Positions 1 to 64,000 of a stretch of DNA of 64,000 nucleotides are shown piece by piece. The notes under the pieces are model-generated. The model searched no databases, was not told the DNA's origin, and was given only the letters and a program-made list of their open reading frames with translations. The translations under genes and the position numbers were made by a program. Position 1 is the first letter of the stretch. Each line of letters starts with the position of its first letter. The stretch is from Candidatus Acidiferrum sp. (GTDB lineage: Bacteria > Acidobacteriota > Terriglobia > Acidiferrales > UBA7541), in NCBI GenBank assembly GCA_049792735.1, contig JBARBE010000047.1:57359-121358 (forward strand), read 5' to 3'.

Positions 1-2138
1 ACCCCTCGGGTTCTCAGTGATTTGAGCACGGATGCAGCGGACTCGGCGCGCTTCATCAAGACGCTTTCCGTAAGCTCCAGCTCGAGATGCTTCGGATCGA
101 GGCCAGTTTCACCGAGAATCGAGAACACACTTTCCAGAAAATTGTTTTCACGGAACTCCATCGAGGAAATGTTTACCGCGATGGTGCCCAGAGGCAGCCC
201 CGCGTCCAGCCAAGTACGGGCCTGCTTGCAGGCTTCACGTAGGACCCACTGGCCGATGGGGAGAATCAGACCGCAATCCTCCGCGACGGGAATAAAATGC
301 GCCGGTGAGACAGGACCGCGAGTCGGATGGGTCCAGCGGATTAGGGCTTCCGCGCCGCTTATTTCTCCAGTTGCGAGCATGACCTTCGGCTGGTAATGCA
401 ATGAGAACTCTTTCAGTTCAAGGGCGCGCCGCAGGTTCTCTTCGATAGACTGCCGCTCCACAGCCCGGACGTTCATGGCCGGCTTGAAAAATTGATAGCT
501 CTGCCGCCCATTTTCCTTGGCCTGATACATGGCGGTGTCCGCATTCTTGATGAGCGTCTCCGCGTCCAGCCCGTCGTCGGGAAAGACGCTTACGCCAATA
601 CTGGTGGTGACGCGAAGATCGTGCTGGTCGATGGAATGACCTTCGGCCACCGCCTGAAGCATTCTTCTCGCCGTAATAGCGGCGTCTTCAGGATGTTCCG
701 TTTCCGAAAGGAGTACGACGAATTCATCGCCTCCCTGCCGGCTAACCGTATCCGAGCTGCGCACGCAACCGACGAGACGTTTTGCGACGGATTGTAGAAG
801 TTTGTCGCCGATGGGATGCCCCAGGGAATCGTTGATGTGCTTAAATCCATCCAAATCCAAAAACAGGACGGCAACCTTTTTCGAGCGGCGCTCGGCGGAG
901 TTAACCGCCTGGTTCACGCGGTCGTTCAGGAGCATGCGGTTGGGCAAACCGGTCAGAAAATCGTGCTGGGCGGAATGCGTCATCTCAGCAGCCATGGCCC
1001 GCGCCGTGCTTACGTCCCGGAAAACGATCACGGCACCAGTGGCCTTGCCTTCGCGGTCATGGATCGGAGCTACCGAGTCTTCTACGGGCGTTTCGAGTCC
1101 ATCGCGCCTGACAAGGATACAATTCGACGGCAGGTGTACGGTTTTGTCGAGCCCCATTGCCATGCCCATCGGGTTCGGAGTGGTCTCACGGGTCACGGCG
1201 TCCTGAAGTCGAAACACCTCGTCCATGGGCCGCCCTATGGCTTCCTCCCACGACCAGCCGGTCATTTTTTCCGCGACAAGATTGAGGAAGGTGATATTTC
1301 CAAGAATGTCCGTGCAGATAACCGCGTCACCAATACAGTTCAGTGTGACTTGGGCGCGTTCTTTCTCGAGAAACAATGCTTCCTCGGCCTGCTTGCGGTC
1401 CGTGGTGTCCCGAATCGCACTTGAAACCAGCAGCTCACCTTCCATTTCCAGCGGGCTCAGGTTGATCTCGGCCGGAAACTCGCTGCCATCCTTGCGCAAG
1501 CCGTACACCGCTCTATTCGAGCCTGCCTTTCCCACCTGGGGGTGAACGAAGAAGTCCTCTCGCTGTTCCGGATGCTTGCGACGAAAGCGCTCCGGCACCA
1601 AAATCTCAATCTGGCGTCCGAGTAGTTCTGCCCGCCGATAACCGAACAATGGCTCTACACGCGCATTCACAAGGACGATCTTGCCCTCGCGATTGGTGAC
1701 GATCATCGCATCGGGAGCTGATTCCAGCAGCCCGCGAAACATGCTAGCCGCATCCATGCGCCCGACGGCATAACGCAGGGCGCGCAGCAACCCCCGAGAA
1801 TCTATTTGGCCCTTGATCAGGTAATCTTGCGCGCCTTCCTGTAAGGCCTGCGCTGCGAGCGTCTCGTCGTCCCTTCCCGTGAGGACCACAAGAGGAACAC
1901 GCGGCGCAGCTGTCCGTACGCGGCGCACGGCTTCCACTCCCTCTGCATCGGGCAATCCCAGGTCGAGCAAAATAATGTCGACACTACTCGTGGAGAGATG
2001 CTTCTCGGCGTCTGCCATGCACTCCAAATGGGTCAACTCTGTGAAGTGCACACTCTGCTCGCTGAGCATTTCCCGGAGCAAGCGAGCGTCTCCGGGGTTG
2101 TCTTCAACCAGGAGAAGTATTCTGATCGATTTCGCCAT
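1..2138 (-). CDS. Response-regulator receiver / PAS / GGDEF / EAL protein (C-terminus cut by window edge)
   Basis: Absent from the ORF track because no stop codon falls inside the window. The minus-strand ATG at 2138-2136 reads [25 protein letters not shown] (receiver N-terminus) and overlaps the TGA of the upstream gene by 1 nt. Reverse translation gives an intact GGDEF at 720-734 and EAL-domain blocks ([15 protein letters not shown]) within ~60-400. The + strand ORFs listed for 22-2246 are antisense shadows. Confidence 0.85.
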
Positions 2139-2599
2139 CACGCGTTTTGCCTTGGCTGGGGCAACTTGACCTTGGTCAGCCAGAAATCGTTGATACTCTT
2201 GACCAGGGCCTCGAAGGCATCTAGCTGTGCCGGTTTGCTGAGATAGCAGTTGGCTTGGAGTTGATAGCTTTTCACAATGTCGGCTTCCGCTTCGGATGTG
2301 GTGAGAATTACTGTGGGGATGGTTTTCAGGCTGGGATCGTGCTTGATGTAAGCCAGCACCTCGCGGCCATCCATCTTAGGAAGGTTTAGATCCAACAAGA
2401 TGAGTTCTGGGCGGGGGGAAAGGGTGTGGCTTCCCTCGCGCCTCAGGAAGGCCATGGCCTCGACGCCGTCCGAAACCACATGCAGACGGATGGAAGCATT
2501 CGCGTCGCGGAAAGCCTCCTGTGTCAGCCGGACATCGCCGGGACTGTCTTCAACCAAGAGAACGTCAATAGGCATACCTGATCCTCCGATAGCTTGCAT
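2138..2599 (-). CDS. Single-domain response regulator (receiver only)
   Basis: 153 aa. Contains [23 protein letters not shown] and SKP motifs typical of CheY-like receivers. There is no output domain. Confidence 0.9.
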
Positions 2600-2773
2600 G
2601 ATCTCCCCGAACTTTCTGCCAGGGCAAACGGCAACGTGGAACTCTCGCTAGGCCCCGGCTTGTCCTTTCTGAGGTGGCCACGGAGGCACGGCATGTTGAG
2701 CGTCGCGCGACGCAGCCGCACGTCTTGGTCTTTGTTGCGCCGACAGGGAGAAGTATCTTGATGGATGTTGGGC

Positions 2774-3235
2774 TCACTCGATTAGTCTCCTCGGGGAGAG
2801 CTGGGCCGTTGTCAGCCAAAAATCATTGATGTTTTTGATGAGTTTCTCGAACGCGTCCAATTCCACGGGCTTGCAGAGGTAGCAGTTGGCATGGAGCTGA
2901 TAGCTCTTAGCGATATCCGCTTCGGCTGCCGAAGTGGTAAGGATGACCGTAGGGATGGTTTTCAGGCTGGCGTCCTCCTTGATACAGGCCAGCACCTCAC
3001 AGCCATCCATTCTGGGGAGGTTCAAATCCAGTAGGATAAGATCCGGGCGAAGGGCCATACTGCGTGCCCCTTCGCGATGGAGATAGGCCATGGCCTCGAC
3101 CCCGTCGGAAGCCAGGTGCAATTGGATGGATGGATTAGCCTCAAGGAACGCTACCTGTGTCAGCCGTGCATCACCGAGACTGTCCTCCACCAAAAGAACC
3201 TGCGTGCGCCTATCCTTGACTTCGAGACCGTTCAT
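2774..3235 (-). CDS. Single-domain response regulator, paralogue of 2138-2599
   Basis: 153 aa, roughly 70% identical by eye to the neighbouring receiver. Its start overlaps the kinase stop by 4 nt (3232-3235). Confidence 0.9.
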   Translation of the reverse strand: MNGLEVKDRRTQVLLVEDSLGDARLTQVAFLEANPSIQLHLASDGVEAMAYLHREGARSMALRPDLILLDLNLPRMDGCEVLACIKEDASLKTIPTVILTTSAAEADIAKSYQLHANCYLCKPVELDAFEKLIKNINDFWLTTAQLSPRRLIE

Positions 3236-5280
3236 GAAGTTTTCTCACTTTCCGCCAGGGCGAAGCGAAATGTAGAGCCATGCCCCAGCCTTGAGTCGAC
3301 CGAGATGCTACCGCCATGCCGCTCGACAATTTTCTTGCAGATGGCCAATCCTATGCCGGTCCCAGCAAATTCTTCGCGTTTATGCAGCCGCTGGAACATG
3401 CCAAAAATCCTTTCAAAGTACTGGGAGTCGATTCCCAGTCCGTTGTCTTTCACGGAAAATGTCCACATCTTGCCGCCATTCTTGGCTGCAGAAATGTGCA
3501 CTTTAGGGATTCCGGACCTCTGGTACTTGATGGCATTTCCTACAAGGTTCTGAAATAGCTGCACGAGTTGCATTTCGTCCGCCAGCACGGACGGCAGTGG
3601 GTCGTGAGTCACCAGCGCTCCTTTTTCCCCTATCGCGCCCTGCAGGTTGAGCAGCGCCTGTTGCAGCGCGTCTTCACTGGAGATATCCAGCAAATCTCTG
3701 CCTTTTGTCCCCACACGCGAATAGGCCAGCAAGTCCTGGATCAAGCGCTGCATGCGGCTGGCGCCATCCACTGCGAAGGCGATGAACTCATCGGCATCGG
3801 AGTCCAGCTTTCCTTTGTAGCGTCTGGACAAGAGCTGCGTGTAACTGGCCACCATGCGCAGCGGCTCCTGTAAATCGTGAGAGGCAATGTAGGCAAATTG
3901 TCCTAATTCCTCATTCGATCGGTTTAGTTCCTCGACTTTGCACAGAAGATCAGCTTCGGCCTTTTTGCGCCTGGTGATGTCACGGACCGCCACCGTCACC
4001 AGGATGCCCTCGGCGCTCTCCAGCGGGCTCAGCATAAGCTCGATCGGAAATTCGGTGCTGTCCTTGCGCCGTCCCGTAAGCTCAATCCCCGTGCCGATCT
4101 GCTGTGCCAGCGCGTCTTCCACCGATCGGAGAGCGTCCGCGACCAACCGTTCCGCGAAACCCTCCGGAATGATGTTCTTCACCTTCTGACCGATCAGCTC
4201 ATCGCGGCTATATCCGAATTGTTTCTCCGCCTGCACGTTCAGCAGCACGATGGCTCCGCTCTGATTCACCACCACCATCGCATCTGGTGCCGCCTCCAGC
4301 AGCCCGCGGTATCGGCCCTCCATCTGCGCTAGATGCTTCTCGGCGGCTTTGCGTACGCTAATATTGCGGATCGCGGCCGTCACCAGCGTCCCCTCCGCGC
4401 TTTCCAGGGGACTCAGCATGATCTCGATCGGAAATTCAGTCCCATCCTTTCGCAGGCCGATGAGTTCTATTCCCGTGCCGATCTGCTGCGCCAGCGCGTC
4501 CGCCGCGCTTCTTGTACCGTCAGCTATCAGCCGTTCCGCAAAACCTTCAGGGATAATGTTCTTGACCCTCTGCCCGACGAGTTCATCGCGGCTGTATCCG
4601 AACTGCTTTTCTGCCTGGACGTTCAGCAGGACGATCTCTCCTCCCTGGTTTACCACCACCATGGCATCCGGTGCCGCTTCAAGAAGGCCGCGGTACCGAC
4701 CCTCCATCTGGGCCAAATGCTTTTCCGCAGCCTTGCGTACGCTGATATCGCGGATCGCAGCCGTCACCAGAGTTCCTTCGGCGCTTTCCAGTGGACTCAG
4801 CATGATTTCGATCGGAAATTCCGTTTTGTTCTTTCGCCGGGCAATCAGCTCGATCCCCGTGCCGATTTGCTGCGCCAGCGCGTCTGCGGCGCTTCGCGTT
4901 CCGTCTGCGATCAGCCGTTCCGCGAAGCCCTCAGGAATGATGTTCTTTACCTTCTGCCCTACCAGTTCATCGCGGCTATAGCCAAACTGTTTTTCCGCTT
5001 GAACATTGAGCAGAACAATCTCTCCGCCTTCGTTTACGACTACCATCGCATCCGGTGCCGCTTCCAGTAACCCTCTATACTTCGCGCCGGAGTCCTTGCT
5101 CTCGGGGTTGTCACGCTGCAGCTTGCCCCTCATCACGGATTTCGTCTTCATCGCACGCCTAGCTGAAAAGGGAGTTCTATTCCGGACACGGTCCCGAGGG
5201 CTGAAAGAGGGCAGCCTGTAGCCGCGTGCCGATTTTATTCGAAGGGAATCTAAGCTTATACCGGCCCTACGCCCGGTCAA
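3232..5280 (-). CDS. Sensor histidine kinase with three tandem PAS domains
   Basis: Has a HisKA H-box (FAYIASHDLQEPLRMV) and HATPase blocks (NLVGNAIKY, DNGLGID, GTGIGLAICKKIVERHGG). The track start is TTG at 5280. An ATG at 5151 (MKTKSVM) is an alternative start. Confidence 0.9.
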   Translation of the reverse strand: MTGRRAGISLDSLRIKSARGYRLPSFSPRDRVRNRTPFSARRAMKTKSVMRGKLQRDNPESKDSGAKYRGLLEAAPDAMVVVNEGGEIVLLNVQAEKQFGYSRDELVGQKVKNIIPEGFAERLIADGTRSAADALAQQIGTGIELIARRKNKTEFPIEIMLSPLESAEGTLVTAAIRDISVRKAAEKHLAQMEGRYRGLLEAAPDAMVVVNQGGEIVLLNVQAEKQFGYSRDELVGQRVKNIIPEGFAERLIADGTRSAADALAQQIGTGIELIGLRKDGTEFPIEIMLSPLESAEGTLVTAAIRNISVRKAAEKHLAQMEGRYRGLLEAAPDAMVVVNQSGAIVLLNVQAEKQFGYSRDELIGQKVKNIIPEGFAERLVADALRSVEDALAQQIGTGIELTGRRKDSTEFPIELMLSPLESAEGILVTVAVRDITRRKKAEADLLCKVEELNRSNEELGQFAYIASHDLQEPLRMVASYTQLLSRRYKGKLDSDADEFIAFAVDGASRMQRLIQDLLAYSRVGTKGRDLLDISSEDALQQALLNLQGAIGEKGALVTHDPLPSVLADEMQLVQLFQNLVGNAIKYQRSGIPKVHISAAKNGGKMWTFSVKDNGLGIDSQYFERIFGMFQRLHKREEFAGTGIGLAICKKIVERHGGSISVDSRLGHGSTFRFALAESEKTS
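3940..5079 (-). repeat. Intragenic triplication of a 128-aa (384-nt) PAS module
   Basis: The unit YRGLLEAAPDAMVVVN.GGEIVLLNVQAEKQFGYSRDEL...AEKHLAQMEGR repeats at residues 68-195, 196-323 and 324-~445. The repeat boundaries are 5079/4695/4311. Confidence 0.85.
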
Positions 5281-5329
5281 AAAAAGCTTTGCCGCGAGGT
5301 GTCCAACGGACTACATGCTCATCCGCCAC

Positions 5330-7168
5330 TCACTTCATCGGTGCAACGAGTTGAACCTCGGATTCCTGCGGCAAGGTATAAGAGTTCGCTTCCGATGCCG
5401 CAAGGGTTCGCTCCACGGCGGCCGAGTCCAGCGGCCTGGAGAAAAGATAACCCTGAGCAAATTCACAACCAAGCGACTTCAGCAGATTCATCTGTTCGCG
5501 GGTTTCCACGCCTTCCGCGACGACTTTCATGCGCAGGTTTTTTCCAAGGCTGAGAATGGTTTTTACGATTTCCTGGCTTTCGTTGTTGTTTAGCATGTCG
5601 GTCACAAAGGACCGGTCGATTTTCAAGATATCCAGAGCAAATCGGCGCAAGTAGCTCAAAGAGGAATATCCGGTTCCGAAGTCATCGATGCACAAACGCA
5701 CTCCCAGACCTCGAAGTTCGCTAAGAATTCGCGTGGTTCGCTCCTCATCGCGCATGGTCACGCTCTCGGTAAGTTCCAGTCTCAAGATTTCTGGCACCAG
5801 GCCTGTGGTGCTCAAGACCTGGGAGATTTGACTCACTAAATTGGCCTGCGCAAACTGCTTGGCGGAGATATTGACGGCCATTGTAAACGGGGACGCGCTC
5901 GGAAATTGCAGGTTCCAAGCGCAGATCTGGCGGCAAGCTTGCTGCAAAACCCACTCCCCAATCCACAGAATCAAGCCGGTATCCTCAGCGGCTGTGATGA
6001 ACCCTCCCGGCATTACCAGGCCAAACCCCGGCCTCTGCCATCGCACCAGCGCTTCGAACCCGGTGATGCGAAAATCGATCAGCGAGACGATCGGCTGGTA
6101 ATGGATGAGAAATTCCTGTTTTTCTGTCGCCCGGCGAAGATCCGTCTCCAGCCGGAATCGGCCCGCGGCGGTGGCATGCATCGATGGGTCGCACATTTCA
6201 TACCGCGCCTTGCCAAGAATCTTGGCCCGCGCCATCGCCGTGTTTGCATCGCCGAGCATGTCTTCCGCCGCGCTATAACCACTGCCGCTGAACGCGATGC
6301 CCACACTCGCCGTGGTGAAGACCGCTTGTCCATCGACATCGAAGGGCGCTTGGATGCTTTTTTGGATTCGTTCCGCCACCCGAATTCCTTCGCTGGCGTT
6401 CCGGATGTTATCCAGCAGGATGGTAAATTTATCGCCTCCCACTCTCGCCACTATGCCGGGCTCCGCGAGTCGACCGGCCGTCCCTCCCGTTTCCGTGGTA
6501 CGCGAGATCACATCATCCCGCCGGATGGACCCAAGCAGCCGTTCCGCGATTTGCACCAGAAGCCAGTCGCCCGCCGAGATGCCCAGACTGTCATTCACGA
6601 CTTTGAAGCGATCCATGTCGACGGATAACACTGCAAATTTATAATCCGGATGGAGCATGCCCCAGCTCACGCACAGCATCAATCGCTCCAGAAAAAAGGA
6701 ACGGTTGGGCAGCTGCGTGAGCGGGTCGTGAAGAGCATCGAAGGTCAGTTTGTCTTCCAGTCTCAGAATGCGTTCACCGGAGCGCAAGCGTGCTTTCAGT
6801 TCTTCCGCGTCGCAGGGCTTCGTAATATAGTCATCGGCGCCTGCTTCGAGACCCGTGACAACGTCCACCTTGGCGGTTTTCGCGGTCAGCAAAATAATGT
6901 ACGCGTAGGGATGTTCGGAATGCCTGCGTATCTCACGGCAAACTTCGACCCCGTTGAGCCCCGGCATGAGCCAATCCAATAGTGCCAACCGCGGCCCATC
7001 CGCTCTGGACAGGGATTGCAAAGCCTGGCGCCCGTTCTCGACGGCAACAACTTCATAACCGGCTTGCCCCAACATTTTCTCCAGAAGACGTCGTGTAATA
7101 GCGTCATCGTCGGCAATGAGGATCCTCGTTGCCTGCTGTTTTTGTCCCCGCCTCGATCTCAAGTTCAC
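5330..7168 (-). CDS. Response-regulator receiver / degenerate GGDEF (GGDKF) / EAL phosphodiesterase
   Basis: 612 aa. The receiver shows ILIADDD and LALLDWLMPG. The GGDEF-domain signature reads GGDKF (6425-6439). EAL blocks are intact (EALVRW, ELTES, DDFGTGYSSL, KIDRSF, QGYLFSRP). The start codon is GTG. Confidence 0.9.
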   Translation of the reverse strand: MNLRSRRGQKQQATRILIADDDAITRRLLEKMLGQAGYEVVAVENGRQALQSLSRADGPRLALLDWLMPGLNGVEVCREIRRHSEHPYAYIILLTAKTAKVDVVTGLEAGADDYITKPCDAEELKARLRSGERILRLEDKLTFDALHDPLTQLPNRSFFLERLMLCVSWGMLHPDYKFAVLSVDMDRFKVVNDSLGISAGDWLLVQIAERLLGSIRRDDVISRTTETGGTAGRLAEPGIVARVGGDKFTILLDNIRNASEGIRVAERIQKSIQAPFDVDGQAVFTTASVGIAFSGSGYSAAEDMLGDANTAMARAKILGKARYEMCDPSMHATAAGRFRLETDLRRATEKQEFLIHYQPIVSLIDFRITGFEALVRWQRPGFGLVMPGGFITAAEDTGLILWIGEWVLQQACRQICAWNLQFPSASPFTMAVNISAKQFAQANLVSQISQVLSTTGLVPEILRLELTESVTMRDEERTTRILSELRGLGVRLCIDDFGTGYSSLSYLRRFALDILKIDRSFVTDMLNNNESQEIVKTILSLGKNLRMKVVAEGVETREQMNLLKSLGCEFAQGYLFSRPLDSAAVERTLAASEANSYTLPQESEVQLVAPMK

Positions 7169-7817
7169 GCCGGCCTCCGATGGCCCACGAGATGCCCGTT
7201 GTTAATCTCGGAAGCTGTGAACACGCAAAGAATGTCCGCAGGTTGCTGGGAAGTGCCGGCCAGTCGCCATTCATCGCGCTGAGTTCGCGGTTCGCTACGG
7301 AACAAGAGATGCGCAGATTTGGCCTTTGCCAGCTTTGCCAGATCAATTGTCATCGCAGGGTGGATTTTGCTGCTTCTCGTCTTCAATATGCTCTCCCAGA
7401 ACGTCCAACGACGCTGAGGCAACTCGCATTTACCCGTCTGCGGGCGGATGCAGAATTACATCTGGGACATTCAGTTCCTGAAAGCTGGGAGAGAGAAGGC
7501 GCAGCCCGAGAAACAGATTGTTGAAGGGTAGAGTCAGTGTCACCCCCCGCATACTAGGAGTCAATGATTACTTCCGGGCTTTGTCCGAGGCAAGCTACCC
7601 CCCGACGCGTAAATATTCCCAAGGGATCTTTCTCTTTTGAGATGTGATTTCCTGGTGCGAAACCGTAGACGCTTCGAATGCGCCAAGCAGACAGAATTTT
7701 AGGAGGAACCCTTTGCTGGGGATCACGATGGACGGAGAGGGACCTTGGACCTTATAGTTCGTGCCTGACCTGATTTTTGGCCCAATTTCTCCAAAATCTC
7801 AGTCCGTTATTGAAGAA

Positions 7818-7844
7818 CAGCGGGCGAGCCTGTAAGCCGGAATC
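7818..7844 (+). repeat. Orphan copy A of the RNase P RNA 3'-terminal 27-mer
   Basis: cagcgggcgagcctgtaagccggaatc matches 56913-56939 at 25/27 positions in the same orientation. Confidence 0.8.
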
Positions 7845-8254
7845 GTCAAGCCCATTTTTGTTTTCAATAAGTTGCGTGGAATCGACAAAAGCGATCTGTC
7901 CACGGAGTCAGTTTAGACAGCAAGAGCAGGTTTCGTGTCACAGTTATGGCACAATTTTCGATCTATCCGGGATCCTGAAAATCAGTCAAGCCGCTTCCCG
8001 GTTCCAGAGGTCTTCTTCGTTAGCCGAAAGAGATTTGGTGTACTCTAAGCGCTCGCTGCCAGCGGGCAACCCGCAGAGGAAGACCTGCGGTGCTGGCAGT
8101 TGAGATTGCCATTGAGGTGCCCAGCATCACAAGAGGTCGAGCGAACCGTCCGAAAGCGGGTGCTGATATTTTTTGGGGCGGCGACCGCGCTCCCTGCACC
8201 CATTGAGAATACTCGGATAGATGGGAATCATCGTGAATCGAGATTGAGATTGAG

Positions 8255-9334
8255 TTGATGGACGCACCTAAGGAACTAAACGAGATCGTTCTTCCGCAGA
8301 GTGTGGTCGGCCCGCTGACCCGCGCGGCGATTTTTCTGGTCCTCTGCATTCGCCCAGAACAGGACAACTATGCGACGTTGCGATCCTTCTGCGCGGACCT
8401 CTCAGGCCTCGTGCGCGCTGTAGAGTTTCGGGACGTGGAAGCCGGTCTTACTTGTGTCGTTGGATTCGGCTCGGACGCCTGGGACAAACTCTTTGGATCA
8501 CCTCGCCCCGCCGAGCTCCATCCGTTCCGGGAGATTCGCTCCGGCGGCCGCCATGCCGTCTCCACTCCAGGTGACATTCTGTTTCATATTCGAGCCAAAC
8601 GCGCCGACCTCTGTTTTGAATTGGCCACACAGATCATGGACAACATTGGTGATGTAGTTTCCGTTGCCGACGAGGTTCACGGCTTCCGCTATTTCGATGA
8701 TCGCGATGTCATCGGGTTCGTCGACGGCACAGAAAATCCGAGAGGCGGTGCAGCGCACGAGGCCGCAATTGTCGGCGACGAAGATCCAGCCTTTGCCGGC
8801 GCCAGCTATGTCGTCGTCCAAAAGTATCTTCACGACATGAAGGGATGGAATGCTCTTCCGGTTGAAACGCAAGAGCGCATCATTGGCCGCAAGAAACTCT
8901 CGGACATCGAATTGAACGACGCCGAGAAGCCGCCGTACGCGCACAATGCGCTCACCGTGATCGAAGAAAACGGAAAAGAAGTTAAAATCCTGAGAGACAA
9001 CATGCCTTTCGGCCGGCCGGGCCACGGCGAGTTCGGGACCTACTTCATCGGCTATAGCCGCACTCCGCGCATCACCGAAACGATGCTTGAGAATATGTTC
9101 GTCGGTCGTCCTCCGGGCACCTACGATCGATTGCTCGATTTCAGCACAGCGGTTACCGGGAGTTTGTTTTTTGTGCCGTCATCGACGTTTCTCGACAGCG
9201 TCAGCGGAGACGCACCGAACTCCGCCGCAATCGGAGTATCACCGAGATCGGACGCGACTTCGGCTCCATCCACGGACGATTTATCTCTCGGATCGCTCGG
9301 AATAGGATCTCTTAAAGGACAGAAACATGAATAA
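8255..9334 (+). CDS. Dye-decolorizing (DyP-type) peroxidase with C-terminal encapsulin targeting peptide
   Basis: Contains the DyP motif IGFVDGTENP. The C-terminal tail DDLSLGSLGIGSLKGQKHE (9275-9319) matches the SLGIGSLKG-type cargo-loading peptide. The likely ATG is at 8258. The 3' end overlaps the shell gene by 8 nt. Confidence 0.9.
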   Translation: MMDAPKELNEIVLPQSVVGPLTRAAIFLVLCIRPEQDNYATLRSFCADLSGLVRAVEFRDVEAGLTCVVGFGSDAWDKLFGSPRPAELHPFREIRSGGRHAVSTPGDILFHIRAKRADLCFELATQIMDNIGDVVSVADEVHGFRYFDDRDVIGFVDGTENPRGGAAHEAAIVGDEDPAFAGASYVVVQKYLHDMKGWNALPVETQERIIGRKKLSDIELNDAEKPPYAHNALTVIEENGKEVKILRDNMPFGRPGHGEFGTYFIGYSRTPRITETMLENMFVGRPPGTYDRLLDFSTAVTGSLFFVPSSTFLDSVSGDAPNSAAIGVSPRSDATSAPSTDDLSLGSLGIGSLKGQKHE

Positions 9335-10139
9335 CCTGCATCGGGAGTTAGCTCCCATCTCTGACGCAGCATGGGCGCAGATCGAGGAAGAAACGACCAG
9401 GACGCTCAAGCGTTATCTCGCCGGACGACGGGCTGTTGATGTTCCTTCGGCGGGAGGAATCGCGTTGCCGGGAGTTGCGACCGGCCACCTGCGGCCGATT
9501 GCAGCTCCTGCAGATGGCGTCCTCGCGAGACAACGAGAGGTGAAGCCTCTCGTGGAGTTGCGCGTGCCCTTCGAGCTATCGCGTCAGACCATCGACGACG
9601 TAGAGCGTGGATCAGATGACTCCGATTGGCAGCCTGCAAAAGAGGCCGCGAAGAGAATTGCGTTTGCCGAAGATCGCGCCATTTTCAACGGATACCACGA
9701 CGCAGGTATACAAGGCATTCGGGAAGGCACAAGTAATCCCATTGAGACGCTTCCTGCGGATGTGCGTGAATATCCGGATGCTGTATCACACGCATTGAGC
9801 CAGCTACGTCTGGTCGGCGTGAACGGACCCTACTCGGTGTTGCTCGGAGCCAATGAGTATACGGCGCTCGCCGAAACCCGAGATCAAGGTTACCCCGTCC
9901 TTGAGCACGTTAAGCGCATCGTCGACGGCAATCTGATCTGGGCTCCGGCGATCGAAGGTGCGTTCGTCCTGACCACGCGCGGCGGCGATTTCGAGCTGAA
10001 CATCGGGCAGGATGTTTCCATCGGCTACCTCAGCCACACCGATTCCGTGGTAAGGCTGTATCTTCAGGAGACGTTTGTTTTTCGCGTGCTCACAAGCGAA
10101 GCGTCTGTTGCGTTGTCGCCGACACAGAAGTCTTCGTAA
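9327..10139 (+). CDS. Family 1 encapsulin shell protein (linocin M18 / Cfp29-like)
   Basis: 270 aa. MNNLHRELAPISDAAWAQIEEE...DGPYSVLLGANEYT...FVLTTRGGDFEL...VRLYLQETFVFRVL aligns by eye along its full length with mycobacterial Cfp29-type encapsulins. Confidence 0.92.
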   Translation: MNNLHRELAPISDAAWAQIEEETTRTLKRYLAGRRAVDVPSAGGIALPGVATGHLRPIAAPADGVLARQREVKPLVELRVPFELSRQTIDDVERGSDDSDWQPAKEAAKRIAFAEDRAIFNGYHDAGIQGIREGTSNPIETLPADVREYPDAVSHALSQLRLVGVNGPYSVLLGANEYTALAETRDQGYPVLEHVKRIVDGNLIWAPAIEGAFVLTTRGGDFELNIGQDVSIGYLSHTDSVVRLYLQETFVFRVLTSEASVALSPTQKSS

Positions 10140-10240
10140 ACGTGTTCTGCATGATCTGGCTGGGTTGAGGAATCGCCCGGAGACGTCTGAATTCATCGCC
10201 GACGTATCAACATCCACGCGGCTCGGCGATTCGTAAGAAT

Positions 10241-10267
10241 AAGCGGGCGAGCCATGTAAACCGGATT
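10241..10267 (+). repeat. Orphan copy B (more decayed) of the RNase P RNA 3'-terminal segment
   Basis: aagcgggcgagccAtgtaaAccggatt. Relative to copy A it has one inserted base and one substitution. Same strand. Confidence 0.6.
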
Positions 10268-10889
10268 GTCCGGGCAGTTTCTTACTTTCAGTAAATTACA
10301 TTGAATCAACCGACGCAGTCTGTCAATCAAGTCAGTCTGGGCATCAACGATAGGTTACCCGGCACAGTTGTTACACAACATCTGACAGCAATGGTCATCA
10401 GTGGTTCGAGATACTCCCGATCGCGGCCGTCCCCGGAGAGCCCGGCTTATCCCACGTGGCTAAATAATGTGTGATCCTCTGTAGATAAATCTCCGGTCAC
10501 CCGAAGCTTTCCGGGTGTTCTCGAACGTGGCCTTGGCAATTGGCCAGAACGGGACGAACATTCCTGGAACCACAAATACCACTTGGACTCTCCGTCAGTC
10601 TGTTCCAAAGGACACAGGTAAGCGTTCTGCGTCATCGTGCTCGCCACGCTGAATATGGCATCGACGAGCTCCGAAGTGGATTTACGCCCCGAGGGAGGTG
10701 GCCCACGAATGCTGTCTCCAGGTTCGGCGGCTTCCTCGCAAAATGGACCCGGTGCGCTATTTTGAACAGCCAGGTGTTGAGAATCTTCTTATCTTGAGAT
10801 GACCTCGGAATTCGGCAGTGAAACCGTACTTGAGAAAGACACCCGTCGCCGAGGAAGCTCAAGATGAATTTCACTCTTAGGAGGAATGA

Positions 10890-11045
10890 ATGGCTACCAA
10901 CAATCCAAAGAAATGCGCTCATCCAAACTGCTCGTGCACGGCGATGGCCGGAAAGTACTGCAGCGTGCAGTGCGAAACGATGGAAAAAACGCCGGACATC
11001 GAATGCAAATGCGGCCACCCAGTGTGCAAAGGGAAAATAGATTAG
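10890..11045 (+). CDS. Small Cys-rich protein, bacterial metallothionein-like (SmtA/BmtA-type pattern)
   Basis: 51-aa ORF below the track cutoff: MATNNPKKCAHPNCSCTAMAGKYCSVQCETMEKTPDIECKCGHPVCKGKID. It has 9 Cys and 2 His, and an AGGAGG sits 6 nt upstream of the ATG. The pattern KCA..C.C...YCS..C...C.CGH..C resembles cyanobacterial SmtA. Confidence 0.6.
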   Translation: MATNNPKKCAHPNCSCTAMAGKYCSVQCETMEKTPDIECKCGHPVCKGKID

Positions 11046-11109
11046 AACCCCCGTGCGTTCCAGCGGCTGCGCGTTGTCAAAGATATCGGATTTTGAGAGG
11101 AGCTATCCA

Positions 11110-11289
11110 ATGAAGCCAAGTATCCAAGATGAAGCAGAGGGAAAGTTTCACGACTTGAAGGGGAAAGTGAAGAAAAAGGCAGGGCAGCTTACGAATGATC
11201 CGGATCTGGAGGCCGAAGGCCAAGCTGAAGAGATAAGCGGGAAAGTTCAGGAAAAAGTCGGACAAGTAAAGAAAGTTCTCGGCAAATAA
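11110..11289 (+). CDS. CsbD-family general stress protein
   Basis: 59 aa: MKPSIQDEAEGKFHDLKGKVKKKAGQLTNDPDLEAEGQAEEISGKVQEKVGQVKKVLGK. A GAGAGGAG Shine-Dalgarno sequence lies upstream of the internal ATG. Confidence 0.85.
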   Translation: MKPSIQDEAEGKFHDLKGKVKKKAGQLTNDPDLEAEGQAEEISGKVQEKVGQVKKVLGK

Positions 11290-11394
11290 AAACGGTTCCG
11301 CGCGGAAAAGGCTGGACCTATCGAGCATCCGCCCGGAACGCGCAGTGCAACCGGGACGAGAGTCAAGAGTATTGCAAACTGAGAGGAGCTTGAA

Positions 11395-11550
11395 ATGTTA
11401 CTGCTAATTATTGTTTTGTTGCTGCTGTTCGGTGGCGGAGGCGGCTATTACGGATACTCAAGATGGGGCGGTCGCGGCGGCATCGGGATCGTCGGCATTG
11501 TGCTCATCATTTTTGTGGTTGTCTACCTGTTCGGCGGTCTTCGGATCTAG
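11395..11550 (+). CDS. Small Gly-rich membrane protein (DUF3309-like)
   Basis: 51 aa: MLLLIIVLLLLFGGGGGYYGYSRWGGRGGIGIVGIVLIIFVVVYLFGGLRI. GAGAGGAG lies upstream. Not in the ORF track (under 60 aa). Confidence 0.6.
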   Translation: MLLLIIVLLLLFGGGGGYYGYSRWGGRGGIGIVGIVLIIFVVVYLFGGLRI

Positions 11551-11890
11551 GCGAGTCGACCACGCATTTATCGTGTGCTGAAAAATGGGAATCAGGGAGG
11601 CGAGTCGTGGAGATCTCTATCCACTTAGATCATTTAGCAACGTGGAACGAAATCCGCGAGGCACTAGCATGCGCCTCCCGCGATGCTCTGGAACTAGTGC
11701 GCCGTCAAGATGCTGACCTCGAATTGCAAGTTGACATTTGCGGCGGCACGGACCCCCTTAGCGAGGAACTTGCGTGGTGGCGCCTTGCCAACGAGGCGCA
11801 GGAGTCCAGGCCGAACTGATCCCACGGCAAGAATGGAATTTGCGTGTTCCCGAATTCGACAACGAAGTTGTTCCCTTGAAAGGAATTGTT

Positions 11891-12094
11891 ATGCCACGAG
11901 ATTCCCACCAAAGAGCGGCTGAGTTCCACGAAATGGCGGCGCACGCTCATCGCGCAGCCGCGGTGCACCACGGTAAAGAGGATCACTTGAGCGGCCACGA
12001 GCATTCCAAGCAAGCATTGGAACACGCGGCCAAAGCTTTCCAGTCTTCGCAAGAAGCACATCAGAAATCCGAGAAGACCTGCGGGAAGCAATAA
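11891..12094 (+). CDS. Small His/Ala-rich helical protein, function unknown
   Basis: 67 aa from the internal ATG: MPRDSHQRAAEFHEMAAHAHRAAAVHHGKEDHLSGHEHSKQALEHAAKAF... The N-terminal extension in the track has no support. Confidence 0.5.
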   Translation: MPRDSHQRAAEFHEMAAHAHRAAAVHHGKEDHLSGHEHSKQALEHAAKAFQSSQEAHQKSEKTCGKQ

Positions 12095-12293
12095 AGAATT
12101 AGCCAGTTTCCCGACGGCACATAGCGTGTCGCGTGCGTTTCTGAACAGACACGAGCCGGAAATTCCCTTAGCGTCGACCGAGTGGAATTTCGACCCAGAA
12201 AGTCTTGCGCTATTTTGCCACGCTGATTTTCTCGATCAGTACGGCAATCGCGCGAGATCAATCTAAATATGTGGTTACAACAAAAGGAGAAAC

Positions 12294-12842
12294 ATGAAAT
12301 CCAACATACTATCCGGCGCTTTGCTCACGGTGCTCGCCGTCGGGACATTTTCGGGGTGCTCCAGCACACCAACGCAATCGGCGGACGTGACCGAACCCAT
12401 CCGTCAGTCTCTGACTCAAGCGGGGCTAAAGGATGTCAGCGTCAGCCAGGACCGCGATAAAGGTGTCGTGACCCTGACGGGGACGACGACTTCGGACGCG
12501 GATAAAGCGCAAGCGGAATCCATCGCCCGATCCGTTGCCGGCACGCAGGTGATTTCTGACCAGATAGCCGTGCGCCCTCCCGGCGGGGAAAGCATCGCCA
12601 GGAAAGTCGACTCCGATCTCGATGAAGGTATCGGGAAAAACTTCGACGCGATACTGCTGCAACACAAACTCGATAGCGACGTGAAGTACGACGTCAAAAA
12701 CGGCGTGATCACGTTAACGGGACATGTAAACTCGCAGACGAGGCGCGATTCGGTGGAGCATCTGGCGGCGGGCGTACCGAACGTTAAGCAGGTCGTGAAT
12801 GAATTGGAAGTAAGGGATCAGAAGGCCAGTTCAACAGATTAA
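12294..12842 (+). CDS. BON-domain lipoprotein (OsmY-like, two BON domains)
   Basis: Signal peptide plus lipobox (VGTFSGC). Two BON-like units are present (GVVTLTGTTTSDADKAQAESIARSVAGTQVISDQIAV and GVITLTGHVNSQTRRDSVEHLAAGVPNVKQVVNELEV). Confidence 0.85.
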   Translation: MKSNILSGALLTVLAVGTFSGCSSTPTQSADVTEPIRQSLTQAGLKDVSVSQDRDKGVVTLTGTTTSDADKAQAESIARSVAGTQVISDQIAVRPPGGESIARKVDSDLDEGIGKNFDAILLQHKLDSDVKYDVKNGVITLTGHVNSQTRRDSVEHLAAGVPNVKQVVNELEVRDQKASSTD

Positions 12843-13485
12843 GAGTCTCGCGCAACCCTGCCCCGATGCACCAAGCTCGGCGTTCGTGGCTTGACTTCGT
12901 CGTTACGCGTCAGACGACGGAGTCAGAGTCCTCGGGAGAGAGAAGGGACCATCAGGCGCGCAATCGGTCGGGCGATTGCCAACTCGGACTCTGGTCCCCT
13001 CGTCGTGAGGGTACGAACCAATAGAAGGTCTCGTCAGTAGAACTCGGTCCAGGACCCAGGCTAGGGCAGGCAAGCTAAGCGGCACTCGCCGATCGAAGAT
13101 TCGATTTCTCGGAACCGAATTCTTGGAACGGCGAGGAGGTGAAAAGAACTCGGTCCAGCCTTGCTTTCCTGTCCTTCACATCCTCTCTCGCCGCTTGTGC
13201 AGGGATCGTAGTACCACTCAAAACGAGTGCCTGTTTCAATTTGTACATCCTCGCGCGCGGCACAATATCTATGGTCGCGTGCGCCGACGTGAATAGATCG
13301 AAACCCCAGCGTTCACTTAATCTCAGGAGATATCTGCCAGCCCGCGGGGTGTGCGATACGGAACATTCCACGGGACCGCTCGAGAGCAAACTCTCTGGCA
13401 GATGAGAAATAAGTGTTCCATTTCTTGGCCTAAGGAGACCTCCAAAACACCTGCGAGTTATCTTCAAAAACAGAGAGGACAATTG

Positions 13486-14139
13486 ATGTCCAATGCGCCG
13501 GCGCACAGCAACAGGATAGGGGAAGAAGAGCTAATACAAGCGGGGCAGCGCGGCGACTTGCAAGCACTCAACGTCCTCTTCCGCCGCCATCACCGATCGC
13601 TTTTCCATTCGGCCCTGAACGTCATGGGAAACCACGAAGACGCAGAAGATGCTTTACAGGACGGTTTGCTCTCGGCCTTTCGGAACCTAAGAAGATTTGA
13701 GGGCCGTTCACAATTCTCGACGTGGCTCACACGAATCGTGATCAATGCTGCTCTGATGCGCCGCCGAAGCATGGCGGCGCGACCGGCCGCGTCGCTTGCC
13801 GAACAACAAAGCGGCAATGAAATTCCGGTCACAGAGCAACTGGTTTCCAAGAGCCAGACGCCCGAGCAACAACTCGGCCGGCTTGAAATTTTGGGGATGT
13901 TCAAGAACCACGTCGAGCAGCTTTCCCCCCTGCTTCGCGCGGTTTTTGTCTTGCGGATGGTGCGGGAGTGCACAACGAATGAGGCCGCGAAGATACTAAG
14001 AGTGCCGGAAAATACAGTGAAAGCCAGGCTGTGGCGCGCGCGCCGTGAACTGGCCAAGAGCCTGACCCGGACCTGTTTCCGTGGTGTGAATGCATCCCCG
14101 ACACCTCCCCCTCGATTTGAACCGCCTGCCGCAGATTGA
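13486..14139 (+). CDS. ECF-type sigma-70 family RNA polymerase sigma factor
   Basis: Region 2 (DAEDALQDGLLSAFRNLRRFEGRSQFSTWLTRIVINAALMRRR) and region 4 (TNEAAKILRVPENTVKARLWRARREL) are recognisable. The ATG at 13486 follows GAGAGGA. No adjacent anti-sigma gene was seen. Confidence 0.85.
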   Translation: MSNAPAHSNRIGEEELIQAGQRGDLQALNVLFRRHHRSLFHSALNVMGNHEDAEDALQDGLLSAFRNLRRFEGRSQFSTWLTRIVINAALMRRRSMAARPAASLAEQQSGNEIPVTEQLVSKSQTPEQQLGRLEILGMFKNHVEQLSPLLRAVFVLRMVRECTTNEAAKILRVPENTVKARLWRARRELAKSLTRTCFRGVNASPTPPPRFEPPAAD

Positions 14140-14256
14140 TCTTGCGACTGTTCCTTTGGTGTCCCCTTCCGCACTGATGTGTGCATTCCGGTACAGTTCC
14201 TTTGGGAAGAGCCTGCTAAGCTCACAGCAAAGCGCTCGACAGGAACAGAGGAAGAC

Positions 14257-14907
14257 ATGAAACGCAATCACAAGAAGTCTACAACCCTAACGGGCTTTGG
14301 AACCGGCACTAGCCTGGGCGGGAAAATTTCGCAGTTTAGAAGTAAACAAAACATTTACAAGCAAGGCGCGCGGGCATACACGCTTTTCTACATTCAAGAA
14401 GGCGGGGTGAGGCTCACCACCCGAACGAACTCCCAAGCTGCGGCAGTTACGGCAATTCTGGGCGTCCATGATTTTTTCGGCGAGCTCTGCCTTGCAGGCT
14501 ATCCGCTTCGGCTGTCCACGGCAGTTGCATTGACCGCCAGCTCGATTCGCACTATCAATAAAGCAAAAATGCTGGAGATGCTTCGCAAAAAGAACAAAAC
14601 GTCGAACGCGCTGGTGGCCTACCTGCTATCCAGCGTAAAGAGCTACAGCGATCACGTGGCGAATTTGCTGACGTCCTCCGCGGAACATCGGCTGGCGCGC
14701 GTACTGTTGAGGCTGGCGCACCTGGATAAGAACGGGCGACCGGTTACTGAAATTCCTTTTTTGAGTCATCAGGTTCTGGCGGAAATGGTGGGGACAACGC
14801 GCTCACGCGTGAATCTCTTCATGAATCGATTCCGCAGAAAGGGATACATCGATTACGATGGTGGATTAGAGGTGCGCCAATCGTTGCGCAAGGCTCTACG
14901 AGGTTAG
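14257..14907 (+). CDS. Crp/Fnr family transcriptional regulator
   Basis: Has a cNMP-binding beta-barrel (LFYIQEGGVRLT, FFGELCLAG) and a C-terminal HTH (SHQVLAEMVGTTRSRVNLFMNRFRRKGYI). Confidence 0.85.
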   Translation: MKRNHKKSTTLTGFGTGTSLGGKISQFRSKQNIYKQGARAYTLFYIQEGGVRLTTRTNSQAAAVTAILGVHDFFGELCLAGYPLRLSTAVALTASSIRTINKAKMLEMLRKKNKTSNALVAYLLSSVKSYSDHVANLLTSSAEHRLARVLLRLAHLDKNGRPVTEIPFLSHQVLAEMVGTTRSRVNLFMNRFRRKGYIDYDGGLEVRQSLRKALRG

Positions 14908-15024
14908 GGATTATCTGTAACCTACTGAACCTTAAGGGATTGTTGAAGTCTAAGCAAAATCAGCCGCCGCCGGGCTGGCCGAGGCGAAGTGTTCAATATT
15001 GCACAGTTTTAGGTATCGCCTTTT

Positions 15025-15756
15025 GTGCTACTGTCGAGCATGTTGCCTTCTCCGATTCGACGTGTATCTGGCCCATCCTCCCCTGGAGCGACTCGTAAAA
15101 CACAACCTGTGATTGCAGCATTCGATGTGGAATTGTTTCTGGACTCGGCCGGCCTCGGTAGAAAAGTAGATAACTTTGAAGCCAAAGAAACGGTCTTCGC
15201 GCAGGGCGATCCCGCGACGAGTGTAATGTACATTCAACTGGGGGGCGTGAAGCTGACGGTAGTCAATGAATCCGGCAAAGAAGCAGTAGTAGCAATTCTC
15301 GGGCCCGGAGATTTTTTTGGAGAGGGATGCCTTGCAGGTCAATCCGTCTCCGTGGCCACAGCGACCACGATCGCACCGACCACCGTGCTCGTCATTGCGA
15401 AAGAGAAGATGATTCAGGTACTCCACAACGAAAGCAAGTTCTCCGATCGCTTTATAGCTTATATGCTGGCACGTAACCTGCGGGTTGAGGAGGATTTGAT
15501 CGACCAACTCTTCAACTCGAGCGAAAAACGGCTGGCGCGGACGCTTTTGCTGCTCGCACGTTATGGCGCTCGAGGGCAGCCTGAAAAGATACTTCCCAAA
15601 GTATCTCAAGAGCTGCTGGCAGAGATGATTGGCACGACCCGGTCCCGGGTCAACTTTTTTATGAACAAATTCAAAAAACTGGGTTTTATCCAATACAGCA
15701 ACAACCATGCGATCCACATCGATCCGTCCTTACTGAATATCGTCTTGCACGACTAA
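15025..15756 (+). CDS. Crp/Fnr family transcriptional regulator (paralogue)
   Basis: Contains VMYIQLGGVKLT, FFGEGCLAG and the HTH SQELLAEMIGTTRSRVNFFMNKFKKLGFI. The start is either GTG at 15025 or ATG at 15040. Confidence 0.85.
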   Translation: MLLSSMLPSPIRRVSGPSSPGATRKTQPVIAAFDVELFLDSAGLGRKVDNFEAKETVFAQGDPATSVMYIQLGGVKLTVVNESGKEAVVAILGPGDFFGEGCLAGQSVSVATATTIAPTTVLVIAKEKMIQVLHNESKFSDRFIAYMLARNLRVEEDLIDQLFNSSEKRLARTLLLLARYGARGQPEKILPKVSQELLAEMIGTTRSRVNFFMNKFKKLGFIQYSNNHAIHIDPSLLNIVLHD

Positions 15757-15993
15757 ACCACCGCTGGGGAAGCAGGAAATCCGAAAGAAGCTCGTCAAAC
15801 GAATTTACCAGGTTGCTTGCCGTCCGCTTCTTTGATCCCGCCGAGTACTTGAAAAGGCGAGGGAGCGGCGAGAAGAGCTACTCTCGAGGGTAAAGTGCGA
15901 GTCGGGGAGCTGGGAGGTCCGCGACAGTGTTTCGGAAAATGTTCCCGAAGGGAGTCCGGCAGTGCGCGCCCTCGAAGGAAAGGATTTCGTCAA

Positions 15994-16821
15994 TTAGCTC
16001 GCTGACTTCGCGGCTGTCGTTTCCATGAAGCCGAGCATGGCCTGCTTTAATTGCGAATCCACCTCGTCGGCGATGGTCATCACGTCGAGCAGAACGGTGC
16101 TGAAATCCACGCTGGCAAGATTGTTTTGCAGAGTATTAAAGATGCTGACCTGCAGAATTCGAGATTCTTCCACGACCATAGGGACGGTGTAGCCCTGCTT
16201 GCGACGGAGAAGTCCATGCTCTCGCGCGGCGCGGGAGATAGGAGATTCGGCTTCGGGTGGAAGACGAAGGCGACGCACGAGGTCGTTCAGGAGGAGCGGG
16301 AGATGGCCAGTACGTTCCTGGTAGGTCAAAGAAATAGCGGTGAGTTCGTCGGTGTGATCGACGCGGGACATCCACATCTGTATGGTTGCATCCAAATCGC
16401 GTTCCAGGATGGCTGCGACGCGTTCTTTGTTCATAGCGGTATGAGCCGGAGGATTCGAGAGCTTCTTTCTAATAATTTCCGTGATTTCGCCGAAGCCGAT
16501 GGGTTTCACAAGAACTTGGTCGGCCTGCAGGAGGATGGCTGTCATGGCCGCTTGGAGGACGGGGTAGTTGCTGAGCACGAGCGTTAGAGCGTCGGGTTGA
16601 GCATGTCGCATGGCATTGACGACAGTGAACCCATCGGAGGCATCTGGCATGTGCAGGTCGGAAAGCAGAATGTCGAAGTGTTCGGTAGAGATGAGTCGCA
16701 GGGCTTCGCTTACCGAAGCGGCAGGCGCCACCTCAAAGCCGTGGCTTTCCAATCCCTCCTGATACGTAATCCGGACGTCTTCTTTGTCTTCCGCAAGCAG
16801 AATTCTAGATTTTTTTATCAC
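15994..16821 (-). CDS. Response regulator: receiver plus ~150-aa helical C-terminal domain of unclear function
   Basis: The receiver shows RILLAEDKEDV, ILLSDLHMPD and VKP. The C-terminal part (ERVAAILERDLDATIQMWMSRV...HLPLLLNDLVRRL) resembles RsbRD_N-type sensor-kinase N-terminal domains from memory. There is no DNA-binding motif. Confidence 0.8.
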   Translation of the reverse strand: MIKKSRILLAEDKEDVRITYQEGLESHGFEVAPAASVSEALRLISTEHFDILLSDLHMPDASDGFTVVNAMRHAQPDALTLVLSNYPVLQAAMTAILLQADQVLVKPIGFGEITEIIRKKLSNPPAHTAMNKERVAAILERDLDATIQMWMSRVDHTDELTAISLTYQERTGHLPLLLNDLVRRLRLPPEAESPISRAAREHGLLRRKQGYTVPMVVEESRILQVSIFNTLQNNLASVDFSTVLLDVMTIADEVDSQLKQAMLGFMETTAAKSAS

Positions 16822-17102
16822 CGGTTGGGCCTTTCAAAAGGAACTAGAGTTTCGACGTGTGGTCATTCAGTGGGAGAATCAGGACGAATTGGAGTTCCGA
16901 CGAGCATTCTCCGCGGACTGTGGCGGGTGGGGCAATTCTATGGACGTCGAAAATGCTCGGCGACCTTTTCGATGCTATCCCTGTTGAGGCGAAGGCCGTT
17001 GACGTCGGGGTGGGATCGCCCCATTTTCCGCGGACAGACTACGTGATTGATGCTATCTCGTATGAGAAACTTGGAATTGGATCACGATATTCGGAAGATT
17101 GA

Positions 17103-18323
17103 ATGCCAGAAATTTCAGATGAAGGAAAGAAATCCGACGGCTCGGAAGAGGTTTTGGGACGCCGCGATTTTATGCCTTTGCAAGTAAGAATCGTTAGGGC
17201 GTGGAATGAGCTGGAGACGATTCGTTCGGCGTGGGAGAGGATTTTGCATGGCGCGGAAGCGCTGACCATATTTTCCACGCTTGAATGGCTCGGAGCATGG
17301 TGGAAAGCGTTTGCGAAGGACAAGGAGCTGATTGCACCTGTTTTCTCGACCTCGGAGGGTGAGATAGTCGGCGTTGTTCCGCTCTATGCAGACTCGGTCG
17401 AAACGAGGCTTCCCTTTCGAGTGAGACGATTGCGTTTCGTCGGGGATGGGTCGGAAGACTCGGACAATCTCGACCTGATCATCCGTGATGGTTATGAAAC
17501 GTCCTGTACGAAGGCTTTTCTGTCCTGGCTGGAATCGACTCCAGATTGGGACATTTGCGAGCTGAATACGCTTCCTTTGGAATCCGCTTCGCTGCCGTCA
17601 TTGACTTCGGATCTGAAACGGCGCGGGTGGACCTTGCGGCGATTGGAACGGCCGCGGTCGAGAGTCCCGTTGCCGGACACATGGGATAATTACCTCAAGC
17701 AAACGATCTCGAAAAAAGAAAAAACGAAAATTGGTTACTACATGAACCGATTGCAGGAGCGCTATAGCGTCTCGGTTACCAAGTGCGATGATGCGCAAGC
17801 GCTGCCTGGATCTCTGAGCACACTTTTCGAGCTCCACCAGAAACGCTGGCAGTTGAAAGGAAAGCCGGGGGCGTTTGCCTCCACACAGCGATGCGAATTC
17901 TATTACAGCATGGCGGCATCTTTTCTGCAGCGCGGCTGGCTCGAATTCTGGATGATGGCGCTGGATGGAAAAGCGGCCGCCGCACAATTCGGTTTTAGAT
18001 ATCGCGATGCAGTTTACTCGTTACAGGAGGGCTTTGATCCGGCGTATTCGTCCGACCGCGTCGGTTATGTGCTCAGGGCACACGTCCTGAAGACGCTGAT
18101 TGGCCAGGGCGTCCGGCAATATGATTTCCTCGGTGAAGAAGACTCGAGCAAAAATCGCTGGGGAGCCCAAGTGGAAAGCTACGCAGACATCCATTTTGCC
18201 CGGCCGCTGACGCGAGGCGCCATTTACCTGAGAATGGATCAGACGACGCGCTCTTTGAAAAGCTGGTTCCGAACGAATCTTCCGGGTCCAGTTCTGCGGG
18301 CTCTTCGAAAGGGTAAATCATGA
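17103..18323 (+). CDS. CelD/BcsL-like (BioF2-like, FemAB-related GNAT) acyltransferase
   Basis: 406 aa. WNELETIRSAWERIL...IFSTLEWLGAWWKAF and the C-terminal YDFLGEEDSSKNRWGA are typical of the Acetyltransf_6 family found in polysaccharide loci. Confidence 0.8.
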   Translation: MPEISDEGKKSDGSEEVLGRRDFMPLQVRIVRAWNELETIRSAWERILHGAEALTIFSTLEWLGAWWKAFAKDKELIAPVFSTSEGEIVGVVPLYADSVETRLPFRVRRLRFVGDGSEDSDNLDLIIRDGYETSCTKAFLSWLESTPDWDICELNTLPLESASLPSLTSDLKRRGWTLRRLERPRSRVPLPDTWDNYLKQTISKKEKTKIGYYMNRLQERYSVSVTKCDDAQALPGSLSTLFELHQKRWQLKGKPGAFASTQRCEFYYSMAASFLQRGWLEFWMMALDGKAAAAQFGFRYRDAVYSLQEGFDPAYSSDRVGYVLRAHVLKTLIGQGVRQYDFLGEEDSSKNRWGAQVESYADIHFARPLTRGAIYLRMDQTTRSLKSWFRTNLPGPVLRALRKGKS

Positions 18324-18340
18324 GCGACACTGCTTTAAGA

Positions 18341-21214
18341 CTACAAACTTCGCCAATTCAGAATCGATGAAAGCTTTCGAAATCTTGACTGTTCCGCGAC
18401 TTCCATGAGCCTTTGAAACAGAGCGCCACATCCCTGCGCTTGCTGAAGATGGACATTGCATTTGCCGCAGAGTTGGCCGTCTGAGTGAAGCAGTTGTGCC
18501 ACTGCCTCGAGCAGTCCTCTCTGGTAGGGCTGCCGCATCAGTTTGCATCTGCCAGTCGCGGCAAACTCACGAACTGATTTCGAACTGTTCGCGGGGGCGA
18601 ACGCAAGATCGGCGGCGCGGAACATATCCAGATCCTGATCGTTATCACCGATGGCGGCAATGGGCTCGTCTTCGAATCTCAAATATTTCTTCGCCCATAG
18701 CAAACCGGAACCTTTATTAATGCCCTTTGGGACGATGGTCGTGTCCGCTTCGGTCGGCAGAAATGTCAAAAGCGCCAAACCCGTGCGTTCAAGGACCTGT
18801 CGAACCTCCGCTTCCAACAGACCCTGGGTGCTATTTCGCGCGTATCGGAAAGCGCGGACGGCAGTCCGATAATTTGGATCGACGAATACGCGGGGAAGCG
18901 ATTGAATTGCCGTCTTGCAGCGGTTCAGTTGCTCAGCAGCCTCCGGATCGACGAGCGAGATTTCGCTTTGAGCCAGAGCATCGACAAACAGGCAGCCGGA
19001 TTCCGCGACGCCTCCTTGCAGACCGTAGGCCTCACAGTATTGCCGGACGTCCGTGACGCTGCGCGCGGTGTTAAGAATCACGGAAAATCCGTGACTCTTC
19101 AGCCTCGCTAGTGCGATCAGACTGCTGGCCGTCGCTTGAGGAAAACCAAAAACATCGGAATCGAAGACCCCATCAAGATCGAGAAAGATATGTCTCTGAG
19201 TGGAGTGGGGGAGCAAGCGGTTGGGAAGCAGCGACGCCGAAAATAGATTCATTCGGTGAACTAAGAAATTTCGGGCTAGAAAAAGGCGTTCGTGCCAGAG
19301 CATCAGAGCCTTGCTGCGCTTCGCAAAATCAAGCGCGGCGGCAGCCCGCTCGATTACCACAAGGCCGTGCACCACCTTCCAAAGCAGAATTCGGTCGACG
19401 ACTTCAGAATCACCACTTAGCTGGATATAGCGCGCGATCAGGTCGCTTTCGTCCTGTGCAGAAAGACGGAATTCGAAAACGGCGGTTGCGAGATCGTAGG
19501 CGGGATCAACGATGTATAGCTCGGTACGGCCGAAATTGTGGTGTTCGTAGTCAACCTTGAAAAAAGTATTCTGAGTTTGGAGCCAGTCGCCGGGTTTCAT
19601 GTTCCCGTCAATCAATGCGGGGGCGCGGCACACGTGCTGCGCTAGATTCCGGTGGAGAGCCGGCACTTTCAAACGGCCAGCGATCGAGCCGTAGGCTCTT
19701 CGCAGCGAATCGATCAGCACACTCCAGCCCGTCCAGCCATAGCCGGGGCTGATTGCAAAGGTAGGATCTTTTTTCAGACGCAGTGTCGCCGCGCGAGTTG
19801 CAACATAGGCCGCGAGACGTTCGATTGGCGGCGCAACCGGATTGCCGTCAGGACGTTCGAGCCACTCCATGTACAGAAGGCCTTCTCGGAGGCCAAGCGT
19901 TGCGGGAACAAACTCTGCGAGCTGCTTGCCGGCAAAAAAAGCGTGGTAACCAAGCCAGCCCCAACCCACACTCTTCGCAAGAACGCGCCTGATTACAGGC
20001 GGTGCTCCTTTTTTCGTGAGGCGGACATCAAATACACGCTTGAGGCGGCACTGGAAATCCTCCAGAAAATGTTCTTCGAGGCGCGCGTTGAGTTCGCCGG
20101 TTCGGGTGCTCTGCACGAGCTGAACTCCGTCCCATCCCAGGGATTGGAAATAGCTCGCTAGAAGCGGCTGGACGGAATGGGGTTCGAGAAGTTGTTTCTT
20201 GTGAAGAGCGTTCGACTCCAAACGAATGAGCGTGATGCCACGGGTCTCCTCCGTGATCGGAAGGCGCCAATCGGGACGCGCCGGGTGCATCGCCGCGAGG
20301 AGAAAAATTCTACTTGGCGGTACTCCCCTTTTCCGCAGGAGGTTCAGCATCAACTGGAAGGTGTCACCGGTATTCGGAGACTCGTCGATGAGGAGCACGC
20401 GCACGTCCGGAGAGTAAAGAGACTGAAGCGCGGTCTCCTCCCACGGGGAAATTCCCTTCTTCGGCCGGATGGTGCACCAAGACACTGACGTCCAGCCAAG
20501 CTGGGAGAGTTTCGCTTTCGCGGCTGGAGCGAAATATGCGCCCATCGAACGCGGTCCAATGATCAAGAGCGGCGATTGGCGATTCGTTTGAGAAGCGTTG
20601 AATAACTCCGCAAGCGAGAAGGCATCTTGATGCGCAAGATCCTGGCTGCGGTATCCGGAAGGCAGCTGCATGCGGCGATTGAGGAGCTGCTTTGGTAGTG
20701 GGGTGGCAATGCAGTGTGCGATAGATTTTCTCAACTCATTCAGTTCTTGCCGGGGGGGCTTACCGGTTCGAGTGAGAAGTTCGCAGATCGCATCGACCTG
20801 AGAGGTCCATTTTCTCCTCCAGCGCGCGGCGCGTGATTTTTGCGGAAAGCTCGTGAGGCGACAGACGACGTTGACTATTCTCTGAACCAGAAGGATAGGA
20901 ATTCGAAGTCTGGGAAACTTTCGGGAGATCTTCGAAAGAGCGGGGGGAGTTTCCCCCAAATAGTCATCGAGAGTGCAGGTGACAGCGGAAGCGAACAGAT
21001 ACAGATTGGCTTTGCACTCTTCGATCTGCCAGGGCACGTTTAGCGAATTCAGTCGATTCAGGGATTCGCTGAGGTGTTCGAATAGCTCGCGCACCGATAG
21101 AACCGGATCAAGCGCCCATCCATAGAATGAATAAAACTGTTCCTCGGAGCAGATTGCGGCGGGGAGTCCTCCGATCTCTAGAACAGGCCCTTGCGTGCTA
21201 ATGGTATCAATCAC
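18341..21214 (-). CDS. 957-aa multidomain protein: N-terminal unknown / PRTase-like / kinase-like (unclear) / HAD-IIB phosphatase
   Basis: The PRTase-like nucleotide loop is VRVLLIDESPNTGDTF, preceded by LLIIGPRSMGAYFAP. The middle region shows IDGNMKPGDWL...KVDYEHHNFG...IVDPAYDLA, resembling a protein-kinase-like fold. The C-terminus has HAD motifs IFLDLDGV, ILNTARS, KGINKG and IGDNDQDLDMF. Confidence 0.75.
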   Translation of the reverse strand: MIDTISTQGPVLEIGGLPAAICSEEQFYSFYGWALDPVLSVRELFEHLSESLNRLNSLNVPWQIEECKANLYLFASAVTCTLDDYLGETPPALSKISRKFPRLRIPILLVQRIVNVVCRLTSFPQKSRAARWRRKWTSQVDAICELLTRTGKPPRQELNELRKSIAHCIATPLPKQLLNRRMQLPSGYRSQDLAHQDAFSLAELFNASQTNRQSPLLIIGPRSMGAYFAPAAKAKLSQLGWTSVSWCTIRPKKGISPWEETALQSLYSPDVRVLLIDESPNTGDTFQLMLNLLRKRGVPPSRIFLLAAMHPARPDWRLPITEETRGITLIRLESNALHKKQLLEPHSVQPLLASYFQSLGWDGVQLVQSTRTGELNARLEEHFLEDFQCRLKRVFDVRLTKKGAPPVIRRVLAKSVGWGWLGYHAFFAGKQLAEFVPATLGLREGLLYMEWLERPDGNPVAPPIERLAAYVATRAATLRLKKDPTFAISPGYGWTGWSVLIDSLRRAYGSIAGRLKVPALHRNLAQHVCRAPALIDGNMKPGDWLQTQNTFFKVDYEHHNFGRTELYIVDPAYDLATAVFEFRLSAQDESDLIARYIQLSGDSEVVDRILLWKVVHGLVVIERAAAALDFAKRSKALMLWHERLFLARNFLVHRMNLFSASLLPNRLLPHSTQRHIFLDLDGVFDSDVFGFPQATASSLIALARLKSHGFSVILNTARSVTDVRQYCEAYGLQGGVAESGCLFVDALAQSEISLVDPEAAEQLNRCKTAIQSLPRVFVDPNYRTAVRAFRYARNSTQGLLEAEVRQVLERTGLALLTFLPTEADTTIVPKGINKGSGLLWAKKYLRFEDEPIAAIGDNDQDLDMFRAADLAFAPANSSKSVREFAATGRCKLMRQPYQRGLLEAVAQLLHSDGQLCGKCNVHLQQAQGCGALFQRLMEVAEQSRFRKLSSILNWRSL

Positions 21215-21295
21215 TGATCATGTCCTGGTTATTGCCGAGATGTAATTCCGGGTACAGCAGCGGATACCTTAGCTGGAGAAGATATACGGCTTTGA

Positions 21296-22225
21296 TCATG
21301 CACGTGAAATCGAGGAGTTCCCTGGAGTTTCTTTAACCGTGGGCAGAATGACGCCCCAAGGTTTCTTCAAAAGGAGTGGTGATCCAGCGGTGAGGAGATC
21401 CTGAAACAACCACCAGAAAATCCGCGGATCGCGGCGCGCTTGCGTGAGCGAATAAGGAAGCCAGCCGTGACCAAAAGGCACGTACACGCGAACGGGCACA
21501 TGCAATTCGCTCGCGACTTTCAAAGCCGGCGTGATCGGAAGCCCATACAACAGCTCAAGAGAGCAGGGAGTCTCTGCCTGGCGAAGGCGTTTCAAAGCTT
21601 CCCTGCCGAGTTCCGCGTCGTGTGTCGCTACGGCCACGCATCGTGCACGACCTGCCAGCCGGTCAATGACGTTTAGAAAGCCTTCGCGTGGATTTATCTC
21701 TCGATGTTGAGGGTCCGGCCACTGCCCTTTGACCACGCGAACATGCAAACCGAGTTCCGCCGCAATGCGTGCGTCATCGATGCTTCTCACCCATCTGCCG
21801 GGCAAAGTACAACCAAGATGAGCATAAGAGCGCGCCGATTGCGCAATCATCGAAAATGTCCGATCGGCCGTTTCGTGCCCCAAGGAGTCGAAGTGGACGA
21901 GAGTATTCTCTTGCCGGGCTCGCTCCAGCACCTTGTTGAGAAGTGCCCAGTCATTGTGGAGCGAAGGAAGCTTGATGGACACATAACAATCCATCTTCTC
22001 GGCAGCCAATTGGGAGAGCGCGGTGGTGTAGGCATCCGCTATCCGCTCAGGGGAATCGTTCTCGACATTCCAAAAACAGATCGTGCCGCCAAGACCGAGA
22101 CCTAAGAGACGCCGGCATGTGCTCATGGCATCGGCAAGTTCGGGTCCAGCAATGTAAGCCCTCCCGGCATGCTTTGCCACAGCTTCCCAAGCGGACCAAA
22201 TCATCTTGTTGAGCTTGCGGTTCAT
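21296..22225 (-). CDS. Proline dehydrogenase (PutA-like TIM-barrel) family protein
   Basis: 309 aa. The blocks VSIKLPSL, VHFDSLGHE, VRVVKGQW, VAVATHDAEL, LELLYGLP and VRVYVPFGHGWLPYSLTQARRDP are collinear with monofunctional PRODH motifs. Confidence 0.7.
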   Translation of the reverse strand: MNRKLNKMIWSAWEAVAKHAGRAYIAGPELADAMSTCRRLLGLGLGGTICFWNVENDSPERIADAYTTALSQLAAEKMDCYVSIKLPSLHNDWALLNKVLERARQENTLVHFDSLGHETADRTFSMIAQSARSYAHLGCTLPGRWVRSIDDARIAAELGLHVRVVKGQWPDPQHREINPREGFLNVIDRLAGRARCVAVATHDAELGREALKRLRQAETPCSLELLYGLPITPALKVASELHVPVRVYVPFGHGWLPYSLTQARRDPRIFWWLFQDLLTAGSPLLLKKPWGVILPTVKETPGNSSISRA

Positions 22226-23397
22226 TCCATTTTTCCATTCGCGGCCGTTTGAAACCGTCGGAGCGCTGATTGGAATGCATCGACGGCCAGGGCGACGACG
22301 CTTCTCACTCGGAAGGGATACGCTCGGATTGTTACGGTTTGAATCTCGTCCGGCGTCCAGACACGCGTCCAGTCATCAGCGTTGCCGAGGAATTCATAAG
22401 ACGCGAGTCCTCGCGAAGCTGCGTAACGAATGGTCTCGGCGAGTAGCAACATGCCTGGGGAGCATCGCGCATACTCTTCGCGGTAGCCAATCTTCAGGAG
22501 CCAGAAGCCGCGCGCAGATTCGAGGGCGAGCTGCATCGCGACAGCTTTACTGCCAACCCGCAAAAAACATGCTCGCAAGATTCCTGCAGCGCTGGCCGCG
22601 GCAGCATAGTGGCGGTAGAACGGGCCGCGCAAGCTGTCGCGCGCCATAGCGCTTCCTTCGCTTCCCTTCCAGTTCGCAGCCTCGACTTCCAAAGCTTCTT
22701 GAAGAATCGGCGCAAGTTGCGAGGGAGCAGGGGAGAGAATCTCGTAGCTGAGTGGACCGATTTTCTCGGCGATTCGAGCGGCTCGCCGCAAATCCGAGCG
22801 ACGCCCGCTATTAAGCTGGCTCTCTGGATTCCGCCAGTCCTCGTGTAACAAGAGGCGAGGGTATGGTTTAGCCGGACGTATAAGCACGAGCCCACGTCCG
22901 CGGTAGGCCTCTTGAATGGCGGCAATGGTCGGTGAATCGGCAGAAATTCTGTCCAGAAAAAGAGGGGAGCCCAGCTTGACGAGGGCATTTGCAAGGCTCT
23001 TAAGAGCCGCGAGATCGGAAAACACTAATTCGGTCGGCTCGCGAAGAACTTTGACTCCGAGATATTCCAATCGGCGAAGAACGCCATTGGCGCGGACTAG
23101 CGGCGCGATGGCCCCAGATTGCGATCCCGTTTTGACGACGACGAATTGGAGTTTCCCATCGAGCGGCAAGGTGGCGCAGCAGGATTCGCTCCAAAGACAT
23201 TGTTGGATCGGGCTGGTGATGTCGCCCTCAAGAGCTCGCCAAAACCGGGCAATATCGCCAATCTGGCGCGGGCTAGCGGTGGGCGGATCCCAGCTCCTAT
23301 TTTCGCCATGATTGGCGTTTATACCGACCGGAACCTGAGCTGCGCGCGTAGCTGGGATCGCTTGAGAGAGAACTGGCGAATTGTGAGCGCGATGCAT
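22222..23397 (-). CDS. CelD/BcsL-like (FemAB-related GNAT) acyltransferase, second copy
   Basis: 391 aa. Contains AANWKGSEGSAMA and YEFLGNADDWTRVW. Its stop overlaps the downstream start by 4 nt. Confidence 0.75.
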   Translation of the reverse strand: MHRAHNSPVLSQAIPATRAAQVPVGINANHGENRSWDPPTASPRQIGDIARFWRALEGDITSPIQQCLWSESCCATLPLDGKLQFVVVKTGSQSGAIAPLVRANGVLRRLEYLGVKVLREPTELVFSDLAALKSLANALVKLGSPLFLDRISADSPTIAAIQEAYRGRGLVLIRPAKPYPRLLLHEDWRNPESQLNSGRRSDLRRAARIAEKIGPLSYEILSPAPSQLAPILQEALEVEAANWKGSEGSAMARDSLRGPFYRHYAAAASAAGILRACFLRVGSKAVAMQLALESARGFWLLKIGYREEYARCSPGMLLLAETIRYAASRGLASYEFLGNADDWTRVWTPDEIQTVTIRAYPFRVRSVVALAVDAFQSALRRFQTAANGKME

Positions 23398-23450
23398 GCG
23401 GACCGGCTAGTAGACTCTTTTTCTGCTCTTACGATAGTCTTTAGGTTCAA

Positions 23451-24464
23451 ATGCGCGGAAAACAGGAATTGTTAGCAAGTTTCTGCTCCTGGACAGGGCT
23501 CACTAGAGTGCTGGAGAGCTTGCCCCAGCGTCGCGCTTTGATCATCCTCAATTACCACCGCATCGGAAACGCGGACGAAACTCTGTTCGACTCGGGCGTA
23601 TTTTCTGCCACGGCGGAGCAATTTGATTCGCAGATCACTTACCTGAAACGGCGTTTTCACATGGCTACTTTAGAAGAAGTGTTCGCCATGATGGGTGGCG
23701 ATGCCCCTCAGGGGACGAGCGTGCTGATCACCTTCGACGATGGGTATCTGGATAATTACACGCTCGCCTTTCCGATCCTTCGCTCGAAAGGTGTCCAGGC
23801 CGTGTTCTTCCTGCCTACCGCATTCATCGGCACCGGGAAACTGCCTTGGTGGGACATCATTGCCTACATAATCAAACGGAGTGTTAAGAAGCACATTCAT
23901 CTCGACTATCCGGAACCTGCTGACTTTGACCTGACACGCGACCGAGCAAAGCAAGTGTGCATGCAGATCCTGCGGGTCTTTGCGCAGCCTGCCGTGAAAG
24001 ATACCGAACACTTCCTAGCGGATCTCGAAAGGGAATGTGAAGTATCGCGGCCCGAAGCTGGAGCCGAGCGCTGTTTCCTGAATTGGGACGAAGTCCGTGA
24101 CATGCAGCAGCAAGGCATGGCGTTCGGCTCTCATACCCACCGCCATGAGATCTTAACTAAGCTTTCGCCAGAATTGCAGCTGGAAGAAGTTCGTTCTTCG
24201 CGCGAGATACTGGAACGTGAGCTTAACCGATGTGTTGATGTTCTCGCCTATCCCGTTGGGCTCAAGCATTGTTTCTCTGCCGATACGATTAGCGCCCTGC
24301 AACAAACGGGTTATCGAGCAGCCTTTTCGTTTTACGGGGGCTCGAACCCCACGCGAAAGATTCGACCCTTCGACATAAGGCGTTATGGAGTGGCTGATCA
24401 GAGCTATGCCCGCTTCCGGCTGCAAACAACTGTGAGAACCGTCACCGGCGCTGGTTCGTTTTGA
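23451..24464 (+). CDS. Polysaccharide deacetylase (NodB homology domain)
   Basis: Shows ILNYHRIG, ITFDDGYLDNY, FFLPTAFIG and GSHTHRHEIL. It is divergent from the 23397 operon, with only a 53-nt spacer. Confidence 0.85.
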   Translation: MRGKQELLASFCSWTGLTRVLESLPQRRALIILNYHRIGNADETLFDSGVFSATAEQFDSQITYLKRRFHMATLEEVFAMMGGDAPQGTSVLITFDDGYLDNYTLAFPILRSKGVQAVFFLPTAFIGTGKLPWWDIIAYIIKRSVKKHIHLDYPEPADFDLTRDRAKQVCMQILRVFAQPAVKDTEHFLADLERECEVSRPEAGAERCFLNWDEVRDMQQQGMAFGSHTHRHEILTKLSPELQLEEVRSSREILERELNRCVDVLAYPVGLKHCFSADTISALQQTGYRAAFSFYGGSNPTRKIRPFDIRRYGVADQSYARFRLQTTVRTVTGAGSF

Positions 24465-24758
24465 AGGCGGTCAAGCCAGCGCGCAAGCTAAGACTGCAAA
24501 CAAGTCCTTCATTTACTTAAGTTTAACCAAAAATTTGAAGAGATCCCTGGGCCGCTGCTGGATGTTAAACCCTCCCTCTTTCCTCCATCCAATCCCACCT
24601 ATCTTCCCAGACACAATGGACACCTGGGGACAGCCTTTGGGCAGTTCCCCTTTTTTGGACTCTTGGGCAGATGTATTCAACGCGGCGCTCCTGTATCCAC
24701 AGTAGGCATGGGCGCGTGTTGCATTTGGGCACGGAGCTGAGATCGAAGCCGGAGCCAA

Positions 24759-27700
24759 ATGTTGAGAGCTTGTCGTACTCCACGAACTCACGAGTGGTTA
24801 GCGCTATTCCTGGTTGTCCTCTCAGGAACCCTCTACCTCGCTGGATGCGCAGGTTTGACGAGCGCCAACAAACCAACGAGCGATCCCAAAGGCAATGGCG
24901 GGTCCGGCGCACCTTCGATCAGTTCACAACCGGTCAGTGCAGATGTCACGGTCGGGCAAACCGCGAATTTCTCGGTAGCCGTAACGGGCACGGCCCCGTT
25001 CAGCTACCAGTGGCGCAAAAACGGAACTGCGATCAGTAGCGCGACTTCTTCTACATATACGACTCCGCCTACGACGGCGGCCGACAATGGCGCGCTGTTC
25101 ACAGTAGTGGTAAGCAACAGCGCGGGCAGCGCGACAAGCAACGCTGCCACTCTGAACGTTTCCGCCACCGCGGGGGCGGCGGTCGCGGTGTCCCCAACCA
25201 GCACGACGGTAGCGGTGGGGGCGATCCAACAATTCACAGCGACGGTGACTGGCACCTCGAGCGCGGCGGTAACGTGGAGCGTCAGTGGCGCGGGATGCAG
25301 CGGCGCAACGTGTGGTACCATTTCGCAAGGCGGACTTTACACCTCACCAGCCAGTGTGCCCTCGCCTGCGACTGTCAGTGTGATTGTGACCAGCGTGGCG
25401 AACCCCACTAAATCAGCTTCGGCGAGCGTCACCCTTGTTGCTGCAGCTGCGGTTTTGCTGAGCATTAGCCCCGCGAGTGTCGCAGTTCCTACGGCCAGCA
25501 CGGATTCATTTACAGCCACGGTGACAGGCACAACCAATACGGCGGTGGCATGGAGTTTGAGTGGAGCGGGCTGTAGCGGCTCCTCCTGCGGCTCACTTGC
25601 GACAAGTTCGCTGGCGGCCGTCTATACCGCCCCAGTAGTGGCACCTTCACCACCTAGCGTTACTGTGGCAGCAACCAGTGTGGCGGTGCCGAGCAAGACG
25701 GCGACTGCGAGTGTGACCATTGTGCCCGTTGTTAGCGTTACTGTGACACCGGCTAGCATGTCGGTTCTAACCGGGGCAACACAACAGTTCAATGCATCTG
25801 TCGTGGGGACCTCCAATACTGCGGTGACATGGACAGTGCAAGGGACTGGCTGTAGCGCTGCGACATGCGGCACCATTACCAGCTCGGGACTCTATACAGC
25901 ACCTCAGACAGTTCCCTCACCTGCCGGCGTTACCGTCACTGCGACTAGTTCGGCAGATTCGTCCAAGACGGGTTCGGCATCCGTGACTATCTTGTCTGCG
26001 TCAGCTACTAACACGATTGACGGCCTTAATATTCCTGCCGGCCACCCCAGGTTGTTCTGGAACGCGGGAAGAGTCGCGACGGCCCAGGCATGGGTAGCAA
26101 GCACGGGCTACGCAGGATTGAATACGGCATCCGCGCGCCCGCTTGACGATTACGACATGGCGTTTACCTGCTTCACGATGAGTGGAGCGGTAGCGACGGG
26201 AGCGTGTAGTCAGGTGATCACCGACGCATTGGCGCTCGGCCCCTCCGGCACAAATGGGACTGGGGCCGGCGACGATAACATGCGCAGGAACGGGGAGTGG
26301 ATCATGCTGGTCCTCGACTGGCTTGCTCCTGGCTGCGGCAGGGCGCAGTGCCTCACATCCGCGCAGGTAACGACGCTTACCGACAACTGGAACGCTTGGC
26401 AATCGAATCAGGACAACGTGATCCAGACATGGGGCAACGTCGGGATGCCTGCGAACAACTATTTCGCCGGACAGTTTCGCAATGATTTCGATTTCGGGAT
26501 CGCCACGTATGGCAACAATTCCAATGCCGCTACGAACTTGAATTATGGAATGAATAGCCGGTGGCCCGATTTGCTAAATTTCGTTTCCCCATCCGGTACA
26601 GGGAAAAACGGCACCCACGGCTACGCACTGAACAGCCAAGAAGGCGGCGGAGAATACGGAAGATATTCTCTCAACTATTACGCATTGCCTCTGGCCTCAT
26701 CAGCGATTCTAGGGCGCGATATGTGGACCGAGACAACCGCCTTTAAGTCCGGTGTGTTCCAGACGATCTACAACACGATGCCGGCTACAACTACGAGCCG
26801 GAGCATGTGGGATATGTTCACGTGGGGCGACGATGAGAATTGGGCTGGTGGCGCGAATTGCGGCTACCAGAGCCACAACGGGCCTGATGGACATGGCGGA
26901 TGTGGAGCTTCCAGCCAATACTACGGCGACTTCATGCAAGCGGCCGCGAACGAGTTTCCAAATACAGCCGTAGGCAAACTCGCTCGCCAGTGGATATCCA
27001 CTGTTAACCCTGCGATCGGACCAATCTTCCTTTCTGTCAATCCTGGAGGATCATCGCAGGCGTATTCGACGATGCCTCTCGATTACTATTCATCCGGCGC
27101 GCAATATATGTACTCGCATGGCGACTGGACGAGCTCCGGGACGTCGATGCTCTGGCAAATGGGTATATACAATGGGGATAACGTTGGAACTACGCAATAC
27201 TGGGGCGGCGGTCACTCACACCAAGACGCTGGAACATTCCAGGTGTTCCGCAAGGGCGTGAACATCATCCGCGAGACGGCGGCTTACTCCGAAACAGTAG
27301 CCGGATACAAAGGAAGCGGAACCGTGGACGCGGCGACCGGATTCGCGCACAACATTCCGTTCGTGGGCGGGCAGGCGTCGATCAACATATTCGGGGGCTG
27401 CTCGGATGGACCCGGAATCGTCAAACGGCTGGAGACGCAGCCTAACTATTCGTTTGCGGTCACTGATCTGACGCTAACGTATCAGAATAATGTGTGCGAT
27501 TCGTCGCACCCGGAGCGAGAGAATCACTATGTGGTCTCCGTCGTTCGCGAATACTACTATTTGCGAGGCATCAACACGATTCTGATCGTGGACCGGCTGC
27601 AAACCGATGCGGCCACACGAAGCACGACGTTCGTGAGCCACTGCGAAACGAATCCTACAGTGAGTTCCGCAACCGTCGCGTGCATTGACGGGACGCAGGA

Positions 27701-28085
27701 GGCGTTCTATACGGCCCTTGTTCCGGCCACTCCCGCCATCGCTATCGTCGCGGAGAACGCGAACGGCGCAAATGCAGCCAACTGGCAATATCGGATCGAA
27801 GCGAACAACGCGAATCCGGGAAACGTGGTCAGCTATAACATTTATACGATTCAGCTTGGGGATGCGTCTGGTTTTAGCGCGTTGACTCCGAAACTTGTCG
27901 ATTCGAGCCCTGGGACTCCTTCGAGTGGCACGTTTACGATCACAATAGATGCGAACGATAGCCTTGTAATTAACAAAGGGATCTCCTCGTCGGGCGGGAC
28001 GATCACGGCAGCCGGCTCGACGAAGGCTCTAGCCACGACAGTTCAGAGTATGACGATCACTGATGGCGGGCCCGCCTGGCAATAA
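24759..28085 (+). CDS. Secreted lipoprotein: Ig-like repeats plus heparinase II/III-like polysaccharide lyase domain
   Basis: Has a lipobox LYLAGC at residues 26-30. There is one I-set-like Ig domain and three ~86-aa Big-like repeats, each carrying G.GCS...CG. The C-terminal region contains GGGHSHQDAGTFQVFRKG, typical of the heparinase II/III C-terminal domain. Confidence 0.8.
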   Translation: MLRACRTPRTHEWLALFLVVLSGTLYLAGCAGLTSANKPTSDPKGNGGSGAPSISSQPVSADVTVGQTANFSVAVTGTAPFSYQWRKNGTAISSATSSTYTTPPTTAADNGALFTVVVSNSAGSATSNAATLNVSATAGAAVAVSPTSTTVAVGAIQQFTATVTGTSSAAVTWSVSGAGCSGATCGTISQGGLYTSPASVPSPATVSVIVTSVANPTKSASASVTLVAAAAVLLSISPASVAVPTASTDSFTATVTGTTNTAVAWSLSGAGCSGSSCGSLATSSLAAVYTAPVVAPSPPSVTVAATSVAVPSKTATASVTIVPVVSVTVTPASMSVLTGATQQFNASVVGTSNTAVTWTVQGTGCSAATCGTITSSGLYTAPQTVPSPAGVTVTATSSADSSKTGSASVTILSASATNTIDGLNIPAGHPRLFWNAGRVATAQAWVASTGYAGLNTASARPLDDYDMAFTCFTMSGAVATGACSQVITDALALGPSGTNGTGAGDDNMRRNGEWIMLVLDWLAPGCGRAQCLTSAQVTTLTDNWNAWQSNQDNVIQTWGNVGMPANNYFAGQFRNDFDFGIATYGNNSNAATNLNYGMNSRWPDLLNFVSPSGTGKNGTHGYALNSQEGGGEYGRYSLNYYALPLASSAILGRDMWTETTAFKSGVFQTIYNTMPATTTSRSMWDMFTWGDDENWAGGANCGYQSHNGPDGHGGCGASSQYYGDFMQAAANEFPNTAVGKLARQWISTVNPAIGPIFLSVNPGGSSQAYSTMPLDYYSSGAQYMYSHGDWTSSGTSMLWQMGIYNGDNVGTTQYWGGGHSHQDAGTFQVFRKGVNIIRETAAYSETVAGYKGSGTVDAATGFAHNIPFVGGQASINIFGGCSDGPGIVKRLETQPNYSFAVTDLTLTYQNNVCDSSHPERENHYVVSVVREYYYLRGINTILIVDRLQTDAATRSTTFVSHCETNPTVSSATVACIDGTQEAFYTALVPATPAIAIVAENANGANAANWQYRIEANNANPGNVVSYNIYTIQLGDASGFSALTPKLVDSSPGTPSSGTFTITIDANDSLVINKGISSSGGTITAAGSTKALATTVQSMTITDGGPAWQ
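25182..25994 (+). repeat. Three tandem ~86-90-aa Ig-like (Big-type) coding repeats
   Basis: Residues 142-227, 233-322 and 327-412 share the pattern FTATVTGT..TAV.W.V.G.GCS...CG.I...GLYT.P..VPSP..V.V.ATS. Confidence 0.8.
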
Positions 28086-28210
28086 ATATCGGGGGTGCGG
28101 TCATCAACCTAGCCACTTCCCTCTCCGCGAGACCTTGCAGGGACTTGAACGGGAATCAAGATACAAATTACAGCTCGAGGCAAGGGCCGCTTTGGGCTTG
28201 GCATCGGATA

Positions 28211-29032
28211 TCATTTCTCCAGATAGATGACCAGCCCGCTCGCGAAGTGTCTCATGATAGGCAGGGCGCTGAGTACAGCGTGATCGACTCGTTTAACCGC
28301 CGGTCGGTTGAGCACTTGGATGCGCTTGCGCAAGCGGGAAGCGATGTGAAATGGTCTCGCCACCAGCCGAGAAAATTCCGGCCGTATTTCCTGGATTTCC
28401 TTCCAGGTGACGGGGCGTTCGCTTTTAGTGTAATCCTTCTCTTTCGGACGCAACCATTCGATCATCCTGGAATTTCCCATATGCTCGAAGAATAATCCAC
28501 GGCCTTCCGGCCTGAGGAGCCGTTTTATTTCCATCATGCCGGTTTGCAAACCGATGTGATGAAGGATTCCAAATCCGTGGATTACATCGAAGGATTCACT
28601 GGGAAATTCGGTCGGATCGCAGCGCATTAGCATCGCGTTAACGCGGTCGCCCACGCCATTCAATTTGGCGCGCTCTTTCGTGAGCTCAATCCCAACGGGG
28701 GAAATGTCGATTGCGGTTACCTCAGCGCCCATCTTGGCGAGATACGTAGCCTCTTCACCCTGCCCGCATCCGTAGTCCAGGACGCGGCAATCTCTAACGG
28801 ACCCGAGAAGTTTGGCTCCATACTGCCGCCAATCCCAATCGTATTGTGGCTCGGCGTACTTCTTGAAGAAAACCTGGTTCAAGAGCAGATTATGCGCGTA
28901 CCGAGCGTATGCTTGATCCGCGAATCGCGCCTCGTCGACAAGTCTTGCTTGCTCTTGCTCTAAAGATACGGAGCGGTTGGCAGTTTCTCCATGAAGAAAA
29001 GCCTTCAGCATAGTTGACATTGTGTCTCCCAT
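28211..29032 (-). CDS. Class I SAM-dependent methyltransferase
   Basis: Motif I is VLDYGCGQGEEATYLAKMGAEVTAIDIS. This is the last gene of the long minus-strand EPS operon. Confidence 0.85.
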   Translation of the reverse strand: MGDTMSTMLKAFLHGETANRSVSLEQEQARLVDEARFADQAYARYAHNLLLNQVFFKKYAEPQYDWDWRQYGAKLLGSVRDCRVLDYGCGQGEEATYLAKMGAEVTAIDISPVGIELTKERAKLNGVGDRVNAMLMRCDPTEFPSESFDVIHGFGILHHIGLQTGMMEIKRLLRPEGRGLFFEHMGNSRMIEWLRPKEKDYTKSERPVTWKEIQEIRPEFSRLVARPFHIASRLRKRIQVLNRPAVKRVDHAVLSALPIMRHFASGLVIYLEK

Positions 29033-29199
29033 TAAAAACGCATCGAAACGAGCTGCTCGGCTGCACTACCGCCGCCCATGCTGGCATCAAACATTCACGC
29101 CAATCTCCATGAACGCCGGCTTAACTTTCGGTCCTTGACGATGCACATAGACACTAGTGTCGTGTCCGAGGAACCAGAGGAAGAGCCAATGAAGACATC

Positions 29200-31335
29200 T
29201 CACTTTGCAGCGCAGCTCTCTTGCATGCGTCCAAGAACATCGTTGCTGGTCTTGACGCGTTCGGCCGCCATCGTTTCCTGCAGACCGAAAGCGACGCCGA
29301 CCCTGGGCTGCCAGCCAAGTTCGTTTTCTGCCCGAGCGCAATCAAACTGCATGCGAGCCATTGCCGACTTGACGCGATAAATGGAAAGCGGGGCCGGCCG
29401 TGTTAGACACTTGGACAAAACCTCGACCGCGAGTGCCAAGCCATAGAAGATGGCTACGGGCAGATGAACCGTTCTAGCCTTTGTGGCATTTTTCGAGATG
29501 TAGTCACGAACGACCTGGTTCTGTGTGATTTTGGTTCGATCCACGATATGGAAGACACGTCCATCGAATTTGCTTGTTTCGGCAGCCAGGACGATCGCAT
29601 CGATGACATCTTCTACATAAACCAGAGGCAGCTCGCGGGTGCCGTCGCCCAGAACGACAAAAAAGTTTCCCAATCGACGAGCCACTTCTGGAGTCAGTAG
29701 CGTCATACCTGGTCCGAAGACCCTTCCCGGGCGAAGCAGCACTGCACGGAGATGCCGATCTCGAACCGCATCGCACACTATTTTTTCGGCTGCCGTCTTT
29801 GCTTGCGTGTAGGCCCCCCGTTTTGTCGGGGACGGTTCCACTGGCCACTCCTCTGTAACCACGTCGCCGCGCCGCGCAACTGCTGCATGCAGGCAACTAA
29901 GGGAACTGATGTAGACGAGACGTCGCACGCCGTGCCGAAGCACACTATCGACAATATTTTGCGTGCCACAGACAGTGCCCCGTTCATGGTCATGGACGCC
30001 GCCCTTCATTGCCGCACCTACGTGGTAGACAATTTCCGTGCCCGCTACGGCGCGGTCTACGGCAGATGGATCTCCCAGATCGCCGAGAAAAACCTCGACG
30101 TTGCCATCGATCATCCATTCCGCTTCTGGCTGCCGCCGAACGAAGAGGCGAACGCGGTTCCCTTCTCTCAAAAGTCGTCGTACCAAGTGTCGCCCGATTA
30201 GGCCGTTTGCCCCGGTGACCAAAACTCTCGCGCGTCCCACAGTCCGGAATCGGCCCTGAAATTCGATTTTCGCGGCATCCGCCTGCTGAGAGACGCGGTT
30301 TGTCCAGTACACGGTGGAGCGCGCCCGCTCGGGCGGAACCGGCATCGGTGCGCCCGTTTGCAACGCGTTATAAAACGCAGCCACCAACGAATGTAGGCCA
30401 TCGTACTGAACGATTCTCTTGGCGGCGAAGCGCGCGACGTTCGCTGGCACCTGTGCGCAGATGCTGAGTCCCTCGGCCATTGCCTGCAAGGCACGTGCAG
30501 GCGCTTTCGGGAGCGGGAGTTGCGGGGTATGAGTGACCCACATTGCGAAGAGATTTGCCCGGAGAACACCTTTTGTTCCCTGGACGACAAACCAGTTCTG
30601 TAACGGCCGGACATTCCATGAAATCTGGATGTTCGCGGTGCCGCGTTCGCATTGCGCTGCCACGCGCCACTCGTCAAACAGGAGGTTGGAGTCGCCTCCG
30701 TGAGTGCCATAAAAAGCTTTCGCGTCTTCAATGGCCCCCAAGAAGGATTCGGCGAGATATAACGCGTGAACGCCTTGGTCCAGGAAAGGGTAGCCACCAT
30801 CCTGGTGATGAACCGGCAGCGGTCCTCCGCGGTAAGGAGGATATTCGCTACTGCGGAAGTAATCGAAAGTGAGCGGGTCTCCGATGGCGCCCGAGCGGAC
30901 GATATTCAACGCTTTGGAGACGAAGCGGTCGTACAACATGGAATGGTTGACACAAACGGATTTTTGAGCGGCCGCGCCTGCGTCGGAAATGCGGTCGACC
31001 TCTTCCGCATTCATCGCTAATGGTTTTTCTACGAGCACATGGCAGCCATTCTCAAGCGCCGCAATCGCCAATTTTGCGTGGGTGTCGGGAGGAGTGAGGA
31101 CATGAATAACGTCAACTCCCTCAAACATCATGGCTTCCATGGTCGGGAAAACTTTCGGGATGCCAAACCGGCCAGCCAGAGCTGTAGAGCGAGAGTGCAC
31201 TACGTCGGCAATTCCGACGATTCGCGCGTTAGGTACGCGCTGGATGGCGCGAGCGTGAAATTCGCTTATGTAGCCGGCGCCAACCAATCCGACGCGAAGA
31301 CGTGTATCCGGAGGCATTCGAGTTCCCTTTCCCAA
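29200..31335 (-). CDS. Fusion: Gfo/Idh/MocA oxidoreductase (N) + NAD-dependent epimerase/dehydratase SDR (C)
   Basis: The N-terminus has VGLVGAGYISEFHARA and EKPLA. The C-terminus has VLVTGANGLIGRHLV and the YTQAK catalytic motif. Confidence 0.85.
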   Translation of the reverse strand: MGKGTRMPPDTRLRVGLVGAGYISEFHARAIQRVPNARIVGIADVVHSRSTALAGRFGIPKVFPTMEAMMFEGVDVIHVLTPPDTHAKLAIAALENGCHVLVEKPLAMNAEEVDRISDAGAAAQKSVCVNHSMLYDRFVSKALNIVRSGAIGDPLTFDYFRSSEYPPYRGGPLPVHHQDGGYPFLDQGVHALYLAESFLGAIEDAKAFYGTHGGDSNLLFDEWRVAAQCERGTANIQISWNVRPLQNWFVVQGTKGVLRANLFAMWVTHTPQLPLPKAPARALQAMAEGLSICAQVPANVARFAAKRIVQYDGLHSLVAAFYNALQTGAPMPVPPERARSTVYWTNRVSQQADAAKIEFQGRFRTVGRARVLVTGANGLIGRHLVRRLLREGNRVRLFVRRQPEAEWMIDGNVEVFLGDLGDPSAVDRAVAGTEIVYHVGAAMKGGVHDHERGTVCGTQNIVDSVLRHGVRRLVYISSLSCLHAAVARRGDVVTEEWPVEPSPTKRGAYTQAKTAAEKIVCDAVRDRHLRAVLLRPGRVFGPGMTLLTPEVARRLGNFFVVLGDGTRELPLVYVEDVIDAIVLAAETSKFDGRVFHIVDRTKITQNQVVRDYISKNATKARTVHLPVAIFYGLALAVEVLSKCLTRPAPLSIYRVKSAMARMQFDCARAENELGWQPRVGVAFGLQETMAAERVKTSNDVLGRMQESCAAK

Positions 31336-32592
31336 CTAATGGGTGTCGCAATCAACTTGTTTCATCGGCGCAAACGTCTCGACCGAACTCTCGCCGAGGG
31401 CTAACTGGACCACGAAACGAGCATTTGTTTCCCATGTGTGGCGCTCGAGAACGACCTGTTTTGCTCGCGCGCCGATTTGATTCCTGAGCGCTGAGTCCTC
31501 GACGAGCCGGAGAAGCGCCCTTTCCAGGGCGATGTAGTCTGCGTGAGGAAACAGGATTCCCGTCAGATTGTCTTCAATCACGTCGCGCATTGGCCCGAGA
31601 TCCGGGACTACGCAGGGTTTGGCCATGGCCATAAACTCAAACAGGGCGATTGGAGAGCCGAAAGCATTGGAGTCGGGGAGCACGCAAATGTCCATCGCAT
31701 CGATGTATGCGGGAACGTCATCGCGTGGTACTGGGCCCGAAAAAATGACTTCTCTTTCCATACCCAACCGAAACGCGGTCTGTCTCAGCTTTTGCATCTC
31801 AGGGCCGTCGCCAACGAGCAATACTTTTATCTTTGGATGCCGGTCACGAAGGCTCTTCACTACCTCAATCAATGCGTCCAGACGATCCCAGCGATAGAAA
31901 AGTCCTACGTGACCGATGACGATCGAATCCTCGGCACCCAGGCTTGACCGAAGCGCGTGCTCACGGCTTGGGATTCGGAATCGATCTGGATCAATCGCAT
32001 TTGGCAAGACGTGTACGCGTTCACTTCTAGCGCCGCGCTGCCTCGCTTCGTCCGCGAGAACGCGTGAGACGCACAGAATATGATCGGCTCGCGAGAACAC
32101 CCATGCGTCAATCCTTCGTGCGAGGCGTTCCATGATCAAGCCGCGGGCGCGCGTGAATCCCGCAAGTTCATTCACCTCGAGAACCACTGGGAGCTTTAGC
32201 CATTTGCCTAACAGGACGCCCATGAACATGAAGTAGGCGTGTCTCTCGTAAAGGACAGCATCCCGTTGGCGCCACAATAGGGGCAATAAACGAAACGGGA
32301 GAAATAGGTTGTAAAGAAGCTCGAACGCTTCGAAAACAAACTGCGGGCACTCGCAGCTTATGTATTTCCAAACACTTTGAAGGCCATGTGCACGATCTGC
32401 CTTGCGCAAAAATGGCATCATCCCAGCGGACTTGAGCGGATCGACGCCCGGCGGGGAAACGATCGTCACCTCGTGGCCATCTGCTTTTAATGCCTCCACA
32501 AGGCTGCAAATGTGCATGGCTTGGGAACTGCGGCCCATGGTGCGATGGTGGTAGATGAATTGCAAAATGCAAGCCTCGGAACGTGAATACAA
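31336..32592 (-). CDS. Glycosyltransferase family 4
   Basis: GT-B C-terminal motif: GSPIALFEFMAMAKPCVVPD. It abuts the next gene with no spacer. Confidence 0.85.
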   Translation of the reverse strand: MYSRSEACILQFIYHHRTMGRSSQAMHICSLVEALKADGHEVTIVSPPGVDPLKSAGMMPFLRKADRAHGLQSVWKYISCECPQFVFEAFELLYNLFLPFRLLPLLWRQRDAVLYERHAYFMFMGVLLGKWLKLPVVLEVNELAGFTRARGLIMERLARRIDAWVFSRADHILCVSRVLADEARQRGARSERVHVLPNAIDPDRFRIPSREHALRSSLGAEDSIVIGHVGLFYRWDRLDALIEVVKSLRDRHPKIKVLLVGDGPEMQKLRQTAFRLGMEREVIFSGPVPRDDVPAYIDAMDICVLPDSNAFGSPIALFEFMAMAKPCVVPDLGPMRDVIEDNLTGILFPHADYIALERALLRLVEDSALRNQIGARAKQVVLERHTWETNARFVVQLALGESSVETFAPMKQVDCDTH

Positions 32593-32675
32593 AACGGCTC
32601 CAACTTCGGAGCTGCGATCTAGAGAGAATCAGCAGAACGCTGAGCTCCCCGTCGATGCAGAGTTTTTTGTTACGA

Positions 32676-33857
32676 CTAGCTGCGGAATGCGTTTTTCCAG
32701 GAAGAGTGCAAAGCGTGGCTTTGAGAGACGCAGCCATTGTACAGACTCATGTAATCATCAAACATTCGCTCCGGCCTGAAATATTGTTCGTAACAATCGC
32801 TCGCCAACTGCCCCATTTCGCGAAGTTTTTGCTTGCTTACAACCGCATCGCCCAACGCCGCGGCCATGCGCTCCGGATCGGACGATGGCACAAGCGTGGC
32901 TGCTCCAGACAAACGAGCGATCTCGCCCATACCTCCGACATCGGTGACTACCGCCGGTAGGCCAACGGACATGGCTTCCAGCAAGGAGACCGGCAAGCCT
33001 TCTGTGACGGAAGAACTCACAAATAAATCCGCCGCAAGCATGAATGGCGAAACATCCGCTTGTTCACCGAAAAAAGTAACGCATTCCTTCAGCCCAAGTT
33101 CATGAGCGAGCTTCTGTAGATCGAACTCGAGTGGACCATCGCCAACGATCCACAGCTGGACGTTCGGATGAAGCGCGCGCGTGAGAGCGACCGCCTGAAA
33201 TAAAGTGGGATGGTCCTTCAGCGGCACCAAACGACCCACATACAACAAGGTAAATCCTTTTTTGGGACGCGGGACAGCGCGCGTATCGGCGGGAACAGCG
33301 CCGTTGTAGATGTGGATGATCCTGTCGCGACGAGCGAATGGGGCCGCGCGCAAATTCGCGCGGGTGCCCTCGCAGACTCCGACGATCCAATCACACCAAC
33401 GTGAAGCTAGCGCAAATTTCAACTCACGCCGTATCTGGTAAGGACGCTTAACCAGGCCATGCCGGGTGACTATGACCGCCTTGACGCCCGCGAGCTTAGC
33501 CGGAAAAGCGGCGATGATAGCGGCCGTAGCGTTATGGCAATGCACAACATCGGGGCGGGAGCGTCGAAACGATTTGTACAAACTTCGCATCAAATGGATC
33601 AATCCGCTGGGGCGGTGGAGAACAACTTCAAAACCCTCATTTCGTAGCTCTTCTCCGAGGACGCCGACTGCATAGAGGCAATGCACCGACGCGGTGTGCC
33701 CTCGGTCGCGCTGCAACCGACAAAACGTGGCGGTTAGTTTTTCTGCCCCGCCCATTTCCATGCTGTCAGCCACATGAACGATATTCAATGGGGCAGCCCG
33801 CTCAGCTTGTGCGCGAGCTACGGGGGTGCGACTCATTGTTTCTGCGATGCCGCTCAT
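32676..33857 (-). CDS. Glycosyltransferase family 4
   Basis: Contains GGAEKL, EGLPVSLLEAMSVGLPAVVTDVGG. Confidence 0.85.
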   Translation of the reverse strand: MSGIAETMSRTPVARAQAERAAPLNIVHVADSMEMGGAEKLTATFCRLQRDRGHTASVHCLYAVGVLGEELRNEGFEVVLHRPSGLIHLMRSLYKSFRRSRPDVVHCHNATAAIIAAFPAKLAGVKAVIVTRHGLVKRPYQIRRELKFALASRWCDWIVGVCEGTRANLRAAPFARRDRIIHIYNGAVPADTRAVPRPKKGFTLLYVGRLVPLKDHPTLFQAVALTRALHPNVQLWIVGDGPLEFDLQKLAHELGLKECVTFFGEQADVSPFMLAADLFVSSSVTEGLPVSLLEAMSVGLPAVVTDVGGMGEIARLSGAATLVPSSDPERMAAALGDAVVSKQKLREMGQLASDCYEQYFRPERMFDDYMSLYNGCVSQSHALHSSWKNAFRS

Positions 33858-33879
33858 TGGGATCCAGGCCTCGTTGCAT

Positions 33880-35460
33880 TCATCTTGCGGCTTCTACAAC
33901 AGCTGGCTGCGGAACCAGGAAATCGACCAACCGTTTGAACGAAGATCCGACTGGTGTCGGTAGCAATGCGGAAAGTTGTAGCAATCGCCGGCGATCATCG
34001 GTCTGCAACACCGCAAACATTCGGCTTGTCACCAGGAAAACAATGGCGCCGACCGGAATGGCGACGACCAATTTCATGATGGGATCGAACGGCGTCGCCA
34101 CAATGCCGAGGACGACGATGGCCATTGCAAGAGTTGCGGCAGCAAGCCTCAGTAGCACAGGAATATCGATTCGAACGGGATAGCGAAGCAGGACGCGGCC
34201 CCAGATAGTCAGTGCGGCAACCGATTGGGCGACGCCATTTGCCCAGGCTGCGCCGAGCGCGCCGTGGCTTGGAATCAACGCGAAATCAAGGAGCACGTTG
34301 ATTGCCGCGGCTATACAGCCCCACTTCAGGATGAATCCCAGATCTTCGGCGGAATACAGCAGAGACTGGGCGGGCGTCAGTATGGCCTTCGGAATGCTAA
34401 ATAGTGCTACCACGATGAAAACCGGTATTGCTGGGAGGTATTGCGATCCGTAGATAACCCGCACAAATGGACCCCCGATGCACGCGACCCCGATCAGCAT
34501 AGGGAGTGCCCCCAGAAGGACATAGGTAGATGCTTTCGAGGTCATCCTGAAGAGGCGATCTTTATTGCGGCCGTACTCGGCCATCTGCGTGGCGGAGAGC
34601 GCGTTGGCAAAGGTCTGTGGTATTTGCATGAGCCGGTCCGCAACACTGAAACAAACCGAGAAGAAGGCTAGCTGACGAATATCGGGCTGCAACAACTTCA
34701 GGAAAATAATGTCGGAGCGGTCCCAAATCACGATCTGCAAAATCATCAGGCCAGTGCTTAGACCAGAGAAGGAAAACATTCGCTTGCGAATTTCCGGCGG
34801 CAGCGGGACGTGGGATACCGCTTTCATGGACTTAAGAACCGGAACGGTTTTCACGGCCAGCTCCGCTGTGCGATACAGCAAAACACCGGCGGCAATTCCG
34901 ACCAGATTCCATCCAAGAAGCAGACTCACCGCAACTGCGACCACATAGACGATCGCGCCAACGAAGGCGCCACGCGTATTAAGAGCGGCATCCTCGGCGG
35001 CAGTGTTCGCCTGAGAGGGTACGAACGTGATCATGTTCGGAATCATGCTCAAGACGAGCAAGATGGAACAGACACGATACGCGGGGTCGACGAGAGTGAA
35101 AGCGGCGATGATGCCGACGGCCGTTAACACGCACGCAATCACTGTTTGGGCCCAAAGGTTGTAAAAGAATACGGCGCGTGCGAGCTCTTTCTTACCGGCA
35201 CCGAGAAATTCGCCCATGTACTTGAACGTTGTGAGCGGAATGCCCAACGAACCGACAGAGCACGTGATAGAAGTGAGCCAAAATATCAGATTGAAATAGC
35301 CAAGCCGGGTGGGGCCGATGACTCGCGCGATGACCACCGTCGTCAGCAGAGTGCAAACGAGCGTGATCACCACTTCCAGGCCCATGAAAATGAAATTACG
35401 CCCAATCACCTTGGTGTTACTGGAGGCGAGTTTTGGCGCAGGCAGGGGTGGTGTCGTCAA
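33880..35460 (-). CDS. Wzx-like oligosaccharide flippase (polysaccharide biosynthesis protein, MOP superfamily)
   Basis: 526 aa with about 14 hydrophobic segments. The N-terminus KVIGRNFIFMGLEVVITLVCTLL is typical of this family. Confidence 0.85.
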   Translation of the reverse strand: MTTPPLPAPKLASSNTKVIGRNFIFMGLEVVITLVCTLLTTVVIARVIGPTRLGYFNLIFWLTSITCSVGSLGIPLTTFKYMGEFLGAGKKELARAVFFYNLWAQTVIACVLTAVGIIAAFTLVDPAYRVCSILLVLSMIPNMITFVPSQANTAAEDAALNTRGAFVGAIVYVVAVAVSLLLGWNLVGIAAGVLLYRTAELAVKTVPVLKSMKAVSHVPLPPEIRKRMFSFSGLSTGLMILQIVIWDRSDIIFLKLLQPDIRQLAFFSVCFSVADRLMQIPQTFANALSATQMAEYGRNKDRLFRMTSKASTYVLLGALPMLIGVACIGGPFVRVIYGSQYLPAIPVFIVVALFSIPKAILTPAQSLLYSAEDLGFILKWGCIAAAINVLLDFALIPSHGALGAAWANGVAQSVAALTIWGRVLLRYPVRIDIPVLLRLAAATLAMAIVVLGIVATPFDPIMKLVVAIPVGAIVFLVTSRMFAVLQTDDRRRLLQLSALLPTPVGSSFKRLVDFLVPQPAVVEAAR

Positions 35461-35530
35461 ATCAATTTCCGGATTGGAGAGAGTAGTGGACAGAAAGCCT
35501 GCGAACTTTTGAAGCAGCTAGGGGAGCAGT

Positions 35531-36472
35531 TTAGATTGTCCATGCGACCACGTTTTGGGTAGCCTTCTGTCCGGCCCTGATGATGGGAGAAGACGTCAAT
35601 GGAGATTCTTTTGTCTCGGCAATGAGAAAATTGAACGGTCGCAACGACTGGAGAAATCTCAGACACTCCACCGGGTCTCGCCTGGTGCGCTTAGCAACTC
35701 GCGGGTTAGCCTCGACCGTTATCACGCATTTTCGAGCCGCCGCGATCATCTCGGCGGCGCCCTGTAGCACCTCAAGTTCGCCGCCCTCGACATCAATCTT
35801 TATGGCCGCGTCGCCGCCTCGCACGCCAAAACTATCGATGGTGACAACTTCCAGCGGGCCTTCGCCGGGAATAAGAAAACGGGCGTGATCGGAATTGTCA
35901 TAAGCGGGAACTTCCAAGCGCCCGCTACCCCGGAAACAGCCTACTGCCTTGGTGATCGCTTTCGACGGAACCGGCAATTGAGCAAAATTGTGTTTCATGA
36001 AGCTGGCCACGTCGGGATTGGGCTCGAAGGCAATCACTTGCGCCACGCGGGTGGTTTGCGAACACACGAGCGCCGAGAACGTCCCGATGTCAGCGCCGCA
36101 GTCGAATAAAACGACATCAGAAAGCGGTTCAAGAAAGCGGCAAAACGAACGGATCAACTCTTTCTCATAGTTTTCGATGTCTCGCTGGTCCCAGCAGGTG
36201 TCGGGACGAAACAGTGGCACGCTGAATTTCACGCCGTGGCCCAGTTGGTATTGCGCGACGACATTGAGCATCCCCAATTTTGCGAAGATTCCGACCAGCC
36301 TATCTCCACCTCGAATCCGCCAACGGGTCATGGTCTTGGCAAGTCTCAAGAGCAGCGGAGCATGCGCGACAATTTTGGGGTTTAGAGACCTGTCCGTGGC
36401 TCCCAATAGAGTCTCTTCGGACACCATAACGTTCGAACAGCCCGACGTTTGAGGATGGCGAATCGTTTTCAT
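35531..36472 (-). CDS. FkbM-family methyltransferase
   Basis: Contains FDCGADIGTFSAL, AFEPNP and KIDVEGGELEVLQGA. Confidence 0.8.
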   Translation of the reverse strand: MKTIRHPQTSGCSNVMVSEETLLGATDRSLNPKIVAHAPLLLRLAKTMTRWRIRGGDRLVGIFAKLGMLNVVAQYQLGHGVKFSVPLFRPDTCWDQRDIENYEKELIRSFCRFLEPLSDVVLFDCGADIGTFSALVCSQTTRVAQVIAFEPNPDVASFMKHNFAQLPVPSKAITKAVGCFRGSGRLEVPAYDNSDHARFLIPGEGPLEVVTIDSFGVRGGDAAIKIDVEGGELEVLQGAAEMIAAARKCVITVEANPRVAKRTRRDPVECLRFLQSLRPFNFLIAETKESPLTSSPIIRAGQKATQNVVAWTI

Positions 36473-36496
36473 TTGGATTCTTCTCGCGACGAACGT

Positions 36497-38758
36497 TTAG
36501 CGTTGCATTAGTTCAGAGATGGTGACGGCCGCGCGATGGTTCCCTAGCGCGGCTTCGATCACGCGCGGCAACGCCTTCAAGGCAGGCTCGTTAGTGCCGT
36601 GGTACAGAATGATGTCTCCAGACGCAAAGCTGGTGCGATCGACCTGCGCTTCCACCTCTCCGGTAGCAGCGCGGTAGTCTTTTAGGTCGACGCTCCACAT
36701 CACCACCCGCTGGCCGGCTGCCCAAGCAGGGATGAGACTCCGAAGCGACAACTTGCCGTGAGGCGGGCGGAAGAGTTTGCATTTCTCACCCAGAATGCAG
36801 TTCAGGACAGATCGAGTCATTCCTATCTCTCGAATAGCGCCAGACCAGGAAAGGCGGTTGAAATACGGATGGCTGTAAGAGTGGCTGCCGACTTCGTGCC
36901 CCTCTTTCCTCATCCGCCGCACGAGCTCCGGATACTGCTCGGCAGCTCCCCCCACAACAAAGAAAGTGGCCTTCACTGCGTGATCCCGAAAAATGTCCAG
37001 CATCCGCGGAGTATGGACTGGATCCGGCCCGTCATCGACGGTGATGGCAATCTGCGGCCGCTCCCGGCTCCCATGCTCAAATAGTTGCCTGCTGGGAACT
37101 GCGCTGTAGAGAGCTTTCTTGAGCAGCGTGCGCCCGTTCGGTGCGTGCCCATTCGTGGCTGCAGGAGCGTTCTCTCGCCACAAGTAGGTGTCGCTGTAGT
37201 GTGTCGCGATATTTTCTTCGGGGACGGAACCATGAGCCGGATTTCGCTTCGGCTGCGCAGTCAGGCGCTGTAGGGCATCTTGTAGCTCTTGCACATTGCC
37301 ATGACGGATGAATGTGACAGTTGGCTGATTCAGGAGGACTTCTGGAACGCGGACAGCCGTCGTAATAATTGGGATGCGCGAAGACATGGCACGTAACACG
37401 GAAAGTGGGACTCCATCCTGCAACGAAACCAGAACATCGCAACCGAAGAGAGAGTCAGGCGTAGTCGATTCATCGGATACCCACCGAATTTTGGAACACA
37501 TTTCCTGAAGCGCTGCTTTATGAGCAAATTCTTGCGGATCGTTTGCACCGAAGATGACCAGCTTGGCGGGTCTGCCTGTCTTGCGCAGAATTGAAAATGC
37601 AGCAAGCAGGTGATCGAAGCTGCCATTGGGGTTTGGCGCAAATGCTGCACCTATCACGAACTCTTCGGAGCTCCATTGCAACTCTACTCTTGACGCATCA
37701 ACTGAGTTCGTCGTTAATGAAGGAAGGATCGGGTTTTTCGCATCTGCAGTGTCCAATTCCGCTCGGAACGCGCTAAACGATCGCCGGAGACCTTCAGCTG
37801 TAGGCACCAACTGCTTCCATCCGACGGAACGCAGTTTGGAGTTGTCGAAACAATTTCCGCCCCACTGGCTTGCGGCCTTGTAGGGTGTGAGGACTGCTGG
37901 CAATTGGCCCCTGGAAAAGCGGTTGTACCTCGCGACCAACGAGGAAAGTAATCGCACACCCCAGTAAGGTACAGAGACGGTTCGAATCTTCGCGACGCTC
38001 TTTTTGTAGGCTCGCAAGTATTGCCGACAAGTCGGCAGGTCGTCGTCATGGACGTTGTAGATCTGACCCGCAGCGCTCGGATGCGTGCCCGCAACCACGA
38101 CGGCTTCCGCGCAATTTTCGACGTAACTCAAGGGAAGCAAATTGCTACCCCCAAGGTGCAACTGCCACTTGCCAATCGTCAACCCGACACGGTTCGAAAA
38201 ATGGCCGCCACCAGGACCATAGATAACGCCGGGCCGCAGAACCACTAGTTCGAATCCATTGCGTTTCTGGTATTCCCAGAAGAGCTGTTCCTGGCGAAGT
38301 TTTGAGAAGGAGTAATGGTCGCGCCATTCGGGATGGGATTCGAGGGGGGTCTGTTCGTTCACCATTGCGCCACAGCCCAGGCCTGCCACTCCGTACACGC
38401 CGAAGGAACTCACTAAAACGATGCGCATCGGCTTGCGATCCGCAACGGCCTCCAGCAGATTCCTGGAAGCCACGACGGAATTGAGGAAAAGATCCGCAGC
38501 AGTTCCCTTCTTCCCTGCGACGAGATGGAAAATCAGCTGTACGCCATCTAAAGCTCGCGCGGCGTCCTCTCGATACCTCAGGTCGCCGACACAATAATCA
38601 AAACGAATCTGCGGATGTCGTTCGAGAAGCGCGTCTAACTTGGGAATATCTGTGCGCCGGCGGACGTTGCAACGGATATCTTTATAGCCGTGGGCAAGCA
38701 GACGTTCGAGCAGAGCCGCTCCCAGAAATCCTGCTGCGCCAGTAACGAGTATCTTCAT
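36497..38758 (-). CDS. Tri-domain fusion: SDR epimerase/dehydratase + GT-B C-terminal-like segment + NodB polysaccharide deacetylase
   Basis: The N-terminus has ILVTGAAGFLGAAL and YSFSK. The middle has LVIFGANDP...CDVLVSLQDGVPLSVLRAMSSRIPIITT. The C-terminus has ITVDDGPDPVHTPRMLD...ATFFVVG...GHEVGSHSYSHP. Confidence 0.8.
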   Translation of the reverse strand: MKILVTGAAGFLGAALLERLLAHGYKDIRCNVRRRTDIPKLDALLERHPQIRFDYCVGDLRYREDAARALDGVQLIFHLVAGKKGTAADLFLNSVVASRNLLEAVADRKPMRIVLVSSFGVYGVAGLGCGAMVNEQTPLESHPEWRDHYSFSKLRQEQLFWEYQKRNGFELVVLRPGVIYGPGGGHFSNRVGLTIGKWQLHLGGSNLLPLSYVENCAEAVVVAGTHPSAAGQIYNVHDDDLPTCRQYLRAYKKSVAKIRTVSVPYWGVRLLSSLVARYNRFSRGQLPAVLTPYKAASQWGGNCFDNSKLRSVGWKQLVPTAEGLRRSFSAFRAELDTADAKNPILPSLTTNSVDASRVELQWSSEEFVIGAAFAPNPNGSFDHLLAAFSILRKTGRPAKLVIFGANDPQEFAHKAALQEMCSKIRWVSDESTTPDSLFGCDVLVSLQDGVPLSVLRAMSSRIPIITTAVRVPEVLLNQPTVTFIRHGNVQELQDALQRLTAQPKRNPAHGSVPEENIATHYSDTYLWRENAPAATNGHAPNGRTLLKKALYSAVPSRQLFEHGSRERPQIAITVDDGPDPVHTPRMLDIFRDHAVKATFFVVGGAAEQYPELVRRMRKEGHEVGSHSYSHPYFNRLSWSGAIREIGMTRSVLNCILGEKCKLFRPPHGKLSLRSLIPAWAAGQRVVMWSVDLKDYRAATGEVEAQVDRTSFASGDIILYHGTNEPALKALPRVIEAALGNHRAAVTISELMQR

Positions 38759-39849
38759 GCCGCTTGCGCCGGGTAAACCTGTGCGGAGATTTCATCCATG
38801 ATTTGTGACACACGCAATATCTCCGGGTAGGGGATCGGTACGGGAGTGTCGTGTAGGATGCTTTCGTAAAATAGGGACAGTAACCGGTTCATCCCGGCAA
38901 AAAACTGAAAGCGTGACCCGGCAAACTCGTGGACATTGTGCGATGCTTGACGCAGAGACTGCCAGCCAGACTTAAACGGCGGCAACAAACGGCCCAATGC
39001 GCTCGGGATGGTCTGTTTGTTTTCGATTGACATGGTACGGAGCGCAAAATCAATGTGGGCAGTATTTTTGGTGCCGTACACCCGCAGGAAATGTCCAACT
39101 GGGCGCGCGTGCGAGGAAAAAGTGATATACGCAGACACGCCACCGGCAAAAATCATTACCCGCAGTTCGTCAAGAACGGCATCCGTCCGGTCATCCTTCA
39201 AATGCCGCCGCCGGTAGGCGCGAGCAAAGATTTCCATCGGCTCGTCAGGAAGGAATGGAGTAATTTTGTTGATGGCATGATCGATGATGTTTTGAAACAG
39301 CTTACCCGGCAATTGATGAACCCAGTGCCGATCATCGGCGAGGAGTGCCTGGCCAAATCCGCCTTCGAGGTCATACCCGTAGTAACTCTCCATGTGTATT
39401 GGATCGCCTAAGTTGCCTCTGGCGACGAATTCCTTTAGAGCCAGACCAGGGGCCTCGAAGTTGTACCAGTAATTGATGGTCAGCTTCCGGGCGGTTTGTT
39501 GCATACAATCGATCAGGCGCCGCCCATCTATTGCATTCAACGCAAGCGGCTTCTCGAGAAAAACATGGCAGCCTGCCTCAGCTGCCTTTTGTGCCAACGC
39601 CAGGTGAGAGTGCGGCGGGGTGGCAATATGAATTACGTCGAGCCGATGCTCGGAGAGCATGCGATCAAAATCAGCGTACCGATGCGGCACGGAATAACGA
39701 ACTGCGAGTTGCTCGGCCAAAATGGGCTCAAGGTCGCATACTGCAAGCACGCGCGCACAGCCGAGCTTTTGAATTTCCTCGATGTGGCCGTCAGCGATTT
39801 TCCCGCAGCCAACAATTCCTATATTCAGCATCAATTTCTTTCGATACAA
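38755..39849 (-). CDS. Gfo/Idh/MocA family oxidoreductase
   Basis: Contains IGIVGCGKIADGH and EKPLA. The more likely start is the ATG at 39831 (MLNIGIVG), which overlaps the upstream stop by 1 nt. Confidence 0.85.
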   Translation of the reverse strand: MYRKKLMLNIGIVGCGKIADGHIEEIQKLGCARVLAVCDLEPILAEQLAVRYSVPHRYADFDRMLSEHRLDVIHIATPPHSHLALAQKAAEAGCHVFLEKPLALNAIDGRRLIDCMQQTARKLTINYWYNFEAPGLALKEFVARGNLGDPIHMESYYGYDLEGGFGQALLADDRHWVHQLPGKLFQNIIDHAINKITPFLPDEPMEIFARAYRRRHLKDDRTDAVLDELRVMIFAGGVSAYITFSSHARPVGHFLRVYGTKNTAHIDFALRTMSIENKQTIPSALGRLLPPFKSGWQSLRQASHNVHEFAGSRFQFFAGMNRLLSLFYESILHDTPVPIPYPEILRVSQIMDEISAQVYPAQAA

Positions 39850-40922
39850 ACACCGACTGGATCAATTTGGCCGGTGTGCGCTGCAACTAGGGGATCGCGG
39901 CCTAGTCCGATTGCATCAATCGCCAAGTACATCTGCCACGCGGAGACAAAATGAATGGCGCACGAGCGCCGTTCAGCTTCCTCCACCAGCATGTTGAATG
40001 CCGACTCGAGCACGTCTCGCAATAAGGCTGAGGAGTTTCGGTCTTGCGCTCCGTGCGTAAATAATTTGATAAAACTATCGTTTCCAATCCTGGGAGCTAA
40101 TTCCACCCACCGCCTTACGCGATACGGTGTCGCCACGTTTCCACAGCGAAGTTCTCCTGTTTCGAGCCGGGGGAGCCAACGATCTCTCCAGCGCATGCCA
40201 AGCGGCCCGGGAATCATGAGCAAGTCACCTCGAACGCCTCCGCCAGGCGTTACAGGCGCGCCGGAATCATACGATTTCGCTCGACCGGGATCGCCGTTGC
40301 AGTAGTAAATCGTGTTTACCAAACGAGCTTGCGTTGGAGAGTCGCCGGATGGCATTGTGAAATCGGCATAACAGCCAAGATCTCGAAGCACTCGGATTTC
40401 ATCGTTGAGCCCGCACAAGCGGCCATCCGGCCGCGAATTGTCCAGAGCCCAGTTGCCGTGGATAAAGCCAAACGTCAGCTTCCCATCGCGCTTGCGGAGC
40501 AGGCCGTGCTCGCTATGTAGTACGTTGCAAAAGTTTCTTATACGGTCGACAAAGTTCTGACGGCCTTCGCCGTCGTGGTGTATATGGACCTCAACGTCCG
40601 CTATCTCTTCACGAACCATTTCCGCCAGTGGTTCCATCAGCGTCGGATGATATTCCTCTTCCGGAAAGAAGAAGGTATATCGAGGCATGTTGCCAAAGGA
40701 ATCGGGTTTGCATCGCCTGGCAATTCTCGGCCATGCAGCGCGCCATGCGGCGACGCGCGACTGCGCGGTGGCTAAATCAGCGTGCCGCCACTTGGGTTCG
40801 TAATGGTCCGCAATGGACACCCAGATTCGCTCAAGGGGGACAGCACCGCGCTGTGTAATCTGCCGCAGCCGTTGCTTGACGTAGGAGGGACCCCAGATTT
40901 GTGAATTGTGAATTAATTGCAT
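39831..40922 (-). CDS. Conserved hypothetical protein, possibly a divergent carbohydrate esterase/deacetylase-fold enzyme
   Basis: 363-aa ORF embedded in the operon. Possible metal-ligand-like patterns are SIADHYEP, VHIHHDGEG and FIHGNWALDN. No family was confidently recognised. Confidence 0.6.
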   Translation of the reverse strand: MQLIHNSQIWGPSYVKQRLRQITQRGAVPLERIWVSIADHYEPKWRHADLATAQSRVAAWRAAWPRIARRCKPDSFGNMPRYTFFFPEEEYHPTLMEPLAEMVREEIADVEVHIHHDGEGRQNFVDRIRNFCNVLHSEHGLLRKRDGKLTFGFIHGNWALDNSRPDGRLCGLNDEIRVLRDLGCYADFTMPSGDSPTQARLVNTIYYCNGDPGRAKSYDSGAPVTPGGGVRGDLLMIPGPLGMRWRDRWLPRLETGELRCGNVATPYRVRRWVELAPRIGNDSFIKLFTHGAQDRNSSALLRDVLESAFNMLVEEAERRSCAIHFVSAWQMYLAIDAIGLGRDPLVAAHTGQIDPVGVCIERN

Positions 40923-40952
40923 GTTGGCGCGTCTAGGTTGGTGTGGATCGAA

Positions 40953-42158
40953 TCACCGACTCAACACAGTCGCAGCTTTGACCGGTAGGTGCCGTTTCTC
41001 TCTTCCCTGCTGCAGAGCCAGCTCACAGATACGAAGTAATTCCTCCGCAGCTTCATCCCAACTTCTGCGAAATTGTTCCGATATGAAATGTTCGTCCCAA
41101 CGCCGGTCCATCGCCTTTTCAATTGCACCCCCAAGTGCTCGCGAGTTTCGTGGAGCAATCAAAATCCCGGACTCTTCATTGACTAGCTCGAGAATTCCCC
41201 CGACATTGGTTGCGATCACGGGGCGTCCGCAGCTGAGGGCTTCGATGACCACGTTGGGGTACCCCTCGTTGTAGCTCGGCAAGGCGAGCACATTCGCTGC
41301 CGCGAGCCACTGGGCAACTCCCTGAGACGAACAGGGACCGTTTAGAGCGATTCGATCTTCGAGCCCGAGATGTTTGGCTTTACTCCGCAAATGCTCGCCG
41401 CCCGGCCCATCCCCGACAAAAGCCAATCGCAGGTTTGGACGGCGGCCGGCAAGGGACGCAAAAGCCTCGAGCAATTCCTCGATACCCTTAGCTATATCCA
41501 AACGCCCGACGAACAACACGAGTTCGGCCTTATCGTCAACGGCTAGCTGCACGCGAGCCGCACGCCGGTCTCCCAAGTGAAAGACGCTCGGATTGCAGCC
41601 ATTACGGATCGTTCGGACCTTCGAGGCGCTGATTCCCATGTCGATGGCCCGCTGGCGCAGATGTTCACTTTTCGTCACAACAAAGTTTGCACGTTTCATT
41701 GCGATTTTCGTCAACCACCTGGAAATCGGGTCAACAAAGCGATTTAAGTCAGAGCCAATCGAGCCTACAACGGCTGGAATGCCAAGGCTGCGAGCCACCG
41801 CGACGGCGGCGTAGCCTTCGGGATAGAGCCAGAAGTTGCAAACTACGTTCGTAGGGCTTTCGCGGATGTATGGTGCAAGGTATTTCGCGCAAACCAAACC
41901 ATTAATGCATCTGGTCACACCAGGAAGAGCTGGATATTCGAAGTAACGCGTGGCCACGCCAGGTGGAGAATAGGACAGATCAGGATGGCGATGGTCATAA
42001 CGCGGCTGAAACCATTTCGGATAGCGCGGAAAAGGACAGATAACATTTACATCCGCGCGTTTTGAGAGTGCCAAAACGATCTCGTATTCGGAGTGGCCGC
42101 GATACGGTTGCGCCGGAATAGGAAAAATAGGCGTAACCACTGTAACTTTCAATCTCAT
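40953..42158 (-). CDS. Glycosyltransferase family 4
   Basis: The true start is the ATG at 42158 (MRLKVTVVTPIFP), forming an ATGA overlap with the upstream stop. Contains EGYPNVVIEALSCGRPVIATNVGG. The track's 543-aa version runs into the upstream gene. Confidence 0.85.
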   Translation of the reverse strand: MRLKVTVVTPIFPIPAQPYRGHSEYEIVLALSKRADVNVICPFPRYPKWFQPRYDHRHPDLSYSPPGVATRYFEYPALPGVTRCINGLVCAKYLAPYIRESPTNVVCNFWLYPEGYAAVAVARSLGIPAVVGSIGSDLNRFVDPISRWLTKIAMKRANFVVTKSEHLRQRAIDMGISASKVRTIRNGCNPSVFHLGDRRAARVQLAVDDKAELVLFVGRLDIAKGIEELLEAFASLAGRRPNLRLAFVGDGPGGEHLRSKAKHLGLEDRIALNGPCSSQGVAQWLAAANVLALPSYNEGYPNVVIEALSCGRPVIATNVGGILELVNEESGILIAPRNSRALGGAIEKAMDRRWDEHFISEQFRRSWDEAAEELLRICELALQQGREKRHLPVKAATVLSR

Positions 42159-43450
42159 CGCGCCACACCCCGGGTTCTTAATTGATCGTCTAAAGTCAGA
42201 TTGAGCATTGCTGCGTTCCAATCGGCGCCCTCCTGGCCATCCGTTGCGAACGTAGCAGATGCTCCAGAGTTCCAAATTTTCCAAAGTGGCCCGCGTGTGA
42301 AGAGGAACTTGTAGAAGCCGACGAGTACGGCAGCATTCAACATGCAGAAGGCGCTCGCCGGGGCAGCTACGCGGGTCAGGTTGGGAATGGCTCGCCCGGT
42401 CCCTAGAGCGGCGAGCGCATAGAAACCAATCTGTGCAACCAGCGCACCCGCGTAGAGCATCGATCGGCTTGCCAACAATGCGCTGCTGAGGAGAAGTATC
42501 ACCAGCAGGACGGGCACTAACAAACGCAGCAACTTGTGAGAGATTAATTCGAATCGTAATCGGTTCTGCCGCGACAGCAACCATGGAGCAAGTTGTATCA
42601 GTTGGAAGTTGCCCGCTAGCGTTCGGACCTTGCGATGAAATTCCCCGCGCAAACTCTTGGGCCAGATGTCATAGACTCGCGCACGCACGTCCAGGACCGA
42701 CCGATAACCTTGGCGAATCACATTAAGCGGCTGCAGCATGTCGTCTAGAATGGTTCCCTCGGGCAGCGCGCTCGCCAGTCTGCGACGTATCGCATAAAAC
42801 CCTCCGTACACTCCCAGCGGCGAATCGACTTTTGCCTCGCAATTGCGAATCCATTGCTCATATCGCCAGTAGAGACCTCCGACGGCCTTGGCGCCGGCAT
42901 CGTGCCCAGCATCGCGCAACACTAACTCTCCGGTGACACATCCGACTCGAGGATCTTCAAAGTTGCTGATTAGGAGCTGCAGGGCATTGCTTCCCATCCA
43001 AGGGCGAATGTCGAGGAATAGCAGAATTTCTCCTGTGGCGCTCTGCATTCCTATGTTTAGAGCTGCCGCTTTTCCGGATTGCTGCGGGCATCGGAAGCAT
43101 TTGACGCGCGGGTCTTGTAATTCCCTGAGAATATGGTCGGTACCATCCGTCGAACCGTCCGATACGATCTCGATTTCAATTCGATCTCGTGGATAATCCA
43201 GCGACAGCAGATGAGCGATTTTCTGTCGAAGCAGGGCCGCACCGTTGTGGACAGCCAGGATGATGCTCACCGTGGGAAGTATCGATCCTTGCCGCTGGGG
43301 GTGTGGTCGCAAGCGGCTGCGCAAATACATCCAGATCGGGTATCCCGCATAGGTATAGAGCATGAGGCATGCAGCACACCAAAATCCGTACATAAGAACG
43401 TGTGTTGCACTCATATCGTCCTCTTGTGTTTGAATGGCCTTACTGTTCAA
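42155..43450 (-). CDS. Membrane-embedded glycosyltransferase family 2
   Basis: Contains VSIILAVHNGA, IVSDGSTDGT and LFLDIRP, flanked by N- and C-terminal transmembrane segments. Confidence 0.85.
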   Translation of the reverse strand: MNSKAIQTQEDDMSATHVLMYGFWCAACLMLYTYAGYPIWMYLRSRLRPHPQRQGSILPTVSIILAVHNGAALLRQKIAHLLSLDYPRDRIEIEIVSDGSTDGTDHILRELQDPRVKCFRCPQQSGKAAALNIGMQSATGEILLFLDIRPWMGSNALQLLISNFEDPRVGCVTGELVLRDAGHDAGAKAVGGLYWRYEQWIRNCEAKVDSPLGVYGGFYAIRRRLASALPEGTILDDMLQPLNVIRQGYRSVLDVRARVYDIWPKSLRGEFHRKVRTLAGNFQLIQLAPWLLSRQNRLRFELISHKLLRLLVPVLLVILLLSSALLASRSMLYAGALVAQIGFYALAALGTGRAIPNLTRVAAPASAFCMLNAAVLVGFYKFLFTRGPLWKIWNSGASATFATDGQEGADWNAAMLNLTLDDQLRTRGVAR

Positions 43451-43570
43451 AGCAGCACTCGGACCGGGTGGAATGCGCTTGGCCTTGCTTTTTAGTGGCT
43501 TTTTGGAGGGTGCACGGTGGCATCAGCATCGCGCCGGCCGCGGCATGCGTGTCAGTTCGAAATGTGATGT

Positions 43571-45031
43571 TCAGTGTCGAAGGCGAACTAGACAGTAGAT
43601 CAGAAAGATGAGCAACACTTCGGCGGTCAGCGTAGAGACTATCCAGCGGCCGCGATCAGGCGTCTTGCGATCGCCTTGTTGAAGCGCAATCGTTGCGGCC
43701 GCCAGTCCCAGAACCAGGTACATTGTTGTCGTGTAGCTGCGCGATAAGAACCACGCGGTCGCCATAAACGAGACCAGCGCCAGACGCATAGCCACAATCC
43801 ACTGGCGTGGCACCCCCGGCGAGTCAACCGGTGCAATGCGTGCTTCGAATTCCGGAACATTAGTGCTGACCATGGCGGGCAGCGCTTCGGACGCATACTC
43901 GTATTTCAGCGCGATGATTTCACTCGAACTGGCAGGCGCTAGAGCGAACGAACCAATATCTCCTATAGCACTGGATTCAAAAAGGGTCAGCAGCCCGAGT
44001 AGTTTGGTTGGCTGCTTCTTCGTTTGGTTTCCAATGATGCGATTCAGTCCGATCGTCGTTGTTACGAGCAATCCCATCCACAACGTGCTACCTAGTAATC
44101 CAAGTTCAGCAAGGCAGAGGACGAAAGAATTGTGCGCGGTGATCTGGTACAAATCCGTAAAGTTGCCGAATCCGATCCCCAACAACGGAGCGCTCTTGAA
44201 CATTTCGAGTCCATTGGCCCAAGCCTCTAGCCGGTCAGCGCCGTCGGCGGCTGAGATCCCACGGCCTCCAGTGAAATCCAGAGCCAGCATGCCAAAGATG
44301 AATACGGCAGCCAGAGCCGTGGACGCGGGTGTGCCTAGTTTTTTCCGGCATGCCATAAGCGCAACAGCAGCCAGGGCTAGCAATCCTCCGCGGGAATGTG
44401 TCAGAAAAGTAGTCCATAGCAGCACGGCGGACGGCAAAAGCACGAGGAGGGAGTTAGTGACCATGCGGCCTCGCCGCCATGCTACAAAGATGAGCGGAAG
44501 CGCAATCAAAAGAATTTGTGCAAGATCATTCGGATCGCTCAGAAAGCCGGCGCCGCGTATTCGCGCCAATTGTCCTATAACGTCACCGTGCGGAGAGTAG
44601 AGATTGGTCCTTAAGATGAACATCTCTCCTTGAAAGCCTGCGTAATATCCGCACAGTGCCTCCACGGTGACAATGAGGCACGATGCGACTGCTGCCAGTG
44701 TTGCGATCTTGAGTCTACGAATTGTCGTTACATTTACGATAATGAAGAAAAACACCGCCGCGCTCGGCAGGAAGATTCGCCAACTTTCGAGAACCCCGCC
44801 AAGCCATCCGCTAGCCACCTCTGACAAGGAGATTGCACCGATAAACCCGAGCAGCAGATAAGTCTGTACCGACGATTTCCAAAACTTGTAAGTAGCCATG
44901 CTGGGTAGAGAAGCTAAAGCTGTAATCCCGGCGAGGTACATTAAGGCGTGATAGCTGGCCCATGCCTTTCCAAATTGCTCCGGCGAGATAATCGTAACTA
45001 CGATGTAGACGATCGTGAGCGCGAATCCCAT
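43571..45031 (-). CDS. O-antigen ligase/polymerase-like (Wzy-type) membrane protein
   Basis: 486 aa and polytopic. The Wzy_C-like block is LTHSRGGLLALAAVALMA. Confidence 0.8.
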   Translation of the reverse strand: MGFALTIVYIVVTIISPEQFGKAWASYHALMYLAGITALASLPSMATYKFWKSSVQTYLLLGFIGAISLSEVASGWLGGVLESWRIFLPSAAVFFFIIVNVTTIRRLKIATLAAVASCLIVTVEALCGYYAGFQGEMFILRTNLYSPHGDVIGQLARIRGAGFLSDPNDLAQILLIALPLIFVAWRRGRMVTNSLLVLLPSAVLLWTTFLTHSRGGLLALAAVALMACRKKLGTPASTALAAVFIFGMLALDFTGGRGISAADGADRLEAWANGLEMFKSAPLLGIGFGNFTDLYQITAHNSFVLCLAELGLLGSTLWMGLLVTTTIGLNRIIGNQTKKQPTKLLGLLTLFESSAIGDIGSFALAPASSSEIIALKYEYASEALPAMVSTNVPEFEARIAPVDSPGVPRQWIVAMRLALVSFMATAWFLSRSYTTTMYLVLGLAAATIALQQGDRKTPDRGRWIVSTLTAEVLLIFLIYCLVRLRH

Positions 45032-45146
45032 GATTACGTGGCTATTCCCGATGGCATTCTCTGGCTCGTCAAACGGCTCGCCAATTTTTCAAGAGTGTGT
45101 CTGCAGGAAAACGAGACTGATTCTCGCGGTAAGCAGAGTGCCTGTA

Positions 45147-46577
45147 TCACTTGGCGCCGCGGCTTAACAGAACAGTCTTGATCGTCTTCAAAACGATCAG
45201 TAGATCCAACCCCAGAGAACTATTCTTGATGTAATAGAGATCGTAGCGGAGTTTTTCTTTGGCGTCTTCGACCGAACTGCCATACTTGTAAAGAATTTGT
45301 GCCCAGCCAGTGATCCCTGGACGAACGGCGTGCCGCAAGTGGTAGTAAGGAATCTGCTCATTCAACGCCGCAACAAACTCGGGCCGCTCTGGGCGCGGAC
45401 CCACCAGGCTCATGTCGCCCTTAAACACGTTTAGTAACTGGGGTATTTCGTCGATGCGCGTCTTGCGAAGGAATCTCCCCACCGGCGTGATTCGAGGATC
45501 GTTGTCCTCTGCCCAGATGGGCCCGCTGTCCGCCTCGGCGTCGGAGCGCATCGTACGGAATTTGTAGCAGCGAAAAATCTTATCGTCGCGTCCCACACGA
45601 TTCTGCCAGTACAACACGCGGCCACGTGAACTTAGCTTGATGGCCAGAATGACAAACGGAATCAGCGGCAGACTGAGCAGCAATCCGACGATCGAAACCA
45701 TCACCGATGCAAACCGCTTATAGATTAGGAAGAGCTTCGACGCGTGTGCGCCTGGCGAGAATAGCAGCCAGCTCAATCGGATGGATTCAATTGGAACCTT
45801 TCCTGTCATCGATTCGTAGACATCATTTCCATCTTGAACTAGCACGCCGCGATTTTTCAGTGAAAGCAATAAATCCACCGGTAGTTGCCCACGGCGCTCC
45901 TCCATCGCCACGACGATCCGGTCGATGCCTCGAACAGGGCGGCCGATAGCCAGCCCCTCGCAGAAGGTGGTTTGCGAAAGAACGAGCGGCACCTTACCAG
46001 TCTCCCGACTGCCAGGATGGTTTTCGAGTGCGGGCAACGGCGCACGGCCCGCTACGCACATCCCCAGCTCGGGCCGCATTTTGATTTCATGCAAGAGAGA
46101 ATCGGCCAGCGTTCCCTCACCCAAAATCATCACGCGCTCGGCTAACCCCGCCGTGCTATTGATAATGGAAAACAGCTTGCGCCACCCGAGCAGCAGCAAC
46201 CCAACAAACAGAAAACCGATATTAAAAATCCCACGGCCCAATTTTACCGGCGGGTAGAGGTAGTAGAGGAGACCCAGAGTTATGTACGCTACGCCCAACA
46301 CCTGAATGAGTCGAACAAGCGCTTCGCGCCGATTGCCTACAATCGCGGAGTCATAGAGGTCGAAATAATACATGCAAACCAGAAAAGCGGCCGATACGAA
46401 CAGAATTTTCACGAAGCCGTACTGGTATGTGAGCATGAAGCTCGCTCCCTCGGGCCCCAGCCGCGCTAGGGCAGATGCCGCGAGAGCTAATGAGATCAGA
46501 CAAGCTTCTGATATTCCTAAAAGAAGCGTGCGTTTAGGGATGTAGGCATTCAAGAAACGGATCAAGGAAAGCTCCAA
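45147..46577 (-). CDS. Polyprenyl-phosphate sugar-phosphate transferase (bacterial sugar transferase, EpsB/WbaP-like initiating enzyme)
   Basis: The C-terminal domain reads [15 protein letters not shown]...FRCYKFRTM...[42 protein letters not shown]. Confidence 0.9.
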
Positions 46578-46634
46578 GTAACTTGGGCGTCAAAGGAGAC
46601 GAGTCTCGCGGGCCGCGCTAAACAGAGCACATTG

Positions 46635-46919
46635 TTATTGCCCTCCATTGCGCCGACGCCGAACAATAGCTCCCCCGATCAACAACACAGCGCCGAAGAG
46701 TAGCGCAGTGGCCGGCTCCGGAACGGGTGCTGGCCCCGGATCAATGGGAGTCGCTGGGGAATTGAAAGCCTGGAGTGGATCTTGTTTGGGGCAGCCCCAA
46801 CTCAGCAAGACGGCCACTAGAGTCAGACCAAGAATCAAACGTCTCGGTCGGATCCTCGATTCGAATTTTGATGCAAAGCGAGGGAGACGCAGTGCAAAGA
46901 ACCGGTTTATGTTTCTCAT
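46635..46919 (-). CDS. Miniature PEP-CTERM protein (putative exosortase substrate)
   Basis: 94 aa from the ATG at 46919. The C-terminus PAPVPEPATALLFGAVLLIGGAIVRRRRNGGQ is a PEP motif plus a transmembrane helix plus an Arg cluster. The N-terminal signal has a possible lipobox (LLSWGC). Confidence 0.7.
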   Translation of the reverse strand: MRNINRFFALRLPRFASKFESRIRPRRLILGLTLVAVLLSWGCPKQDPLQAFNSPATPIDPGPAPVPEPATALLFGAVLLIGGAIVRRRRNGGQ

Positions 46920-47078
46920 GGGGGTACCATCCTTCCATCTGAACTGACTTAAAATCGAGGCTGAACCTTGCTTACCGCTCAACCTCGAGAAGTGGTTGAG
47001 CGTTGGCTCATCGGAAGAAAAATCTCTTCGTACCAGATACTCAGCTGGAAATATGAATTCACAGGCGCGTCCAGCCGG

Positions 47079-47708
47079 TCAGTCTGGCAGGAATTCATCC
47101 ACCTTTGGATACACGCGGTGCGCGAAATCCACAGCGCGGGCTTCGGCGCTCGCTTCTCCATCAATTGCCGTGGTCCAGATGCGAATCATTGCGCCATCGC
47201 TTGCTTTGTGCTCCAACGCGTCGGCAATCAGCCAATACTTCGCCCAGTACTCGCTCGCGACGATCCGGCCATGGGACTGATACCAATACAGGACCATGTC
47301 CCGCCGCGTTCCCTGTGCCACCAGGTATTCGTTCACAACAACTGGAACGCCCCCCGCGTAACCGATCTGGGCGTGAGCCGAATGCACTGGCTCCCATCCG
47401 GCTCCTGGTAGGCAATTTTTGGGTGAGTGAATTCTTTCCCCTGAGCGTTGATCCTTGTAGTACCCGATGTAAAGTTCGACGGGATAATTGCCTCCGACAT
47501 ACGCTCGATTGATATAGTCATCTGCACCGATGGCCCGCACGACTTCCTTCTCGAACGGACGATCCTCGCCGCGGGATTGCCCAATGTCAGAAGGAAATTC
47601 ACGCAATGGCCGCTCGGTTCCGGTGACAGCTTTCGCTCTAAAGCTATGCGTCGCGATAATTCCTCCCACGAGAACCACCGCGGCGACTGAGACTCGCAGA
47701 GTGGTCAT
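47079..47708 (-). CDS. EpsI-family exosortase-associated protein
   Basis: 209 aa with one N-terminal transmembrane segment. Contains HSPKNCLPGAGW and MVLYWYQSHGR. It overlaps the exosortase stop by 4 nt. Confidence 0.8.
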   Translation of the reverse strand: MTTLRVSVAAVVLVGGIIATHSFRAKAVTGTERPLREFPSDIGQSRGEDRPFEKEVVRAIGADDYINRAYVGGNYPVELYIGYYKDQRSGERIHSPKNCLPGAGWEPVHSAHAQIGYAGGVPVVVNEYLVAQGTRRDMVLYWYQSHGRIVASEYWAKYWLIADALEHKASDGAMIRIWTTAIDGEASAEARAVDFAHRVYPKVDEFLPD

Positions 47709-48679
47709 GGCGACACTCGTTCGAGATTTTGATGTCCCGGGAATCGGCGAAGAGCTTTATGAACAAGCAGAATCGAGAGAAAAGCGAGGACGAAGAAACA
47801 CAGACCAAGTACCAGATGGATTGCGCCGGAATCAACAGCCGGCCCGAAGAAATAACTGAGCACACCCGTCGCCACGAGACGGAGCCCGTTCATGGCGATC
47901 GCAATGGGAATGCTCGCGGCCGCTAAGATGATGCGCTTCGGCGTGCTCGGCTCCGCTAAATATCCGTAAGCGGCAACCGCGGCCAGCAAAGACAGCAAAG
48001 ACCGGATCCCGCTGCATGCCTCCGCCACATTGAGCGTGCAATTCGGTAGATAGAGTAAATTCCCCTCTCTCACGGTATGAATCCCGAGCGCGACCAGACC
48101 CGCCGCACCCAAACGTGATGCCCACAACTGAAGAGGAAGCGTTAATTGGTAGTACAGGATTGCTGGCAACGGGATCATAAACAACAGATAGCCGATTGGA
48201 AATGACATCGACCGAAGCGCCTCACGGCCGGCGAGAAATAGGACGATGCCCGAGATCAAGATCACGAACGACAATCGCGCAATAAAGCGCTCAGCGCCGA
48301 GCATTCCGAGGATCCGCAGCCCAATGCCGAATAGTATGACCGCCAAACCGAAATTATCCGGGCGGAGCCGCAGGGCGCGCCACCGACTGCGCTCGCTCCA
48401 CAGTACATAACCCGCGAAGACCGGAACAAAAAACCCGTGCCCATAGTTCGGGTCGCTCCACCATTGTCTGACCAGCGATCCGAGTACGGGCGCATACAGG
48501 ATCAGCACCAAAGCCGATAACGACAACGCAGCAAACCATCTGACGGCCCGCGAGCTCTCTCCGGATAAATTGTCCGCCCAAGTTGTGTCGCCAAGTTTAG
48601 GCGAACCTCTCTCCAGACTCTTGGGGGACAGCACATTCTCATCAGCGCAAGGCGACAAGAGGCCTCTCATATTTGCCAT
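47705..48679 (-). CDS. Exosortase (EpsH/Xrt family transpeptidase)
   Basis: Polytopic. Contains DPNYGHGFFVP, the catalytic-Cys block VAEACSGIRSLLSL, and NGLRL. Confidence 0.85.
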   Translation of the reverse strand: MANMRGLLSPCADENVLSPKSLERGSPKLGDTTWADNLSGESSRAVRWFAALSLSALVLILYAPVLGSLVRQWWSDPNYGHGFFVPVFAGYVLWSERSRWRALRLRPDNFGLAVILFGIGLRILGMLGAERFIARLSFVILISGIVLFLAGREALRSMSFPIGYLLFMIPLPAILYYQLTLPLQLWASRLGAAGLVALGIHTVREGNLLYLPNCTLNVAEACSGIRSLLSLLAAVAAYGYLAEPSTPKRIILAAASIPIAIAMNGLRLVATGVLSYFFGPAVDSGAIHLVLGLCFFVLAFLSILLVHKALRRFPGHQNLERVSP

Positions 48680-48885
48680 ATGCGATAGTCAAGAAGCGGG
48701 AGTATTGAGTACGCGATCTTTCTCGATTTCATCCGAGGGACCAAAGCGATTCTAAGAGAAGTTTGTTTCCGGGAATTGCTGACGGCGTCTGTGAGATTTT
48801 TCCGCCGGCAACCACGCCGCAAGCGGCTACACGGGGAAGACTGAGATCCATAGATCGAAGAGGTGATGTTTCGAGAATCTCTGAG

Positions 48886-49815
48886 CTACTGCAGCTTTTT
48901 CGAGCCGTTTTCTCCGTACTTTCGGGCGCCATAATATTGCCCGTCATAGTCGATCTGATCGAAGTCTGAAGCTTCATTGACGACCACACCGATCAATCTC
49001 GGGCGGTCGAGGGACTGCAAACCCTTTTTCAACGCCTTGAGCGGGGCAACGCCCTCCCGGACAACCAACAGCGTGCCGTCTACCAATCGAGACCAAAGAT
49101 TGGCATCGATGACCGGCAACATGGGTGTGGAATCTACAACGATCCATTCGAATTGACCCTTCAGTTGTGCAAAGCCTTCCGCGAGTTGCGCCGAACGCAG
49201 GATCTCCGAGGGCCGATCGCAGGCCTTCCCTGCTGGAAGAAACCACAAGCCCGTGCCAGTAAATCGAAGCATGTACCGCGCGAGGTCCTGACTTCGGGCC
49301 GTCCACCAGTCGCTTAGCCCTTGCAAATCTTTCAGGCCAAACATGGATGCCAACGTCGGCCGGTGCAAGTCTCCCTCGATCAGAAGCGTCTTGGTTCCGG
49401 AATACTTGGCCAGCGTCGTCGCTAGGTTCGCGGCCACAAATGACTTGCCCTCGTTGATCACGCTACTGGTTACTTGCAAAGATTTCAGTTCGTGTTGCCT
49501 GCGTATGTCGTCTAGCCGGACGGCAAGGGCGCGAAATTTCTCTGCGCCCAGGCTGTTGGGTTCGTTCCACGCAACTAAACGCGAGCTCGGTGGCGGTTGC
49601 ACCATTACCGACCGAGTCTGATCGCTCTTGACCGCCGTGTGAATCTCAACCGCCCCTCTGGAATGCGCATCCTCCGGCATCGCATTGTCCGGCGCTTCAC
49701 CTGTTGCCGCGGGCTCAGGTAAGACCAGTTCAACGGGAACCATGTGCCGCGCCGCGGTATCTTGCTGGCTTTGTCGAACTGTTGCTCTGCTGAATCCTTC
49801 AAATAACTGGCTCAT
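48886..49815 (-). CDS. CpsD/CapB-type tyrosine autokinase (P-loop ATPase) of the EPS export machinery
   Basis: Walker A-like VTSSVINEGKS, then LLIEGDLHRP and VVDSTP. The C-terminus has a Tyr cluster (DYDGQYYGARKYG). Confidence 0.8.
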   Translation of the reverse strand: MSQLFEGFSRATVRQSQQDTAARHMVPVELVLPEPAATGEAPDNAMPEDAHSRGAVEIHTAVKSDQTRSVMVQPPPSSRLVAWNEPNSLGAEKFRALAVRLDDIRRQHELKSLQVTSSVINEGKSFVAANLATTLAKYSGTKTLLIEGDLHRPTLASMFGLKDLQGLSDWWTARSQDLARYMLRFTGTGLWFLPAGKACDRPSEILRSAQLAEGFAQLKGQFEWIVVDSTPMLPVIDANLWSRLVDGTLLVVREGVAPLKALKKGLQSLDRPRLIGVVVNEASDFDQIDYDGQYYGARKYGENGSKKLQ

Positions 49816-49944
49816 TGGTTTCCATTCCTGACTCTGAGTTGCCCCTCCCCAACAAAAGCCCGAATTCGTGCCCCAGAATCCATCTCGGACGTCTACAAGG
49901 AAAGGGTTTGCATCAACGCCATAACTCTTCTTCCATACCGTCGC

Positions 49945-51582
49945 TCAACCGTTGTAATACGTGTAAAGGTTTCCCGTGAAAATCAATAAAGCCACTACCA
50001 CCGCCGCTCCATACTCCAGATAGCGCACCACAACGCGGTAATGGTCTTCTTTGGGCGTGCTCAAACGGGGGATACCCACCAGCATACGAGCAGGAAGAAT
50101 CCCTTCCAGATCTTTCTCCTGTCGAAAACGCACGTCGGTTAATTCAAGAAGTGTGGCGATACCCAGACCGAGCCCGGTCCCCAGCGCCAAGCCGACGACA
50201 CTGATCAGGAAACGATTTGGGGCCGAAGGCTTATCGGGCAACTTTGACGGATCGATGATGTGGAACTGCTGACCCTGCTGCTCCTGTCCGAGGCTCGTCG
50301 CGAGCTGTGACTGCGTTTGTTTCTGGAGCAGCGAGTTGTAATTGAACTTGGCTTCGTCATAGCCACGAGAGACGACGCTAAGCGCCTGCTCTGTTTCAGG
50401 AGTCTGATTGAGCCGAGCTTGATAGATAGCCGTCTGTGATTCAAGGTCCTTCACGTGTTGTTGCTCGTTCTGAATCTCTAATTGATTGGCCTTAAGCTGG
50501 CTCTGCAGCTGCATGACCGCTGTGGGCGTACCGTTCTGCATCCCATCCGCCGCGGAGAAGTCAATGGCTTTTCTTGGCTTGCCGCCTTGCTGTTGAGAAG
50601 CGATTTGAGCGTCGTTCCTCTTTTTCAGTGCCTCGGCTTTGGCGATTTCGTCTTTAAGCGCCTCGATGTCTGGATGGCCGTCCGTATACCGAGTCCGCAA
50701 GTTCTGGAGTTGCAGGCGCAAATTTTGTAGCTCCTTGTCAATCGCTTGCGTCGATATTGCGTTTGAGTCTTCACCCAGGCTTGCCTGCGCCGATTGATAC
50801 TGCTGCAGCATGGATTCCAAATAGATTTTCTGTTGCTTCGAAGTGTCCAGCGCGTGCAGAGTGCTCGCCAACTCTGCTTGCAAGCCTGCCAGGATTTGGA
50901 CGTTGCTTTGCAACTGTCCCGGCAAGGTTCCAACATGCTGCGCCTTGAACGCCGATACTGCGGCTTCCTGTACCTCCATTTTAGCTTGCGCATCCGCCAA
51001 CTCACTGTCTAGGAATGCTGTCGTGTTCTCAGAAAGTTGTCGCTGCGCCCTGACATTTTCCTTGATAAACAGAGACGTGAGATCACCGTCCACCTGTCGT
51101 GCGAGCTCCGGCGTATCCGCGGAATAGAGAATCTTAAACGTGAAGAACTCTCCCCGGTATCCGGGCGTCCCCACGAGCTCTATCTTGATGTCATCCCGCA
51201 TTTGTTCGACTGGATCCTTGGGTTTGAAAAAACCGCTAAATCGGGGCGGCGTTGAATAAAGCTTGAAGCGATCTATGATCGCCTGCAGGCTCGCGTGGCC
51301 CAAAACCTGTTGTGTTGTGCTCTGTAACAGATTTTGCAGATTCACGCTGACGTTCTCCATGACGTACTGGTCCGAAACTTTCTCCTGTTCCGCGGAAATC
51401 AGGGCACCGGACGTATACGTGGTCGGCAAGAACCAGCTCACTCCCCATATCGCCAGCCAGACCAAAAACATGGGGAGCACTATCCACCAGCGCCGCCGAA
51501 CTGCGATGTCGATATACTCTTCCCAGCCGCGCGGACCCCGCTCCTCCGGTTTGCCAGTCATCGTTAGCCTCTCTATAAACAT
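49945..51582 (-). CDS. Wzz/GumC-like polysaccharide chain-length determinant
   Basis: The ATG at 51582 follows GGAAGAGA. There is an N-terminal transmembrane segment (RRRWWIVLPMFLVWLAIWG), a long coiled-coil periplasmic region and a C-terminal transmembrane segment. The track's longer version overlaps the upstream gene. Confidence 0.8.
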   Translation of the reverse strand: MFIERLTMTGKPEERGPRGWEEYIDIAVRRRWWIVLPMFLVWLAIWGVSWFLPTTYTSGALISAEQEKVSDQYVMENVSVNLQNLLQSTTQQVLGHASLQAIIDRFKLYSTPPRFSGFFKPKDPVEQMRDDIKIELVGTPGYRGEFFTFKILYSADTPELARQVDGDLTSLFIKENVRAQRQLSENTTAFLDSELADAQAKMEVQEAAVSAFKAQHVGTLPGQLQSNVQILAGLQAELASTLHALDTSKQQKIYLESMLQQYQSAQASLGEDSNAISTQAIDKELQNLRLQLQNLRTRYTDGHPDIEALKDEIAKAEALKKRNDAQIASQQQGGKPRKAIDFSAADGMQNGTPTAVMQLQSQLKANQLEIQNEQQHVKDLESQTAIYQARLNQTPETEQALSVVSRGYDEAKFNYNSLLQKQTQSQLATSLGQEQQGQQFHIIDPSKLPDKPSAPNRFLISVVGLALGTGLGLGIATLLELTDVRFRQEKDLEGILPARMLVGIPRLSTPKEDHYRVVVRYLEYGAAVVVALLIFTGNLYTYYNG

Positions 51583-51727
51583 GTTGTCTCTTCCAATGGG
51601 ACAAGAACCCTGCCGTTCCGCTGGCTCAAGCTTTTCGTTCAACAGTCCGGGATCGCGGCCTGCCAAAACGTGGAGCAAGATGCCCGGCTCAACGGTTTGC
51701 GTTTGATCGTCGTGCCTTTCGCTCCGG

Positions 51728-53161
51728 CTATCGCAGTGAGATCGGTCGCAACCCAAAATTAAAACCGACAGAAAACTGATGGGCAACGCCGCTGGTCCCG
51801 CAACTTGGGCTGCTGCAAGCTGCGGAATTGATGGCCTGCAATTCCGCTTCGTAGCTCACAAAAAAAGAGGTCCCCGGTCGAAATTGATGATCGGCTCGAA
51901 CCACGGCATACCAGGAGTTGTAATCTTCCTTTGCGAGGATGGCGCTGGGCGGTACAAGGCTCTCATTGCTTGCGTAGCCCAGCGACACCGAACCTTGCCA
52001 CTTGGCACTCAGTTTCCGCTGCATCGTCGCCTGTACCTGGCCAGTCTGCGCTCCGACTAGCACCCCGCTCCCTCCGGTCACGAGGCGATCATAGCTAATC
52101 AGCAAACTTGTTCGATCCATTCGATAATTCAGTGAGCCATCCAATGCCCAGGAAACCTGATTTGTGTAGCCCGTGAGTGGCCCACGGAGCATGATCACGC
52201 TCGGACCTGCGGCCACATGCCAACTCAGTTTTCCGGTCACATCGCGCCCGTAGCCAAGCTCCACCACCTGATTCTCGATTCCCTGGGTAAGATATGGATA
52301 CCGGAAGTCATCAAACCGGTAAATTACCGCGATTGTGCTCAGCGGACTAACTGAGTAGTTGTAACCTGTTTGAAAGAGCGTTTCAGCGCTGTTGATATAA
52401 TGTGCACCCAGGAAATCCAGCGTCGCGTAGGAGCCGGCTGCGGTCCAGGAAGAACGCGGGCTGACCTTGTATTCTATTTGCGAGACTGCTGTGTTACTCA
52501 ATCGCGGAACCATAATCGTCGGAATTGTCTGGTTGGGGCCCAGGATCGAACTCAGCAAGCCGCCGGGACCGAACGGGGAGTCGGCGCTGAGAAGATCCAG
52601 GGCTCCGATGCCTCCAAATCCGAATGGAGATTCCGAGAGAAAGCTGACGTCATCGCCCACCAGCAACGACCAGCGTTGCCATCTCAAGCTGTAAGTGAAT
52701 TCCAGTTCTTGGACAGCCGAGTTCAGATAGGTCGATAACATTGCCCCGCCCGTATAGTGCAGAAGTAGGTCGGAGCGCTCTGACGCGCGGTTCAAATCCA
52801 ATGTAGCCAACAGATAGTTGAAATTTGTCGGCTCAGAAAAACCTGACTCGGAAGAACCAATGGCCATCTGCGACAGTGCGCTGAAACTCGGTACTAGGAA
52901 GTTGCCAGCGCCCAAATTCGGTCCCATTCCCCGTCCCTGCACACCGCTCAAAGGCCGGTCGTCAGGTCCCGTTTGAACTGCTCCGCCTGTGCCCAGCGCC
53001 AACGGGCTGGTGCTCCCGGCCGGCAACGGTGGTGTATATGGTGCGACTGGTTGTTCGCCCGTCTCGGGATTGGCCGGATTGGTTCCTTGAGCCTGGACCA
53101 AGGGCGCACATGAAATCACCGCGAGGAGCGCCCAACTCTGAATACGAATCAATTTCGACAT
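51728..53161 (-). CDS. Outer-membrane beta-barrel protein associated with PEP-CTERM/EPS loci
   Basis: Has a signal peptide (ALLAVISCAPLVQAQG). Alternating-hydrophobic strands run throughout, and there is an aromatic-rich C-terminal strand (HQFSVGFNFGL). Confidence 0.7.
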   Translation of the reverse strand: MSKLIRIQSWALLAVISCAPLVQAQGTNPANPETGEQPVAPYTPPLPAGSTSPLALGTGGAVQTGPDDRPLSGVQGRGMGPNLGAGNFLVPSFSALSQMAIGSSESGFSEPTNFNYLLATLDLNRASERSDLLLHYTGGAMLSTYLNSAVQELEFTYSLRWQRWSLLVGDDVSFLSESPFGFGGIGALDLLSADSPFGPGGLLSSILGPNQTIPTIMVPRLSNTAVSQIEYKVSPRSSWTAAGSYATLDFLGAHYINSAETLFQTGYNYSVSPLSTIAVIYRFDDFRYPYLTQGIENQVVELGYGRDVTGKLSWHVAAGPSVIMLRGPLTGYTNQVSWALDGSLNYRMDRTSLLISYDRLVTGGSGVLVGAQTGQVQATMQRKLSAKWQGSVSLGYASNESLVPPSAILAKEDYNSWYAVVRADHQFRPGTSFFVSYEAELQAINSAACSSPSCGTSGVAHQFSVGFNFGLRPISLR

Positions 53162-53169
53162 TTTCTTTC

Positions 53170-53892
53170 CTACGGCACCACGATCGTGTCGCCAGGTTTC
53201 AAACGGATATTTTCTTCCATCTTCCGCCCGTGGATTACTTCCTTGTAATTCATTGGAAATATTTTGTCTTGGCCGTTTTCACTGCGCATGACGTAGATCT
53301 TCGTCAACTTGGCGTATGGAGTGAACCCTCCCGCGACCGAAAGGGCCTGCATTGCCGTCATCTCCGGGACTAGCGGATAGGCACCCCCGCGATTGACTTG
53401 GCCGAGAATGTATATCCGCAGGCTGCTCGTCTGGGTGACGATCACGGTCACCAGCGGATGCACGATCGTGGCACGTAACTTTTCCACGATTTCGGAACTG
53501 AGCTGCGTGGGAGTCAGTCCTGCGGCCTGGACGTCGTTCAGCAAAGGAAGAGAAATCTTGCCATCTCTGCGCACCGGCACGGTGCGAGAGATCTCTGGTT
53601 CCTTCCACACGTCGACGGTGAGCACGTCGTCGGGAGCAATCGAGTAGTTGGGATCATCCGTGGCGGCCTTGGGTGGCTGCGAGCCAGTATTTCCCGCGGT
53701 CAGGACTGCTGCGCTCTCGCTCTTAATGTCCTTTCGTGCCTGCCCCTGACTTGGCTCGCAAACCGAAAACGACACTAGCCATATCAAGGCGGTTACGCAC
53801 ACCCACTTTCTCATGGCACCCTCGCTTGTAAGCTTCGCTTCCGTTTGGAGTCCTGCATTCCAATCTGCTTTTTTTGAATTTGGCATTCCCAT
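53170..53892 (-). CDS. Polysaccharide export protein (Wza/EpsE-like, Poly_export + SLBB)
   Basis: Contains YSIAPDDVLTVDVWKEPEISRTVPVRRDGKISLPLLNDVQAAGLTPTQL. The likely start is further in, at MRKWVCVT (53814). Confidence 0.85.
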   Translation of the reverse strand: MGMPNSKKADWNAGLQTEAKLTSEGAMRKWVCVTALIWLVSFSVCEPSQGQARKDIKSESAAVLTAGNTGSQPPKAATDDPNYSIAPDDVLTVDVWKEPEISRTVPVRRDGKISLPLLNDVQAAGLTPTQLSSEIVEKLRATIVHPLVTVIVTQTSSLRIYILGQVNRGGAYPLVPEMTAMQALSVAGGFTPYAKLTKIYVMRSENGQDKIFPMNYKEVIHGRKMEENIRLKPGDTIVVP

Positions 53893-53926
53893 TTCCCCGA
53901 TTTGCGCCAGTCGCCCACGGTCTCGA

Positions 53927-54538
53927 CTAAGCTAAGGCAGTGGCTTCATCGCGCATGTACCGCGGCCTGGCTGAAGTCCCGTTGCTGGAATCTCTCAGCC
54001 GCGGGCCGTTCACTTCCTCAATCTGGGACGCTGCAACTTCAATCGCCGCCGCCGTCCCCAATATCTCCACCGATAGCACCAGCCGAAAAATGTTCTTCTT
54101 TCGGACCAAGATCCCTTCGATTCCCGTCAATGGGCCGCTCTTGACTCTCACCCAGTTCCCGCACTTAAGGTAAGGGTGCGCTTCCACGCGCGTGCCGCTT
54201 TCGACCACTCTTCGAATTCCTTCGATTTCGATTTCCGGAATTGCTGCTGGCTGGCCCGCACTGGACACCAGCCCATATATTCCCGGCGTTGTGAGAATCT
54301 GAAGTCGGCGTTCAATCCCGCCTTTCAGAAACACGTAACACGGAAAAAGGGGCAGAGTAAGTGACTTAGTCCGGTCCTTCCAGTTATGAGTAGTTGCGTA
54401 AAGCGGAAGAAATGTGCTAAACCCCTTGTTCGTTAGAACCTGATCCACCATTTTTTCATGCTGATGGCGAGTGTAGAGCGCATACCAGGACGAATCAGAA
54501 ACACTATTCTCGGTCGCAGCCATTGACTCAGTAAGCAT
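53927..54538 (-). CDS. NusG-family (UpxY/RfaH-like) operon-specific transcription antiterminator
   Basis: The NGN domain reads WYALYTRHQHEKMVDQVL...LPLFPCYVFLKG. The KOW motif reads GNWVRVKSGPLTGIEGILV. It is the first gene of the 26-kb EPS operon. Confidence 0.85.
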   Translation of the reverse strand: MLTESMAATENSVSDSSWYALYTRHQHEKMVDQVLTNKGFSTFLPLYATTHNWKDRTKSLTLPLFPCYVFLKGGIERRLQILTTPGIYGLVSSAGQPAAIPEIEIEGIRRVVESGTRVEAHPYLKCGNWVRVKSGPLTGIEGILVRKKNIFRLVLSVEILGTAAAIEVAASQIEEVNGPRLRDSSNGTSARPRYMRDEATALA

Positions 54539-54653
54539 AGAGCTCCGCCCTGTGACTTACAGTCTGTAATCCTGTAAGTCCTCAACAACCTTCAGCTTGC
54601 GGCCGGTTTCACCTGCAAAACCATTACCCTGCCAAAACCCGTCCGCAATTTTC

Positions 54654-54674
54654 TTGGCACATTCACGTTGCCAA
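54654..54674. promoter_or_regulatory. Perfect 6-N9-6 palindrome TTGGCA-N9-TGCCAA in the leader/promoter region of the EPS operon
   Basis: ttggcacattcacgttgccaa lies 116-136 nt upstream of the NusG-like start. Whether it is an operator or a promoter element is not established. Confidence 0.25.
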
Positions 54675-54718
54675 ATTCCTTGGGAGATCGGTCCTCAATT
54701 TCATTCCGGACGATCTCT

Positions 54719-55108
54719 TCAATATTGAACTGCAAAGCCACCCGTCAGCATTCCCCGCTCAGCAGGGCACTGCTCGGCCCGAAGGACTTCGCCCTCGACT
54801 TCAACCGGAAGTCGGCCAATCTCATCGGGAATTCCTTCAAGATCTATCTTGAGTATGACGCTCGCACCTACGGGCGGGCACGTTGACGCAAAAACAAACG
54901 CGCCATGCTCGCTTACGTCGCGGCTACGGCCTTCTCCCTCTCGCGCCTCCCCGTTCCCATTCGTCCACCAGAACGTGACTGCCGTTTGCAGCAGGAACCG
55001 GAGCGTCTTTCTCGCTGGCCGCACAAGAGTCAACAAAGCACCCCCATCCAATCTCTCTAGTTGCACACTAGCGATTCCATCGCGAACCAACAAGAGAACG
55101 AAAGTCAT
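54719..55108 (-). CDS. PilZ-domain protein (putative c-di-GMP receptor)
   Basis: The RKTLR (RxxxR) and DVSEHG (DxSxxG) motifs have canonical spacing. The ATG at 55108 has GAGGAA 8 nt upstream. Confidence 0.6.
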   Translation of the reverse strand: MTFVLLLVRDGIASVQLERLDGGALLTLVRPARKTLRFLLQTAVTFWWTNGNGEAREGEGRSRDVSEHGAFVFASTCPPVGASVILKIDLEGIPDEIGRLPVEVEGEVLRAEQCPAERGMLTGGFAVQY

Positions 55109-55444
55109 CGAGGAATTCCTCGCAACGTCTTGAGACGTCGGCCGGCATTTTAGGTACAAAAGTACTTTGTTCTCTTTTGCACACCGCCGCACTCGAAGTG
55201 GCCAATGCGTTCTCCTCGTTGCATGTGGATGGGTTCATCGACGAATCGTCGAGTCGTGCAGACCCTGTGGAGATCGTTGCTCGGCTTATTTGAGAGCATG
55301 AGCAGTTGAAGGAACGAATGGAAATGCCCGGCTCGACAATTCCGCTTCTGTCGCAACCTTGAGGCCTTGGCAACATTTCGTTCTCGTGATCGCTCAGAAA
55401 TGGTGGGAAAAAATAAACGAGGTTCGCTTCGCAGAACGGATCGA

Positions 55445-56203
55445 TCAAGCTCGCCTTGAGGCAACAGCTAGATTCGATCCTGTATCCGGCTCATCCACGC
55501 CAGCCGTTGCATTCTGTTGACCATGGCCGTCTCGCCGGTCGATCGCGTAAAGCGCCAACTCAAGCCGATTCGAAGTTCCTACTTTGTTGAAGATCCTGAA
55601 CAAATAGTTCCGAACGGTGTGTTCGCTCAGCTTCAGCTCTTGCGAAATGTCACGATTGGTCATGCCTTCGGCTACCAGATGCACGACGCCTTCTTCCCTC
55701 TTGGTTAGCAGTCCCGCCGCTCTCAGCGAAATTGCCTTAGCTAACGGAGCCGGACCGAGCGCTTCGAGGACGAAGTGCAATTCCTTGCTGCTTGCCCACA
55801 CTTGTCCTTTGTGTACCGCGTGGATGCATTTGCACAGCAACTCCGACGATTGATCTCGTGAGAAAATGCCACTCGCTCCAGCTCGAAACGCTTCGACCAC
55901 CATCGCAGGTTTGTTCGAGTCGAGGATCATGATGACGCTGGGTTTGGAGGGCGATGCCACTATCTCTCGCGTCACTTGGAAGCCCGCCAGGTCTTCGTTT
56001 TCTAGCCGGGCGCCAATCACTGCAACGTCTGCATTGTTCTTTTCAAGACCTTCGCGTATTCCTAGCGCGTCCGTCGCATATCCAACAACCCTTGTTTTAT
56101 ACCGGCCACGTCGCACCGCCGCCGCGATTAGTTGGCAGCTCAGTTGACTGCCATCGGCGATAAAAACCTTTACCGTACCCGCGCGTCCTGCGAGTTTCGA
56201 CAA
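55445..56203 (-). CDS. LuxR/FixJ-type regulator with atypical (pseudo-)receiver domain (EpsA-like)
   Basis: The C-terminal HTH reads LTKREEGVVHLVAEGMTNRDISQELKLSEHTVRNYLFRIFNKVG. The receiver fold is present, but the acidic pair reads DG and the phospho-acceptor position reads G (DVAVIGARL). Confidence 0.85.
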   Translation of the reverse strand: MSKLAGRAGTVKVFIADGSQLSCQLIAAAVRRGRYKTRVVGYATDALGIREGLEKNNADVAVIGARLENEDLAGFQVTREIVASPSKPSVIMILDSNKPAMVVEAFRAGASGIFSRDQSSELLCKCIHAVHKGQVWASSKELHFVLEALGPAPLAKAISLRAAGLLTKREEGVVHLVAEGMTNRDISQELKLSEHTVRNYLFRIFNKVGTSNRLELALYAIDRRDGHGQQNATAGVDEPDTGSNLAVASRRA

Positions 56204-56544
56204 CTTTTCGCTCCTGCGAGTTATCCTCGCGGTCCCAAGATTCCCATCCAGGTAGACTCTGTTGAAAAATATAAGCCTACCCGTAGGTTCTGCTCACCGT
56301 GCAGTACCACATTATTGGTACCTTCAGAAGTGTGCGCTGTCCCGTTTTATACAATCGTTTTTGGTGTTCTGTTTTGTACATCCGCGATGGAGTTTCTTCA
56401 GACGGAATGAATATGCCTGGATCGGCTCCCCATTGAGATCAAACAACGAAGAAGTTCAAGCGCGATTCGGAACACTGATGGCCCGCGCCGATTCTGATGA
56501 GGAGGCTGTTCTTTCGAGTAGATAGCCAATCCGCAGGTCGACCG

Positions 56545-56757
56545 TCACTGACTTGGCCGAAGTTCCCAACTCGGCTCTGATCTTTGATTCTCCCGCTCAA
56601 GCTGTCGAGTACATTCCGCGATTTGATCATCAATCGCTCTAATTTCCAGAGCGAGATGGAGATCATTGGGGCATTTTCCGTATCTCTTGGATAGCGGAGC
56701 TCTTCTATCCTGGAGAGCTTCGCGTTTTCGCTTCCAAACGCCTGCGCGCGCCGTCAT
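56545..56757 (-). CDS. Hypothetical small basic protein (70 aa)
   Basis: The ATG at 56757 follows GGAGAAGG. No family was recognised. It lies immediately downstream of rnpB on the same strand. Confidence 0.3.
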   Translation of the reverse strand: MTARAGVWKRKREALQDRRAPLSKRYGKCPNDLHLALEIRAIDDQIAECTRQLERENQRSEPSWELRPSQ

Positions 56758-56910
56758 TCGCCTTCTCCTCGCAACAAGTCTCGACTGACCGGAAAAGGGA
56801 TGTCTGTTCAATTTTGTACAACCCTCTTTATGCCGCGAGTTGGAGGTTAACGCTGAAAAAATTGGGAAGAACTTGGGAAGATACGTCAGAACAACGGTAA
56901 CTCGTTCAAA

Positions 56911-57542
56911 ATCAGCGGGTGAGCCTGTAAGCCGGATTCTGTGCAACGCGTCTCCCCGTAAAGGACAACGCGCTGCGGCGATCATTCCTCTAGGCCGTGA
57001 TTCGCACCACGGCTCCAGCAGCCTACCCGAGGGTTGCTCTCCGCGTCGGATTGCTCCATCGCAGAGGAAGAGCGCTAGCTTTCGCAGGCGTTCTCGGCGA
57101 GCCGGGCCGGCTCTCCCCTCCTATTTGGCCTTGCACCACGCGGGGTTTTCCGTGCCTCGTTTGTTGCCAAACGAGCGGTGGGCTCTTACCCCACCTTTTC
57201 ACCCTTGCCTAACTGAGCGAGCGTTTCGAAGACGTCCCGCAGGTTTTCCTGCGCGATGCCACCGTGCTTCTCCCAGCCGGCGGTATATTCTCTGTGGCAC
57301 TTTCCGTGAACAGTAGCACAGGCTTCAGCCTGTGCTCTTTCGCCGTCGCACGATTCGCGCACGACGGAAGCACAAGCCAGCCGCACAGACTCAAGTCTGT
57401 GCCACCGCTCCCCTGGCGTTACCAGGCGCGTTGCCCTATTTCGTCACCGGCCCTCTCGAGCCTACGACGACGGTGTCCGGACTTTCCTCCCGCTCAGCCA
57501 TCTTGCGATGACCAAGCCAGCGATCACCCAGCTCACCCGCCA
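56911..57542 (-). ncRNA. rnpB: RNase P RNA, bacterial type A, unusually long (~630 nt)
   Basis: Read on the minus strand, the conserved blocks are GGGAGGAAAGUCCGGACAC (57475-57491), GCCUGGUAACGCCAGGGG, GUGCCACAGAGAAUAUACCGCC, AAGGGUGAAAAGGUGGGGUAAGAGCCCACC, GCAAGGCCAAAUAGG, GGGUAGGCUGCUGGAGCC and ACAGAAUCCGGCUUACAGGCUCACCCGC. The 5' GCGGGUGAGCUG pairs with the 3' CAGGCUCACCCGC to form P1. The ends are approximate. Confidence 0.9.
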
Positions 57543-57593
57543 ACTCCATTATACCGCGAGAATGGCTTGATTGACCGTCGCTCTACTCAAACC

Positions 57594-59642
<2,049 letters not shown>

Positions 59643-59681
59643 TCAATTTCGCCAGACATTATATAGAATGAATACCGCCTG

Positions 59682-59710
59682 TGGAGTGCGGCAGCCCTGC
59701 TGCCGCTTTT
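59682..59710 (+). repeat. Conserved hairpin repeat, copy 1 (TGGAGTGCGGCAGC-CCT-GCTGCCGCTTTT)
   Basis: An 8-bp GC-rich stem with a T run. It lies in the divergent ligA / lipid kinase intergenic region. Confidence 0.8.
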
Positions 59711-59770
59711 CCCAGCCACCAGCACAACTCTAAATTTCGAGAGGCCCACGAGCTCGAGCCCGAATAACAG

Positions 59771-60739
59771 ATGACCACGGAAATCCAAAACGCGCTGTTG
59801 ATTCACAACCCCAACGCCGGAAACGGTGGTCATGGGCGCCGCAACCTGCTCGATAAAGCGCGCCGGATTTTCGCCGCCGGCGGCATTCAGACCGATCTCG
59901 CCGAAACCACCAAAGCCGGCGACGCCACGGAAATCGCGCAGCGCGCGCATGTGGAAGGACGTCAGCTCGTCATCGCCTGCGGCGGCGACGGCACGCTCAA
60001 TGAAATCGTGAACGGCCTCGCAGGACAAGTCAATGGACATCGCGTGCCGCTAGCGTTGCTTCCCGGCGGAACCGCCAATGTGCTTGCCAAAGAACTGGAC
60101 CTGCCGTGGGACATTCCCAGCGCAGCAGAAAAGCTGGTTCGGGGAGAAGTGCGTGAAATCCCTCTGGGACTCGCCACTCCGTTGAACGAACCGGCCAAGA
60201 AAAAATATTTTCTCAGCGTGGCTGGCGCGGGCGCCGATGGCATGATCGTGTACTCCATCGATCTCGACCTCAAGGCACGCGTCGGTATTCTCGCCTATTG
60301 GTGGCAAGGGGCGCGTGAGGCTCTGCGCTATAAGTTCCAGCACTTTCGCGTTACAGCCGCGGGCAAGGAAATCGACTCGTCGCTCGTCGTGGTTGGCCGC
60401 ACCAAAAACTACGGCGGTCCATTCAAAATCACCACCGATGCGGATCTCTATGAAGATCAGTTTGAGTTGATGACGCTGACCACGCGCAGCGGCTTGCGTT
60501 ACCTGAGTTATTTGCCGACCCTCTGGCTGGGAAAACTTCGCGGAACGGAAGGTGTCCACTTCTGGAAAGCGGATCACGTGCTCTGCGAGCCGCTCGATGA
60601 CAGCCCGATCTACGCACAGGTCGACGGCGAGCCGCTCGCTCGCCTTCCGGTTGAATTCAAAATTATGCCGCGCGCCCTGAAGCTGCTCGTGCCGCGCAAC
60701 GGTCTTCCCGCGCCATCGAAAACCGCCGCGCAGACATAA
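59771..60739 (+). CDS. Diacylglycerol-kinase-family lipid kinase (YegS/BmrU-like)
   Basis: Contains LLIHNPNAGNG and VIACGGDGTLNEIVNGL. Confidence 0.85.
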   Translation: MTTEIQNALLIHNPNAGNGGHGRRNLLDKARRIFAAGGIQTDLAETTKAGDATEIAQRAHVEGRQLVIACGGDGTLNEIVNGLAGQVNGHRVPLALLPGGTANVLAKELDLPWDIPSAAEKLVRGEVREIPLGLATPLNEPAKKKYFLSVAGAGADGMIVYSIDLDLKARVGILAYWWQGAREALRYKFQHFRVTAAGKEIDSSLVVVGRTKNYGGPFKITTDADLYEDQFELMTLTTRSGLRYLSYLPTLWLGKLRGTEGVHFWKADHVLCEPLDDSPIYAQVDGEPLARLPVEFKIMPRALKLLVPRNGLPAPSKTAAQT

Positions 60740-60741
60740 TC

Positions 60742-61818
60742 GTGGACATCGTCACTCATGGACTGGCGTCGCTGGCCGTAGCGCGAGGCTTTTTCCCCCG
60801 TGCCGGCAAAGCGGCGATGGCAAGCGCCGTTATTGCCGGTACGATTGCCGACATCGATTGGCTGAGCAGCTACTTCAGTCCCTCGGCCTTTCTCACTTGG
60901 CACGGCGCATATACGCACTCAATCCTCGCAGCTTTACTCGTTTCAATTCTTTTGCTGGCGATTCCCGTCCTAGCGATCTTTCGAGGCCCGGTGGGTATAG
61001 CGCTTACTGTGGCTGAGGCCGAGGCAGTTCGTGAAACCCCCAACGCCGGGCGAAATTTGAGCCTCCGCATAATCTTTATGGCTGCGTTCATCGCGCCGCT
61101 GTGTGCCGCTCTGCTTCACATTGCCATGGACGCGTGCCAATCAAGCGGAGCGATGCTTTTCTGGCCCTTCAGTACGCGTCGATATGCGCTGGACTGGCTG
61201 CCCGGCATCGATCCCTGGATTCTCACCATCCTCATCGGCGCGATCGCGATTCCCGAGTTGCTTCGTCTCGTCGGCTCAGAAATCGGCGCAAAATCAAAAA
61301 AGCCGCGCGGCCAGACTGGCGCCCTCATCGGCCTCGCTCTGATCCTCGTCTATGTGGGCGCACGAGCAACCCTGCACTCGAACGCAACCTCTTTGCTCGC
61401 ATCTCGTGCGTATCATGGCGAGACGGCGCGCCGTGCGTGGGCTTACCCGGAAACCCTCTCCCTGCTCACCTGGCGCGGAGTGGTGGAAACCGAAAGTGCG
61501 CTGGACGAAATCGATGTCAACGTCGCGGCCGCCAGCGATTTCGACCCGGACTACAGCTTGCGAATCTTCAAGCCCGAGCCTTCTCCCGCGCTGCAAGCCG
61601 CGCGAAACACAAATGTGGCCAAACGCTTTCTCGCGACGGCGCAGATTCCCAAAGCCAGCGTAGAAAAAACCGAAACAGGTTACGTCGTAGTCCTGCGCGA
61701 TCTACGCTGCGCCGCGTCGGGCGAGACCAAGCACGAAGTTTCCGCTTACATCGAGTTGGATCGAAACAACCAGGTCACATCACAAGAATTGGTATGGGCT
61801 CGCGACCTGCGCAACTGA
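60742..61818 (+). CDS. Membrane-bound metal-dependent hydrolase (YdjM/DUF457-like)
   Basis: The N-terminus reads MDIVTHGLASLAVARGF and there are several transmembrane segments. The call is made from memory of the family signature. Confidence 0.65.
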   Translation: MDIVTHGLASLAVARGFFPRAGKAAMASAVIAGTIADIDWLSSYFSPSAFLTWHGAYTHSILAALLVSILLLAIPVLAIFRGPVGIALTVAEAEAVRETPNAGRNLSLRIIFMAAFIAPLCAALLHIAMDACQSSGAMLFWPFSTRRYALDWLPGIDPWILTILIGAIAIPELLRLVGSEIGAKSKKPRGQTGALIGLALILVYVGARATLHSNATSLLASRAYHGETARRAWAYPETLSLLTWRGVVETESALDEIDVNVAAASDFDPDYSLRIFKPEPSPALQAARNTNVAKRFLATAQIPKASVEKTETGYVVVLRDLRCAASGETKHEVSAYIELDRNNQVTSQELVWARDLRN

Positions 61819-61825
61819 AAACAAT

Positions 61826-61853
61826 GTGGAGTGCGGCAGCCCTGCTGCCGCTT
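61826..61853 (+). repeat. Conserved hairpin repeat, copy 2
   Basis: tggagtgcggcagccctgctgccgcttt, between convergent genes. It could act as a bidirectional terminator. Confidence 0.8.
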
Positions 61854-61877
61854 TCTGCCGCTCACAAGTGATTTGTT

Positions 61878-62492
61878 TCAGTTAGCCTGTCCGGCCGGCG
61901 GCTTATGCCGCAGGATCCATCGCGAAAGCCCGTAGCTCACAGTCACAAGCCCAATCGCCAGGACCGTCACTTGCAACTTGTGCGCGACGAGATAAGGCAT
62001 CGCATCCGCGCCATAACGCACTGCAAGATAGCCTTCGCCAAAGTAACGAAACAACCGCGCCAGCGTGATCGCCGACGTAAAGCCAAAGACCGGCGCTTCA
62101 AAAACTCCAGCGGCGAATACAAATACTTTGAACGGCGTCGGCGGCGGTAGCAGCGCAGCTACCAACATTCCACCAAAGCCGTTGCGTTCGACCCAATGGC
62201 GAATCGCATGAGCGCGCGCTCCTGCCTTCCGGTGAAAGTAAGCTTCCCCACCCATGCGCGCCAGATAGTAAAGCAGCACGCAGCCTAGCACCGACCCTGT
62301 CGTGGCCATCAACGCATAGAGCGGCACCCGTTGCGGATGCTCAATAGACAAATGAATCAGCAGAAAATCATTGATGATGGGAAACGAGAGCACCGAGGAA
62401 TCCAAAAAGGAAATAAGAAAAAGGCCCGGCGCTCCTAGCCCGCCAGCGAAGGCGACAATCTTTTGCTTCCAGCCGTTCAAATTTAAGGGCAA
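61878..62492 (-). CDS. DedA/YqaA-family (SNARE-associated, VTT domain) membrane protein
   Basis: 204 aa and polytopic. Contains LFLISFLDSSVLSFP and LPPPTPFKVFVFAAG. Confidence 0.75.
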   Translation of the reverse strand: MPLNLNGWKQKIVAFAGGLGAPGLFLISFLDSSVLSFPIINDFLLIHLSIEHPQRVPLYALMATTGSVLGCVLLYYLARMGGEAYFHRKAGARAHAIRHWVERNGFGGMLVAALLPPPTPFKVFVFAAGVFEAPVFGFTSAITLARLFRYFGEGYLAVRYGADAMPYLVAHKLQVTVLAIGLVTVSYGLSRWILRHKPPAGQAN

Positions 62493-62505
62493 TCGCCACC
62501 CGAGT

Positions 62506-62537
62506 TTGGAGTGCGGCAGCCCAGCTGCCGCTTTTTT
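62506..62537 (+). repeat. Conserved hairpin repeat, copy 3
   Basis: tggagtgcggcagcccagctgccgcttttttt. The loop is CCA instead of CCT. Confidence 0.8.
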
Positions 62538-62605
62538 TCAGAGCCTCGCGCGACGCAAATTTTTGACGAAGCTCAAGCGCGCAAAGGGGCAGCCGTCCCG
62601 CGAGT

Positions 62606-62660
62606 CTATTGCGAAAACGCCGCCCGATCAAAGTGGTTCATGAAAATTTGCATCAACGCC
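62606..62660 (-). pseudogene. Orphan duplicate of the last 17 codons plus stop of bioD
   Basis: On the minus strand it reads ALMQIFMNHFDRAAFSQ*, identical in protein to the bioD C-terminus at 62716-62770. It differs at 9 nucleotide positions, all synonymous or stop-to-stop. Confidence 0.6.
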
Positions 62661-62715
62661 CCCAACGCCCGTCATTTCGAGCGGAGCGAGAAATCTCTCT
62701 TCGCTTGTCGCAGAA

Positions 62716-63351
62716 TTATTGCGAAAACGCCGCCCGATCGAAATGATTCATAAAGATCTGCATGAGCGCCGTCCGGTGAAGATTCGGAAGCCGGGGAATC
62801 TCGCCAATCACTCTGACATGTCCAAAGCGCTCGATGGTCTCGCGATTCTCGCGGTTCTGGTCGCCAATTAAAACCACTCCGTGCACCGGCAGTTCAGCCG
62901 CGTGCAGAGCCGCCAGTGTCAGCAGTGTGTGATTGATGGTGCCCGCACCGCTGCGCGCCGCAAGAATCACAGGAAGCCTAAACTTGACCATCATGTCCAG
63001 CATGAACTGTTTTTGATTGATAGGAACCAGCACGCCGCCCAGCCCTTCGACGACAAGCCAGTCATTCAGCAGGCTGGTAGGCAGATTGATCCGCCCCAGA
63101 TCGATTTCCACGCCCGCCCAGCGCGCGGCCAAATCTGGCGAAACCGGCGGCACAAATTTATAAACTTCGTCCAGTGTGCGATCCGTGCCGATTCCCGCGA
63201 GCCGCATCACAGTTACGCGGTCCGAGCCTTCGAGTGTCCCCGTCTGGATAGGTTTCCAGTAAACAGCGTCCAGCGCTGCGCAAAGTAGCGCAGATAGTGT
63301 CGTCTTTCCGACGCCCGCATCCGTACCTGTAATAAAGAAATGATTTCTCAC
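62716..63351 (-). CDS. bioD: ATP-dependent dethiobiotin synthetase
   Basis: GTG start. Contains the P-loop FFITGTDAGVGKTTLSALL, then WLVVEGLGGVLVP. Confidence 0.9.
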   Translation of the reverse strand: MRNHFFITGTDAGVGKTTLSALLCAALDAVYWKPIQTGTLEGSDRVTVMRLAGIGTDRTLDEVYKFVPPVSPDLAARWAGVEIDLGRINLPTSLLNDWLVVEGLGGVLVPINQKQFMLDMMVKFRLPVILAARSGAGTINHTLLTLAALHAAELPVHGVVLIGDQNRENRETIERFGHVRVIGEIPRLPNLHRTALMQIFMNHFDRAAFSQ

Positions 63352-63578
63352 GCGTGTCCCGCCGCTAGATCGTCGCGGCGCCGTGCCGAAGTTTTTAGCT
63401 GTGTTAAATACATTTCCCGAGCCAAGACGCCCTTTGTAAGTTTCCCATTGTAGCGAGCCGCGACGATAGCCGGAGCGCGCCCTGCTGCCTGCGGCAATGA
63501 ATCCGATTGCAAGGACCCCCGTCCAAACCGGGATGTTTCCTGTTCCAGCAGTGCAGGCATGTTACCATCGCTTAGCAA
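63348..63578 (-). CDS. Hypothetical 76-aa ORF overlapping the bioD start (GTGA)
   Basis: Supported only by the ORF itself and the 4-nt overlap. No family was recognised. Confidence 0.2.
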   Translation of the reverse strand: MLSDGNMPALLEQETSRFGRGSLQSDSLPQAAGRAPAIVAARYNGKLTKGVLAREMYLTQLKTSARRRDDLAAGHA

Positions 63579-63700
63579 CAGTTTTGATGCTCCGTATTCG
63601 CCGCGGTACCCTGCTACTAACGGTCTGCACCCGCGCCTGCTTGGACCCTTCCCGGCGCCGATTTCGCGCTCTCAGGACCATCCCCGGCGGTATCCTAATT

Positions 63701-63729
63701 TGGAGTGCGGGAGCCCTGCTCCCGCTTTT
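63701..63729 (+). repeat. Conserved hairpin repeat, copy 4 (with compensatory stem change)
   Basis: tggagtgcggGagccctgctCccgctttt. The C-to-G change in the 5' arm is matched by a G-to-C change in the 3' arm. Confidence 0.8.
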
Positions 63730-64000
63730 GCGAATGATGACGTGGAAAGAGCTTTCGCCTTTCGTCGCACCGCGCATGCCTGAGATCCGGCCTCGTCTTC
63801 TGATCGCCGAGTCGACAATACGCAACTGAAATTAGGCCACCACCACGCCTCCTCAAAGTTTGACCCGCCGCTCTTCGAAATGTTATAAATCAACGTTTTG
63901 TGTTTGCCCGTTCCTAGGCCCTACAGGGAGCTGCCTCATGTTGTTGCCGTGGCAGATAGGTTGGGCCAGCGTTCGGGCAGCCCCGGTCCGGCCGGGGCAG

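Follow-up and report, generated by a model that had tools for sequence, protein, structure and literature searches.

The RNase P RNA gene's 3' end as a probable attachment site for tyrosine-integrase elements in Acidobacteriota

Entry of islands and prophages into the 3' ends of tRNA and tmRNA (ssrA) genes by means of tyrosine integrases is a textbook route, known from P4-type and related elements and from the surveys of K. P. Williams, and island-finding tools have been designed for such targets. Arrays built up by accretion are known from Streptococcus thermophilus, where CIMEs accumulate with ICESt1/ICESt3 at fda and integrase-less units have been mobilised experimentally. Among other stable-RNA genes, the Enterococcus faecalis gene for 4.5S RNA, ffs, was reported in 2025 as a novel integration target, that of phage phiEf11; among non-coding RNA targets known earlier, the paper lists tRNA/tmRNA and csRNA genes alone (PMC12540744).

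The locus described here lies in a 64,000-nt stretch of DNA, referred to as the window throughout, whose host lineage is Acidobacteriota (Terriglobia, 'Acidoferrum/Acidiferrales'-like). The mechanism is of the known tRNA/tmRNA type: an identity block lies over a stable-RNA gene's 3' end, the gene is restored on integration, the 3' end that is displaced forms a direct repeat on the far side, an integrase gene stands beside the in-gene copy (here in relatives), and there are tandem arrays and decayed, integrase-less remnants, as are frequent among tRNA/tmRNA islands. Unlike those islands, the target is rnpB and the hosts are soil Acidobacteriota. As with CIMEs, integrase-less, att-flanked units are lined up in tandem where integrase-bearing relatives also integrate; mobilisation has been demonstrated for CIMEs, whereas for the rnpB units it would be a possibility. 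The use of rnpB as an integration target appears to be undescribed, no report of it as an attachment site having been found in the full-text literature searched, although such sites may yet be listed in large catalogues of islands. With it, an essential ribozyme gene would join the list of attachment sites. The phiEf11/ffs system is similar in having a 27-nt core in a stable-RNA gene other than tRNA/tmRNA and an integrase close to attP, to which the rnpB elements can be likened, but phiEf11 is a characterised temperate Firmicute phage with PCR-confirmed attP and attB, whereas the rnpB elements are known from sequence alone (PMC12540744).

The original prediction was that the last ~27 nt of rnpB occur three times in direct orientation in the window, and all three copies were located on the + strand. 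Copy A is cagcgggCgagcctgtaagccggaAtc (7818-7844) and the in-gene copy, in + strand reading, is cagcgggTgagcctgtaagccggaTtc (56913-56939); the two agree at 25/27 positions, and a repeat finder extended their match to 35 nt at 86%. Copy B, aagcgggcgagccAtgtaaAccggatt (10241-10267), shows one indel and substitutions relative to the rnpB 3' end, and one insertion and one substitution relative to the 20-nt core. As all three lie on the same strand, they are direct repeats. The copy at 56913-56939 is the 3' end of rnpB, because Rfam places a complete RNase P RNA at 56912-57539 on the - strand; the repeat block takes in the P1/P2 3' strand together with about 10 nt from the conserved ACAGAAUCCGGCUUA stretch. 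The window insert is bounded by the direct repeat of the gene 3' end, and rnpB itself remains complete. Searches with Pfam bore out the gene content previously claimed for the region (DyP, encapsulin, receiver-GGDEF-EAL and the EPS/exosortase locus), and the features are as follows.

5330-7168, - strand: receiver-GGDEF-EAL gene (Pfam)
7169-7817, no strand: putative ancestral downstream flank of rnpB, now 49 kb from the gene; 75% nt identity over 687 nt to L074:4017-4694
7818-7844, + strand: copy A, putative distal scar at the junction of chromosome and inserted DNA
7845-7960, + strand: family 2 att arm on the element side of copy A; contains motifs TTTTCAATAAGTT and GTCACAGTTATGGCACA
8255-9334, + strand: DyP peroxidase (Pfam), cargo of the 2.4-kb segment between scars A and B
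9327-10139, + strand: encapsulin (Pfam), cargo of the same segment
10140-10240, no strand: encapsulin downstream flank, homologous to L097:1297-1357, L126:10815-10875 and L123:1980-2096
10241-10267, + strand: copy B, putative second scar, more decayed than copy A
10268-10377, + strand: decayed family 2 att arm on the element side of copy B, 70-78% identical to arms in L128, L103, L027 and L081
10378-56854, no strand: 46.5-kb interval without a mobility gene (Pfam)
56855-56912, no strand: 58 nt separating rnpB from the point where EPS-locus homology ends; homology to L205/L206 stops at 56854
56912-57539, - strand: rnpB, bacterial type A RNase P RNA, intact (Rfam RF00010, 207.9 bits, model 1-367/367)
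57594-59618, - strand: ligA (Pfam)

A chance origin of the repeats is excluded, as the 22-mer GCGGGYGAGCCTGTAAGCCGGA is present in two places in the window, where 100 shuffles gave an expectation of 0.00, and the core with up to three errors gave 0 matches in 880 kb of shuffled related sequence. Nor does the 27-mer behave as a generally dispersed repeat, an outcome for which the original prediction had allowed: among the matches listed, 20 of the 21 orphans (copies outside the gene) that share an Acidobacteriota contig with rnpB are direct and lie on its 3' side, 0.6-49 kb away. An explanation by chance matches or by a dispersed repeat unrelated to rnpB, in favour of which the shortness of the repeat and nothing else can be cited, can therefore practically be dismissed. 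Duplicated or pseudo-rnpB genes at A and B were also considered and rejected, because the DNA to the right is unlike the rnpB body and the alignment diverges directly after the core; as had been predicted, the orphan copies are not pseudo-rnpB genes, and Rfam families gave no match in 7000-11500, even at E<=1. As regards alternative att sites, no tRNA genes were seen in the window or adjoining the EPS-locus homologues.

It was also conceivable that the orphan copies are retained for a function, + strand RNAs that read through A or B base-pairing with RNase P RNA at its 3' end and so modulating it, since such a transcript over A would be complementary at 25/27 positions and there is, at 7729-7758 upstream of A, a weak site resembling a promoter. 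Two promoter-like sites were found, however, against 1.9 expected by chance, and the DyP upstream region common to loci without copy A begins downstream of A, at about 8014-8035. Furthermore, the orphan cores gather substitutions and indels (two errors in copy B, two to three in L124, four in L126), while in the majority of the related rnpB genes inspected the in-gene core departs by no more than one error. An antisense function, proposed earlier as the alternative reading, found no support here and is considered highly improbable.

Given the repeats, the complete rnpB, the empty sites, integrases and conserved arms of relatives, and the geometry of the locus, it is very likely that the 3' end of rnpB serves as attB for tyrosine-integrase elements and that the window records two insertions, both of whose inserts are now integrase-less and fixed. 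The att site of such an element would itself contain the final ~27 nt of rnpB, and recombination within this block would place the element downstream of rnpB with the gene rebuilt intact, the original 3' end being displaced to the far end as an orphan copy beside the element's conserved arm. Successive insertions would stack, the oldest coming to lie farthest from rnpB. Copy A would then be the junction of the old rnpB flank (receiver-GGDEF-EAL side) with a 2.4-kb DyP-encapsulin remnant, and copy B the junction of this remnant with the 46.6 kb now beside rnpB, both inserts having presumably lost their integrase and become fixed. The crossover would fall within the last ~12 nt of the gene, because an extra A in copy B (GAGCC-A-TGTAAG) recurs in orphans of L027, L103, L020, L124 and L131 and was absent, in error-tolerant scans, from every rnpB copy among the matches listed.

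Relatives with empty or differently filled sites support this sequence of events. Where the inserts are missing, rnpB had been expected directly beside the receiver-GGDEF-EAL operon, and this was the arrangement observed in L074, in which homologues of the PAS kinase (87% aa) and of the receiver-GGDEF-EAL protein (90% aa) are followed by a 650-nt spacer (75% nt to window 7169-7844) that runs into an intact rnpB, the whole 49 kb being missing. The homology to L074 ends just past GCCGGA(A/T)TC in copy A, and a three-way alignment breaks exactly at the repeat. For the 46.6 kb alone, the expected arrangement was seen in L097, L123 and L126, where the encapsulin gene of DyP-encapsulin lies 39-104 nt from an intact rnpB; the full rnpB comes directly after their homologues of 10140-10240, a stretch with homology to the DNA left of the L068 orphan as well. 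Synteny in these four loci thus upholds the two tandem insertions that had been proposed, but not the part of the proposal by which the 46.6 kb entered as a single island.

Other cargo occupies the rnpB site in L068/L024 (23.7 kb), L107 (3.1 kb, with a Ser/Thr kinase), L125, L124 and L020, and further genomes have 11-40 kb between repeats at this site. Among the matches listed, 16 of the 21 same-contig distances from orphan to rnpB fall within 0.6-4.1 kb. Orphans also occur in series, three in L020 and two each in L103, L124 and L069, with a spacing from orphan to orphan of 0.6-4.3 kb in L020, L103 and L124; the window has its two scars in addition to rnpB. A tandem array is likewise indicated in L043, because an integrase there adjoins an orphan. 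Orphan rnpB 3' ends may offer a simple marker for setting the limits of variable DNA in this phylum, about whose mobile elements very little is known.

Further evidence for discrete elements was provided by the DNA beside the orphan copies. The arm of copy A is 77-85% identical to the orphan-side arms in L005, L008, L093, L103 (two), L081, L124 (two), L128 and L020, and about 74% identical to that in L100, and the arm flanking copy B is homologous both to the arm of copy A and to those at other loci. An arm of ~110-125 nt is conserved at 15 junctions among the matches listed, namely both window copies and 13 others, and the left flanks of the arm-bearing junctions are mutually unrelated. Arm homology stops at one shared point (...GGCACAGTTTT) in 13 loci, with unrelated cargo thereafter, and an inverted repeat of 9-13 bp (TTATTGAAAA/TTTTCAATAA) flanks the core on both sides. 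On the rnpB side, the 58 nt at 56855-56912 contain cggtaactcgttcaaaat, similar to ccgtaacttattgaaaa found left of many rnpB copies, and may possibly represent a remnant of the element's integrase-side arm.

A tyrosine integrase adjoins rnpB in about 15 loci among the matches listed. The protein is a tyrosine recombinase of 400-437 aa with PF00589 and a SAM-like N-terminal domain; its gene ends 18 nt from rnpB in L016, L053, L072 and L092 and lies within about 0.8 kb of it in L046, L058 and L109. The integrase of L062 (58 nt) and that of L110 (about 0.6 kb) adjoin a copy that is cut off at the edge of the block and can only be presumed to belong to rnpB, and integrase fragments were seen in five more loci. 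The rnpB gene was complete in all eight integrase-linked loci scanned with Rfam. We infer that this family-6 integrase is the responsible enzyme, and it would, with its att pairs, be a candidate for genetic tools in Acidobacteria. Nothing in the elements seen was recognised as a phage or conjugation gene, and the integrase-linked ORFs of L072 (120, 361 and 306 aa) had no Pfam or NCBIfam match. A phage origin was considered and rejected: a viral contig collection yielded no match to two core patterns and no free or phage-borne attP, and its single relative of the integrase was a distant one (31%).

Within the window itself, Pfam and tblastn detected no integrase or excisionase in 7.8-56.9 kb, as the original prediction had stated, and no remnant of either; the best tblastn hit of nine rnpB-linked integrases against the window (E=0.016) lay inside a polysaccharide deacetylase gene. 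The inserts do not stand out in composition, with a GC content of 0.54-0.56 inside versus 0.56-0.58 outside and an insert-to-flank tetranucleotide correlation of 0.67-0.87 that overlaps the flank-to-flank value of 0.80, so that neither measure gave a compositional boundary at the insert edges. Uniform composition across the proposed boundaries had been named in advance as a finding that would count against integration; it argues against a recent foreign origin, but not against integration. Because an integrase is absent and the composition is uniform, the window inserts are best described as fixed remnants, in line with the fixed or decayed island anticipated earlier.

The larger of the two intervals (10378-56854) encodes small stress proteins, a BON protein, an ECF sigma factor, two Crp proteins and a response regulator, as well as an EPS/exosortase (EpsH/EpsI) locus with NusG-like, PilZ and LuxR-type regulators. 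No further scars were seen within the 46.6 kb, as blastn with all left and right arms matched only the arms at A and B, and an error-tolerant core search gave just 4-error matches at chance level. The whole of this stress/EPS/exosortase block would have come in as cargo, possibly as one island. It is possible, although on balance unlikely, that the scars are real and the block was never an island, a small element having decayed to its two arms and the stress/EPS region having come later through chromosomal rearrangement or homologous replacement. This would account for the lack of mobility genes, the native composition and the little that remains of the arms (about 110 nt on the right, at most 58 nt possibly on the left). 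It would also fit the recurrence of the gene order away from rnpB in relatives, the EPS/exosortase homologues in L203-L207 adjoining other genes and the BON-to-EPS block being collinear in L209 with other left neighbours. In addition, the complete chromosome OY970253 carries an rnpB 3' fragment 759 kb from rnpB on the opposite strand, and therefore rearrangements at these sites do happen. Such a history, however, needs extra steps with end points within about 60-500 nt of both att arms, the EPS homology to L205/L206 stops 58 nt from the core as for a discrete unit, and intervals of 11-40 kb between repeats at the rnpB site are found in other genomes.

The small, integrase-less units raise the question of movement in trans. 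In a further reading, rnpB would anchor a gene-capture platform of Acidobacteriota, in which cassettes consisting of the core, the ~125-nt arm and one to three genes, the DyP-encapsulin nanocompartment operon being one of them, are inserted and reshuffled in trans by the rnpB-adjacent integrase, much as in integrons or in the accretion of cis-mobilizable elements; if true, the platform would be functionally integron-like and would have the end of an essential ribozyme gene as its base. The short orphan-to-rnpB distances (16/21 among the matches listed), the common arm end point followed by unrelated cargo, and the L043 integrase beside an orphan are all compatible with this, as is the occurrence of the DyP-encapsulin unit in varied contexts and with greater similarity between genomes than core genes. 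As in integrons, small gene units are arrayed beside a tyrosine recombinase gene, the newest nearest the primary site. Unlike in integrons, the integrase is not of the IntI type, since the rnpB-linked enzymes score 22-27 bits with TIGR02249 (IntI) against a cut-off of 265 and are generic tyrosine recombinases, and the site appears to be a piece of rnpB with its arm rather than an attC hairpin, the inverted repeat around the core folding as a single strand no better than shuffled sequence (z +1.5 to -2.1, not significant). Ordinary islands under strong deletion bias would give the same picture, and gene capture is judged a rather doubtful explanation.

Under the preferred reading of successive integrase-mediated insertions at rnpB, the variable slots would house the DyP-encapsulin operon and possibly the exosortase/EPS locus. 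The DyP-encapsulin segment looks horizontally exchanged, its nucleotide identity to L123/L126 being 87-89%, compared with 71-79% for rnpB, ligA and the next gene on the same contigs. In L128, the same arm, DyP and encapsulin were found behind a different left neighbour.

Rfam located one complete RNase P RNA of bacterial type A on the minus strand at 56912-57539, matching the model over its full length (positions 1-367 of 367, 207.9 bits). The last 27 nt of rnpB are therefore 56913-56939, which span the P1/P2 3' strand plus some 10 nt of the conserved stretch ACAGAAUCCGGCUUA. The two further copies of this 3' end reported in the original prediction, copy A (7818-7844) and copy B (10241-10267), were recovered by sequence search, all three copies being on the plus strand. 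Copy A and the 3' end of rnpB agree at 25 of 27 positions, and a repeat finder extended this pair to 35 nt; copy B departs from the 20-nt core of the repeat through an inserted A and a single substitution. A 22-mer that is degenerate at one position occurred twice in the window (0.00 expected), and a core search allowing 3 errors gave no matches in 880 kb of shuffled related DNA. Alignment bore out that the right flanks of A and B are unlike the rnpB body, and no Rfam family matched within 7000-11500 even at E<=1. Core copies of this kind, lacking the rnpB body, are referred to here as orphans. The window RNase P RNA is 628 nt long against the 367-position model, with several large insertions; its length in relatives ranges from 498 to 631 nt.

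The gene map drawn up from the sequence agreed with Pfam, which assigned the following features:

3232-5280, minus strand: PAS histidine kinase, left of copy A
5330-7168, minus strand: receiver-GGDEF-EAL protein, left of copy A
8255-9334: DyP, between copies A and B
9327-10139: encapsulin, between copies A and B
From copy B onward: regulators (BON, ECF sigma factor, two Crp-type regulators, response regulator)
After the regulators: polysaccharide locus, with FemAB-like acetyltransferases, deacetylases, epimerases, glycosyltransferases, flippase, Wzy and priming transferase
Polysaccharide locus, continued: exosortase EpsH, EpsI, chain-length and export proteins, NusG-like protein and PilZ
55445-56203, minus strand: LuxR-type regulator of the polysaccharide locus
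57594-59618, minus strand: ligA, right of rnpB

As had been claimed, no integrase or excisionase was found in 7.8-56.9 kb, and transposase and conjugation genes were likewise absent there; the window held no tRNA genes. Three tandem 384-nt repeats (3956-5023, 76-77% identical) encode the PAS repeats of the histidine kinase, and two adjoining Crp-family genes (14179-14907 and 15025-15756) are diverged tandem duplicates, a pair also present in L209 (L-numbers denote contigs or loci of related genomes).

If the orphans were scars of insertion into rnpB, relatives without the inserts would be expected to carry rnpB directly beside the genes left of copy A, and this was the outcome. L074 encodes homologues of the PAS kinase (87% aa identity) and the receiver-GGDEF-EAL protein (90%), followed by a spacer of 650 nt, which shares 75% identity with window 7169-7844 and abuts a complete rnpB. 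In a three-way alignment, the left flank was common to copy A and L074 and the right flank to window rnpB and L074, with the switch at the repeat. The second boundary behaved likewise: in L097, L123 and L126 a complete rnpB stands 39-104 nt past DyP-encapsulin, and the intervening flank is homologous to window 10140-10240. The same encapsulin flank leads into an orphan and other DNA in L068 (where rnpB lies 23.7 kb off), L125, L124 (two orphans) and L020 (three orphans), and in L107 into an orphan and then a 3.1-kb insert with a Ser/Thr kinase. The rnpB-adjacent site is thus empty in some genomes and differently filled in others, the pattern that characterises an integration hot spot. Group II intron RNA domains were also seen about 2.1 kb past the third orphan of L020 on the insert side (7425-7647) and, in L061 (7392-7539), about 1.5 kb past the rnpB 5' end on the conserved ligA side.

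With one genome per species, exact matches to CGGGYGAGCCTGTAAGCCGGA were found in at least 120 stretches. Nearly all of those listed came from MAGs of Acidobacteriota that carry the labels Acidoferrum, Acidiferrales or Terriglobia, the group to which the window belongs, as its ligA has its best listed match in L038 (92% aa). Matches were sorted by whether the conserved P4 strand stood at the rnpB distance beyond the core, giving, among those listed, 75 rnpB ends, 7 probable ones (the sequence ends there), 32 orphans, 4 classed as 'long' and 5 at block ends. Gene clustering revealed synteny on the rnpB-body side (ligA and the next genes) and a side past the 3' end that differs in almost every genome. 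A cluster on this variable side is a tyrosine recombinase of 400-437 aa (PF00589 with a SAM-like N-terminal domain), which stops 18 nt short of the rnpB 3' end in L016, L053, L072 and L092, is no more than about 0.8 kb from rnpB in L046, L058 and L109, and adjoins an orphan in L043. It is also near the core copy in L062 (58 nt) and L110 (about 0.6 kb), where the copy runs off the block and rnpB is only presumed, and fragments of it remain in L003, L010, L031, L039 and L044. Rfam found rnpB complete in all eight integrase-linked loci scanned. Where an orphan and rnpB shared a contig, 20 of the 21 orphans listed were on the same strand, on the 3' side of the gene and 0.6 to 49 kb away. The sole exception among the matches listed, L102 (OY970253.1, ~1,664,277), carries an rnpB 3' fragment of at least 50 nt on the opposite strand, 759 kb from rnpB (L112, ~905,462) in one complete chromosome, a layout that suggests a large inversion with one end at the att site. 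The orphan at L047:2368-2388 and rightward (OY969113.1) extends over more than 120 nt of the 3' part of rnpB and lies 3.95 kb from the actual gene; it falls short of the Rfam threshold. Acidobacteriota-type rnpB ends or arms in L066, L081 and L093, binned as Dongiaceae, Eisenbacteria and Verrucomicrobiia, probably reflect mis-binning rather than transfer.

A conserved arm of about 125 nt was found on the insert side of the orphans at 15 of the junctions listed, including A and B, with the consensus GAATCTTCG...TTTCAATAAGTT.CGTAGAATCAA...GTCAA.GAAGTCAGTTTTG.CAGC...GTTT.GTG.CACAGTT.TGGCACAGTTT. The opposite flanks of these junctions are unrelated, and arm homology ends at one same point, with unrelated cargo beyond. 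The arm of copy A (7845-7960) is near the consensus and that of copy B (10268-10377) more decayed; further orphans fall into at least two other arm families. The right arm contains the motif GTCACAGTTATGGCACA, which in several other loci also lies left of the core, and an inverted repeat TTATTGAAAA/TTTTCAATAA of 9-13 bp brackets the core at a spacing of about 45-50 nt (window 7806-7817 with 7865-7876; also L103 and L081). As the inverted repeat folded no better than shuffled sequence, it resembles a set of protein-binding sites more closely than a hairpin, and both repeat and motif are candidate protein-binding sites. An extra A within the core (GAGCC-A-TGTAAG / -ATATAA-) is present in copy B and in orphans of six genomes (including L027:5421, L103:5152, L020:1055, L124:2964 and L131:18414), and error-tolerant scans found none in the rnpB copies listed. 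It is probably a trait of one element family's own att site, and, if so, crossover would have occurred in the last ~12 nt of rnpB.

The proposal that the repeats derive from integration into rnpB was thus supported. Very probably, they arose by integrase-mediated insertion into the rnpB 3' end at least twice in the lineage, followed by loss of mobility genes: an integrase would have inserted an element at this end, a second or further insertion would have followed there in the same lineage, and subsequent loss of the mobility genes would have left integrase-less remnants in the window. It is quite unlikely that, as a refinement of this reading, the many small integrase-less units are cassettes moved in trans, which agrees with their size distribution and with the sharp arm end; the integrases, however, do not belong to the integron type, and ordinary decay would give the same picture. 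The suggestion that transcripts crossing A or B act as antisense to RNase P RNA found no support, as the cores of orphans decay, promoter-like sites are no more frequent than expected by chance, and the stretch upstream of DyP that is common to loci without copy A begins downstream of A.

Islands targeting tRNA and tmRNA genes follow the same logic as insertion into rnpB. The rnpB-linked elements of relatives belong to the class of integrative elements in stable-RNA genes, whereas the window has only integrase-less remnants. A 2025 paper on integration presented the 4.5S RNA gene as a non-coding RNA target of a new kind, naming only tRNA/tmRNA and csRNA as precedents (PMC12540744). The literature searched contained no paper tying rnpB to an attachment site, although large island databases could still have an entry. 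The rnpB 3' end is a clean, apparently undescribed attachment site for a familiar mechanism, in an essential ribozyme gene and widespread in an understudied phylum.

The 2.4-kb segment between A and B consists of the arm, the region upstream of DyP, the DyP and encapsulin genes and a further 100 nt. In L128 this arm and both genes recur, with an orphan 423 nt upstream of DyP and a different left neighbour, a DinB-like gene; in L126 a decayed orphan of another arm family lies 2.1 kb upstream of DyP. Compared with those of L123 and L126, the window's DyP and encapsulin show 87-89% nucleotide identity, against 71-79% for rnpB, ligA and the next gene of those contigs (ligA identity to the window was at most 84% across the nucleotide comparison set), suggesting that the operon was exchanged between lineages more recently than these split.

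For the 46.6-kb stress/EPS interval from copy B to rnpB, the compositional difference looked for at its boundaries was not seen, the interval being indistinguishable from its flanks. A search with the arms found no internal scars, and motif and encapsulin scans found nothing similar to its rnpB-proximal genes beside rnpB among the ~200 loci listed. The LuxR-to-exosortase block has close homologues in L203-L207 beside unrelated genes, with homology to L205/L206 extending as far as window 56854, which leaves 58 nt to the core, and the BON-to-polysaccharide part is collinear in L209 from near 10900. With homologues in these other contexts, the block behaves as a unit that occurs at different locations. 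Directly upstream of the LuxR-type regulator of the EPS/exosortase homologue, L203:2036-8267 carries an IS21 pair, an HTH_17 (excisionase-like) gene and a different tyrosine integrase, with no rnpB core near that homologue. The block may have come here as cargo of an rnpB-targeting element or, less probably, through a later rearrangement inside a decayed one.

Upstream of the window's LuxR-type regulator, a short conserved stretch at ~56545-56757 (minus strand) is 85% identical in nucleotides to L205/L206. It coincides with a gene of 70 aa called in L205 and may encode a small protein of the EPS locus. Between the genes right of ligA, a 36-nt element, TGGAGTGCGGCAGCCCTGCTGCCGCTTTT, occurs in four copies (59675-59710, 61820-61855, 62500-62535 and 63694-63729), each a GC-rich hairpin followed by a T run, which look like an intrinsic terminator family or a small dispersed repeat.
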